Positions 1 through 64,000 of a DNA stretch of 64,000 bases are shown here, in pieces. The notes beneath the pieces were generated by a model. The model had not been told where the DNA came from and ran no database searches. It was given only the letters and a program-made list of their open reading frames with translations. Origin of the DNA: Trichoplax sp. H2 (Eukaryota); NCBI GenBank assembly GCA_003344405.1, contig NOWV01000103.1, forward strand, positions 124,001 through 188,000, read 5' to 3'. Position numbers and translations under genes: made by a program. Each line of letters begins with the position of its first letter. Position 1 is the first letter of the stretch.

Positions 1-457
1 TTGCTCAAAAATGATGTCATTCCGACTGCTCACCAAGTGGTGTGTAGCCGGTCTTACAGTGTACAGTGTACAGTACGCTATACTGTAGCGCATCACCAAA
101 GAAAAATCCTGATTGTGCGCAATGATGCTGTCCAACCATCCTTCCCACGCAGACTCAGTACTGGCCTACCTCAACCGGCTCTACTGTCTTTGATTCAAAC
201 TAAGCAAACATGAACAAACTTGTTTATGTTTTACTCTTCTCTAGTATTGTACTGCACGTTTCTACTGTACCGATACACAGTACAGTACACACTATAGGTG
301 AAAATCAAACGTTGATCTGGACCGTAAATCAATCATGCCCTGGCCCACGAAATGTTTGCTAATAGCTTGTTGGCGCCAAAGTTAACTTTAAAAATAAAGT
401 TAAATTATTAATTAATTGCAGTTGTACCCTGGTAAAAAATCAACTACTTGCCTACTT

Positions 458-3400
458 ATGGCTCATCATGATGAAGAGATCAATCGAATTGCCGATGAAG
501 ATTATGGCCAAGAGAAAAATAGAGAAGTTTTCTTGCCCTATCGATGCCACTCCTTAGGTGATATTACTAACTACAAAAGTCATCCGGGAAATGTTGTCGA
601 AGCTGCGTCTTTAGCTGCTCAAATCCTGCCGCCTACTAACTATCCGCTAAAAGATGCCTTACCACCACATTTAATACTTGATTGTAAATTAAGTGATTTG
701 CAATTAGAAGGTATCTTACATGCATGCCAACGCCATCAGATGATCTTGCCGAAGGGTGCTAGAGCTGGATTCTATCTTGGAGATGCTGCTGGAGTAGGCA
801 AAGGAAGACAAATTGCTGGTATCATTATTAATAATTATGTCCGTGGCCGACGAAAACATTTATGGTTTAGCACATCTCACGATTTAAGGATAGATGCTGA
901 AAGAGATTTAAAAGATATAAATTGCTTTATTAAGGTCATTGATGGTTGTCAAGAGTTAGATCGTGAGACCAGAGTTGCAGGCATGTCTCCACAAGTCAAA
1001 GATGGCATTCTATTTAATACTTATGCTACGTTGATATCATCAGGTCAACGTGGTTTCAATCCAACCCATACACGAGGTAGTCGAATACAACAAATTCTGG
1101 ATTGGTGTGGCGATAATTTTAATGGTTGCTTAATCTTTGATGAGTGCCATAAAGCAAAACAATTTATACCCGGCAATGAAGCTGCCAGTACCAAAGCTGC
1201 AGTTGCTGCAATTGCCTTACAAAGGCAATTGCCTAAGGCTCGCGTTGTCTATTGCAGCGCTACCGGTGTCACTAATGTTAAGAATATGGCATTTATGGAA
1301 AGACTTGGACTATGGGGTGATAATACAGCCTTTAAAAATGTTGAAAATTTTATCCAAGCCATGACCACACGTGGTCTAGGCGCATCAGAAATGTTAGCCA
1401 TGGAAATGAAAGCTGCAGGAATGTATGTTTCAAGAGGTCTAAGCTTTGAATCTGCTGAATTTCACACTGTTGAAATTAATTTAACCGATGAACAAATTAG
1501 AGTGTATAATTTATCTGCTCGAGTCTGGCAACAATTAGCTGAAGCAATTAAAAAAGCAATCAGCCACACTAAAAGTTCCGCAAGTCGTATATGGACTGTT
1601 TATTGGAGTTGCCATCAACGATTTTTTAAACAACTTTGTATGTCTTTAAAAGTACCAGCCATTGTACGGGAAGCCAAAGCTGCTCTGGATGAAGGATATT
1701 GTGTTGTTATCGGTTTGCAAACCACTGGAGAAGCTAGCTTAGACAATGAAATTACTCGCCAAGGGAACAACACACATGGCTATATCTCCACTGCGAAGGA
1801 AATTTTAGTACGGTTTATTTTACAACATTTTCCAATCGAAGAGAAAACATCCAAAGGCACTAAAATTAATGCATGGTGTAAAAATGCTGCCGATGCCTTA
1901 CTACAATTCATCGATAATATTAATTTACCGAATTGCTCCTTAGATGAGTTAATTCAACAATTGGGTGGTACTAATTGTGTCGCTGAAATGACTGGACGCC
2001 GTGGCCGAATAGTTTGTATCAATGGTAGTTCAACGCCTGTCTATCAACTTCGTGATACTGATAGTAGTAGCGATCATGGCTTAGAAAGTCTCAATGTAAG
2101 GGAAAAGAATCTATTCATGCAAGGTAAAAAATTAATTGCTGTCTTATCAGATGCCGCTAGCACTGGTATATCATTACATAGCGATACACGTGTAGCTAAT
2201 AATCGACGTCGTATTCATATTACTATGGAGTTACCATGGAGTGCTGAAAAAGCTGTACAACAACTTGGTCGATCTCATCGTTCAAATCAATCTAGTGCGC
2301 CAATCTATAAATTAATGACTACAAATGTAGGTGGTGAGAAAAGATTTGTTGCTGCAGTTGCTCAAAGATTACTCTCATTAGGTGCATTAACAAGAGGTGA
2401 TCGTCGGGCAGCAACTGGCGCAGATTTCTCCGAATTTAATTTTAATACAAGTTATGGCCGTTCAGCTTTAAAATTGATGTATTCGTACATTCAAAGAGGT
2501 GTCCTTTGCCCAAATATCACTTTCTCAAGTATATTACAAGCAAGTACACTGGATGATAGTAGTTACACCATCTCTCAATTTTATATCGATATGAAACATT
2601 GTCTACTCGATATGGGACTAACTGCCTCCCTCGAAGCTCGTGTACCTGAAAAAGATGCAACAGATGTACAGCGATTTCTAAACCGTATCCTTGGTCTGAC
2701 TATCGAAAGACAAAATTTAATTTTTTCTTACTTTTGTCAATGTCTAACAACTAGTATTGAACGAGCTAAAAAAGAAGGGAAATACAACGAAGGTGTAACC
2801 GACATCAAAGGAACATCAATTGTTATGGTTGATTCACCAAAAGAGATTTTTACTGAAGTTAAACGAGGTAATGTTTCTACGAAGCAAGTTACGTTATGTG
2901 TTGATAGAGGAATCGATTGGCCAACAGTATTAAAATTATACCATGAACAAGCGACGGATCCATTAGATGGGTTTTATTGTTCTCGTAATCGTTATTTTAA
3001 CCGAAAATTTTATCTTTTTGCGCTGTATAAGGCTCATCTAGATGTTTTTAGCGTCGTTCGGCCTAATACCGGATTTTCGTCTTATATGGAAAATAGTAAG
3101 GATTTGTTACAAAAATATCACAAGTTAGATCTTAGTGATGCTGAAAATGGATGGAAAGAACAGTATAACTCTACAGAGCTGGCATGTATTCATGGTGGAT
3201 CATGCAAGTTCGGTTCATACTGTACTGTTGGGATTCGAATTAATCGTGTACATATTATCTGTGGTGGTATTATACCAATGTTGTCATTACTGGAGTCGAT
3301 GTTAACTAACTGCGCCAGAAAGTATAACTTAAGCAAGGAACAACAAACACTGAGAATAGTACGAGTTCAGCTCGATGACGGTAGAAAGATTGTTGGACTT

Positions 3401-4108
3401 CGTTATCCGGAACCAATTATTAGCGAAGTGACGACAGTCTTAAAATGGGCTGTACAACAGCGGTTGTTAAAAAATCAGGGTTTGCTTGACTCTGCGACAC
3501 GTTTACCAACTGTTTTGCAAGAAGGTAGTTGTTATGCACTTGCTGATGCTGTCTTGTTAACAGTGGTTGGTGGTGCTAAACTAATTACTGAAGATGACGA
3601 TCATGTTAACGAACGTCTGCTTAAACGAGCTTTTACTAAACCATTATCTATTCGAAATTATTTTACTACTCAACAAAATAACCTTCATGGACAAGAGAAT
3701 AAGCAAGGTGAAGAATTAAACGATAATCAAAATAATAGCAGCAATAATGACGATATAGTCATCATCTCTGATGTTACGAACGTATCGCCTACTCATCGTA
3801 GCATGAATGGCAGCAGTATACCGGTACGTAATGGAAAGCAAAAAGCGGGAAATAAGAGACATAATAAAGATATACATACTGACTCAAATAATACTAAAAG
3901 ACATAGACAGCTGAAAGTTTTTGATGCCTTTCAACAAAATGGACAAAATAAGACTGCCAATAGTGATGAAGATTCTGCAGACGAATCCGACGATAGTTTA
4001 TTGATCTACTGCCCTGTATGTAATCACTGTTTTCCATCAAATACAAGCAATCAAATTATAAATCAACATTTAGATCAATGTTTAGCAGGAAATGCCGATG
4101 ACAGTTAA
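458..4108 (+). CDS. SBNO: Strawberry notch (SBNO)-family SF2 helicase-like protein, single coding exon (~1216 aa from the first ATG at 458), with a C-terminal UBZ-type zinc finger
   Basis: Open ORF with SBNO hallmarks: HPGNVVEAASLA, LSDLQLEGILHAC, Walker A GDAAGVGKGRQIAG, DECHKAK, YCSATG, VAEMTGRRGR, AASTGISLHSD, motif VI QQLGRSHRSNQ, GALTRGDRRA, FLNRILGL. The ORF-track start (TTG at 416) looks like a splice acceptor (ttgcag, 416-421). Confidence 0.93.
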   Translation: MAHHDEEINRIADEDYGQEKNREVFLPYRCHSLGDITNYKSHPGNVVEAASLAAQILPPTNYPLKDALPPHLILDCKLSDLQLEGILHACQRHQMILPKGARAGFYLGDAAGVGKGRQIAGIIINNYVRGRRKHLWFSTSHDLRIDAERDLKDINCFIKVIDGCQELDRETRVAGMSPQVKDGILFNTYATLISSGQRGFNPTHTRGSRIQQILDWCGDNFNGCLIFDECHKAKQFIPGNEAASTKAAVAAIALQRQLPKARVVYCSATGVTNVKNMAFMERLGLWGDNTAFKNVENFIQAMTTRGLGASEMLAMEMKAAGMYVSRGLSFESAEFHTVEINLTDEQIRVYNLSARVWQQLAEAIKKAISHTKSSASRIWTVYWSCHQRFFKQLCMSLKVPAIVREAKAALDEGYCVVIGLQTTGEASLDNEITRQGNNTHGYISTAKEILVRFILQHFPIEEKTSKGTKINAWCKNAADALLQFIDNINLPNCSLDELIQQLGGTNCVAEMTGRRGRIVCINGSSTPVYQLRDTDSSSDHGLESLNVREKNLFMQGKKLIAVLSDAASTGISLHSDTRVANNRRRIHITMELPWSAEKAVQQLGRSHRSNQSSAPIYKLMTTNVGGEKRFVAAVAQRLLSLGALTRGDRRAATGADFSEFNFNTSYGRSALKLMYSYIQRGVLCPNITFSSILQASTLDDSSYTISQFYIDMKHCLLDMGLTASLEARVPEKDATDVQRFLNRILGLTIERQNLIFSYFCQCLTTSIERAKKEGKYNEGVTDIKGTSIVMVDSPKEIFTEVKRGNVSTKQVTLCVDRGIDWPTVLKLYHEQATDPLDGFYCSRNRYFNRKFYLFALYKAHLDVFSVVRPNTGFSSYMENSKDLLQKYHKLDLSDAENGWKEQYNSTELACIHGGSCKFGSYCTVGIRINRVHIICGGIIPMLSLLESMLTNCARKYNLSKEQQTLRIVRVQLDDGRKIVGLRYPEPIISEVTTVLKWAVQQRLLKNQGLLDSATRLPTVLQEGSCYALADAVLLTVVGGAKLITEDDDHVNERLLKRAFTKPLSIRNYFTTQQNNLHGQENKQGEELNDNQNNSSNNDDIVIISDVTNVSPTHRSMNGSSIPVRNGKQKAGNKRHNKDIHTDSNNTKRHRQLKVFDAFQQNGQNKTANSDEDSADESDDSLLIYCPVCNHCFPSNTSNQIINQHLDQCLAGNADDS

Positions 4109-7100
4109 TTCTGCGTCTGTAATGAGTAAAGAAAAATTTGCCAACAACGTATTTTTCATAAACCATAATATTTGTAAAATATGGACTTCTAGATAGGATA
4201 ACCTAAAAATATGCTCGTATAGCAAATGATATTGAAACCTTGAGAAATCATATTGATAAAGATTGAAATCTTGTTCTAAAATCCTTGCACTGATATGATG
4301 TATGTACTTGAAGGTAAAGGTAGTCTATGTTAATACCGTAGTAGCGAAATTACTCCCTAATTATAGGACGAAAGCAATTTGTTATCATGTTGTATAAATG
4401 ATACCGTATGCGCACACGTATATACACAAGTCAGGATATAAATTCTTTCAATGCAGTAATGGAACTAAACTTTCACCTGAAAAAGCGTTTAATAGAATTC
4501 TGTAGGTGATAGTTTTACCTAATACTTTTTGGGAAAAAAAGGGCGTAAAACTCCAGGCATGGCTGTCCTTCATTTTTATTATCCTCCTTCATGAATATCA
4601 ACTTATTTAATAGATGCATCTAAAATATTATAGTATATGTGTATGTATTATGATCAATGTCTGCACTCTGACAATAAAATATTTTCCAGTTTCCATCACG
4701 AAATTAGTAATCGTCAAAGTTATATTTAATAGAAAATTAACTCGTAATTTATTTGAAATTTAAAAATTAGATATTGCGCTAGAATCCTTATTAACTTCCT
4801 TATAACCGCCAAAAATTTTAAGAAGTGCTCACATTCTGTTACATGATAATGGAACTATAAAGAAGAAAAGCGGCAGAATCCTACGACTTAACTTTTATGA
4901 GTCATCTCAGGAGAGAATGCTGAGCACCTTGCAGCGTGGAACAATTTCCTATTGATTTAGGAAGTCTACTATTATTATTTGAGCATCTCTGCATATCCCA
5001 TGGAATAGTACGCACACATATACTGTAGTAGTCAGTAAAGTTGTGAGAACATCCTGAATACGTATGGCAATATAGAATTCAGTATGCTTTATCAACTTGG
5101 TCTGTTCGTCAGTGATTGATGACAACTGGGAGGTAATATAAAATTGTTAGTACTGTAGCAAGTTTATAAATTAACTGCAAACTAAGGTGAATTCTTTCAT
5201 CCTAAAATAACCATGCATAACGTGCTTCCATTTTAGAAGCTGTATTTATAACTTATATCGAATACAGTAAAATGAATGCATTACGTGAATCCTACTGTAC
5301 GCCGTTAACAGAAAGCAACTACGTACTGCATAAATCCTTTCTTTCAAAACAACATATATATGCTGATACATTTTCTCCTTTGCCTTTATAATAGCTCTAG
5401 GAGCAACTTATATTCATTAATCTTTCAACATTGAATAATAAGTTACAAAGGTTCGAGATCAAAAGATAGTTAAAGCAGTAGTGATAGTTATATTAAAGTT
5501 GGATTGTATCAAGTCGGCACAGTACTTGGGAGTATAATAATTATCATACTATACAACAAAACGTTAATTCCTTTACTTTCAGTCTTCATTTTAACCAAAA
5601 GAAAATACGGGTAGGAGATTATTCGCTGCTTATACTGTACTATAGTATTGTCGGAGATAACCGGTCGTATCTAGTAGTCTACTATATATTAGTACATAAC
5701 GTTGATTTTACTTTTGATCTCAATCTTAATCAAAATCCAATCATTGAAGTGCGGTATATAAAATTAACAATCAATTGATTGATCCAATATCAAATTATTC
5801 TCATCCATAAAATAAAAATATAGAAAATTTGGTTAATTTCTTATTCGCTTCGCTGAGGGTAGGGAATAAATTAGGATTGAAACACGTAATATATTGTAAT
5901 TGCTTGCGATATCTCATTAGTCAACAAGCATAGAATAGGATAAGTGAAAGATAATTATGTCTTAATACTCATATGAGTATACGGTACCGGTAGTTACCCT
6001 ATCAAGTCGTAAATGCTATAAATTAGAATAGCCATCAAAGTATAACTTCTTAGAATACAGAGTATCCTAAACAGCGCACTTGGCTATTATCTCTATGTTG
6101 TACAAACGGTTAATAATACTGCCGCTAAATCTTTGCGAAAACATTTATTGAAATATAAATGATTGAAAGCTCCTTAAATTCTTTATAGCCCAAAATCGAA
6201 TGTATTTGCACTAAATATGGAGATACTTGTCCCTAAACAGTAGGAATAGACAAAGCAAATGATGTATAAAACAAATATATAAAGCTTATTTTTGAAATTA
6301 TTATTTATTGCAGACTTATAAGAAAGCCGTGAATAGGTGAAATTCAATATCATAATTGCATAAATTTTCTGAACTGTCTATCATAATGATTTAATTTGTT
6401 TACTAGTTGAATATTATCATCTTTGCAACGGTGCACCTATGGTTGATTTATTCTTTAACTCTCAGCTGGGTTTAATGACCTTAGCTTTAATTGGTCTAAT
6501 TTGACTCATATAAAGTAATCTCATCAGTTCAATTTCGTAGGTTCGTGATGATCACTTTTGTACCCATATCGCGTATAAGCTTATTTTACTATATACCTGT
6601 TGCAAATTAATTTAGCTTTATTTTTGTTCAAACAGCACATATGAATAATTTTTTACTCTATAGTTATGCCATTGATAAATTACATATAGCTACGATCTTG
6701 CCTTCAGTATACTATAAGTTATCCATTATGGTAGAGAAGTAGTTTCTTTATAATCAACAGTTTTAAACTAAAGCAAACAATAGTTCCTTTTATGTCTATG
6801 CAAAAATCTTAATTTAAAATTTATTATAAGCTATTCTAATCAAGAATCAATAAGTACTATAATGGATTTATGAATAATCTATTCTTTGTATGCAAATGAC
6901 AACTGAAAACAATTGCTACAATTGCTACTTATTGACTAATTTTATTAGAGGTGATTGATGATCTCGTCCTGTTTTCTCTTCTTTTCATTCTTTTACGCAA
7001 TTATATTTTTTGTCCCATCACCATCGTCATCCATGACGTTTATCCTTATAAAGCATATCTGTCTTAACTGTGCCCACATAGTAACATTTTAACACTTTTG

Positions 7101-9361
7101 TGGTCCATAGACTCCACCGTAAACTTGGCTAGTCGATTTTTATAACTAGAGGAAATTAGCGGTCAAGAATGCTGGATTTATTCAATTCTATTTGAAGTAA
7201 CATAGTTGTTCCACCTGTTATTTCTAATTTTTGAATTTGGTGCAATATAATGGTAAATACACTAAACTAAAAACTATCAATATCCTACAATATGTAGCTA
7301 GTGTAGTGTTTTGTACTGATTTAATAAAACGGCAGTCGACTGCTGTTATAGTAATTTTAGTCATTAGGTTATCACAATTTATATCATAATGTGATAAAAA
7401 TAAGTAGTAATTTCTGTCGCATTTTATACGATTTAAATACGAATTATATCTCGTAATAGATACGCGATGTATAGTAGTCACTCCAACTTGAAGTTGTTCT
7501 AGGTTATATCTAAATCTTGCTGGCTTTCTTTTTGAACATTAGAGATTTAGGTTAGATAGTGCATAAGAAATTTTTCGCTCGGAAAAAAGTTATCTTTATT
7601 TTACTCAAGCTTTCCAGCAAGTGGTAAGAAAGAACGTACCAAAAGAATAATGCTTTAACTTCTATTACGTGATTTCTATTATGTCGCAACGATGATAAAT
7701 GTGGATAAAAAAACTGACAAATTAATGAAGAAATAAGATTTGACTACTTTGAATGTGCAAGAGTCTACCCATGATTAAAACGATGCTGGATAGCGATCAA
7801 TTGAATTTTTATTTTATGCAATAACAATTATATAAAAGTCAGACAATATTCAGAGCTGTTTATGCTTGATTTAAATCACCATTTGCCATCTTGGCTTGTT
7901 CATTTATATCCAGTATTTAAAAAAAATCTCAACATAGTGAAATCATTACGTAGTTTACGATAAGGAAGAAGTTATCACTAGCTATGTAGCAATTTAATTT
8001 TACCATTACTTCAGCATTTCCTAATATCTGTGTATTATCATCCAATAACTTATTAGTTATTATGATAGGAAATGGGTTTAGGACGTCTTTCCTTCCCACT
8101 GACTATCAAAATAGTATCGTCTTGTACTTCAATTCTAACTGTTTGATTGGACGATGTACTACAATATAGAATACGGGCTCATGCACCAGTCCTTATATAG
8201 TAGATAACCGAAGCTATTGACTGTCGCCATTGAACCGTTACCATGACAAAGTAATGACAAGAATAGACAGGGATTACAAAATGGATGAGATAGAAATGTA
8301 GTATAGTCGTGGAAATCCTTCGAAAGAAATCAATCATTAAGCTATAAATGAGTGATTACCGGTATAGCTGAAACCTTATCTAAAGTTCGATATAGTTAAG
8401 ATGATTTGGATTATTCACATCATGAATTTAAAAAGATTTTTCGTCGATAATAATTAATGATGACATCACACTCTGTGTATAGATCTGCAGTGCTTTACAG
8501 CTTATTATCCTATGTTGTCAATCGGTTAAATCATAGCTGCCACCCAGAATTAATATTTTTTGTCTCCGTAATGATAGTTAAGCTATTACTTGATCCGTAA
8601 TGAAATACATGACGATAGTTCTGTTATAGTAGGTTTTAAACGCTTTGATCGTTTACAAAGTTGACTAATATGTAAATTTTCAAGATGAACTTGCATTATA
8701 AGGACCTTCATGAAGGTGTAAGAGTCAATCGATATGAATTAAAGGCTACTAGGATAACTGTTAACAATTATGTACTTTAATATCGTTAGTTCCTATACGA
8801 TATCCATTTGTATCTTGATTTTATTATAGTTTAAATAACGACTTTATGATAAATTAGAACTGGAAGAGGCCAATTTTACTGTTATTCTTATAGATAGTCG
8901 TAATTATCGACGACAAAAAGTTAGCCTTAATTCTGCTGTTGGAAATCAGTTTGCTATTATCATTTTTAAAATGTTGTCAGTAACGACCTTACTTTGATTA
9001 CCTCTAATGTCATCATCGGCTTGTATTCCAGCTTTTAAATTAAACACTCTTCTCGCTTAATATTCTTGCTATTGTTCATAATATCATATTTACCAAAAAT
9101 TCGACTATCAAAAACTAATTAATCAAATTAACTCTTTTTTCTTTGTATCTTCAGAATTAACCACTTAATACTAAGATTAATGAAATTAAAAATTTCCAAC
9201 GCTGGATTTGGTATAATATTGATAATCAGCAGCGTAACATCAAAGAAAGAAATTACTTAAGTCGACAACGGACTGTGATTTGGAAGAAGTTACATTCTAA
9301 CTACTGTGAAATAATTCCTCTATAAAACAGTTATTATACATCTACTACCATTAAACCAAAT

Positions 9362-12361
9362 ATGGCTGCTACAATGAATAGTGAATTAATTCTTGAAGCG
9401 AAAAGATTGAGTCCAAGACCTCCATCGAATCGCAACCAATCAAGAATGCCCACTAGAGGAAAACGGAATCAAAAGCAGACGCCCAATAAGGCATCAAATT
9501 TCATGAATGAAAGGTACGTTCAAAATCAATCTCCAGATCATGTTGCAAAGTAAATAAAACATAAATTCTTTTCATAACTGTCTTATTGCGCAACAACTTT
9601 AGTTTAGAACTATTTATTATCATAGCAACTACATTTACTACTAATAATAGATCTAGAAACTAGAGGTACAGAAAAGGAATCAATACAACTTAATTACAGC
9701 CGGAATATAATTGATGAAGCTAGTTAACATTGTAGTACTATATGGTCATGCGTTATTGTCTAGGGCCTTTATTTCCTTAAGCAAGTTTCCATTTTGGTTA
9801 ATTATTAAATTATTACACTTATATTTTAGAGCTCTTAATGAAGTTGCAATGTGTCAGCTGTATCAACAAAATCAGACAGATTCTATCTCTCATGAATCAA
9901 AATTATCATGTCAAGAAGATTCAGATCGTATCCAGACTCCGTTCACTAATGGCAATTACCCCACAAATACCACCATTACAAGCACTAAAGTATTTGCTGA
10001 AAATCCTATAGAGTCAAATCAATCAGTTGATGCTAATAATAACAATGAAAAGGATACTAATCCTATTTCAATATTGAGTACAAATTCTGTAGAATCTAAA
10101 GAACCTTTAACCGCAACTACCCATGAAATACTGAGGAATAATGTTTATGATAAGAAGCCAAGTACAAGTCCTGCAATATATAATCAGGAAGTCATGATTT
10201 CGTTTAGTGATGATCACGATAATAATATGAATAGTATTTATTTAAATAAACCAAACACTAGCCCTGTCAATTCTCGTCTAGCGCAAAAGCAAGAAGTAAT
10301 GAACGATAGCGTAAGTTCAGTTACGGAGCAAAGCTCAAACGTTTTTTATTTAGCCTCTAATTATAAGATGATCTTTACGTTGAAAAATACTGATGCAGAT
10401 TAGGTTCAATATAATGTCCTATAGACTTTATACGATAACTCCATCTCTTGCTATATTATCACTAGATAACGTACTGATACTTTAATGGAATAAATAGAAA
10501 TTTGCTTTAAAACATTAAAACAGTACCGTAATACAAATAATAATATGACGAGTATTTGTAGGGTTTGCTGTTATTGAGATATATGTCGATTTCATTCGTT
10601 TAATAATTCTAGATAGAGATCGATTACAAGATAGTTGTGTTTAATTGTCTCACTCATTAATTTTTTGTTCTTTGCTGTTAGTTCATTTTACCGAAAAACT
10701 CATTTGGTAATCACCTCTTCTATTTACCGGCACTATGTAAGTCCGTTGATCTTCAGCCGAATTACAATCGGTCTCGACAGTCGCAGAAAACTCGAGAGGG
10801 TCGGATACCATCACAAAATCAAGCAAATACTACAAAAGATCTTTCCGACCATTACAATTATGAATTACATCAGCAAAGATGGGTTTTAACCGGGAATATA
10901 GATCGCTATTCATTAGGAACATTAAAATTCGGCGATAAATCCAAGGAAAAAGCGAAATCGTCGCCTAAATATCCCGTTCACGGTACTCCAACTCGGAAAC
11001 ATCAACAATCTATGACTAGCAATTATTATAATAACCTTTACCAATATTATGCTGCGAATCAATCGCAATCTGCCATTAACCAGTATCTATCTCGGCAATA
11101 TCATCGTAATAATGCTTATCGCTCAAATAGAAAGGTACAGCATCATAAGCGAAAAAAGGACAAAAATTATGATAATGATACAGTTAATCCGTGGATCTAT
11201 GATAGCCCTACTGCTACTCCAACAACACTGGATGATAGAAGTATCAGCCGACGAAGCCAAATTCCAGATGATGACAGCGATTACGTTAAGAAAACTTCTC
11301 AGATGAGAGTACGGTCCAATACCAATAACAGCAATATAACGCTGTCTATTAATCCTAGTAGGAGCCATTCTAATGACGAGGTATTTACACATCCTATACC
11401 AAATGTTAATTATGATGGTGACATTAGTCATGATAGTTTTCATCGTGCAGTAACAACAACGCCTGTTGATGAGGATAATGATCAGCCAAGTAAACAAGAA
11501 GAAGAGGTACCAATATTGGCAAGCCCTATACCACCTTCTATAACAGATATAAATAGTAACAGTGTAGCTATCGATAGCCAGAATAATATTCTACTACCTG
11601 ATAAACCTGGATCACCCCTACCTGTTATTCAAGGGAAAAGCAGTAACAATTTACATCATCCTCAATTGCTGACTGATTTATCGCAATCTTTAACTACATC
11701 AGCTAGTAGTGATAAGATAACATCATTATCGCTGGGGAAAATAAAGCTAAGTGATCAAGGTAAATCGAAGAGTACATCATCTATCCGTTATAATCAGACC
11801 TTACCAAAGTCGACAATACGTAAAGGAATTAATGGAATGACTGAGAAACAGAAGTATCAAGATACCCAATCTGAGAATAAGGAAGAAATATTATCATCAA
11901 CGCTAATACACAGTAACGAGTTTAGGAATGGATCCCCCAAACGAGAGCCATTACCTGATGATTTAATTATACTAAACTTGACTAAGAAAATGCAGGATAT
12001 AGAATCTAAAAATGAAAAATCGCTATCATCGTCTCGAAGTCAGCAACTTTTGTGGAATACGTCTCGAATTAATTCCTATTCTAGGCAGATTGAAGCAATG
12101 TCAAATTCAGAAGCTTATTGTAGTCCGCGGCTTGTAGGCCGAGAAATTGATCAGGTATTAGGAGAATGTTTAACATCACAACAAGTGTTAGCATCAAGCA
12201 GCGATTTCGGTAATGTTGCAACAGTTCCATTTGCATCGAGACCTACAACAAAAGTGGTTACACGTAATCATGATTCATTAAATCATTCTCATCCTAATGA
12301 TACTGTGATCCATGAGACTAGTTTAGTTTCCGTTAAAGGAAATAAGCTAACATATTTGTAG
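9362..12361 (+). CDS. Uncharacterised S/N/T-rich, probably disordered protein (~770 aa); exons 9362-9513, 9830-10310, 10682-12361
   Basis: Three ORF pieces join in frame through canonical sites (AG|gtacgt...tttag|A, phase 2; AGC|gtaagt...gttag|TTC, phase 0). The 10682-12361 frame is open through the 11012 ORF. No recognisable domain. Confidence 0.7.
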
Positions 12362-13687
12362 GCTATCTTCATCTTATAGATTTATATAATTACTCTGCTG
12401 TTACAGTCGGAGAAAGTGAATATTCTCTTCATGTAGAGACTATATTTTTTACTGTAAATAGCGATTATTGCTATGCGATAGTGCGAACCTATATGATGCT
12501 GTATAGGTAATATTCGTTCGTGTATACTCGTATATAGGAAGTAAAGATATTTTTAGATATGAACTTCTTGAATTGGAACTTTTCTTATAAAATGAAGTAA
12601 AATCTTCTTGTTGTTATGATCGACAAGGAAAAAGAATGATGTATCAATTGATACTGTATACACCTTAAAATTGTCTTGTTAGCTAATTAAACTAGTCAAA
12701 TCTATGCACCGTATCACAAATGAATGAATAATTATACGGTGCAGAATGTGGTATCTGTGATGAGCTTGTAACCTATCATATCTTATTTCATTAATTAATT
12801 TAGTTACAGCTTACTCCGTGCATCTATCATAATAATTCTCTTTCAATGAGAGACGTAAATATGTTCGATTTGCATAACTACAATATATGGTACAATGTAC
12901 CTCAATTTCAATATGATCAAATGTAGGCATGATTTAGTCATTGCTCGAGCATTCGGTATATTGGTTATAATCATGTCTCTGAATGATAATGTAAATGGGT
13001 TGATTTATAATTGCAATATCTATCTATCTCAGTTTTAACGTATTTAATTTCATGTATAAAATAAATATGGGTATTGAAACATTGACGTTAATTAATTATA
13101 TTATTGATTTTGTGTTGATTCATCATTTTTGAGTTACACGGCCCATATAAAATAATTAATCGATGTAAGGTGGCATCAGCGTACGATATGTATTGATGTT
13201 AATAACCCTATAACTAGCTAATTAATTAATTAATTATCTCCGAGTCAATTGATAATAACAAATTAATGAACGAATAAATATAGAATTACCGTACATTTCT
13301 CTCTTCCTTGCTACAATTTACTATAAGTATGAAAAAATAATACAGCTGTCGTAGTTGGTATCTATTGTGGTATTTGCTACATCGTAGCGCTTTACTGGTA
13401 CATCGTATGACAGATTGTCAACTATCTAATGAATTGGTTAGTTGATCGGTTTCTAATTATAGTAGAAAGACTGCAATGCTAACCGATAAGATTCTGGCTT
13501 TCAATTCCGTCGCAAATTACTGCTATGTACATTATATCACAGTGTTCTCGCATTATCATCGAATTCATACAGTAGTATGCAGAGTGTGTTGAAGAATATT
13601 AAAAGGCCGGCTTTTGGTTCTGACGCAATTTATTTCTAGACTCAGTATACAGCATACTGTACGCCTGCTATCTTATAATGCTGCGAC

Positions 13688-13950
13688 ATTATCGTCCAAT
13701 TTATACGATCGCATGTAAAAAGATTGGACAGAGCGACTTTCGATCTCGACATAATGCGCTCTAGTATACAAGTGACATATCATAGTGCATGATATTATAG
13801 TGTTATAATATAATTAATACAGTAACATGTAGGCCTTCTTCAGTCGCCAATTATTGCTACACAATGTATTATCATCTAATTTATACGATAGCATGTAAAA
13901 AGGATGTTGATAGAGCGACTTTTAATTACGACATAATGTATCACTATACA
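13688..13950. repeat. Two diverged direct repeats (~85-bp core, ~180-bp period)
   Basis: attatcgtccaatttatacgatcgcatgtaaaaag...gagcgacttt versus attatcatctaatttatacgatagcatgtaaaaag...gagcgacttt. Confidence 0.8.
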
Positions 13951-15126
13951 GTAAACCGGTGATATATCATGATGTATCGCTTTCTGCGTAGTATTATATA
14001 ATGGATAAGCATCTATGCGAAGTAATATAATTAATATCATGTACTGTCTATGATGTAAAGAGACAAGTACATACGTATACAGTATAACGAATGTAGGACT
14101 GTAGGTCTAATTTATTATAAAATAATATGCATGCAACATTTCGCTTGAAATAGTGCTCATAACTATGGAAAGACAGATAGAATTCAATAATATTATTACT
14201 TAATTAATTAATAAAAAGTAAAGGAATTACATATTACGCCAAGTGTAACAAGCGGCTTTGTACTAGTTATCCCACTCCCACCCTATAATTGCTGTAGAAT
14301 TGATACCCTTGCATAATCATTGAGCACGAATTGCGCCCCAAAATATCTAATGACAGTTATTGTATGTTGTCGTTGCAAGTAAATACGAAAATAAACTCAA
14401 TAGACGTGAACCTTGAATAGAACAACGGATTTTATGACTAGTACTAATATAATTGATACAGTAGTATGTAGGCCATGTTGATTGCCTCCAGTCGAATAGC
14501 TAAGGGAGCCATGATGATCGCTGTCGCCTTGTACAGTACTGACTATTGGAGCCAGTTGCTTCCTGTCATGCTCAATTGCTCATACGCTGCCTCTAGCAAG
14601 ATGGCCCAATACTGTAGGGTTATTACGATAGTACAGTAAGATAGTATTACCTGATTAGCATCCATCTACAGTACTTGTACTGTACTGTACCACGGCGCCT
14701 CACTGGTCTTTACCATGGTGGTACAGTATAATCCAGTACCGTACAGTACTGTGGATAGCGTACTGTAAAGTAGCGCAGTTACAGCACGGTACTTCACGTA
14801 CTGTTCCCGTAAGGTCACGTGCAAAGCGAAGTACCACTTTTGAAGACATCATAATTATCGTCCGGTGTTGATGGAAAGGGTGGATATTGTGGGAAAATTG
14901 TTGGTCTAGTGATAGAAGGATATAACCCATCCATATTACATGATTAGAGTACTTTGGAGCGATTGATTATAGTATAATAGATAGAAAACGATTGACAGCC
15001 ATACCAGACATTGGCTTATAAAAAGAGTAATGTACTCATGCCGGATGTTGTAGGGGGCATAGCTTGGTAAACTACCTCAAATACTTTCATCAACTGTTCC
15101 GATCGTTATCTGTAGATATCAATAAA

Positions 15127-17655
15127 ATGTTATCGTCTACGCTAAGAAGATTACTCAATAAACAACCTGATCAATGGATTAAAAGCACATCAAGACTACT
15201 CGTAACGAATACAAGAACGTCGCCAGCAAGAAAATTTGATGTATTAGCTGGTGGCGATTCTAAACCTCGTGTCCTTAAGCGGCCGTGTGAAGATGCATTT
15301 TTCCTGGCTGACGCTGGAGATTACTATGCTATCGGTTGGTCAATCTTGTTTGTTAAAATGAGCCGCGCTCTGTGCACTCGTATTATTTGTCACCGTGATT
15401 TGAAATGATATGTGTATATGCATGTATATACAAGGATTATTATTTTTATGATCATGGAGTAGACATTAACATAGACTACTTGATATGAAAGATTACATAA
15501 GGGTATTTATGAACATTGTTTTCAGGCGAAGATACACTATCATTTCAGGTGGACTCAGATTGCAGTATAACGATATAAAAATCGTTTCATCCGTCTGAGG
15601 CGTATGCAGACATCATTAAGCGAGCGTTCTAGTCGATTATAAAGCTCTAATCTTTCGCCGTTCAATACATCATCACAGAAACGTTTATCAAAGCTGATCT
15701 GTTATAGCGTTGTAACCTGTGATAGTATACTGTAATGCCTGTAAAACGGCACCTATTCAAAGTGCAATAGCGAAGGTCTACCACCAGTATTATACTTATT
15801 GCATTGTAATTCTCCTCGAGAGTGAGATTGCTGTCATAAACAAGTGATATAGTTGCCAAGTTGACTTGATTATGAATCCCTTAGTTAGTTAGTCAGTGAG
15901 CCAGTCTACACTTAACTCATGGGCCCCAATTTTTGAATAATCGTTACAATGCAATTTCGTTAGCAGCAATTTTCTGCTATGATTTCAGTAATTCCCCAAC
16001 TGCTCCTTTATATTAATCGACTTATGTTTATAGATACATTACGTTATCGACCGTTGATGCGTTTATTTGAAGTGTTTATGATGTATTTTGTATAGGTGTT
16101 GCTGATGGCGTTGGTCAATGGAGATCTGCAGGTTATGATCCTACGATATTCCCAACAACTTTAATGGACAATTGTCATCAATTGATGATGACCAAGGGAT
16201 ACAGCGATCCGTTATCTTTGTTGAATGATAGCTACGATAAACTGATACATGATAAACAAGTGGAAGGAGGTTAGTTAGTTAACTCAATCTCATACAAATT
16301 GTACTTTTAGTCCTCGTATAATCTTAGATATTTTTCAATCATTTAATGACATGAGAGCCAGTGATGAATAAATTAATAATGTCATATTTGCTACTGCTCA
16401 AGTAGCGGTTAATAACTATACGTATCGGTTGTACAGTATAGTTGATTTTGCTGTATCTTTAATCTGTAAATTTTGCCCTATTCTTTTTATTTTTTAGAGA
16501 TAGTTTATCCTTTAAAAACGATTTAAAATTTGACCGTTAACATTATTTTGGATAATCTAATAGCATCGTGAATTTTTATTATCCTTAGGGAGTGCGACTG
16601 TTTGTCTGCTAATATTAAATAAATTAGAAGGAACCTTGAAATCGTTAACGTTGGGCGATAGTAGCTTCTATTTAGTGAGAGATACGCAGTTACTGCACAC
16701 ACCAAATTATCAGTTATACTCAAGAGATGCGCCATATCAACTTGCTATTGTGCCACCGTCGGCGCCGAACACAACAATCTCTAGCAAGTAAGTTAATCCA
16801 GGGAAGTAATCATATATTCTAAAGTTACACTCTTTTAAGTAAATAGTCTATGAACTATTTAAACGATTATAATACGACTAGAAGATAGGCTACGGTCTAG
16901 TATAGCGATTTAAAAAAGATTTACCTTTGATGATCCTTATAGAATATCCGATGCTACCTTGAGCACATTTGAGTTAAAAGAAAATGATCATATAATAGCT
17001 GCAACTGATGGTTTTATCGATAACTTATATGATGAAGAATTGATAGAAGAGTTAAATGATATGCACGTAAGTGATTAAAAAGTGTATATCAGCTAATTCA
17101 ATAACAATAACCTATCAACTATTGTATTTACAATTTCTGTATGCCTCTTCTTTTTATATTGGGTGAAATATACAGTATTTACGTGTACATTAGCAACGTT
17201 GGCTACCTCTTCTACGTGGAAATGCTATTGCTGTATTAGGTTACATACGAGGGTATAATCTTTTTTTCTTCTTTAGAATATTAATGACGCTCTTGGTGCT
17301 GCTCGTATACTTTGTAGTAGAGCTTATCAATTGGCTAGTAGGCCTGATAGGTGAGCAATTGTGTCTTATTACTATGATTATAATTGTATAGATATTTTAA
17401 CCCCTTATTCCATCTAATGATAATCACTAATCTAAATATTACTGTTATTACAGTATTATTAATTGGAGATTACACGTATAGAATGATTATAGTGTTTGCT
17501 AATGTAGATTTACCTTTATGTTCTACAATTTATCTAGGATTGCACCCAGCCATAGCAGAAGAACTGGTGGTAAAATAATAGATGATCTTGATATTGAATA
17601 TGGTGGAATTATAGATGATATTACCGTCGTTGTTGGGATGGTAACGAAGACTTAA
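15127..17655 (+). CDS. PPTC7: PP2C-family phosphatase PTC7 homolog, probably mitochondrial; exons 15127-15334, 16096-16269, 16589-16787, 16943-17066, 17277-17350, 17538-17655
   Basis: Spliced translation gives CEDAFF, GVADGVGQW, GGSATVC, LGDSSF, APYQLA, IIAATDGFIDNLYD and GGIIDDITVVV. The N-terminus MLSSTLRRLL looks like a presequence. Confidence 0.9.
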
Positions 17656-18560
17656 TTTATTATATTCGTATTAGTTAGAAATGAAAATTTTTAAAGGGTG
17701 CATGTGCACGCATAGATATCGCATAGCCTTGATCTATTAATTTTTGCTATGGCTATAGTATAGATTGCTTAGGGCAATTAAAATCTAATTATATATGTAT
17801 TTTAACATGTGAATATCAATATATAAAGCTAGATTAATTGTACTTTATTTAATTCTTACTACAATATTCGTTACCTTACAAGCATTATAACGGTAATTTG
17901 GTAGTCATAACATGTTTAGCTATTTGCGTTAAAAGCTTGGCAATATTATTACAAAAGGTTTTAATCAATTTGAACGCATTAGTCGTTACAATCAAAACTC
18001 TAGCAACTTTATTTACAGTTTATGCTTTCTTTAGAATATCAATTTTCTGTAATAAAAGTATCGCATTGTCAGTGCATTACAATTGAACAGTACTGTGCTT
18101 CTGCTTCGAATCTAATATTAGTAGTAAAATTTATATGTTACTATAACATCAATAAAAGGACGTACAAGATTTACATTGCTATTATAGTCATCAATTAATA
18201 TACACAACTTCTTACCTGTTGTAATGAAAAGGCAATTTTAAAAAGTAATTTATATATAGCTTATACTGCATCTATTTAGGTATAAGTTGCATAGTATACT
18301 GTACTTTTTATTTTTTCTTAGCCGTACCAAGTGTGAGCTAATTGCAAGTATATAATTTCAGAAGTGTGTATTATTTTTATCGAGTACAACAAAATAAATG
18401 TATGATACAGTTAAATAATGAAGCATTGATTCAAGGAATTGTTATTGGCCTTGATTTTTAATGAAGTAGCTACTGTTGCAGTAACATTCAAGGTTTCATT
18501 ATAGCTTATACATTTGTTCCCGTCAATTTTATTACAAATAGGCTGCGCTATCTGCGCTTT

Positions 18561-20478
18561 TCAAAATCGAACAATTTTGGGTCTTCCCTTAGCTTTAGAA
18601 AAGTTAGTTTTAATCGATTTAGAAATCGTTACCATACCATCATCATCTGCGCTCACGGTTGAATTTAAAACACGTAATTTCAATTCGCTTTCTTCTTCTA
18701 TTAAGAACATTGGAATAACGTTAAATAGACTGACTTCTATAGCACGGTTTATTTATTATATCATAAATCGCGTTCAGAACAAGATCTGAACCTATACATG
18801 AAGTTATCAACATAAATACCTTTGTGTCTCATGGGGCAATCTCTGTGAAAGTGCTCTACGGATCCACATAGTTTACAGGATCCACCTATTACCAAAAAGT
18901 CTTAGCTTTTTTCGTATAAACTAACTTTTTTATATTATCCGACTTAATGATAGAGGTAGCTTTTCCTTTTACCTCTACGGACTTGACTACAAGTTATATG
19001 CAAGAGGGTCGAAATCTACGATTGTTATATTTCTGTATATTTGTAGATATAACATTGAACGATATTGACTTATTGTCTAATTTTACCTAACGGATACAAT
19101 CCTCTAGGATTGTCTGGGCAAGATTTTGATAAGTGACCAACACCTTGACATATAAAACACTTTGCAAAGGGCAATGGATCTAGACAATAGCATATTATTT
19201 AATTTTATTTTAGTAATACTATAATCAGGATATAGAGATTAAATTAAGATAATTGTAGGGGCACGTCTATAAGGTAAGAGAATAACTGAACGGATATTTA
19301 CCATCACGACGTGATTGATCATATTGGGTACACTGATATAGGGAATGGTTACTGGAACCACATTTGAAGCAAATTTTTTCGCTACTATTTCCGCTTTCTG
19401 CTTTACATTTAGACACTTTGTGGCCGGGTTGTCGACATTTGAAGCAAACCTAAGGATTAGTTTTGAAATAATTTGCTTACAGTGGTAATGTGTGAGAGGC
19501 GAATGTCATTCTGATTATTAGTACTGTATACTGTTATTCCTATAGTCAGTGTAGTTCACTGACAAAATTTTATATTTAACGATTGTAATGTACAATTTAC
19601 CGTTTTTTTCTTTTGAAGTTTGGCCTGATCGGCTTTACCGATGTGATGCATTTTCATTTTACTCCCGGGATCTGGACGTTTACTTTTATTCTTGTTGCCT
19701 ATGGAGACGAAACGTATCAACTCTTCCATTTATTTTATAGAATAACACGAGTACTGCATAGTTTACATGTCAGTTTGACAAGCATACGTGTATAATGATA
19801 ATTTTTACATTGCTGTTATCGCTGCTTATTACAGCGTGATCTTTAAATCATGTGAGGTCAAAGAGATGGTTATGGTCCAGCTCTGGCTGTAATATGTACT
19901 CGGTCGATCAAGGTTAATTACAAATTACAGTCATATAATTTGAAAAGTAACTAAAATGGTCTTGCTCGAATGGTAAATTATACAAGATCCTATCTCAAAT
20001 AATAATGTAAGTAACTACTGCTAGCTTGCAATGCTAATCTTTAAATAAAATTCAGCCAATAACTGCGGCTGTCAATTAATACTTTATAGTTGGGCACGGC
20101 CAAAGAATGAGGTAGTCTGTACAGCGCATTGGATTAGACTATTGCATCTTCGGTGCATCTACAATACAGTAGATCATCATTGACTGTCATTAAACTGAAT
20201 GTCATGTCCACCATGCTGGTTCCAAGCCTGCGATCAATTCTTGCATACAATTCATTGCTATCATCTAGTCTTATAATTATTACTGAATAAGAGAAATCAA
20301 TGGCCGAATAGTATAAAATGACAGCAGTATGAATGGCTATCATGAAAAAGCAGAGCTAAGGAAGTAGCTGCATGATCATGGTATACAAACCGGCGTATTG
20401 AGGTTTTAATTCTTTCCATGGAGTAGCCTTGTCCAATTTACGTCCCTTGTTTTGATTGCTTCTTGCGAATCGGGTCAT
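18561..20478 (-). CDS. ZCCHC9: Zinc finger CCHC domain-containing protein 9 homolog with four CCHC knuckles; exons 20478-20391, 19698-19601, 19449-19302, 19179-19087, 18885-18820, 18697-18561
   Basis: N-terminus MTRFARS...KATPWKEL; knuckles CFKCRQPGHKVSKC, CFKCGSSNHSLYQC, CFICQGVGHLSKSC(PDNPRGLYP) and CKLCGSVEHFHRDC; C-terminus PKIVRF*. All junctions are GT-AG and in phase. Confidence 0.92.
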
Positions 20479-20852
20479 AGCTCTTTTATTCTAGTGTATT
20501 GAGGAATTATTATTCAATGAGCTAATGATGAGAACAAAATTGGCCGACGGAAAAATGAATTAAAGAGAAAAGGAATCCTGCTTTTAGTCGGATTTAAGTT
20601 ACTCTACGACTATGCAATGAGCTAAAGACTACTAGCTGTACGGCGCCTGCGCTAGTCGAGGCGTCCAGGCCTTCTGTCACAATTACTCTGTATGACTCAG
20701 AACAGTACCGAGTCCTGTATGATTCATGTTGCCTATGTGTTCCTATATGGAGGCTGGGATGATTTGCTGGTTATATTTGGCTCACTAGTAGGAAACTATA
20801 TCCATTTCACTGAAGTTATGCTCCCTTATCGACCAAAAATGATGAACATAGT

Positions 20853-20889
20853 CAAAGACTACTAGAAGAAGACCTTCTTGTAGTCTTTG
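20853..20889. repeat. 37-bp palindrome of the CAnnGACTACTA family
   Basis: CAAAGACTACTAGAAG-aagac-CTTCTTGTAGTCTTTG: a 16-bp stem with one mismatch. Confidence 0.75.
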
Positions 20890-20894
20890 ATACA

Positions 20895-21540
20895 GTGTAG
20901 TGTACGTTATGAGCGGATATACTGAACTATAGCGAACGGGTACAGGTAGATACTATTGCCGTTCTTTGTAAATCAATATAGACCGTTATATATAGCTATA
21001 GCCAGCGGTTATTGGGGGAGCTCTAGACATATAGCAGCTAGATATAGATATAGGTATAGATAGCTAAATAGACACTTTGATCAGCATAGACGCATATACA
21101 GTATACGGTAGATAGTACTAGCCGTTTGTTGTATCATTGGCTTGATTCTTTATTGCATGCCAACAGTATTAGCGCCATACTTTAGAGTATAAGTAGATGT
21201 TTTAGCATTATATATCTATAATTATGTATATATATGTACATGTAGATGGTATATGTGTATACCGTATAAATGTTATGTATAGTATAGTGAGCGGATATAA
21301 ATAGCTACTCTTCCCGTTCATTGTGAACCGATTAGGCAGATATATAGCTATAGCCATTCGCAGATTGTTGGAAGCCTTAGACGTAGGGCAGCTAGATATA
21401 GATATACGTATACAGTAAATAGTTAAATAGACCACTTGGCCGACATAGATGCATATATACTGTACAGTAGATAGAACTAGCCGTTGCATCATCAACTTGA
21501 CTCTTCATTACTGCGTGCTATTAATGCCATACTTGAGATC
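20895..21540. repeat. Diverged tandem duplication of a ~270-300-bp non-coding unit
   Basis: The same blocks occur twice in the same order: gagcggatata, atatatagctatagcca, gcagctagatatagatata, taaatagac, gtagatag, actagccgtt, gccatactt. Confidence 0.8.
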
Positions 21541-23156
21541 GAAGTACTGTATATTATAGCTATTGAGAGCGACTATGTTTACTAATAAGAGTATGAGCGA
21601 TAGATCACATGTTCTTTTCATAATACGTATATTTAGAAATATTATAAAATAAGATTAAGATTTAATCATATTTTCAGGTAATTTAACTTTTACCTTGTTA
21701 TCGATATTAATCCTAATTGGAGCATTCGCGATTTGTTTGGTAGAACATTTAAATATTATTCCCTAATGAAGACGTTTATATTTATTGTTTTTAAGAATTT
21801 TCTTAATACGTTTGTGAATTGTTATTTTTGTCCATATTACTAATCTCATATATTATTTTTTTCAATTGCTGCTTTCCGGAGTAGTACGAACTTACGAATA
21901 GTGTAGTTCTCTAGACTCTAGTAATTAGTTATATATAACGCAGAGCACTTTACTACAGTCATTAGCTGCAACGACAATAATTATACTCTTGACTCTTATT
22001 TGATTCCATAGGCAAACGCATTTAGGCCCCCGCTGTGAGTGGGATAGATAGAAACATCGTACCTAGATTTATTGCCAGAAATGACCATAACTCGATTCTA
22101 TCTTAGATGAAACACCCTATCTTTCCGATAGGTTGAATTTATCGAATTTTAAGACTGGACATAGCTCGAAAGGAGTCGGTACAGTAGTCGATATTATAGT
22201 CAGGATGGTACAATTTTAAAGGGACAGTGGATAAACGTGACTACAAGTCGGCGGGGAGTAAGATCTTGGAGATCCATGTTAATCACGTGAATTGTGGATG
22301 GTTATCCTTTACTCTTCAAGGAAAAGATTCTCGAGTTTTCATGCTCCTATCTTGCAATCATAATCAGAGCAATATTAGGTACAGGCTAGATTGCCGTCAG
22401 AAATTTTAAATCAAGGAGTGCTGATCGATAAAAAATGAAACGAGTGACTACATGTAGTAAAAAGAAATTTTACTACAATTACGAAGAGATTTTTATCTCT
22501 CAAGAGTCGGCCTCATTTATTGCAAGTCTAAAATACTGAGCTCAATAGCTGCTTGATCCAACCTTCTCGATAGGATGATCGATCATATCTTGATTCATTC
22601 CAAATCCATGGCTAAAATCAATGAATCATTTAAAGAGCGATATCTTAACTAATTCTTCAGTTCAAAAATCAATATGGCCATGATTAGAATTGAACTTGTT
22701 TTAGTAAATGATAAATGGAGAAAATACCACTTGCGAAAATATCCTTGCATTAGTTTCAATAAACTGTCTACGTACTAATTGAGTTCCACCTGTTCTATTG
22801 AGTGGACAATATCTGATGTATAATTCATATAAAATACACACATCAGACTCCTTAAATCAATATTCGTTGACAGAAAATCAATTTATAACTTTAGGTCCTG
22901 AATTCTCCATTGACTCTATTTATAATTATTCAGCATCACTCTATGCTTTTAATTGTTGTATGCACTTGATTCTACTATACTGCACTACTGGACAGAGTAG
23001 GCAGACCGTGGCAACAGTATCAACAAATAGGCACCTGCCTTATATTTTTCCATTCTTCCGCTGACGTCATTTAGATCAAAGTCGATACATGTATTTAAGT
23101 CTTAACAGACCCAATCTTTTAATAATTCGATCGGTCTGCTAGGCTAAAGGAGCACC

Positions 23157-26100
23157 ATGGTGTCTTCGAGCTTTATCCTCTCCTTGATTTTCATCTATCT
23201 ATTTACTGGCGTCGTCTATTATCTACCGGGATCTAATCATCGTAATCATATTCATCATGACAACCGAGATTATTCTATTCTGGAGAGAAATTGCCGACAA
23301 CCCGAACAGATTCATCTAAGTGTTACTGGTAAACCCTCTGAACGTGTTATTTCATTCGTTGTTCAGATTAAAACATGTCCATCGCAAAGTTCTCTGCGAT
23401 ATGGTGTAAATCCAAATGATCTTTCCCAACATGGCCAAATTCATTGCCATGAATTTGCTGCCGTTAAAAGTGCTACCGGTAGAAGAAATCGTATCATTTC
23501 CATTCTCTACACCAAGGTAATTCTAGGGTCAATTTAATCGTTGCCATCAATAAAACAAGGTTACTCTACGCTTTTAACTCCTCTCTTTGTTGATTCTCAA
23601 CATGCATGATTATGTACTTCAATCGATAAAAAACATTATTCTGTTCTTTTAACTCATCTCTGTTGATTCTCAACTTGTTTGATGGTTCATTCCAGTCTAT
23701 TAACTCGTCAATGAGAAGTAATCATTCGATGATCAAATATTAGCACGTATTATTCCTCAGCTCCAAAAATGAAAATAATAATAGTTCTTATCGAAACGGG
23801 TAAAATGCCCTACATACTATTGCTAGAGAAGAAGTTTGAGCATCTGGAAATAGGCATCATGGAAAGCAGTAGTATTCAATTCATCATCGTGAATGGTAGT
23901 CCGATCTTTTCATTTTCAATCTGCTTTACATACAGTAACTAACGTCATGACTATGTATATATCTCATGAAAAATAAATAGGTAATCATAAGTACGGGCGA
24001 AATTAGTTACTGCTACTTCCACCTTCAAGTTTCAAATGTGATAAAACTTTAGTTTACAAGTAGGGGTTAATTTAACCAAATCTGCGAATAAGGTAAACTG
24101 CAAACATGTACCCCTTGAACAGAGTTAGGAGGTCAAATTCATCATGATCAGTATTGCTTCTTTCATACTCAACATGAAAATTACTGAAAAATACGAATCT
24201 ATTCTAGCTATTCGAGTGGAAATGTCATTGATAAGGTCATCGAAGGTTTTTATAATAATAATACTTTACAGACTTGTCTTTTGATTTATTCAAACTGGGA
24301 TTTATGTAGTCTCTGAAATGTTTTCCATATACTGAAGTTAAATGTGATCAGATAGCGCCATCGTGATCAGACATTTTAGTTATTTGCACGCGGTAAATTA
24401 TTTCCTCAGAAATCAAAAGGCTCATACTACTGCTGTCAAGGTCATCAGTAGAAATATCCTGAGACTGGTTTAAGGAATAAAATTTAGATAATTTCCGTAA
24501 CAGAATTAAATAGTTCCTTAGATACAGTCTTGATGTTATATCGTACATAAGTTTATATAATATTATCAGTCATACTTTACATCACTTCTCAGATGCAACT
24601 GTCGATAAAAATTCAAAACTTTCTAGATTTGACTACGTGTATGCAGAACTAATGGCCGATCTACATCGCATTAAATTTCGTACTTGATTAGTCTTCTTCT
24701 ACGTGTATGCAGACCTGACGGCCTATCTACATCGCATTAAATCTCGTACTTGATTAGTCTTCTTCTACATTAATTCTCAGATACAATGATTGCCTGATAG
24801 AAATTTGAAAAACTTCTATACTTAATTCTAAGTACACAGACGTGGTAGTATGCTTGAAAAACATCATCAATATCAAAAGGCGACTTAATTTAAGATAATA
24901 TTCTATCGTTCCGATCAAAATGAAAGTCGAAATTTTAGTGCTGTATCGATTAAAATCTTGTTTTCTTTATTAACGGTATGGCAATTTAAGGAGAAAAGGG
25001 ATTAAATTATTATCGATAATTGGACATTGAGTGGAAGGATAACCTACTACTATAGATTATAATAGTTCACCAGGAATTGATAAAGCTTGTTAAATAGAAT
25101 AGCAATTTTTCTTCCGTTAGTAATTAGAAAGGGCCACTACTAAATTTCGGAATATTTCTAGAAGTTTTCAAGTTAATTCCTATACAATAAAAAACTGACA
25201 TATTAATTTGTGCAATTTATAATTATTCATTATTGAAGATCTACACTATCGTCAAGACTATTAATTCGCCTGACTAATAGAGAATCTCATTTACACGGAA
25301 TTGTTTCATAAGTAAAGTAGAATATTATTCTGAATAGTAAGACAATTAATTGAATGTCTAACAAATTTATGTCAAGACTTTAGAGAAATCTTCCTTAATC
25401 ATAAAAATTATCTGGTTTAACCTCAAATTTCTTTTTGCTATTCTAATTAATTCATTTTTGAATATATCTACTTGTATCGCAATGTCTACTTTCATTAGTA
25501 TACAAAAATATTTACTAGCTGCAAAGTATAACAACGATATCTCTAATCTGATATAGACTGAAGTAAATTTTTCCCTTTAATTAGAAATCATCTACTCTAT
25601 ATATTCAGCGTGAGCGAAATTGATATCGATTAGCGGTATAAAGTTCTACACATTTTAGCTTCAATCAAACACTCATAAATAAGAGTACATTAATTTGAAA
25701 ATAAGGTACCTTACTGAAAAACCTCTAGCACAGAGGCTGTCATCTTCTTAGCGTCGTTTGTAGCATTTTTATTTCTTTCAATATTAGATCTGTTTAAAAT
25801 TCCCAATTAGTAACTAGTTGTAGTACTTTTTAAGTTAATTCTGCGATCGATTGCTTCAACCGAAAGATTATGTGGCAATATCTAGACGAAGAATCTAAAT
25901 AATATTTCTATAAGTAAATCATGTAAGATTCCTTCATTTATTTAGTTTTCGTCAAAATCTTGACATTTTTACTTTGAATTTCGTTTAGTGATAAATTCAT
26001 TAGTACATTATTTATTATTAAGTAAAGGGTTATTATAAAGACTTCAAGAACTTGTTTCTTTCATTTGCATATGACCAATTATCCATATATTTACATTTAT

Positions 26101-29100
26101 GAAAATTGTAATCGAGTCCGCCGATCAACAGCTTATTGAATAAATGTTCTACGTCAGTTAGGCTAAAATAAAGGGTTATCGTAAATTGCTGCCGTTGCTA
26201 GTGTAACTGCCTGACATTTTACGGTACTCATTCCAATTTTTAAAACTAAAATTCGATATCTATTTTATCCTTATAAGTAGATACTACTTAATGTAATATC
26301 GATAGTTTTGAAATAAATCCGGTTTTCAAGTGCAGGCATCGGTAGTTTGTTGAAGTATGAAAATAGACTGTAGTACTACAGTATGTTGTAGTCGCTATAT
26401 GAATTTTAAAAGTTGTTTTTGAGGTGGATAAGGGATGGTGAATTGATTGCACATTTGATATTAGAAATGCGAATGAAGTTTAGGTTTTATAGAGATCTAT
26501 TATATCGCTCTTACTATTGTATTGTTGATAATTAATTTATCACCCTGTTTTATATTTCGTTATCATTACTCTATACCTATAGTTGAAGGCTTTAACATGT
26601 ATTAAATTTACAAGACATATCATTTATACTTTCTTAGCTTACTGATTTAAAGATTAACAAGACGTATTACTACCAAGCATCTGCAGACGGTTGCTCAAGC
26701 TCTGTGTATAATTTTACTACACAAAAGAAGCCACAAAGATATGGCGTAAGTTACTTATTATTTACCTAAAGTCTATTCTAGTTATATAACTATGATAATA
26801 ATAAATTTTTAAATTATCATATCCTGCTGAATATGATATAGATGATTAATTTTGTAATTTAAAATGTTTCATAAGCTTGACACCGTTAATTTAAATATTA
26901 CTAACTACACTGCTTCAAGAATAGAGCATATTTAAATTTGTTCGTGTTGAATACGGCTAAATTACAATATTATGTAGGATTGGATAAAGAGTGAATGGCT
27001 TATCTTGATATTTAATGTTATAAGTTGAAAACACATTAGCATCATCCAAATAGTAAATCTTGCTCCTATCAAATAGCATTAATAATAACCTATGATAGAA
27101 TACCTTTCAACTATAAACTATGAAATATAGGTTTTATTACTATAAATCAATTGGAACAGTATCATAAACACTCGCCGAACAATGTATATTGCAAATTTAT
27201 TAGAAGTTAAATTTCTAATTTACTTAATTTAATTATTTTTCCTCATTAATTATAAATATAACGTACGGTTTTATTTGATATAGTAGTTTTATCAGTTCTT
27301 AATACGGCTTTGTAAACAATATGTGTAACAATTATCAGGTCTACGGCGATTTTGGACTGAAAAATGATGTTAGTTTCAACCAGTTAGTTACGGAAATGCA
27401 AGAAAGACAGTTCGATATGTTTCTACATGTTGGGGGTAAGACAATTGATTTCATTTTTAATCAACTTTATTATAGGCTAATATGCTAATTTTATGACTTA
27501 TCTGCTCCTCTCTTTTCATTATACTATATGCTTGGTTTTTATCGAATATGGATATTCTTCAATAATTGTAAGATATCGCGTATGATTTACATGACGATTA
27601 TGGCAGAACGGGAGATAAGTTAGTTGATCTACAGTATAATAAAATTATCATTATTACACAAGCTTGAAATATAAACTAGTCATTTCGCTATTAAGTTATT
27701 AGATCATCATTAATTGCTGTTTGTTAATATGATTTAATAGATTTCTTAGAATGATTCAACCTTTAACCACAACAACACCTTACATGGTCTTACCCGGTAA
27801 TCATGAGGTAAAATGAATTTTATTTGCTGATTTATGATTAATCTATCACCGATATAAATAGTATGACTAGAAGGTTATAATTATTGTGACTTATGCATAT
27901 CTTTTACTATCTACTTAGCATTATAGCAATTTCTCTCAATACCAAAATCGTTATGCCGGTATGGCAGCTGGCGTTGGTATCAACAGTGGTAGCAATACAA
28001 ACTTATGGTGAGTCATTTCATTTAAATTTTATCCACCACTTAAATGATGACTAAAATCATCTACAAGATGGAATAGACATTTATCTATAAATAGTTAGAA
28101 CAGATTGATAGAACATTATTATATTCATGACTGATCGAAATTAAAAGACAAACATAAATTACTACTTATAATACATAGTTACTAATTATTTGGAATAAAA
28201 GCATCACTTCATTTACGAAAGTGTTTTTCAACCTCATAATATTAGTGCAAAGTTTTTTATTTTTATTTTCGTTCTATTATAGATTTAATTTAAAATTAGA
28301 TGACCTATCGCATTTAGACTCTAAAATATCGCTTATATTATTTATTTAGAAAAAATTTTTAATGCTTTAACTTTGGTGGAAAGTTAATTACCATTATTTT
28401 ATTTAAAATCTATCAGCTTAATGATTCTGATATAACTACAATATGCATATTAAGAGGCTGCTCATATATATTTTATCTACTGTTTATGAACTGCTGGTAA
28501 ACAAAATATAAAGTACAAAAAATCTTAAATTCTTTGTATGGGCTCATGAATAAGTAAATTTAACTCAAATACATTAATAAGGTCATCGTTACGTCGAAAG
28601 GGCGTAAATAAATAATTTGGAAATATTTTTAAATGATCTATGTACCTATTTCTAACGTAATTATTATTAATATCTAAATAATTGGCTCATGATTATATAC
28701 AATTATGTGGATAAGCTTTATTATTAAGTTATTAGTTGAGAATATTATCCTGTTTTACTCTATGCATACGCGTATTGAAGATTGAATTCAATGAGATACT
28801 TAAAATATGCTCTACCAAATTTCACTATAGTCTCTTTTCATGGAGTAATAATTATTTAATGAAGGTCAACGGTACTACTAATTTATTATTTACGGATTGA
28901 AATATTATAAATTTTTTATATATTTATCATTCAAATGCTACAGGTATAGCTTTGACCAGGATAACATCCACTTTGTTGCGATCGATACGGAAGTTTACGC
29001 GTACTATTCGGATCCGGTACTGATTTCCTACTCTATTATCGCATAATAACTTAACTCGGCTTATGTAGTGAAACTATATTTCCATCTCTGACTTTAATAA

Positions 29101-30479
29101 AATCAATAGGTACAAATTGAACGCCAAATAGAATGGCTAGCCAAAGATTTAAAGAAGGTAAAGAAAATAGCATAGTAAAGTAAATAATTCATATAGTTTG
29201 CTGTTGGTATTGTTGAACTTTGTAAATTAAGTTGAAAATAAATGAATAGGATTTAATTTGAAGAGTTATGGTTATCACACAGTAACAATATTCATGATTT
29301 TTTTACAGGCCAATGAGAATCGTGATAAAACTCCATGGATCATTATGTTGGCCCATAAGGTAATTAATTAGCAATTACGATAATTTTGTAGTTTGAAATT
29401 TATTAAGAACTTGTAACGTTATTAGTAGCTGGCAATGTAAGAACTTATTACCAACTTTATTATCCTTGTCAATTTCCAATGTAATATTTGTTAGGCATGG
29501 TGGATGGATCGCACAGATTTCTCGAAATTCTCTCCATTGCTGCATAAATACGGAGTCGACTTATTTATCTGTGGACATCAGCACAATTATCAACGTCTTT
29601 ATCCAAGTAAGTCTATCTTTAGGATTTATGTGTACATTTAATTCGAATTAATCCATATTTTCTTTTGACGTAACTGATTTTCTTTTTTCACTAATTTATG
29701 TCGTAGCTTATATGGATGAAATAGATCATCAAGCCGATAAAAATCGCTTTGTTAATCCGAAATTCGCAACAGTTCTTGTTGTTGGTTCTCCTGGAAACCG
29801 TGAACGAATCTCACACGGCAAAGCACCAGATGATACGACGGTTTTCACAGATTTAGCTTATGGGTAATTAGAAATGAGTTTGTAGAAACAGTTTGCAATT
29901 ATCTCTATGAAAGTTGATTACTATATATTGTTCAGAGGTTGTAGTGGATGATCGTTTCTGAATATTTCGCATACCAATACCGTAATTAGAATGAATTCTA
30001 ATGCTTGCAGTACGATCGTTGATGATAAATGATCAACATATTTGACGTCAAATTAAACATTTTTAAGCATTCGTATTGCTATTGCATATTAGCAAAGACA
30101 CAGTCGGAAGAATTCTAAAATACTTGCCGGGTATACTGTATTCCTCACATTCACTTATTATCTCTTATAATTTGCACGTATATTCGGTTTAATATTTGTT
30201 GTATATTTTCTGTATAATATACAGTTACCATGAACCATTAATGATTCACCGCTTTATAAAGAAATAATTTATAGATTAAGATAGGTGTTGATATTAATGT
30301 ACTGATTCTTTCCATAATTTATTTTTATTTCGGAAAGATATGGTCATATGTTCGTTTACAATAATACTCACTTGCATTGGAAATGGGAATTAACCGGATC
30401 AGAATCTCTAAAGACTAATAAAGCAAAGGTGCTCGACGAGATGTGGCTAATTCAGGAAAAACATGGAATGAGGAATTAA
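23157..30479 (+). CDS. ACP7: Secreted or signal-anchored purple acid phosphatase (ACP7/PAPL-like); exons 23157-23516, 26638-26745, 27339-27435, 27573-27618, 27741-27807, 27919-28007, 28944-29016, 29110-29157, 29309-29359, 29495-29606, 29707-29863, 30338-30479
   Basis: Hydrophobic N-terminus and PEQIHLS. All five PAP metal-ligand motifs are present: YGDFG, GDIAY, GNHE, LAHK, GHQHNYQR. Also LWYSFD, QIEWLAKDLKKAN, TPWII and YGYGHM. Confidence 0.92.
24633..24768. repeat. 66-bp tandem duplication in ACP7 intron 1
   Basis: ctacgtgtatgcaga...atctacatcgcattaaat..cgtacttgattagtcttctt occurs twice in tandem. Confidence 0.9.
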
Positions 30480-31064
30480 TCCGATAGGAAATAGTGATTT
30501 ATTCGTTGGCAATTAAATATTATTTTGATTGAACTAGTTTTTGCATTAATCCGTTTTAAAAACTTCTATTTCTTTAAAAACTATCTGTAGAGTATTGAAT
30601 GAATATCATCCCTTTAGCAATACGTAAAAGTAGTTACTACTTAAAAGTAAACGCATGCTTTCCCGGCAATTCAATCTAATTAAATTTTCCTATGCAGTAA
30701 TATCACGATGTATTTTTCTTACGGGAATAATTCTGGCGATAAACTAGATACAAAGTACACATTTTAAATTTTTGTATTTTGATTGTAAGATAGATTCAGC
30801 AGATAGTAGCAAAATCAAGTCTTGTTATCTCATTACAGGTACTTAAAATTTTTAAATGATGCACTTTATGAAAATGAAATTTTAAGATATTAAAGCTTAA
30901 AAAATAGTTTCTATTAATGTTCTGCACATGTACTATGCAAAGAAAACTCAACTAGCACAAAGTGAGACATGATCTTCTACAATTTGCTTTCTTAATCATT
31001 GCATCCTCATCGTAGCCTGCTATTCCCAATTATAAGCTGCAATTGCGTTACAAAACGATCGTAC

Positions 31065-31112
31065 CTTTGTAAATTGAATTTCAGGTTTTGGGTTAAAAGT
31101 TGGTTCCGCCAT
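31065..31112 (-). pseudogene. Orphan ALDH exon 1 ([16 protein letters not shown]) with donor site and upstream region but no downstream exons
   Basis: Encodes the same peptide as 40049-40096. Homology to that locus stops ~140 bp into intron 1 (~30925). No exon 2 (IFINNEW) is visible before the ACP7 3' end. Confidence 0.8.
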
Positions 31113-32584
31113 AGTCTTGCTTTCGCCTCTTAGTCTTTATCCTACAATTTTTATGTAGTCTTGTTTGGTTACTTGCTGTCCTAAATACCTTTTTCGATAG
31201 CCAACGCTGATTCTGCTCAGTGTTCTGGCCATTACTCCATATATTTTGAAATCAACATAGCTGTTTGCAGTGTAGTCTATAATTAAGTTTCAGAGAGATG
31301 AAAGTTTTTCATTTCTCTATGGTGTTGACCGAGGTCATTATTTGTTAACTTCGATGGCCAGACCTGACTGGATCGTTAACTTAAAGTGAAATATTGAGCA
31401 GTTCCAGATGCAGTCTCAATAAATCTACTTGACCGTCCGTCGGATATATAGCATAATCCCTCAGGGTAAAACTTGCTACACTCGGCATTCGAGTTGGGTA
31501 GATCTAATTCCTTTCTTCCGTAAATGTCGTTGAAACGACAGTTTTTGGTTAATCCTTGCTTGGTCTCTCATTTCATGGAGAAAATTTCAATAAAATGGCT
31601 TACAATAACCGGCGTACCTAAAGGATTTACTATGGCATTGTAATTCATTTCTATCAAGAATACAGTTTCTGCCGGTTGCTCTACTGGCTGAATAGGAATT
31701 ACCATAGCATCCAAATATCTGTGGTAGGCTGGGTAGAAGGCGTTCCATTACAATTATTGATTCAAATGTTGGACCAGGCTATAAAATTAAACATTTCAGC
31801 GATACTTAGGGAACGAAACGATATCATATCTGATAAGTCCTACTCGCCATGCATTAAATCATAAAAATGGCTTGCATAAGAGCAATCGTGGAATCTTGCC
31901 ATAAATTGTAATTATCGTAGCAAATGGCTAGAAAGGAAAAAATTATAATCAAGAGCTTCGCTAACGTCAATCGGGTGAGATTATATTTTCAGTTAAAATG
32001 AATAACCCGATGTAACGAAACCTGTTCTGCGAAATCGATTCGATGTATAAATCCCGCAAAGAATTTTATAACAGGAAAAATTTCTTATAACAATAGACAT
32101 TAGAAAATACTTTGCAGAAATAGTCTAGCAGCTTCAATTGCAACTCTAACATGAGTATTGCCAAATAACATCACTTGAACTGACAGAACTTAATATGCAA
32201 ACGAAATTCTGCTGACAACATACCTGAATGATCAAAAACATTACTTATACTCGAATATAATTGTCAACTGTCTTTAGATTTGGCATTACTTTTAAGTTCG
32301 ATCTAATTTACTTCTACATAACATGTTGACAACGATAACTTATCCAACGACTTTACTACACCCGAGCTCTATGATTGCAAGTCATATCATCGTAATATTC
32401 TGTCCTCCGCATGCATTAAGCATAACATGACTAGTAGATTCAGAATATGATCTGATTTGGAACGGTCTAAACATGGGCTTTTCAACTCCGTGCATTCTGC
32501 ATCAGTCTAATAGCTGGAAAAAAAAATAATCTGCGGTAGATTCTGCAAATACGTACATTGCCATCGGGTCTAGATTTATTAACC

Positions 32585-32935
32585 CGGGTTTCTCTTACTG
32601 TTAGAAAAGAATAATCCCAAATTTTACTATTGCAAATCAGAACTTCATTATGCCCTGCACTCAGTATTGCTTAACCACAAAAATATCGTGAAAGCTTATA
32701 GTCAAGAAGTATCGCAAATCCAGCGTGGATTTTATCCTGACTTACAAAAGAGTAATCCGAAGTTTCTATACGCGTAAATCGGGTCGTCGTTATGTCTTGC
32801 ACTCGGTATTGATCAACCACAATAATATCTAGAATGGAATACTGTATGGCTAGGAAATATCATAAATTAGGCAAGGATTTTACCCTCGTCTGGAAGAGAA
32901 CAAATCTCGAGTTTTACTACTGCAAATCAGTTGGG
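32585..32935. repeat. Degenerate ~141-bp tandem repeat (~2.5 units) in the ALDH spacer; homologous copy at ~40855-41140
   Basis: tgcactc(a/g)gtattg..aaccacaa.aatatc at ~32657 and ~32798; ttttacta.tgcaaatcag recurs. Confidence 0.7.
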
Positions 32936-34064
32936 AGTTTTTCTAGTCCCTGTCGGCAACAAACCTACAGAAACCATAAATAATGCTCAGTTCCTTTCTT
33001 GCTATATGACTCTTACTAGGTTGCGTCGGTAAAGTAAAGCAAAGTAAGTACTGAAGAATGACGGTGAGGGGATAAAATGGGATAATTATTAAACAGTATT
33101 CATACTTACTCTATTAGCTATACTGTTAGCGTAAAAACTACCTAACTGTAGCGAACTTGACCAAGCCATATTTACAAAGTAAATGGTACTGTATCGTTAA
33201 TTGGCAGTAGAGTCCAAATTGCAGGGACTCTAGCGGGTAGAATGAAGTTGAATTTGATGGTAAGCTACAGTAAATAAGAATTAATTGACTAAACAAACAT
33301 CGTAGATAGCACATTAGATACTAAGAGAGAAGCTTTCTTTCAATGATCTTGTGTCCTTTAGCTCTCCATTAGCAAACGTTACCATAAATAAAAATATACC
33401 ACTGGAGTTCATTAACTGCTATAGAGTACCAGTAAAAAGTCTTACGCCTTTTCCCATCAAAAGTTAACAGAAAAATGGTGACATGCTGAAGACAGTACGT
33501 AAGTAGTTGGTAGAGAGCTAAAAGCAACTATAAGCCATCGAAAAATTGACCAATATGCTCACAGTACAGTATAATGAATATCGCAAACTTATGTATATAC
33601 GAGTATACTAAGTATTGTTTGCTACTTAGATTTAATATGCAATGAAAGGTTTAGCTGTAGATGAAAAAAAAATTGACTACGTGTATTGCAATCGCCGTAC
33701 ATGAGACAATACAATGAATTGGTTCTATTTTTGTTAAAAATTTTAATTAGTATTTCGGCGTAGGGCTACGTACCGGTACAATAATAGTAGTAAGGATAAA
33801 ATTTTGTTAAGAGATTAGTTTTATTGTAGTATAGTAGTATTTATGTAATGATTCTAACTATGAGAAAAGGTGTATCTAAAATGATACATGTTGTATTGCT
33901 TAGCGAAGTAAAGGTACTGTATATGCGTACCATAGACAAGCATACAGTGCAAATGGTGGACTGTACTTACAACATAGAATCGAATAGTAAAATAATATGT
34001 AGTAAGTGTAGAGATAGCTTTTACTATTGATGATGTGAATGATAATTTCCCTAAAAATCAGTCT

Positions 34065-37000
34065 TTACTTAGCGGCATTCGAATCAAGAGCGACGGTAAC
34101 AGTTTTCACTTCGGTGTAATGTTCCAAAGCATAGGGGCCCCTATTAAAAGAAATTTTTCTACTTAGCGCTATTAAACATCATATTTGATCAGATCGAATT
34201 TATCGTTTAAAGTATAGCTATGATCTGCAGATATTTTCCAGTGTGTAATCACATATGTAAATAAATATTAATTTACAATCTATAGTGGTAACTAGAATTA
34301 CTGTATTAGCAATATGTATAAGAGCTAACCATAGTAATATAAATTTATAGCAAAGTTAAGACAAATGATGGTGTAGATATTCTGCAGCATGTAACTACAT
34401 ACGTAATTTCAAATTTATTATTCATAATGTAGCTACGATAAATAATTAAATTAAGGATTGCATGTTTCGTGATATATGATTGTATATACGCGTACATGTG
34501 ATATATCATTGCAGATACTATTGTCTAATAAACATCTCCAATACTTCTATCTCAAGTAATAATTATGCTAAGAGCAAATACATTATATCACATTATATTT
34601 TGGATTAAAAAAATCTATATTGCGAATAGTTTACTTCCGTGTCGACAGACAATTTATACTACTTTATTTCATTGTTAATTCTTGATTTCAGGTATTGTTC
34701 TAACTTACAATTCTCTACCGATTCCAGACATTTTGTAACCACCAAATGGTGTTTGTGCAGTAACGTAGTCATACGTGTTTATCCTTAGCGAAAAAAAAGA
34801 CATTAGATTAGTTTTAAGGTAACTTTGATATATCCAGTACATAAATCTCTTAATATAAAATTAAATTGCTTGGTGTCTTACCAGACTGATCCAGCTCTTA
34901 TATGATTGGAAACATGTAATGCTCTCTTCATGTCCTTCGTATGGACTCCTGCTGCTAATCCGTATTGAGTGTCATTAGCTCTTTCGATAACTTCATCAAT
35001 GGTTGAAAACTTTAAAATTTGCATGACGGGTCCAAAGATCTATAGTAAGTAGAATATTCAATCTCGATAACAGACCTCACAAGATAATTAATTGGCTATT
35101 TGTCTACTCCTCAGACTTACTATTATACAGCTATTGAGTTAAAATAATATTGAGTCATCACTTATTAAAATACCTCTTCTCTAGCAATTCTCATATCATC
35201 TTTAACGTCAGCGAAAACGGTGGGTTCTACGAAAAAGCCTTGTGTACCAAAGCGCTTACCGCCGCATTTAAGGGTTGCCCCTTGTTCTTTTCCACTTTCA
35301 ATTAGACCCATAATTTTATTGAATTGTTCTTGATCGATCTTCAATGAATTTGGAACGAGTGGAAATTAATCGCAACACATTTATGTTATCGTTGATTATT
35401 AGAGTCTATCTGATTTAAAGTGATTACAGTAAAGTATAGAAAAAGTTATCCGTATCGTCAATGATTGTATAGTATTTCTTGTTATTTACTTAGTGTCAGT
35501 AGATATGCTGTTTAAAACGAGAATATTTTTATTGCATACCTGTGGTCCTTGTTGGACATTTGTAAATGGATCACCGACAACTCTCTTTTCGGCTAACGCT
35601 GCGCTCTTGGCTACAAATTCATCGTAGACGGTGTCTTGTACGTAGACTCGGGAGCCAGCACAGCAATTTTGACCATGGTTGGCAAATAAGCCCTCATGTG
35701 CATTTTTAACTGCTTCATCAACTATAATTGCGTATGTAATAGTTACCCAGTTAACATCGTTTTATAATAAAATAATTCTTCATTACAGTATGAGAATACG
35801 AATTGATAAAATTGTCTATTTCTTAACATACTGTCAGCGTCATCAAAAATGATATGTGGACTTTTTCCGCCTAATTCTAAGGTTACTTTCTTGAGATTAG
35901 TTTCGCCGGCAGCTGCCATAATAATTTTTCCTACTTCGGTAGAGCCAGTGAAAGCAACTTTATCAATTTCTGGATGTCTAGCAACTGCAGCACCAGCTGT
36001 AGGACCGTATCCTGGAACAACATTGACTACGCCAGGAGGGAAACCAGCCTAAATTTAAGTGAATCTAGATTAATAAATTTCATCTGTAGTATTTATCATT
36101 TTAAATGTAATTGTGGTGTCTTGATGTGATGAATATCAGTTATTACCTCGATAATTAAGCTACAGATATAAAGGACGGATAGAGGGGTTTGCTCTGCTGG
36201 TTTCATGACAATCGTATTACCGCAAGCAAGAGCTGGACCAAATTTCCATCCGGCCATTGCCATCGGATAATTCCACTAGTCAATAATTGTTAAGTTATGG
36301 CTATTTAGGGAATAGTTACCACTAGGAAATAATAGTATGTGATATTTGCAACGTTTCTGCTAACGTCATAGGATAACTTTTAATAATTAATAGTAGTAGA
36401 TTCGAAGCTATCTCTGAGAAAATAACTGTAGGAGATAATATATTCGTATGCTACGTATTAATAAAATTATCTTGCTTAGTATAGCATACATACGCGTATC
36501 AATATGAGCAGAAGGTATTAAAGTCTTTTAGTTTAATAAGTATATGGTACATTATAGCTGGATAATCCAACATCAAGTATAGTCAGCAATGGTAAATAGA
36601 CGAAACATTACATTTCAGCCTTACAGGAATGATTTGGCCGCAAACACCGATCGGCTCATGACGAGTATAACACATGAAGGCTCCATCTATGAATGATTAG
36701 GGGCAGATTTGTAGTTATGTTACGGGTTACAATAACTCAAGATAACAGATCAGACATAGTACGAATAGTTATATGAGAAATTACAAGCTAGTTAAAAAAC
36801 AGATGTATGACTTACCAATTGGAATGGTTTTACCATGAATCTTATCAGCCCATCCAGCGTAATATCTGAGGGTAATTTGCAAGTTACTCGATTGTTAAAG
36901 TATTTTTCACTATATCATGAAATACTTAATCAAAGCCTGTCGAATTGTTTTACCTTAACACATCAATAATTCCTTGACAATCTCCAAGATAAGCATCTTT

Positions 37001-37396
37001 AACTGGTTTGCCATTATCCAGTGTTTCTAACTCCTATGAGAATTTTACCAATTACGATAATAATATTTCATTGCCAAATGTAATTTGGAGTAGTAATTTC
37101 ATAGTAAGGTTATTGTTTAATCAAGCCGTTTATTATTGTATTATAACATAAGCTAGTTTGAATATTACAGGTATATGAGATACAAATACTGCATTTATCA
37201 GGAAAAAGTAAAGTCATAATCATGCAAAGAAAGTAATCGCTGGATTAAAACTTACAGCCAAGTATTTTCTGTCCCTATCGATTAGATCAGCTAATTTATT
37301 CATCAGTAATCCACGTTTTGATGCATTCATTGTTCTCCATGGACTTCCTTTCTTAAAGGCATCTTTAGCAGCTTTGACAGCGAGATCAACATCGGC
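34065..37396 (-). CDS. ALDH1/2-family aldehyde dehydrogenase, copy A1 (exon 3 to end; 5' end falls in the N gap); exons 37396-37256, 37033-36954, 36865-36816, 36686-36625, 36275-36147, 36048-35832, 35721-35540, 35338-35174, 35039-34882, 34783-34709, 34140-34065
   Basis: [58 protein letters not shown] (catalytic Glu), GQNCCAGSR (catalytic Cys), [23 protein letters not shown]. Confidence 0.92.
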
Positions 37397-37461
37397 CTAA
37401 ATTATTGGTACAAGTAATACAGGGATTAGTGTATTTACTAGTAATTATAGAGTATAAAATT

Positions 37462-37481
37462 NNNNNNNNNNNNNNNNNNNN
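37462..37481. other. Assembly gap (20 N)
   Basis: Run of N; the sequence after it restarts inside a duplicate of 35840 onward. Confidence 1.
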
Positions 37482-40096
37482 TCATCAAAAATGATATGTG
37501 GACTTTTTCCGCCTAATTCTAAGGTTACTTTCTTGAGATTAGTTTCGCCGGCAGCTGCCATAATAATTTTTCCTACTTCGGTAGAGCCAGTGAAAGCAAC
37601 TTTATCAATATCTGGATGTCTAGCAACTGCAGCACCAGCTGTAGGACCGTATCCTGGAACAACATTGACTACGCCAGGAGGGAAACCAGCCTAAATTTAA
37701 GTGAATCTAGATTAATAAATTTCATCTGTAGTATTTATCATTTTAAATGTAATTGTGGTGTCTTGATGTGATGAATATCAGTTATTACCTCGATAATTAA
37801 GCTACAGATATAAAGGACGGATAGAGGGGTTTGCTCTGCTGGTTTCATGACAATTGTATTACCGCAAGCAAGAGCTGGACCAAATTTCCATCCGGCCATT
37901 GCCATCGGATAATTCCACTAGTCAATAATTGTAAAGCTATGGCTATTTAGGAAATAGTAGCATATAATATTTGCAACGTTCCTGCTATCGCTATAAGGTA
38001 ATGTACACTAATTAATAGTAGTAGATTCGAAGCTATCTCTGAGAAAATAACCGCTGGGGAAAATATATGCTATTTACAGAATTATCTTGCTTAGCGTATC
38101 AATATGAGCAGAACGTATTAAAGTCTTGTAGTTTAATAAAGTGTACAGCAAATTATAGCTGGACAATCCAACATCAAGTATAGTCAGCAATGGTAAATAG
38201 ACGAAATATTACATTTCAGCCTTACAGGAATGATTTGGCCACAAACGCCAACCGGTTCATGGCGAGTATAACACATGAAGGCTCCATCTGTGAATGATTA
38301 TAATTAGAAGTACATTCGTAGTTATAATAACTCAAGACGATGGATAAGACAAAGTACGAATAGTTATATGAGAAATTACAAGCTAGTTAAAAAACAGATG
38401 TATGACTTACCAATTGGAATGGTTTTACCATGAATCTTATCAGCCCATCCAGCATAATATCTGAGGGTAATTTGCAAGTTACTCTTTTGTTGAACATTTT
38501 TCATTGTACAATATCGTGAAATGCTTAATTGAAGCCTATCAAATTATTTTACCTTAACACATTAATAATTCCTTGACAATCTCCAAGATAAGCATTTCTG
38601 ACTGGTTTGCCATTATCCAGTGTTTCTAACTCCTATGAGAATTTTACCAATTACGATAATAATATTTCATTGCCAAATGTAATTTGGAGTAGTAATTTCA
38701 TAGTAAGGTTATTGTTTAATCAAGCCGTTTATTATTGTATTATAACATAAGCTAGTTTGAATATTACAGGTATATGAGATACAAATACTGCATTTATCAG
38801 GAAAAAGTAAAGTCATAATCATGCAAAGAAAGTAATCGCTGGATTAAAACTTACAGCCAAGTATTTTCTGTCCCTATCGATTAGATCAGCTAATTTATTC
38901 ATCAGTAATCCACGTTTCGATGCATTCATTGTTCTCCATGGACTTCCTTTCTTAAAGGCATCTTTAGCAGCTTTGACAGCGAGATCAACATCGGCCTGAA
39001 TTATTGGTACAAGTAATACAGAGATCAGTGTATTTACTAGTAATTATAGAGTATAAAATTCGGTTATTCCTGGACCTAATGCAATATTGTATTCTGTAAT
39101 AGCAGTCTTTATCATAGTACAGTATACATATTACAGTAATGCATATCATAGTATATCATATATCTTACATAGTCCTGTATGATATAATCAAATATAGATA
39201 GTACACTTTGCTTGATGTTTGTTATAGCAGGGTGCACAATATATAAATCGTTTATATTTTAAATTTCTTGCAAGATCTAGTTAAACCTATAAAATCTACA
39301 TGGTATTTACAAACCGCGTCTCCTTCAGCTACTTGACAAATGACTTCGCCATTTGTTGGATTAATAGTTGGAAAAGTCTTGCCACTGACGGCATCATGCC
39401 ATTCATTATTGATAAAAATCTACGGAGTAGAACATAGTGTCAATAGAAATATACGCCTAAAATTGAGTAAAAGCATTAAACAAGTCTCTCAACTGCAACT
39501 GCATCTCGTGCAGAGATGAGAAAAATTGAATTATATTATGCTACAACTCTTCGATCTTGTACAGCTACTATCTATCGTATCGTCATCGTAGCGTTATTCT
39601 TGCCAATCGAATGTAACGATGTCATTCGTAATATATAGGAAAACTCCGATAGTATAAAATGTAGAGATGATATTTACGTGTATTACATAACTACTTTTCA
39701 TCATCACATCTTCATCATAACCTTGTACCTCCGAAACAAATGGTACGACATTGTTATTGTAAAAGGAAAAACTTAGACAGTATAAAGCGTAGACATGATA
39801 CTCGTTGTTATATAACACAACTACTTTCTATCATAAAATCTTCATCATAGCCTTGTATTTCATAGTTGCATGCTTCAATCGACTTCGATTGCATGCCTAT
39901 AGAAAAACTCAGCTATGCATGTGCAGGAAAATTTACAGTCAACTAGCATAAAGTGAGACATGATTCTTCTACTTTCTTAATCATTGCATCCTTTCATAGA
40001 CTGTTATTCCCAATTATAAGCTACAATTGCGTCACAAAATGATCGTACCTTTGTAAATTGAATCTCAGGTTTTGGGTTAAATGTTGGTTCCGCCAT
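37482..40096 (-). CDS. ALDH1/2-family copy A2 (exons 1-8; 3' part falls in the gap); exons 40096-40049, 39419-39315, 38995-38855, 38632-38553, 38460-38411, 38287-38226, 37917-37789, 37690-37482 (partial)
   Basis: [37 protein letters not shown]. Near-identical to A1 over exons 3-8. Confidence 0.9.
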
Positions 40097-42419
40097 GGTC
40101 TTGCTTTTACTCCGTAGCCTTTATCTTGCAATTTTTGTGCAGCCTTGCTGGTTTGCTTGTTGTCCTAAATACCTTTTCGACGCTCGCTGCCTCCCAGTAT
40201 ACTAGGGTTTGTAGCCGGCACTGATTCTGCTCAGTGTTTTATCCTTTACTTCATCTTGATATTTTGAATCCACATGGCTGTCTGCAGACTACAGTACTGT
40301 ACAGTCCATAGTTGAGTTTATAGAGGTACAATTTTTTCTTTTACCCCCTATAGTAAAGATCGAGGTCATTTTTTAACTTCTATGGTCAAGCCTGACTAGA
40401 TTGTTAACTTAAAAGTGAAATGTTAGACAGTCCAGATGTAATCTCGACTAATTATATAATTGACTTGGCGTCCATTGGGAGTATAGCCATCAGGGGCTAC
40501 TAAAGAGAAAAGATACACTCGACATTCGAGTTGGACAGATTTAAATTTTTGTTCTATAAATGTTGCTGAAATGACAGTTTTTTAGTTAATCCTTGCTTGG
40601 TCTCTCATTTCTTGAAGAAAAATTGTAATAAAATGGCTTATAATATAATAACCGGCACACCCAAAGGATTTACTATGTCATAAAGTAATTCATTTCTATC
40701 GAGAATACAGTTTCTCCAGGTTACTATGCTGGCTGAACTGCAATTCACTAATAGGAATGACTATGGTATAACAAATACCTTTGATAGTCTGAGTAGAAGG
40801 TATTCTATACAATTATTGAATCAGATTATGGGATCAAGCCATAAGTTAATCGACGTTATGTCCTGGACTCGGCATTACTTAATAACCTCGAAAATATAGT
40901 GAAAGCTTTATTGTCAATAAGTATTGCAAATCCAGCGTGGATTTAATACTCGCTGACGAAAGGATAGTCCGAAATTTTTATATGCGCAAATCAGGTCGCC
41001 ATCTCTTGCACTCGGTATTGATTAACCGTAATAATATCGAGAATAGAATACTTTATAGTCAGGAAGTCTAGTAAATTGCGCGAGGATTTCATCCTCGTCT
41101 AGAAAAGAATAATGCCGAGTTTACTGTTATAAATCAGTTGCGAGTTTTTCTGGTCTCTGTCTGTAACAAACCCACAGGAACCGTAAATAATGTTCAATTT
41201 CTCCTGTTTCTTGCTTTATGACCCTTACCATAGTAAAGTAAAGTAAGTACTGAAGAAAGGCGATGAAGGAGATAAAATGGGATAATTATTAAACAGTATT
41301 CATGCTTACTTTATTAGCCATACTGTTAGCATATGAAATATCTGATTGCAGCGAATTTAACTAAACGACATTTACAAAGTAAATGGTACTGTATCATTAA
41401 TTGGCGGTAAAGTTCAAATTGTAGGGACTCTTGCAGGTGGAATAAAGTTGAACTTGATGGTATGCTACAGTAAATAAGGATTAATGAGCTAAATAAAAAG
41501 AACATCGTAGATAGTAACTTAAATACTAAGAGAAAAAGTTTTCTTTCGATGATCTTTTGCTCTTTAGCTCTCTTTAGCAAACATTACCATAATTGGGAAT
41601 GTACTGCTGGAGTTCATTAAATGCTATAGAACACCAGTAAAAAGTTCTTATGCCTTTTCCCATCAAAAGTAAATAGGAAAATATTGACATACTGTAGACA
41701 GTACGTAAGCAGCTAGTAGAGAGCTAAAAGCAACTATAAGTCATTAACAACTTGGCCGACATGCTTGTGATGATGAATATCGCAAACTTAGTATCATTTG
41801 CTGCTTGGATATAATATGCAATGAAAGGTTTAGCTGCGAATGAAAGAAATTTGACTGCGTGTATGGCGATCGCCGTACATGAGACAATACAATGAATTGG
41901 TTCTATTTTTGTTAAAAATTTTAATTAGTATTTCGGCGTAGGGTTACGTACCGATATAAAAACTCAGTAGTAGCAAGGCTAGAATTTTGTTAAAAGCTTA
42001 GTCTTATTGTAGAATAATAGTTTTTATGCAATGGTTCTAAATACGAGAAAAGGTGTATCTAAAATGATACATGTTGTATTGCTTAGCGAAGTAAAGGTAC
42101 TGTATAGGCGTACCATAGACAAGCATACAGTGCAAATGGTGGACAGTACTTATAACGTAAGAATCGAATAGTAAAATAGTATGTAGTAAGTGTAGAGATA
42201 GCTTTTACTATTGATGATGTGAATGATAATTTCCCTAAAATCAGTCTTTACTTAGCGGCTTTTGAATCAAGAGCGACGGTAACAGTTTTCACTTCGGTGT
42301 AATGTTCCAAAGCATAGGGGCCCCTATTAAAAGAAATTTTTCTACTTAGCGCTATTAAACATCATATTTGATCAGATCGAATTTATCGTTTAAAGTATAG
42401 TTATGATCTGCAGATATTT
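39915..42419. repeat. Segmental duplication, copy 2 (paired with ~30925-34240)
   Basis: Shared strings such as aagtgagacatga, ttaatccttgcttggtctctcattt, gataaaatgggataattattaaacagtatt and the last ALDH exon. Confidence 0.9.
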
Positions 42420-44735
42420 NNNNNNNNNNNNNNNNNNNNATAACATAAGCTAGTTTGAATATTACAGGTACATGAGATACAAATACTGCATTTATCAGGA
42501 AAAAGTAAAGTCATAATCATGCAAAGAAAGTAATCGCTGGATTAAAACTTACAGCCAAGTATTTTCTGTCCCTATCGATTAGATCAGCTAATTTATTCAT
42601 CAGTAATCCACGTTTCGATGCATTCATTGTTCTCCATGGACTTCCTTTCTTAAAGGCATCTTTAGCAGCTTTGACAGCGAGATCAACATCGGCCTAAATT
42701 ATTGGTACAAGTAATACAGGGATTAGTGTATTTACTAGTAATTATAGAGTATAAAATTTGGTTATTCCTGGACCTAATGCAATAATGTATTCTGTAATAG
42801 TCTCATTGTTAAGCTGTCTTCAAAGATTGTATAGCATTTGCTTAAGCTATCGATTGGATCTAAAAACTAATTCATTCGCTCTTTTTCTATGGACGAATAA
42901 AAGGAAAATTTTGGAAATACTTTTCTATTTGACATTGGAAACATAGGATTACGTAAGCATACTTGGCGAACAACAATTGATATAAGCATTCCTTCGTCGT
43001 CATCTATCGATTGCGTTAACTATCCTGACACATTGATATTTCACAGTTCGATCAAGCTGATTATAGAAACTGCATATATTGCACTGCAACATTCTTAGTC
43101 TTATATTAATTATTGTTAAACTATTCAATTTCGAATCATTTGTAATATCGGCAATGCTCAAGGTTTGTCGCCAATAATCATTCAAATATATGTATCGTTA
43201 CACTAATACACTAAGTCCGAACCGTAGGGTAATGTCATGTCTGATAATTATAATTATAATCGATAAGTTCTAAGTTCTAATAATCATAGATTACAAATTA
43301 TCAACATGTTATGTTATCAAAATGCTTGTCTGTGTCGTGTCTAGGAATTATTCAACTTCAATATCTGAATAGTACAACGCTGCTAAGTTACAAACGATCC
43401 GTTACTATTACAGTTAGAATCTTACAAAAAGGAAAGTCTTAAGACCTCTTCGGCATTACTTCACACGATCATTCAATTACTCTGCTAATGTATGTACACT
43501 ACAACCTTCAATAAAAGTCAATTAACTAGTAGCAAAGCGCGAGCTGTATTTTATGAAAAGTATCACTAGTCAACCACAAGATGCACCACAAGGTTTAATT
43601 ATAAACTTGAAGAAAGCGGATAATGATGTTAGATCTTATCCATGGATACCTTTGGCCATTGACTTACCGCATCTCCTTCAGCAATTTCGCAAATTACTTC
43701 ACCAGTTGACGGATTGATAGTTGGAAAGACTTTACCACTAACTGCATCATGCCAATCATTATTGATAAAGATCTACAAAATACATTCCAAGTACTGTATT
43801 AGTCAGTATCAAAAATAAATTATTTACAATAGTGATGAAGTAAATGCTTAGTATACTAATTTTCAATTCTAGTTCTTGTGTTTGCGCTACTCTTCGAGGA
43901 GAAAACAGCACAACCATTCGCATCAGCGAGCAACTCTGAATCTTTACTAACGATTAATTAAATTGCTGTTCCCAGTGTAAAAGCAAGGTTATTTTACAAC
44001 TGTGATCTCTGGATGGCGGAATTTGCAAGAAAAAAACTTTGCCTGTTTGCTGCGCTACTATCGATAGAGAGCGATAAAGCAGACTTGACCTATCGTTATG
44101 ATCTAGGATTATCAGCACAGTTTACAAGTAGAAACTTCGACACATACAAGTACATAAACTACTGTACAGTATAGTAGAAGAAGAGAATCTGTAATGCAAA
44201 TTCATAGTCCATTTTAGTTGGAGACTGTATTAGATGGCTTAAAATCTGCAGCTAGAGGTAAAAATCACTTAATATTGTAGAAGTCGGATATCCATATTGA
44301 TCCCTGTGTGCAATGCTGCTGCAAAATGGAGTAATGATGGTACCCCCTGAGAATTTGCTGACTCACTCCTGCAATATCTCACATCAGGATCGTTTTATGG
44401 ACATACACCACTGCAACCGAGTGCATCCAGTTGATCTACGGTGCATACATTATATTGGGAATGATATTTCTGGATGGCAATATCACTGTCAAAGTGATAT
44501 TAAAAGATGATGCAGCCTATCCATCTTTTCGACATACTGTACACTGTACAGTGCAGTAATTGAATAAGTTTCTCATGGACAAACTGATCGTTTATCCAAG
44601 TCAAAGTAAAAATATGGAAAGCTTCAACATATGCAATCATAAGACGTTGGCAGAAAAATGATTTTTGCCATCAATTTCCTATGATACCTTCTTATATTTG
44701 ATTTCTGGATTGGGATTAAACGTCACTTCAGCCAT
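42248..44735 (-). CDS. ALDH1/2-family copy A3 (middle exons missing at the gap); exons 44735-44688, 43772-43668, 42693-42553, [gap], 42323-42248
   Basis: Exon 1 [16 protein letters not shown], exon 2 [21 protein letters not shown], exon 3 nearly identical to A1/A2, last exon ...[17 protein letters not shown]. Confidence 0.85.
42420..42439. other. Assembly gap (20 N)
   Basis: Run of N between the last exon and exon 3 of ALDH copy A3. Confidence 1.
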
Positions 44736-45699
44736 TCTCGAGCTTAGCCAACACCTTGAAATCCGATGGAGATTACCGATGTTTATACGTCTCACTCCAG
44801 AGATGATCATCATCGCAGCGATAATCGTAGTATCTGGGCAATTTATTGATACAGTGCAAATGAGCTAGCACTATTGATATGGATACCACTGTTGTTTAGT
44901 AGTGCTAGTAACTTGCAATCTTGGTTCATTATACAGTAACAAGGATCAACAATGCCAAATAATTAATTTAAAAGAAAATTATTCATGATCGAGTAGGCGT
45001 TGCCTTCGATGATCCTTATTCCAAAACTTTAATGAATACCGTATGCTTGTATACGCGTGTACAGTAGGGTAACTATGATCAGCCTTTGTAACTGAGTATT
45101 TGATCACCTCCTAAGAAAGTTAATATCGGTCGAAATCAAGCATCTATGCTAGGTAAGTGCTTTAGAATAAATTCATTTTATTCTCAATAGGTATGGTGAT
45201 ATGCTGTAGGTCGAAATCATTCTGATCCTCTTTTAAAGTTCTGCTACTTCTGTCATTAAAATAATTTGCTTGCATCATTGATGTTTAGTAGATCTTGAAA
45301 GAGTTAAGTTTCACGCTAGATGAATTATTGTAGCCTGAACCATTCCTAAACCTTGATTGTATATACCTCCTACTTTAATTTCGTATACTGTACGCGTATA
45401 ATTCACTAATTTTTGGAGTAAGTAAATGCTGAATTTGCTATACTAATTAATAATTATAAATACGTACGAATTTAAATTACAATAATTTTCATTTATTCAG
45501 ATGATATGACATCCCTTTATTAATAGCTTAGCCGCTAGCACGAACGTCTACGATACTCGTTAGCAGTAGACGCGCACTGCACACTAATTTTCTTTTCTCA
45601 ATGACATGTAGCTATTCGTGGTTTAGTGGCATGGTGTACGGCCCTCTACCAAGTGTTGCAACGCCAATAGTTCTAGCACATTATGGACTAGCGAATTTA

Positions 45700-45988
45700 T
45701 ACTGTTGCTTGTACCTCGGTTATGAATTAATCAGGGAGTCATACGAGCATACTAGTTACATCATAGGTGTTACGTATGCGATTCGCTATTTGGAAATAAG
45801 CAAAATATGGAAGATTGCCATGCTGAACTTGCAACGTCAGTAATGACACAGTATGGTAGCCATGAGCTTACACACATAACTAAACCTATCTACTGTAGAC
45901 TGTTGCTTGTACCTCGATTACATCAGATACATTATAGTTATTATATGATTTGCTATTCCGAAATGGGCAAAATATGGAAGATTGACTG
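45700..45988. repeat. Two diverged direct repeats (~90-120 bp)
   Basis: actgttgcttgtacctcg...gctatt..gaaat..gcaaaatatggaagattg occurs twice. Confidence 0.8.
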
Positions 45989-46459
45989 AGCCAAATATTA
46001 TTGGTAAATAAACTAATGATCTCGCTATTGTAGAAGATACCACACGTCTCATCAGCAGTTACCATGCCATATAAATTAGTGGCTATACTGTATGTTATTA
46101 ATACCGGATCATCAGATATAATTATCTTGTTTATCTTGAGTAAACGCATTAAAACGCATGCCTGTAGACTATTGTATTGTAAGTCTACCGTTTGATATGG
46201 TACAAAACGCACCACAAAGCTACGGCATCTGCAATAAAGCTATTAATTGTGATAAATTGTTAGATCAATACCCCCAATAGGTCATACGATAATCTATGAA
46301 AGTAATCAATTATAACACTATAGTTTATTACCGGAAGAAACAGTTAAAATTCTTCTACATGAAAGGATTTAATTTTAAATAAAGGAACACTCGCACACAC
46401 ATAGGCCTAGCATTAACATCATCACTACTTAATTATTAAAAAGTGTGTATTTAGGTAGT

Positions 46460-49400
46460 TTATTTAGCTTCTTGGCAATCCAAGGCAACGGTAACTGTCT
46501 TGACTTCAGTATAAAGTTGAAGTGCGTATTCTCCACTAATAAATTTATAATTATACGGAGAAAGTTAGTATAGATTTTTAGATCGAATGAATTAACAGGA
46601 TTGATATTGCACTGTTTAGCAGTGTAGAAAATTATTTATCAACAAGATACTCCTACTTCTATCAGAATTACTGTAAAAACTGCTGTGGCTTTAAAAACGT
46701 TTCGTAAGATCTAATACACATATACATAATAGTAATAACATGTAATTGTACTTACCATTCACGCCCAATACCAGACATCTTGAAACCGCCGAAAGGTGCT
46801 TGAGAGGCAAAGACATCATAGCAATTGACCCTGTAAGCATTAAATAACAACTAATAAATTACTGCTGGTTGTGCATTTGTTACAGTAATGCAGCAGGAGT
46901 TCAGTAGATACTGCAATGAAGTAATTCTACTTAATAATTGTGCTGTAGAGTTAAAGTTAAGTAGCAGAGCTTAAAAACGCATTTTACCAAATAGTGCCAG
47001 CTCTCAAATGATTAGAAACATGCAAGGCCTTCTTCAAATCTTTAGTGAAAACAGCCCCAGCTAATCCGTAAGTCGTATCGTTAGCACGCTCGATGACTTC
47101 ATCAAGTGTTGAAAATTTAAAAATTTGCATAACAGGTCCAAATATCTGCGTGATAGCAATAAAAAATATGTCAATCTATGAGATTTATATTTATAGATTA
47201 TTTTAGTGTTATAACATAACTGTATATGAGATAGGTATACTGCTAAACAAAATACAATGCGCACTTCTTCCTTTGCGATTCTCATATTATCTTGTACATC
47301 CGTGAATACAGTTGGCTGAATGAAATAACCACGACTACCGTAACGACATCCACCGCATTTCATGTTAGCTCCTTCACTTTTACCGCTTTCAATAAGTTCT
47401 AGAATCTTATTAAATTGGTCTTCGTCGACCTATAGGTTGTTTTAAGAGGTAGTAAGTACAATTTAACGTAATCTGTTAACTATAATAGCGCAAATCGTGC
47501 TTAACGTCGTTGCAGTATGGAAATGTTAACCTTAACCCTTATAATTAAATATGCATAATTCAATAACAAAATGGCTTACTTCAGTAGCTACGATAAGAAT
47601 GCGCCATTACAATTTAAAAGTTATCATTAAATCTATTTAATGATTGGACGGCGTATAGGCCGAAATTTTAATTTACAGCTAGTAACAAGATGAGTGTTAT
47701 GTAGAGATGGCACAAGTAGCAGTGGTTATTATACTAACTTGGGGCCCTTGTTCAACGTCATCGAAGGGATTGCCAACAGAAATGGCTTTGGCTTTGGCTA
47801 CAGCCCGAGCAACAAATTCGTCATAGATAGTATCCTGGACAAAGATACGTGTACCAGCACAGCAGCATTGGCCTTGATTAAGAAAGAGGCCTATGTGGGA
47901 CCAGTGCACCGCTTCATCAACTAAAAAATTTAACAACGTCTTCAATTATCAAGGGAATCTCTTAATATGGACGTTACAATTTTAAATTAAAGAAATACAA
48001 CTAAATATTAAAAGGAGTAAATGAAAATTATATTTTAGAATGATGAAAACTTACGGTCGGCATCATCAAAAATGATATTAGGACTCTTGCCACCCAATTC
48101 CAGCGTAACTTTTTTTAGATTAGAAGCACCAGCGGCTTTCATGATAATTTGACCAATCTACAATTCCAATGAACTGAATTAATCATAATTTTTGTGTCGC
48201 GACTTTGAACTCCGCGTAATAAAATTCTTGTAGAATTTTTTTGAACCTCAGTTGAGCCAGTAAATGCTACTTTGTCGACATCAGGATGACCAGTGATAGC
48301 TGCACCTGCAGTGGGTCCATAGCCTGGTACAACGTTAATAACACCTGGTGGAAATCCGGCCTACATTATTAATATATAAAGTTTCCAGTTAAAAACGGAA
48401 GTATAGCACGTTCGAAGAGTTGACTTCCACATCATATATTGGTCAATAAACTAGTTAGTCCCAATTTGTATCCTACCTCTACAACAAGTGAACAAAGATA
48501 CAAAGCGGTGAGAGGCGTTTGCTCGGCGGGTTTCATTACAACAACATTGCCGCATGCAATAGCAGGTGCCCATTTCCATGAGGCCATAAGGATTGGAAAG
48601 TTCCACTATTTATAATAAAATTGAAAACAGTGGTCATTAAAGATTGAATTTATTCAAGTAAAGCGATAAAGTACTGATAATTCAACTTGAGTGCAATTAT
48701 TCTCAGTACAGGCTTGAACTAAGTCAACATTAAAATGAGGCGTATTTACTGGGATTATTTGGCCACAGACACCAATTGGTTCATGTCTTGTGTATGTCAT
48801 ATATGGTCCATCTTAAACAAGGTTGTTGTTAAAACGTTAGTGAATCAAATGGCAATGGTTAACAATAATTAAACAATTAATTGTAAATATGCGTATTTCG
48901 TAAATAAATATTTTAGTAGTAAATTACCGACTGGTATCGTCTTGCCATGGATTTTATCAGCCCATCCTGCAAAATACCTAAATGGAAGAAGATGCAATCG
49001 TATCACCTGACTTTCGAAATTACTTCATTAATAACGATGCATAATTATCAACCCATTCATAGTTGGCCTACCTTAAACATGCAATTGATAGCGTTATATC
49101 AGCACTTTTAGCGACTCTTACTGGTTTACCGTTGTCAAGAGATTCTAAAGACTACGATTAGGAATAAGCTAAACTTATTAAGCAGTTAAAGAGCTCATAT
49201 TTATGAGATATGATAAATGAGTAACATTATAATCATAATCGTAAAGCATAGATGAATTAGTTAATTGCGATTTAGAATTTGAACTATAGTCTATATCTGA
49301 GCAAAAACTATCTTTACATAAAATTGCGTGATACGAATCAACTCGATTTTATCATGAACACACGTATGAGAGTATCGACTGGTAATCTATATGCTTTTCC

Positions 49401-51072
49401 CTAATTAAGTTTTATGGATAGGTCATAGGTTATGTTCAAAATTACGGCTAAGCATAACGCTTATAAGGAGAAAGTATATATCAAGTATTGATATAATAAG
49501 TACTGTAATTTACCGCTAAGTAGTCTATATCTCTTTCCATTAGATCGGCCAATTTGTTTAGTAAACGACCACGTTGAGAAGCATTCGTGGTACGCCAAAC
49601 GCTTCCCTTTTTAAAGGCCTTTTTTGCAGCTTCTACTGCAATTTCAACATCAGCCTATTACGATATAGTAGTGGATGATAAATACAATATAATGACTATA
49701 TGACAGATAAGCGATTGTTGCTCTCCTGAAATTAAAGGGTTCAATCTTTTGTAATTGCTTACCTTGTCACCTTCAGCAACATCACAAATCTTTTCACCTG
49801 TACAAGGATTGATGGTTGGAAAAGTTTTACCGCTGATAGAGTCATGCCATTCGTTATTGATGAAAACCTGTTAGGATAGAATAGCATTATCTATAACTTA
49901 GTTGATATTCAATCTAACATTGCAGTAAAATCATATCTTAACTAAATTGAGCTCTTGGGCATTAACTCTTAAAAGGTGTAGGCCAAACTATTATCTATCA
50001 TTTTCTATTACTGACCATAATAGCCACTGTTCACATTGCTAGTATACATTGTTATTCCATTCGCTACTTTATTGTAAAGATTGTCAGGAGGAATATATCA
50101 AAAATATTGCACTGTTGGCGTACGCGTCTGTACGGTGTTGAGATGGACTAAAAAGGTTTCTTGTTGGTTCATACGTATATATGATTGACCTTTAAAACAA
50201 TTTACTGTACCTAATTAATTATGTTATCAGTTGATGCATCAGTACATGCTGAACACAGGCTTATTTTTGTATTAGTATAAACACGCTACGGATATGGAGA
50301 TCTTTAGTAATTCTTTCTCCACATGATTTTGCTGTGCAAAGTAATCAGTTGATGATGGCGTGGCAATTACAGTACAATGATTGTATCTTTCAAAATGGTT
50401 ACAATTAATTTAATTAACGTATATATATCTATAACTATATTATTACTATTACTAGGAATATGCTGTAAGAACTGCTTGAAGGCGTAGGCGTACAACGAGA
50501 ACCGACGCCGTTAGACGTAGCAGATGCAAAATTTGGGTTCTCTACTGCCCCCCCCCCAAAACGTACAACTATGCTACCAGTACTGCACTGACGGCTGGGT
50601 CGATGATATTTATAGTCCCTTCTACAAGGCCAGAGAATACAATAAATCTTTCAAATTTTTTTTCAATGCATTAATATATCGAAGAAGAGAAATCGTTACC
50701 GTCTTTTCCGTATTGCTGTGCTACTGCAGTGCCCTTTCAGAATTTCAAGGCTTGCACAACTTGTCGTACAGCAAAATTGATCATTAACTGACCCATTAAG
50801 GCAAAATTGCAAAGTCATCAATATCCTCTACCTGTAGCTTAAGCTACAGACTATTGCAAATGACATTCTATCGAGAGCTACAGCATTGCTTGTTTAATTC
50901 TATTATTATTATTATTATTATTATGTATAAATCGAAGTATATGAGACAACAGTAAACTTGAGAACGCTTTAAAACTATAGATTTTTATGTTTTTTTTTAC
51001 TGTAATTGCGAGTAATCAGCAGTGCTAGCTAACCTTTGTATATTTAATTTCTGGATTAGAATCAAAAGACAT
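46460..51072 (-). CDS. ALDH1/2-family aldehyde dehydrogenase, paralog C, complete, 14 exons, ~492 aa; exons 51072-51034, 49867-49763, 49654-49514, 49151-49072, 48977-48928, 48811-48750, 48605-48477, 48360-48247, 48157-48055, 47920-47739, 47429-47265, 47145-46988, 46830-46756, 46535-46460
   Basis: [53 protein letters not shown]. Exon lengths sum to 1479 nt in frame. Confidence 0.95.
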
Positions 51073-51840
51073 GATGAAAGTTCAGTCGCTAATGTAAAAA
51101 AAGACAAGAAGTCAATGCTAAAATAGGGAAATTGATCCATATTAAATAGTAACTAGTTTAAATTGGCAAGTTATTTTCACCTGCAGTAGGTTGAAAAAGA
51201 GAATATTGCAAGGAGCGAAGTTTTATGTGTCTTACCCTGACCTGTTAGAAAAGGAAGAGAACGGTAAAACAGTTTGCAGATCTTTTTATTAACTGGAGGT
51301 ACAGTACAATACCCTGCAGTACTACAGTACAGCCGACCATGGCACTACCAGGTACTAAAGTACAGTACAGACTGTACAGTACTCTATGCAGCTAACGTAC
51401 AGTACTACAGTAGTATACTGTAGCATGCTACAGTTCGTTTGCTGGTTTGTTTACACAGTACTGTACTGTACTGTAGGTACAGGTTAAGGTTTTGTTTACA
51501 TCGATGATGCTTTGAAGGCCTTTCCAATTGGAACATGGCGTGTACACAAATCTATAGAAAAGTTCACGAATCGAACAGACTGTAGTGTAGCCAACTTGTG
51601 CAACAGGAATAAAATAGTTCAACCAGTTCAAGAAGGGGGTCAGCAAGAACGCCTTCACACTGAGTCAGCTGATGAATTTCGACTCCCCTGGTTGCTTGGC
51701 TTCATCTTTTAAAAGTATTATTGAGTTGGGTACGTAGAGTGTACCGAAGAGAAAGAAAACTTTACCCCTATGATACGGTAGACCCTGTGACTCTATAACA
51801 AATCTTGATGGGATCAATTTCAATGTGTTTTTTTTTTGCA

Positions 51841-52024
51841 GAGGTGTTGACAATAGTTTTGGCTAAGGATTCTAACCAACTTTTTATAGAGTGACGGATC
51901 TACATTAAAGTAAAAATAGAATATTCTTATAGGATTAATTTCGATCATTTTTGGGGTGAGGGTGTTGATGATAGTTTCAGTTGAGTATTGTAAGAACTTT
52001 TTATAAAGCGACGGGTCTAGATTA
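51841..52024. repeat. Two diverged direct repeats with a 120-bp period
   Basis: ggtgttga..atagttt...aactttttata.ag.gacgg.tcta.atta at 51841 and 51961. Confidence 0.7.
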
Positions 52025-52752
52025 CGGCAAAATTCAAAAGTCAAGACTAGCATACTGTACTGCAGCGGGATACAGTATATCTAAACAAATATAGTAGAAT
52101 CACTACTAGAGTGTTTCCAAGTCTGTTTATTGTAGCATTGTTGAAAAACATACGTCAACAATCAAACAGGACTTGTTACAACGTTATCGACGATCCAGTT
52201 TAGGATGTGGTATTATTAATTAAGTGAAAAAAAGGATCCGGTTTTCCGCCATATTGTACAATCCAATTTAACACGTATCTGATACAATGGAAGCAAATGT
52301 TACAATTTCGGTCCTCAATTGCTCACTAATCCATCGCAAATTGTTATATTGACATCCAAGTACAGTATTCATGGCACCATTAGTTGAACAACGAATAAAG
52401 TACTTATCTCTCCCTTAACAACAGTTGCAGGCAAAATAAACATGTAATGCTTCTGTATTCGCTATATACAATGATACAGTACTTATGCATCGAAGGTCCT
52501 GCAAAAAAACCCCCCTGCAGAACGCAGTGTACATCGTTAAAAGTAAATTAAAACACTAGATATTTGACAACATCTTGTAAAATGACGATACGAAAATACG
52601 TATAGTATTTACGTAATATGTTGTTACTGCTTGAAGTGTTGACGTCAGTGATCGACATACTAAAATATTGCATCAATCTGGGATTTTTTTTATCGTTCAA
52701 GAAGGATGATATAAATGTGAACTGTATTCGTTGACTTGCAACCAAATGCACT

Positions 52753-52785
52753 CATAGACTACTAGGTAATAACTAGTAGCCCATG
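52753..52785. repeat. 33-bp palindrome of the CAnnGACTACTA family
   Basis: CATAGACTACTAG-gtaataa-CTAGTAGCCCATG. Confidence 0.7.
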
Positions 52786-53440
52786 ATGGAAGTTAAATGA
52801 TGTTGCATTTGCAAAAGCGGCTACAGCAGACGACACCCATTCACTGATGACAACCATAACGATGATAAAAATATCAATAATCAATCATTATTGATCAATT
52901 ATAACGTATAGCTAGTAAACTCTCACGTCAGTCAAGTGTCATTAAAGGCAGAGTGCGATATTGATTAAAAATAAGATAAGATCATGAAACATTGGCTATC
53001 CAGTATTCAATGCCAATGTTCATGATCTGCACACTTGATAAAGCGCTACTTCAATCCGAAAACTATCGATTTCTATCGTTGATGATCGGAAGGAAGCGAA
53101 GTGATCGTGAATTTGCAGTAGCAACTTTTAAAGATAGCTAGCAGACTGCCATTCGCCTTTTTGTTGTTATGATATATTCTTGCTCATAATATTGTCATAA
53201 TAATGATGAGGTCATGCTACAGTACTGTACAGTATATTAACATACGGCTATCGATTATATTATACAGTACAGTACAGTATACTGTATTGCGATATTAAAG
53301 TATTATTATTATTATTATTACATTAATTTTCCCTTATTATTATTATTATGACTATACCAAGGTTATACTGTACTGTACAGTATGTACTATAATTATGCAT
53401 CATAATAATTAGGCAATGCAAGATTGATGATATAATTTGG

Positions 53441-53830
53441 TATCTTGATTGACAGCAGGGCGTTCCTTCATCACACTACCGGACGTACCGTACCATTCAT
53501 CCATTATCTTGTTGTAACTAACTACGATAAGGCAAATCGTCACTGTACTAAACTATCATGAATTTTGTCATGATACAGTATGCTATACTGTCATTTGTAT
53601 CGTGATTGACAGCAAGGCATGGCCCTGTTCCTGCCTGCATCACACCACCAAACGTATCAATTCATCCATTATCTTGTTTCAACTACGATAGGGCAAATCG
53701 TCGTGTATCGTGATTGACAGCAGGGCGTTCCTGCGTCACACCACCCGACGTACCGTTCATCCATGATCTTGTTTCAACTACGATAAGGCAAATCGTCACA
53801 GCCCTAAACTATCATTAATTTCATCATGAT
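53441..53830. repeat. Three tandem copies of a ~95-135-bp unit
   Basis: tgattgacagca.ggc...tcacac.acc..acgta...ttcatccat.atcttgtt...aactacgata.ggcaaatcgtc at ~53441, ~53598 and ~53705. Confidence 0.9.
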
Positions 53831-54716
53831 GAGCAACACTATACTGTACGCGGATTATTCTGTCATAGACAGTGTAATCCATGCCTTATATAAGCCGTCA
53901 TGATAGGGTTCAGGTTAATTTCCATAATATACAGCAGTATTCTAAAGCTCGAATGAACTACTAGCATAGTTGATATGCCTGCCAGTGAAATGACACACAG
54001 GCAAATTCGTATACTTGAGATTACAGTAGCACTTATTACTATGCTGTCATGATCAATTAACATGCTGAAATCTTGAAGAAAAATAGAATTAATTAAAGCC
54101 AATGCAGGATAGCAGGGCATGTCATATTAAAGCTAGTTGAGCTTTCATGACATGCCCTATTATGATCATGATTATTATGCTGCCCAAGTATTCCATCATA
54201 CTGTACTAAGATTAGAATGCATCCAAGTTACTATGTAAATTACCGTAATACTACGGATAGATAGACATTCGCATATCGTGTTAATCTGTGTGCTACTGCA
54301 AGACTTTCCTCCGAAGTAGTTCCAAACTCATTACAATGCATAGAGCCTGACGTTGATTGTAAAGTTTGCATAGTAGCAAGCAGCTGATATGCCATCCAGC
54401 TGTTAACATGCTATCCTAACAAGAAGGATATCATCTGACAGTTCGAGTGTGTTTCAGCAATTAGACTGATTTTAAATTGAAGTAGTTTAAATGCAGAACT
54501 CAACGGTAAACCAGGACAACATATGTAGACCATGATATTAAAGTTGCACTATAGATAGTAGTCAATTACTGTAGGTCATACAACAATTAGTTGTAATAGA
54601 AGTTCAATTGCATTATAAGATTAGCCTGTTCGTTTTTACTGGAATCACCTTTACTTAAAAATCCCAAAATTACCGGATATCACATAAGAAGTGTAAACAA
54701 TTTGTTTAAAATGAAT

Positions 54717-59978
<5,262 letters not shown>

Positions 59979-60161
59979 TGTAGATTTTTTTTTCCCGTGT
60001 ACGGATCAACAACTTGGATGATAATTAAATGACAACCTGTCCACAACGGTAGCTACTTACTACTGCTGTGCTGTCAGGGGTTTTGTCAACACGGTACTGT
60101 ACTGTACGTACGCTGTTACCTCTTCACCTCTTGTGTTTACTTAATTAATAATAGGCCATGC

Positions 60162-60484
60162 CATGGACTACTAAAAAGAAGGGGCAGGAGACGGCTTCAG
60201 TGCAAAATAATATAGAGGCTTATTATTTTTGGGGGTGATTTTACTATACGCTACCGAGGAAACTGTATACTGTATTATACTGCTTAAATGTTAAAACTAA
60301 TTCAAACCAACTAGCGGGCTAATAGCAGCTAATTTGGATATCAATCGCGGACAGGATAGTGTACTGTACTGTACTATTACAGACATGCGATACAGTTGGA
60401 ATGACCAGTAAAATAATCAGCCACCAAATTATTACTAGAGTGAACAACCGTTTCCTCTTCCGTCTCTTTTTTTAGTAGGCCCTG
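60162..60484. mobile_element. Degenerate MITE/foldback (~320 bp) just upstream of ALDH paralog D
   Basis: Left end CATGGACTACTAAAAAG, right end reverse complement CAGGGCCTACTAAAAAAAG. The imperfect inverted arms extend ~90 bp. No TSD recognisable. Confidence 0.6.
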
Positions 60485-62074
60485 TCATATCCTTTGCGTC
60501 CAGTACTGTATCTTTGTAAACACGCAGCAGGGGTGCATGGCTTTTGCTATTGTAGTCAAAATCATGTGAGTAAGAAAAGTTGCACAGCATTTAATGCTAT
60601 ACATTTAATACTACCAACTTGATGGAGTCCATTGTACAACCCTCAAACTCCCACAAGCGCCGAACGCTTTAAGGAATGCTTCATGTAGTCATACTGTACT
60701 CAGGGTAGAATGTGTGTTGAGTCTACGACAGCAGATTTTATAAATCTTTTTTTCTTACTATTGTAGTTTCTGGCAAAATAGACGTGGTTCTGATCAGAGA
60801 TCAGTATTGACATTCTATATTGTATGTAAATACGCGTAGTTATGATCTCATCGATACGATTACTGTATGTACGAGCGAATAGTGTTGAGTCCATACTTAT
60901 GACTACATTTAGAATTGGATAATCCTAAGGAATGTTCTAGTCCATCCAGGTACTCCAAGGCAGTAACCATGTATTTATCTGTTTTAAGATATTGCTGTTT
61001 GCTTTGTTTTGCAAAGAACAACACAGATGAAGGAGTGGGTAGATATACTAGTATACAGTATGTATTACTCGTTAGTCCAAAGATTGGCCGATCATGCCTT
61101 TAAGATTATCCAAATCTAAGAAATGTCAATGAACAATATTGTACCACTACCCGAACCTCTAATACACACTATGCTGTTATTGCAGGGTCTTGTGCAATTG
61201 ATACAATCAAGACTCTCAATCTTGTAAACTAACTATTGAGGCGATTATTTAGTTAACATCGAAGATTTCTTCTAGCTGGAGGCTTTTATTACTAACATAA
61301 TATGACTAATCATCGTTCAATATCCAGCTACGGTACACGTACAAGCACGCTGTTCATTAATATTGTACACATACCACCGTATATAGCCTCAAAAAAATGA
61401 ATCAAGTTAGGCAATTAGACTACTCTATTAACAACGCTGAAGTACAGCATACGCGTACATATAGGTTACGGCCAATGTCCGAAGTTGGCCAATACGCGTA
61501 ATGGCCGATATATATATATAATGAGATTTGCCCACAAACCTGTATACGTGCTGTTTTAATAAATTTTCTGCAATTAATTATCTTAAAATGCTGAAAGTAG
61601 AACTACTGCCAGAGATATAGAGGAGGCAGTGGTATTTACTGCATTGCTTATATAGGATAAGCGCACTCTTATAGTAATTATAATTTATAGAGATAAAGTC
61701 CTGAACGCATATTCAGAACTTATTGTCATCGCGTTCACAGTAACGATTCAAATCTATCGAGATACGGATCATCTGCCGGTGTAAACTTTTATAGTAATAG
61801 ATAATTTTTACTTCCGGTAGTCCAATTTTATTCCCCTCGTAGCTGTGTATGTCACTGTATAACATTTTCCAGCTTTAAATATTTATGTAAAACAATTATC
61901 TGCATGCAAAGTAGTTTTATAGTTTCGGTTGTATACAAAAATTTGCAATAACAAAAGTACCACAACAGTAGTGATCATTTACACTTATCGCATAAGGATA
62001 AAAAAGTACAGCAGATAGCTCGGAAATATTCGTAACTTACTAAACAGATTAATTTAAGGGATTCGTACTTTACA

Positions 62075-64000
62075 TTAATCTGATTTTGATTTTGACTTAA
62101 TCGCAAAATAGGCCAGAATTCCAGCAACAGTTGGCATATTCTATTGAAACAAATGACAGAAATTAGCTATTAAGGTTAAGGTTAATAAGAGTGATATCAG
62201 GTGTATTTTAGACCAAAACATTTTTTAGACGATTAATACACATATCGTGAGACTTTTAGGGAGTGATGTATTTGGTAATTAGTATCACCTGAACGACGAG
62301 ATATACAACCCCAACATATGCCGCAATTCCAATAGCTAGGAAGAGATCAAATAAAGCTGGCTTGACCCTACCAATGGTGTAATCGTAAAAATCCAGTCAA
62401 TGTCACATGTAATGATTGTTTCATTAATAATATTCAACAAGGTATCTTGTATAAGAGCTTATTAGCTAAATATTACCTGTATGCATGTAACTGCATTAGT
62501 GAAGAATCATAAAATATGAATTCCGGGTCCCTATGCAACATTTGAAACATTTCTTTATTAGTACGTTCATGTTATTAATTAAGTAAAGTATTACGCAGAA
62601 AATACTATATAATCATCAATAAATCATTATAGTTATATGCAGTAACTTTAATTTATTGATCAAAAATTAATTGTACTTTTTATCAGGGCGCATGATAATT
62701 TTTTTCACATCTTTTAGGTGGGCTGTCATGACCTAAGCAGTAATAAAATTAGTGTGTAAAAATTTTACTCGGCGGACAGAAATAATAAGTTAAAATCTTA
62801 TGGTACCTGTTCAAAAGCGTTCAATAAATTATGATCTTTTCCGAATAATTGCGCTCCTCTGGGCTGCTTTGTAAGTTGATGCATCCAGGTTTCGATGAAA
62901 TCACGATGTAATGACTTAAATAGAAATTGTACAAATTTGCATTAAATAGGTGGCATGCAATATCGATTAACCATCAAATATGCGTTAGATGAAGCAGTCA
63001 CTATACATATGTATTAACTCAGTACAAACCAATTCATCTGTTAATAATTGAAATTGCTGTTCTTGTAGCTACAAGTAACGATAAAAGTAGGAGATTCTTA
63101 AAAGGTAGGGTTATGACTGAAGTTATAATTATCAGCGAGATAAAGAGTGAACTATAAAATATTTCATTAAAATTTACCTGAGATGAAAGGTTAAATATAT
63201 AGCGTGCAACAGATTCTCCAATAAATTTTACATTTTTCTCAATGATATCAACATTGGCTTCGAATCTGCCGTGAGAAGGTGCTGATTAGCTATAAATTAT
63301 TACAATAGCATGATAACAAGTTAACTATTACATGATCGCTTAGACCACTAATGCTGACCTAGTATCCGAGATAGTTCGCCGTCCTTTATCTACGTGATGA
63401 TTAAAGTGTGAGATTGTTCCGGAAGGCAGACGTCTGAGTGAAAATCTTTCATGCTCCCAGGAAAGCAAATCCTCTCCTAAGTTAATCTTCTTATGTATCA
63501 TCGTGAAGTTGATTCCAAGCATTTCAGCAGTTTGTTTGAATTCCTATAACGGTTCATGATATAGTATTTGCTGATATTAGCGTGTAGACTTCACAAAAAT
63601 AATGCTAATCACGTATATAAATTAACCTTTACAAGAGCATAACCAGCAGTATCTTCCTTAGGTGGTTTCGATACATGGAGATGTAAATTTTCTGAACGAC
63701 CAATGGAATCGATACATACAACGTAGTCAACGTCGGTCAATAGGTTGGAATCTAGGTCACAAAGGATTCAGCGGAGATTACATCATAGTACGTATCTCTT
63801 TCCATTTATCAATCTACACTAATACCTGCAGAATCTAATTCTTCTTCAATCCACTTTTTTGTTCCGTGATAATTAAAATTTCCACCCGCCGTGAGGACAA
63901 AGAGTAAGTTGTATCTAATAGAAGATATGTCAGCGTCAATACTATTTATCGCTATCCATTAGTAAACTTATTCTTCACAAGAAATCATACCTTGATCGCA
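62075..64000 (-). CDS. NCLN: Nicalin, 3' part (5' end lies beyond the window); exons ...-63991, 63914-63826, 63751-63627, 63543-63359, 63265-63178, 63068-63030, 62914-62807, 62732-62677, 62530-62477, 62367-62289, 62140-62075
   Basis: [87 protein letters not shown] (transmembrane segment), and a C-terminal KSKSD matching the KxKxx ER-retrieval motif. Confidence 0.93.

What the first reader, a model, noticed from the sequence alone, without database searches (positions are those of the whole stretch)
3641..4084. Strawberry-notch helicase-like protein with a PIP-like/PIP-like/UBZ tail: a candidate reader of ubiquitinated PCNA
Seen: after the SBNO core comes a low-complexity tail with PLSIRNYF (3641-3664), basic NLS-like patches, QLKVFDAF (3908-3931), an acidic patch, and a terminal CPVC-x16-HLDQC finger (4010-4084). 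Established: C-P-x-C...(I/L)N-x-H-L-D-x-C is the Rad18-type UBZ4 ubiquitin-binding finger. PIP box + UBZ at a C-terminus is the layout of replication-stress proteins such as Pol kappa and SPRTN. As far as I recall, characterised SBNO1/2, fly sno, worm let-765 and plant FGT1 are transcription/chromatin regulators without this tail. Inference: a distinct SBNO paralog that works at stalled forks or in DNA repair. Both PIP motifs are non-canonical.
Basis: partly seen in the sequence, partly recalled or inferred. Interest (0 to 1): 0.85.

Follow-up and report, generated by a model that had tools for sequence, protein, structure and literature searches.

The report
SBNO ATPase with ubiquitin-reading tail
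A Trichoplax strawberry-notch-type ATPase belongs to an old, overlooked branch of that family whose flexible tail ends in a Rad18-type ubiquitin-binding zinc finger and carries PCNA-box-like motifs, which points to a role at ubiquitin-marked chromatin, perhaps at stalled replication forks.

Summary

- **Finger:** it is a UBZ4-type finger. A profile of 42 orthologous C-termini hits solved RAD18, WRNIP1, Pol kappa and FAAP20 UBZ domains (E 7e-8 to 9e-6), and the AlphaFold model superposes on them.
- **Conservation:** the terminal finger is in 72 of the 120 best homologs, from animals, prasinophyte algae and other protists. Core green algae carry a UBA domain there instead, so ubiquitin binding looks like the selected function.
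- **First PIP-like motif:** it is in 105 of 120 homologs and gapless in 48 of 48 aligned.
- **Second motif:** it recurs in 34 of 72 finger-bearing homologs (0.8 expected) but never has the paired aromatics of a PIP box.
- **Phylogeny:** trees put all tail-bearing proteins in one clade (SH-aLRT 99), apart from Drosophila SBNO-type and PHD/FGT1-type proteins, which lack the tail.
- **Expression:** RNA contigs cover the tail colinearly.

PCNA and ubiquitin binding remain untested. The first motif also abuts a confidently folded helix, so it may be structural. This is a new variant of known kinds. Vertebrate SBNO1/2 could not be fetched.

The parts
416..4556 (+). Transcribed region as seen in assembled RNA-type contigs; unspliced
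   Evidence: run X1 gives one 4141-nt contig equal to window 416-4556, with no joints and no loose ends. Runs X7 and X9 (RNA-Seq on record) give pieces covering 2909-3888, 3809-4013 and 3951-4479. X1 and X2 are only guessed to be RNA.
458..4108 (+). Single-exon CDS, 1216 aa plus stop (TRIADDRAFT_54670)
   Evidence: 100% identity, 100% coverage to P0003.
581..1510 (+). ATPase lobe 1, Pfam AAA_34 (aa 42-351)
   Evidence: E 2.2e-122.
1940..2803 (+). ATPase lobe 2, Pfam Helicase_C_4 (aa 495-782)
   Evidence: E 6.4e-104.
2915..3238 (+). SBNO alpha/beta domain (aa 820-927)
   Evidence: E 4.4e-19.
3605..3667 (+). Clade-specific segment (aa 1050-1070): a helix that AlphaFold folds with high confidence, followed by motif 1
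   Evidence: gapless block in 48 of 48 aligned homologs; pLDDT 96 and 87 for aa 1047-1066, dropping to 58 for aa 1067-1076; absent from Drosophila-type and PHD-type paralogs.
3641..3664 (+). Motif 1, PLSIRNYF. PIP-like, with hydrophobic position 4 and aromatic positions 7 and 8 but no Gln at position 1
   Evidence: 104 of 120 homologs by pattern plus one more by eye. F1069 is invariant.
3749..3772 (+). SUMO-interaction-motif-like stretch DDIVIISD (aa 1098-1105); a weak feature
   Evidence: a comparable hydrophobic core with acidic or Ser flanks in 23 of 105 tails, not fixed in position.
3827..3907 (+). Basic, NLS-like patches (aa 1124-1150)
   Evidence: orthologous linkers are 11-40% Lys+Arg, with a K/R cluster directly before motif 2.
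3908..3931 (+). Motif 2, QLKVFDAF (Q-x-x-h-x-x-x-F)
   Evidence: 34 of 72 finger-bearing homologs, 0.8 expected. Position 7 is never aromatic.
3962..3997 (+). Acidic patch SDEDSADESDDS (aa 1169-1180)
   Evidence: Not conserved in orthologs, whose corresponding stretch is basic.
4010..4081 (+). C-terminal CCHC UBZ4-type zinc finger (aa 1185-1208)
   Evidence: Ligands and N1202/D1206 are invariant.

Best explanation
The gene encodes a Snf2-like SF2 ATPase of the strawberry-notch family. It belongs to an ancient, separate subfamily defined by its C-terminal tail.

The tail acts as a targeting device. A terminal UBZ4-type zinc finger binds ubiquitin, and a conserved [ST]-[ILM]-x-x-[FY]-F motif close to the core binds a chromatin-bound partner. 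Together they bring the ATPase to ubiquitin-marked sites on DNA.

The leading candidate site is ubiquitylated PCNA at stalled replication forks. That is the same two-handed reading used by the Y-family polymerases, SNM1A, Spartan and ZRANB3.

Shown here:
- the domains and their folds;
- conservation of the motifs;
- the separate clade;
- expression of the tail.

Inferred:
- ubiquitin binding, about 0.8 likely;
- a DNA-damage or replication-stress role, about 0.6;
- PCNA as the partner, about 0.4.
For: Finger identity:
- The last 45 aa alone score 25.4 bits against Pfam UBZ_FAAP20 (cut-off 25), and 28 of 42 orthologous C-termini match it.
- A profile of those 42 hits solved ubiquitin-binding UBZ domains: RAD18 7.4e-8, WRNIP1 1.9e-7, Pol kappa 3.4e-6, FAAP20 8.9e-6.
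- AlphaFold gives a beta-beta-alpha finger with pLDDT about 90.
- Its best Foldseek matches are UBZ-ubiquitin complexes (FAAP20 rmsd 0.8 A, RAD18, TAX1BP1, NDP52, WRNIP1), though with E only 0.4-1.3 because the domain is small.

Selection on ubiquitin binding:
- The finger is terminal in 72 of 120 best homologs.
- In core chlorophytes a UBA domain sits there instead. Fifteen have precomputed Pfam UBA hits and four more have sub-threshold hits.
- The eight UBA rows in the tree form one clade, SH-aLRT 99, nested among finger-bearing algae.

Partner motif:
- Motif 1 is in 105 of 120 homologs and gapless in 48 of 48.
- Two orthologs (P0026, P0071) have a fully canonical PIP box at that position. 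One (P0058) has one at the motif 2 position.

Context:
- The review PMC3714560 (passages read) lists PIP+UBZ or PIP+NZF as the layout of known readers of ubiquitylated PCNA and calls the combination 'a strong indicator'.
- The whole-protein model is most like Swi2/Snf2 dsDNA translocases: RapA, ISW1, CSB, CHD4, INO80 (E about 1e-9).
- The tail is present in RNA contigs.
Against: - No binding test of any kind was possible. Neither PCNA nor ubiquitin of a eukaryote could be obtained.
- Motif 1 lacks the Gln at position 1 in Trichoplax and in most orthologs.
- Motif 1 follows directly on a segment folded at pLDDT 87-96, and a short helical turn covers aa 1065-1068. It could therefore be an intramolecular latch or part of the fold.
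- Motif 2 has a non-aromatic residue at position 7 in all 34 carriers, so it is not a canonical PIP box.
- UBZ-type fingers also act away from PCNA. TAX1BP1 and NDP52 are among the fold matches, and two studies found Spartan foci to be Rad18-independent.
- Fifteen of the 120 homologs keep motif 1 but show neither UBZ nor UBA.
- The characterised relative FGT1 works in transcriptional memory with chromatin remodelers.
Confidence: 0.42

Rival explanations
1. The finger does read ubiquitin, but the target is another ubiquitylated chromatin client, such as ubiquitylated histones, stalled RNA polymerase II or a repair complex. Motif 1 is then not a PCNA box. It would be an intramolecular latch on the ATPase, or a docking site for a different partner of FF-type motifs.
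For: - Confident folding up to aa 1066, with the aromatic pair at the edge of the folded part.
- No Gln at position 1 of motif 1, and motif 2 is never di-aromatic.
- The closest solved folds include CSB and the ISWI/CHD/INO80 remodelers, which act on polymerase or nucleosomes.
- FGT1 acts with BRM and ISWI at promoters.
- UBZ-type fingers serve several pathways.
Against: - The segment carrying motif 1 is missing from the Drosophila-type and PHD-type paralogs, whose cores end before it. The SBNO fold therefore does not need it.
- Some orthologs have a fully canonical PIP box at this very position.
- The sequence-level UBZ matches are RAD18, WRNIP1, Pol kappa and FAAP20, which I recall as replication-stress or crosslink-repair proteins.
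Confidence: 0.33
2. The terminal CCHC finger is a generic zinc finger, binding nucleic acid or protein, with no ubiquitin role. The tail motifs would be nuclear-import or structural elements of an ordinary transcriptional co-regulator.
For: - The full-length protein scores below the Pfam cut-off for UBZ_FAAP20 (17.3 bits against 25).
- The ortholog profile also picks up C2H2 and RING fingers at weaker E-values.
- Foldseek E-values for the finger are only 0.4-1.3.
Against: - The top profile hits are all ubiquitin-binding UBZ domains, and they share the N-x-H-[ILV]-D-x-C-L helix motif with RAD18 and WRNIP1 (alignments).
- The top ten fold matches are all ubiquitin-binding fingers, eight of them entries solved with ubiquitin.
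- Replacement by a UBA domain in core green algae is hard to explain unless ubiquitin binding is the function.
Confidence: 0.1
3. The tail is an annotation or assembly artefact: a read-through of non-coding DNA, or a part that is spliced out.
For: The tail is low-complexity, and the gene is unusual in being a single 3.65-kb exon.
Against: - RNA-type contigs from four runs in three studies cover the tail colinearly with no joints, and one contig spans 416-4556.
- The tail's motifs are conserved in dozens of species.
Confidence: 0.02

Closest known systems
Strawberry notch family: Drosophila sno, vertebrate SBNO1/2, C. elegans let-765
   Same: Same three Pfam core domains, AAA_34, Helicase_C_4 and SBNO alpha/beta. 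About 41-43% identity to Drosophila SBNO-type proteins over the best local alignment.
   Different: The Drosophila representatives fall outside the tail clade (SH-aLRT 99 in two trees). They end right after the core, with no motif 1 and no finger.
Arabidopsis FORGETTER1 (FGT1) and PHD-type algal relatives
   Same: SBNO core. NCBI names many orthologs of the Trichoplax protein 'FORGETTER 1-like'.
   Different: FGT1 is defined by a PHD finger (PMC5040591, passages read). Pfam adds two N-terminal FGT1 zinc ribbons, seen in Chara P0128. The Trichoplax protein has neither. PHD-type proteins lack the tail and lie outside the clade. Volvox africanus has one of each type, so the two types are paralogs.
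ZRANB3, an SNF2 translocase that reads polyubiquitylated PCNA
   Same: Analogous layout: a Snf2-like ATPase plus a PCNA-box-type motif plus a ubiquitin-binding zinc finger (table in PMC3714560; fold likeness to Snf2 ATPases).
   Different: Different ATPase family: no Pfam SNF2 match. Different finger type: UBZ4 CCHC rather than NZF. No APIM or HNH domain was seen. The likeness is one of working principle, not of descent.
PIP+UBZ readers: Pol eta, Pol kappa, SNM1A, Spartan/SPRTN; and UBZ4 proteins RAD18, WRNIP1/Mgs1, FAAP20
   Same: The finger matches their UBZ domains by sequence profile and fold. The layout is a PIP-like motif and a UBZ in one disordered C-terminal tail.
   Different: The catalytic module is an SBNO ATPase, not a polymerase, nuclease, protease or ligase. 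The PIP-like motifs are non-canonical in Trichoplax.
CSB/ERCC6
   Same: Among the best fold matches of the core. From recollection, not checked here: CSB also needs a C-terminal ubiquitin-binding domain.
   Different: A true Snf2-family member with a different ubiquitin-binding module, and no sequence relation to the tail.

Membership tests
Strawberry notch (SBNO) ATPase family | AAA_34 P-loop lobe, Helicase_C_4 lobe and SBNO alpha/beta domain, in that order | tested here: met
   408, 348 and 69 bits, all far above the curated cut-offs.
sno/SBNO1-type clade | Groups with Drosophila SBNO-type proteins in a phylogeny | tested here: not met
   the 42 tail-bearing rows form one clade (SH-aLRT 99), and the 5 Drosophila rows lie on the other side. 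Vertebrate and nematode members were not in the tree.
FGT1 type | PHD finger between the ATPase lobes, and N-terminal FGT1 zinc ribbons | tested here: not met
   One search finds none in P0001. One search finds them in Chara P0128, and a PHD in Volvox P0140.
UBZ4 (Rad18-type) ubiquitin-binding zinc finger | C-x2-C ... H-x3-C ligands with the N-x-H-[ILV]-D-x-C helix motif | tested here: met
   Invariant in 48 and 42 sequences. Aligned to RAD18 and WRNIP1.
UBZ4 (Rad18-type) ubiquitin-binding zinc finger | Significant profile match to known UBZ domains | tested here: met
   RAD18 7.4e-8, WRNIP1 1.9e-7, Pol kappa 3.4e-6, FAAP20 8.9e-6; 25.4 bits against a cut-off of 25 for the isolated 45-mer. The full-length protein is below the cut-off.
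UBZ4 (Rad18-type) ubiquitin-binding zinc finger | Beta-beta-alpha fold superposable on solved UBZ domains | tested here: met
   rmsd 0.8-1.8 A to the FAAP20, RAD18 and WRNIP1 UBZ domains. Foldseek E-values are weak (0.4-1.3) for this 45-aa model.
UBZ4 (Rad18-type) ubiquitin-binding zinc finger | Binds ubiquitin | not testable with these tools
   No eukaryotic ubiquitin sequence was available for a complex prediction. This needs a bench assay.
Canonical PIP box | Gln at position 1 | tested here: not met
   Motif 1 has Pro, and most orthologs have Pro, Lys or Arg. Motif 2 does have Gln.
Canonical PIP box | Aliphatic residue at position 4 and aromatic residues at positions 7 and 8 | tested here: inconclusive
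   Motif 1 meets it (I, Y, F), in 48 of 48 aligned homologs. Motif 2 fails at position 7, in all 34 carriers.
Canonical PIP box | Binds the PCNA interdomain-connector pocket | not testable with these tools
   No PCNA of Trichoplax or any eukaryote could be obtained.
Swi2/Snf2 family | Pfam SNF2-related domain | tested here: not met
   One search lists no SNF2 family. Only the fold is alike. It may work like a Snf2 translocase but is not a member.

The most novel reading that the evidence does not exclude
The tail-bearing SBNO proteins are a previously unrecognised genome-maintenance ATPase as old as the last eukaryotic common ancestor. On this reading they are a dsDNA translocase recruited to ubiquitylated PCNA by a PIP-like box plus a UBZ4 finger (a UBA domain in core green algae). 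They would do a ZRANB3-like job at stalled forks. They went unnoticed because, as far as the named hits show, the gene is missing from vertebrates, insects, nematodes, fungi and land plants, which supply nearly all model organisms.
Probability: 0.3. Interest if true: 0.8.

Novelty: new variant of a known kind. Interest (0 to 1): 0.62.

Why it matters
Readers of ubiquitylated PCNA decide how a cell gets past DNA damage. The known list holds polymerases, a nuclease, a protease, an AAA+ ATPase and one Snf2 translocase. An SBNO-type ATPase with the same kind of tail would add a new enzyme class to that list.

It would also give the strawberry-notch family, so far known only as transcriptional co-regulators, a second and possibly older line of work.

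Three further points make it useful:
- It shows that 'FORGETTER 1-like' is a misleading database name for these animal proteins.
- The UBZ-to-UBA swap is a clean natural experiment pointing at ubiquitin binding.
- The clade exists in tractable organisms, such as cnidarians, sea urchins, volvocine green algae and Micromonas/Ostreococcus, where the idea can be tested.

If the tail turns out to read another ubiquitin mark, it still links an SBNO remodeler to ubiquitin signalling.

Tried and rejected
**Searches that found nothing**
- Whole protein against PDB sequences: no hit at E <= 0.01, so no solved SBNO structure helps.
- The 37-aa stretch around motif 1, given as a window reference, against PDB sequences: no hit at E <= 10.
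- The 155-aa tail alone against 1.84 billion representative proteins: only 3 hits.
  - One is a low-complexity match in a 3245-aa adhesin-like protein.
  - One is a 285-aa protein with UBZ-like fingers.
  - One is a 555-aa WLM-domain protease with a C-terminal finger.
  - The tail as a whole therefore has no detectable relatives outside the SBNO clade.
- ESM Atlas: only generic SBNO-family clusters and no structure, so it added nothing.

**Steps that could not be run**
- A profile of the motif 1 block for a PDB search could not be built, so the step was dropped.
- The window's own genome is not held. I could not ask whether Trichoplax also has a sno/SBNO1-type paralog.
- Vertebrate SBNO1/2, let-765 and land-plant FGT1 never came within the 120 listed rows. 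I saw no query that would pull them up without being swamped by insect or plant clusters, so the third homolog search was left unused.
- No complex prediction was sent, because neither PCNA nor ubiquitin of a eukaryote was available as a session sequence.

**Ideas rejected**
- A SUMO-interaction motif as a conserved tail element. It is present in Trichoplax, but a comparable motif is found in only 23 of 105 tails and at no fixed place.
- The acidic patch before the finger as a conserved feature. Orthologs are basic there.

**Literature**
These searches found no paper linking the family to UBZ, PCNA or ubiquitin binding:
- 'strawberry notch' + 'UBZ': 0 papers.
- 'SBNO' / 'ubiquitin-binding' / 'PCNA': none of the 20 listed mention SBNO.
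- A five-term search: none of the 12 listed mention strawberry notch.
- 'strawberry notch' + 'PCNA': 10 papers, all incidental judging by title and abstract start.

Supplementary files were not opened.
Full report
**What is there**

Window 416-4108 is one open frame on the + strand. From the ATG at 458 it gives 1216 residues. That protein is letter for letter the NCBI protein 'uncharacterized protein TRIADDRAFT_54670 [Trichoplax adhaerens]', so the window is placozoan.

Pfam finds the three strawberry-notch core domains: AAA_34 at aa 42-351, Helicase_C_4 at 495-782, and the SBNO alpha/beta domain at 820-927.
- PLSIRNYF at 3641-3664;
- two basic patches;
- QLKVFDAF at 3908-3931;
- an acidic patch;
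- CPVC-x15-HLDQC at 4010-4081, then eight more residues and the stop.

**Is the tail expressed?**

I laid four public runs on window 1-5200.
- One run, whose RNA status is only a guess, holds a single 4141-nt contig equal to window 416-4556.
- Two runs recorded as RNA-Seq hold pieces covering 2909-3888, 3809-4013 and 3951-4479.
- There are no joints and no loose ends.

The gene is therefore a single exon, and the tail is part of the message. These are assembled contigs, so they show presence and colinearity, not expression levels or exact ends.

**The finger**

- In the full-length protein, the match to Pfam UBZ_FAAP20 is below the curated cut-off (17.3 bits against 25).
- In the isolated 45-residue C-terminus it just passes (25.4 bits).
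- The tail's best PDB sequence hit is the first UBZ of DNA polymerase kappa (E 0.0065), followed by TAX1BP1, FAAP20 and WRNIP1.
- I aligned 42 orthologous C-termini (41 chosen from the 71 other finger-bearing homologs, plus the window). The profile hits RAD18 UBZ at 7.4e-8, WRNIP1 UBZ at 1.9e-7, Pol kappa at 3.4e-6, FAAP20 at 8.9e-6 and TAX1BP1 at 1.3e-5. C2H2 and RING fingers score weaker.
- The printed alignments show the shared C-P-x-C ... N-x-H-[ILV]-D-x-C-L pattern.
- Of the 42 members, 28 match UBZ_FAAP20 on their own at E <= 0.01.
- AlphaFold2 on this alignment gives two short strands and a helix, with pLDDT about 90 over the finger.
- The first ten Foldseek matches in the PDB are all ubiquitin-binding zinc fingers, eight of them entries solved with ubiquitin (FAAP20 at rmsd 0.8 A, TAX1BP1, RAD18, NDP52, WRNIP1). 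The E-values are only 0.4-1.3, as expected for so small a domain.

From recollection, the conserved Asp of the helix (D1206 here) is the residue whose mutation abolishes ubiquitin binding in RAD18 and WRNIP1. I did not verify that in a paper.

**Conservation**

The homolog search scored 7998 candidates and found 2950 with E <= 0.001. I saw the best 120.

Named ones come from:
- sponges, cnidarians, echinoderms, amphioxus, molluscs, annelids, nemerteans and bryozoans;
- green algae and oomycetes;
- EukProt records whose labels I did not resolve.

None of the named ones is a vertebrate, arthropod, nematode, fungus or land plant. About half carry no name.

Of the 120, 72 end in C-x2-C...N-x-H-[ILVM]-D-x-C. 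The other 48 break down as follows:

| Group | Count | Source |
|---|---|---|
| Precomputed Pfam UBA hits at the C-end | 15 | |
| Sub-threshold UBA hits | 4 | |
| Lack even motif 1 and look like truncated models | 13 | |
| Breaks off inside the finger | 1 | |
| Keep motif 1 but show neither UBZ nor UBA | 15 | |

Two of those last 15, P0072 and P0076, were rescanned with no result.

Motif 1 is the most conserved tail element. The pattern [KRQ]-x-...-[TSNK]-[ILVM]-x-x-[FYW]-[FYW] after the core is in 104 of 120, plus one more seen by eye. In a 48-row alignment the block V-x-x-K-x-x-x-[KR]-A-x-x-P-x-T-[ILM]-x-x-[FY]-F has no gap in any row. Those 48 rows were 47 homologs with complete tails, picked by me, plus the window.

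F1069 and the finger residues C1185, C1188, N1202, H1204, D1206 and C1208 are invariant.

Motif 2 (Q-x-x-[ILVM]-x-x-x-[FYW], usually K-[KR]-x-K-Q-S-[SN]-[IL]-x-x-x-F) lies within 50 residues upstream of the finger in 34 of 72 finger-bearing homologs. Shuffling predicts 0.8. All the named carriers are animals.

**A separate clade**

The search for longer relatives brought in three further groups:
- Drosophila proteins that NCBI names 'strawberry notch homolog 1';
- PHD-finger forms from Chara, Volvox and Pleodorina. Chara's also has the two Pfam 'FORGETTER1 zinc ribbon' domains;
- many giant bacterial fusion proteins with an SBNO module.

I built trees on the core (957 columns) from 64 rows that I picked out of the 245 proteins in hand: 42 tail-bearing, 5 Drosophila, 4 PHD-type, 4 other eukaryotic and 9 bacterial as outgroup.

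Under both LG+G4 and the LG+C20 mixture model, the 42 tail-bearing rows are one clade with SH-aLRT 99. All Drosophila and PHD-type rows lie outside it. These were 'quick' searches without bootstraps, and three outside rows have long branches.

The outside proteins end just after the core. They have no motif 1 and no finger.

Volvox africanus has a UBA-tailed member (P0118) and a PHD-type member (P0140). Edaphochlamys debaryana likewise has two (P0119, P0146). So these are paralogs that coexist in one genome.

The eight UBA-tailed rows form one clade nested among finger-bearing algae. This amounts to a single swap of one ubiquitin-binding module for another.

**Structure of the whole protein**

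AlphaFold2 on residues 17-1216 with the 48-row alignment gives mean pLDDT 79.6 and pTM 0.77. The tail from about aa 1073 to 1180 is below 50, meaning disordered. The finger recovers to about 84.

Confidence is 96 and 87 for aa 1047-1066. That covers the helix ERLLKRA and the start of motif 1. It falls to 58 over aa 1067-1076, with a one-turn helix at 1065-1068.

So motif 1 sits at the very edge of a segment the model treats as folded. A lower-confidence linker (aa about 1013-1046, 10-residue block means 58, 49, 61 and 76) comes before it. I could not inspect coordinates, so I cannot say whether the aromatic pair is buried.

The best solved-structure matches of the whole model are Swi2/Snf2 dsDNA translocases: RapA, ISW1, CSB, CHD4, SNF2h, INO80, ALC1 and SMARCAD1, at E about 1e-9 to 1e-8. 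Brr2 comes next. There is no Pfam SNF2 match.

**How it most likely works**

The shown facts are:
- a Snf2-like ATPase core;
- a disordered, basic, nuclear-looking tail;
- a terminal UBZ4-type finger under strong selection, replaceable by UBA;
- an almost universally kept [ST]-[ILM]-x-x-[FY]-F-[KR] motif. Except for Gln at position 1, it fits the PIP consensus Q-x-x-[ILM]-x-x-[FY]-[FY] (consensus recalled). It is fully canonical in two orthologs (P0026, P0071) at that position, and in one ortholog (P0058) at the motif 2 position.

The review 'Readers of PCNA modifications' (PMC3714560, passages read) tabulates the known readers:
- Y-family polymerases (PIP with UBZ or UBM);
- SNM1A and Spartan (PIP+UBZ);
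- Mgs1/WRNIP1 (UBZ);
- ZRANB3 (PIP, APIM, NZF).

My best reading is that the tail tethers the ATPase to ubiquitylated PCNA, in the manner of ZRANB3.

My odds:
- about 0.8 that the finger binds ubiquitin;
- about 0.6 that the protein works in replication stress or DNA repair;
- about 0.4 that PCNA is the partner of motif 1.

**What speaks against this**

- Nothing here tests binding.
- Motif 1 may be an intramolecular latch.
- Motif 2 is never di-aromatic, so I would not call it a PIP box. Its partner is unknown.
- UBZ-type fingers also serve autophagy receptors. The same review reports that two groups found Spartan recruitment to be Rad18-independent.
- FF-type motifs are also used by other partners (recalled: Rev1- and Mlh1-interacting motifs).
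- The only characterised relative, FGT1, acts in transcriptional memory with BRM and ISWI.

The main rival is therefore a ubiquitin reader aimed at another chromatin client.

**Novelty**

No paper in the searchable library links strawberry notch, SBNO or FGT1 to UBZ, PIP boxes or PCNA. The FGT1 paper's passages on domains mention only the two helicase domains and the PHD finger. Supplements were not seen.

Databases already hold these proteins as 'uncharacterized', 'FORGETTER 1-like' or 'UBA domain-containing'. The gene itself is therefore not new. What appears to be new is the recognition of a tail-defined, ancient SBNO subfamily with a ubiquitin-reading end. I rate it a new variant of known kinds.

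**Limits**

- Vertebrate SBNO1/2, let-765 and land-plant FGT1 were not in the tree.
- The window's genome is not held, so a second Trichoplax SBNO gene could not be looked for.
- A profile search with the motif 1 block could not be built.
- No complex prediction was possible, for want of PCNA and ubiquitin sequences.

Noticed in passing
window 68-75, 263-270, 280-287 and 47 further sites, e.g. clusters at 14531-14748, 51299-51471, 53223-53382: The octamer TACTGTAC occurs 50 times on both strands, against 2.5 expected from shuffles (largest shuffle 7). Most sites lie in clusters outside the long ORFs. Three copies lie 130-350 bp upstream of the SBNO transcript start. This could be a dispersed repeat or a promoter-type element.
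   Followed up: no
window 458-4108: A 3.65-kb coding sequence without any intron. The 64-kb window has only four stop-free frames of 150 codons or more, and the RNA contigs are colinear. Whether orthologs have introns, which would bear on a retrogene origin, was not examined.
   Followed up: partly
window 9711-10403 (+) and 10682-12361 (+): Two further long open frames of 230 and 559 codons with no Pfam match at E <= 0.001.
   Followed up: partly
window 3749-3772 (aa 1098-1105, DDIVIISD): A SUMO-interaction-motif-like hydrophobic core with acidic and Ser flanks. Comparable motifs occur in 23 of 105 tails of homologs. They are often the very C-terminus in forms that lack a finger (e.g. P0079, P0081; also P0088, which has a finger). 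Several prasinophyte linkers hold a V-D-L-T core.
   Followed up: partly
P0125 (555 aa): One of only three proteins in 1.84 billion representatives that match the tail. It is a WLM-domain (Wss1-like) metalloprotease with a C-terminal finger of the same kind at aa 525-551. From recollection, that family repairs DNA-protein crosslinks.
   Followed up: partly
P0136-P0245: About 100 of the 120 listed longer relatives (2,100-5,000 aa) carry no eukaryotic name. The few that are named are bacterial, and several sit on contigs of only 8-60 kb. They carry the SBNO ATPase module with ArdC, primase, methylase and other modules, typical of mobile elements. Nine of them served as outgroup here.
   Followed up: no
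P0128 (Chara braunii): The FGT1-type protein model carries a Ty3-type retrotransposon (RT, RNase H, integrase) between the Helicase_C_4 and SBNO alpha/beta domains. This is probably an insertion or a gene-model fusion.
   Followed up: no
window 718-4422: 18 single-base differences and one 1-base deletion (at 4205, in the 3' UTR) between the window and contigs of the four runs. These look like strain or allele variation, and none disrupts the frame.
   Followed up: no
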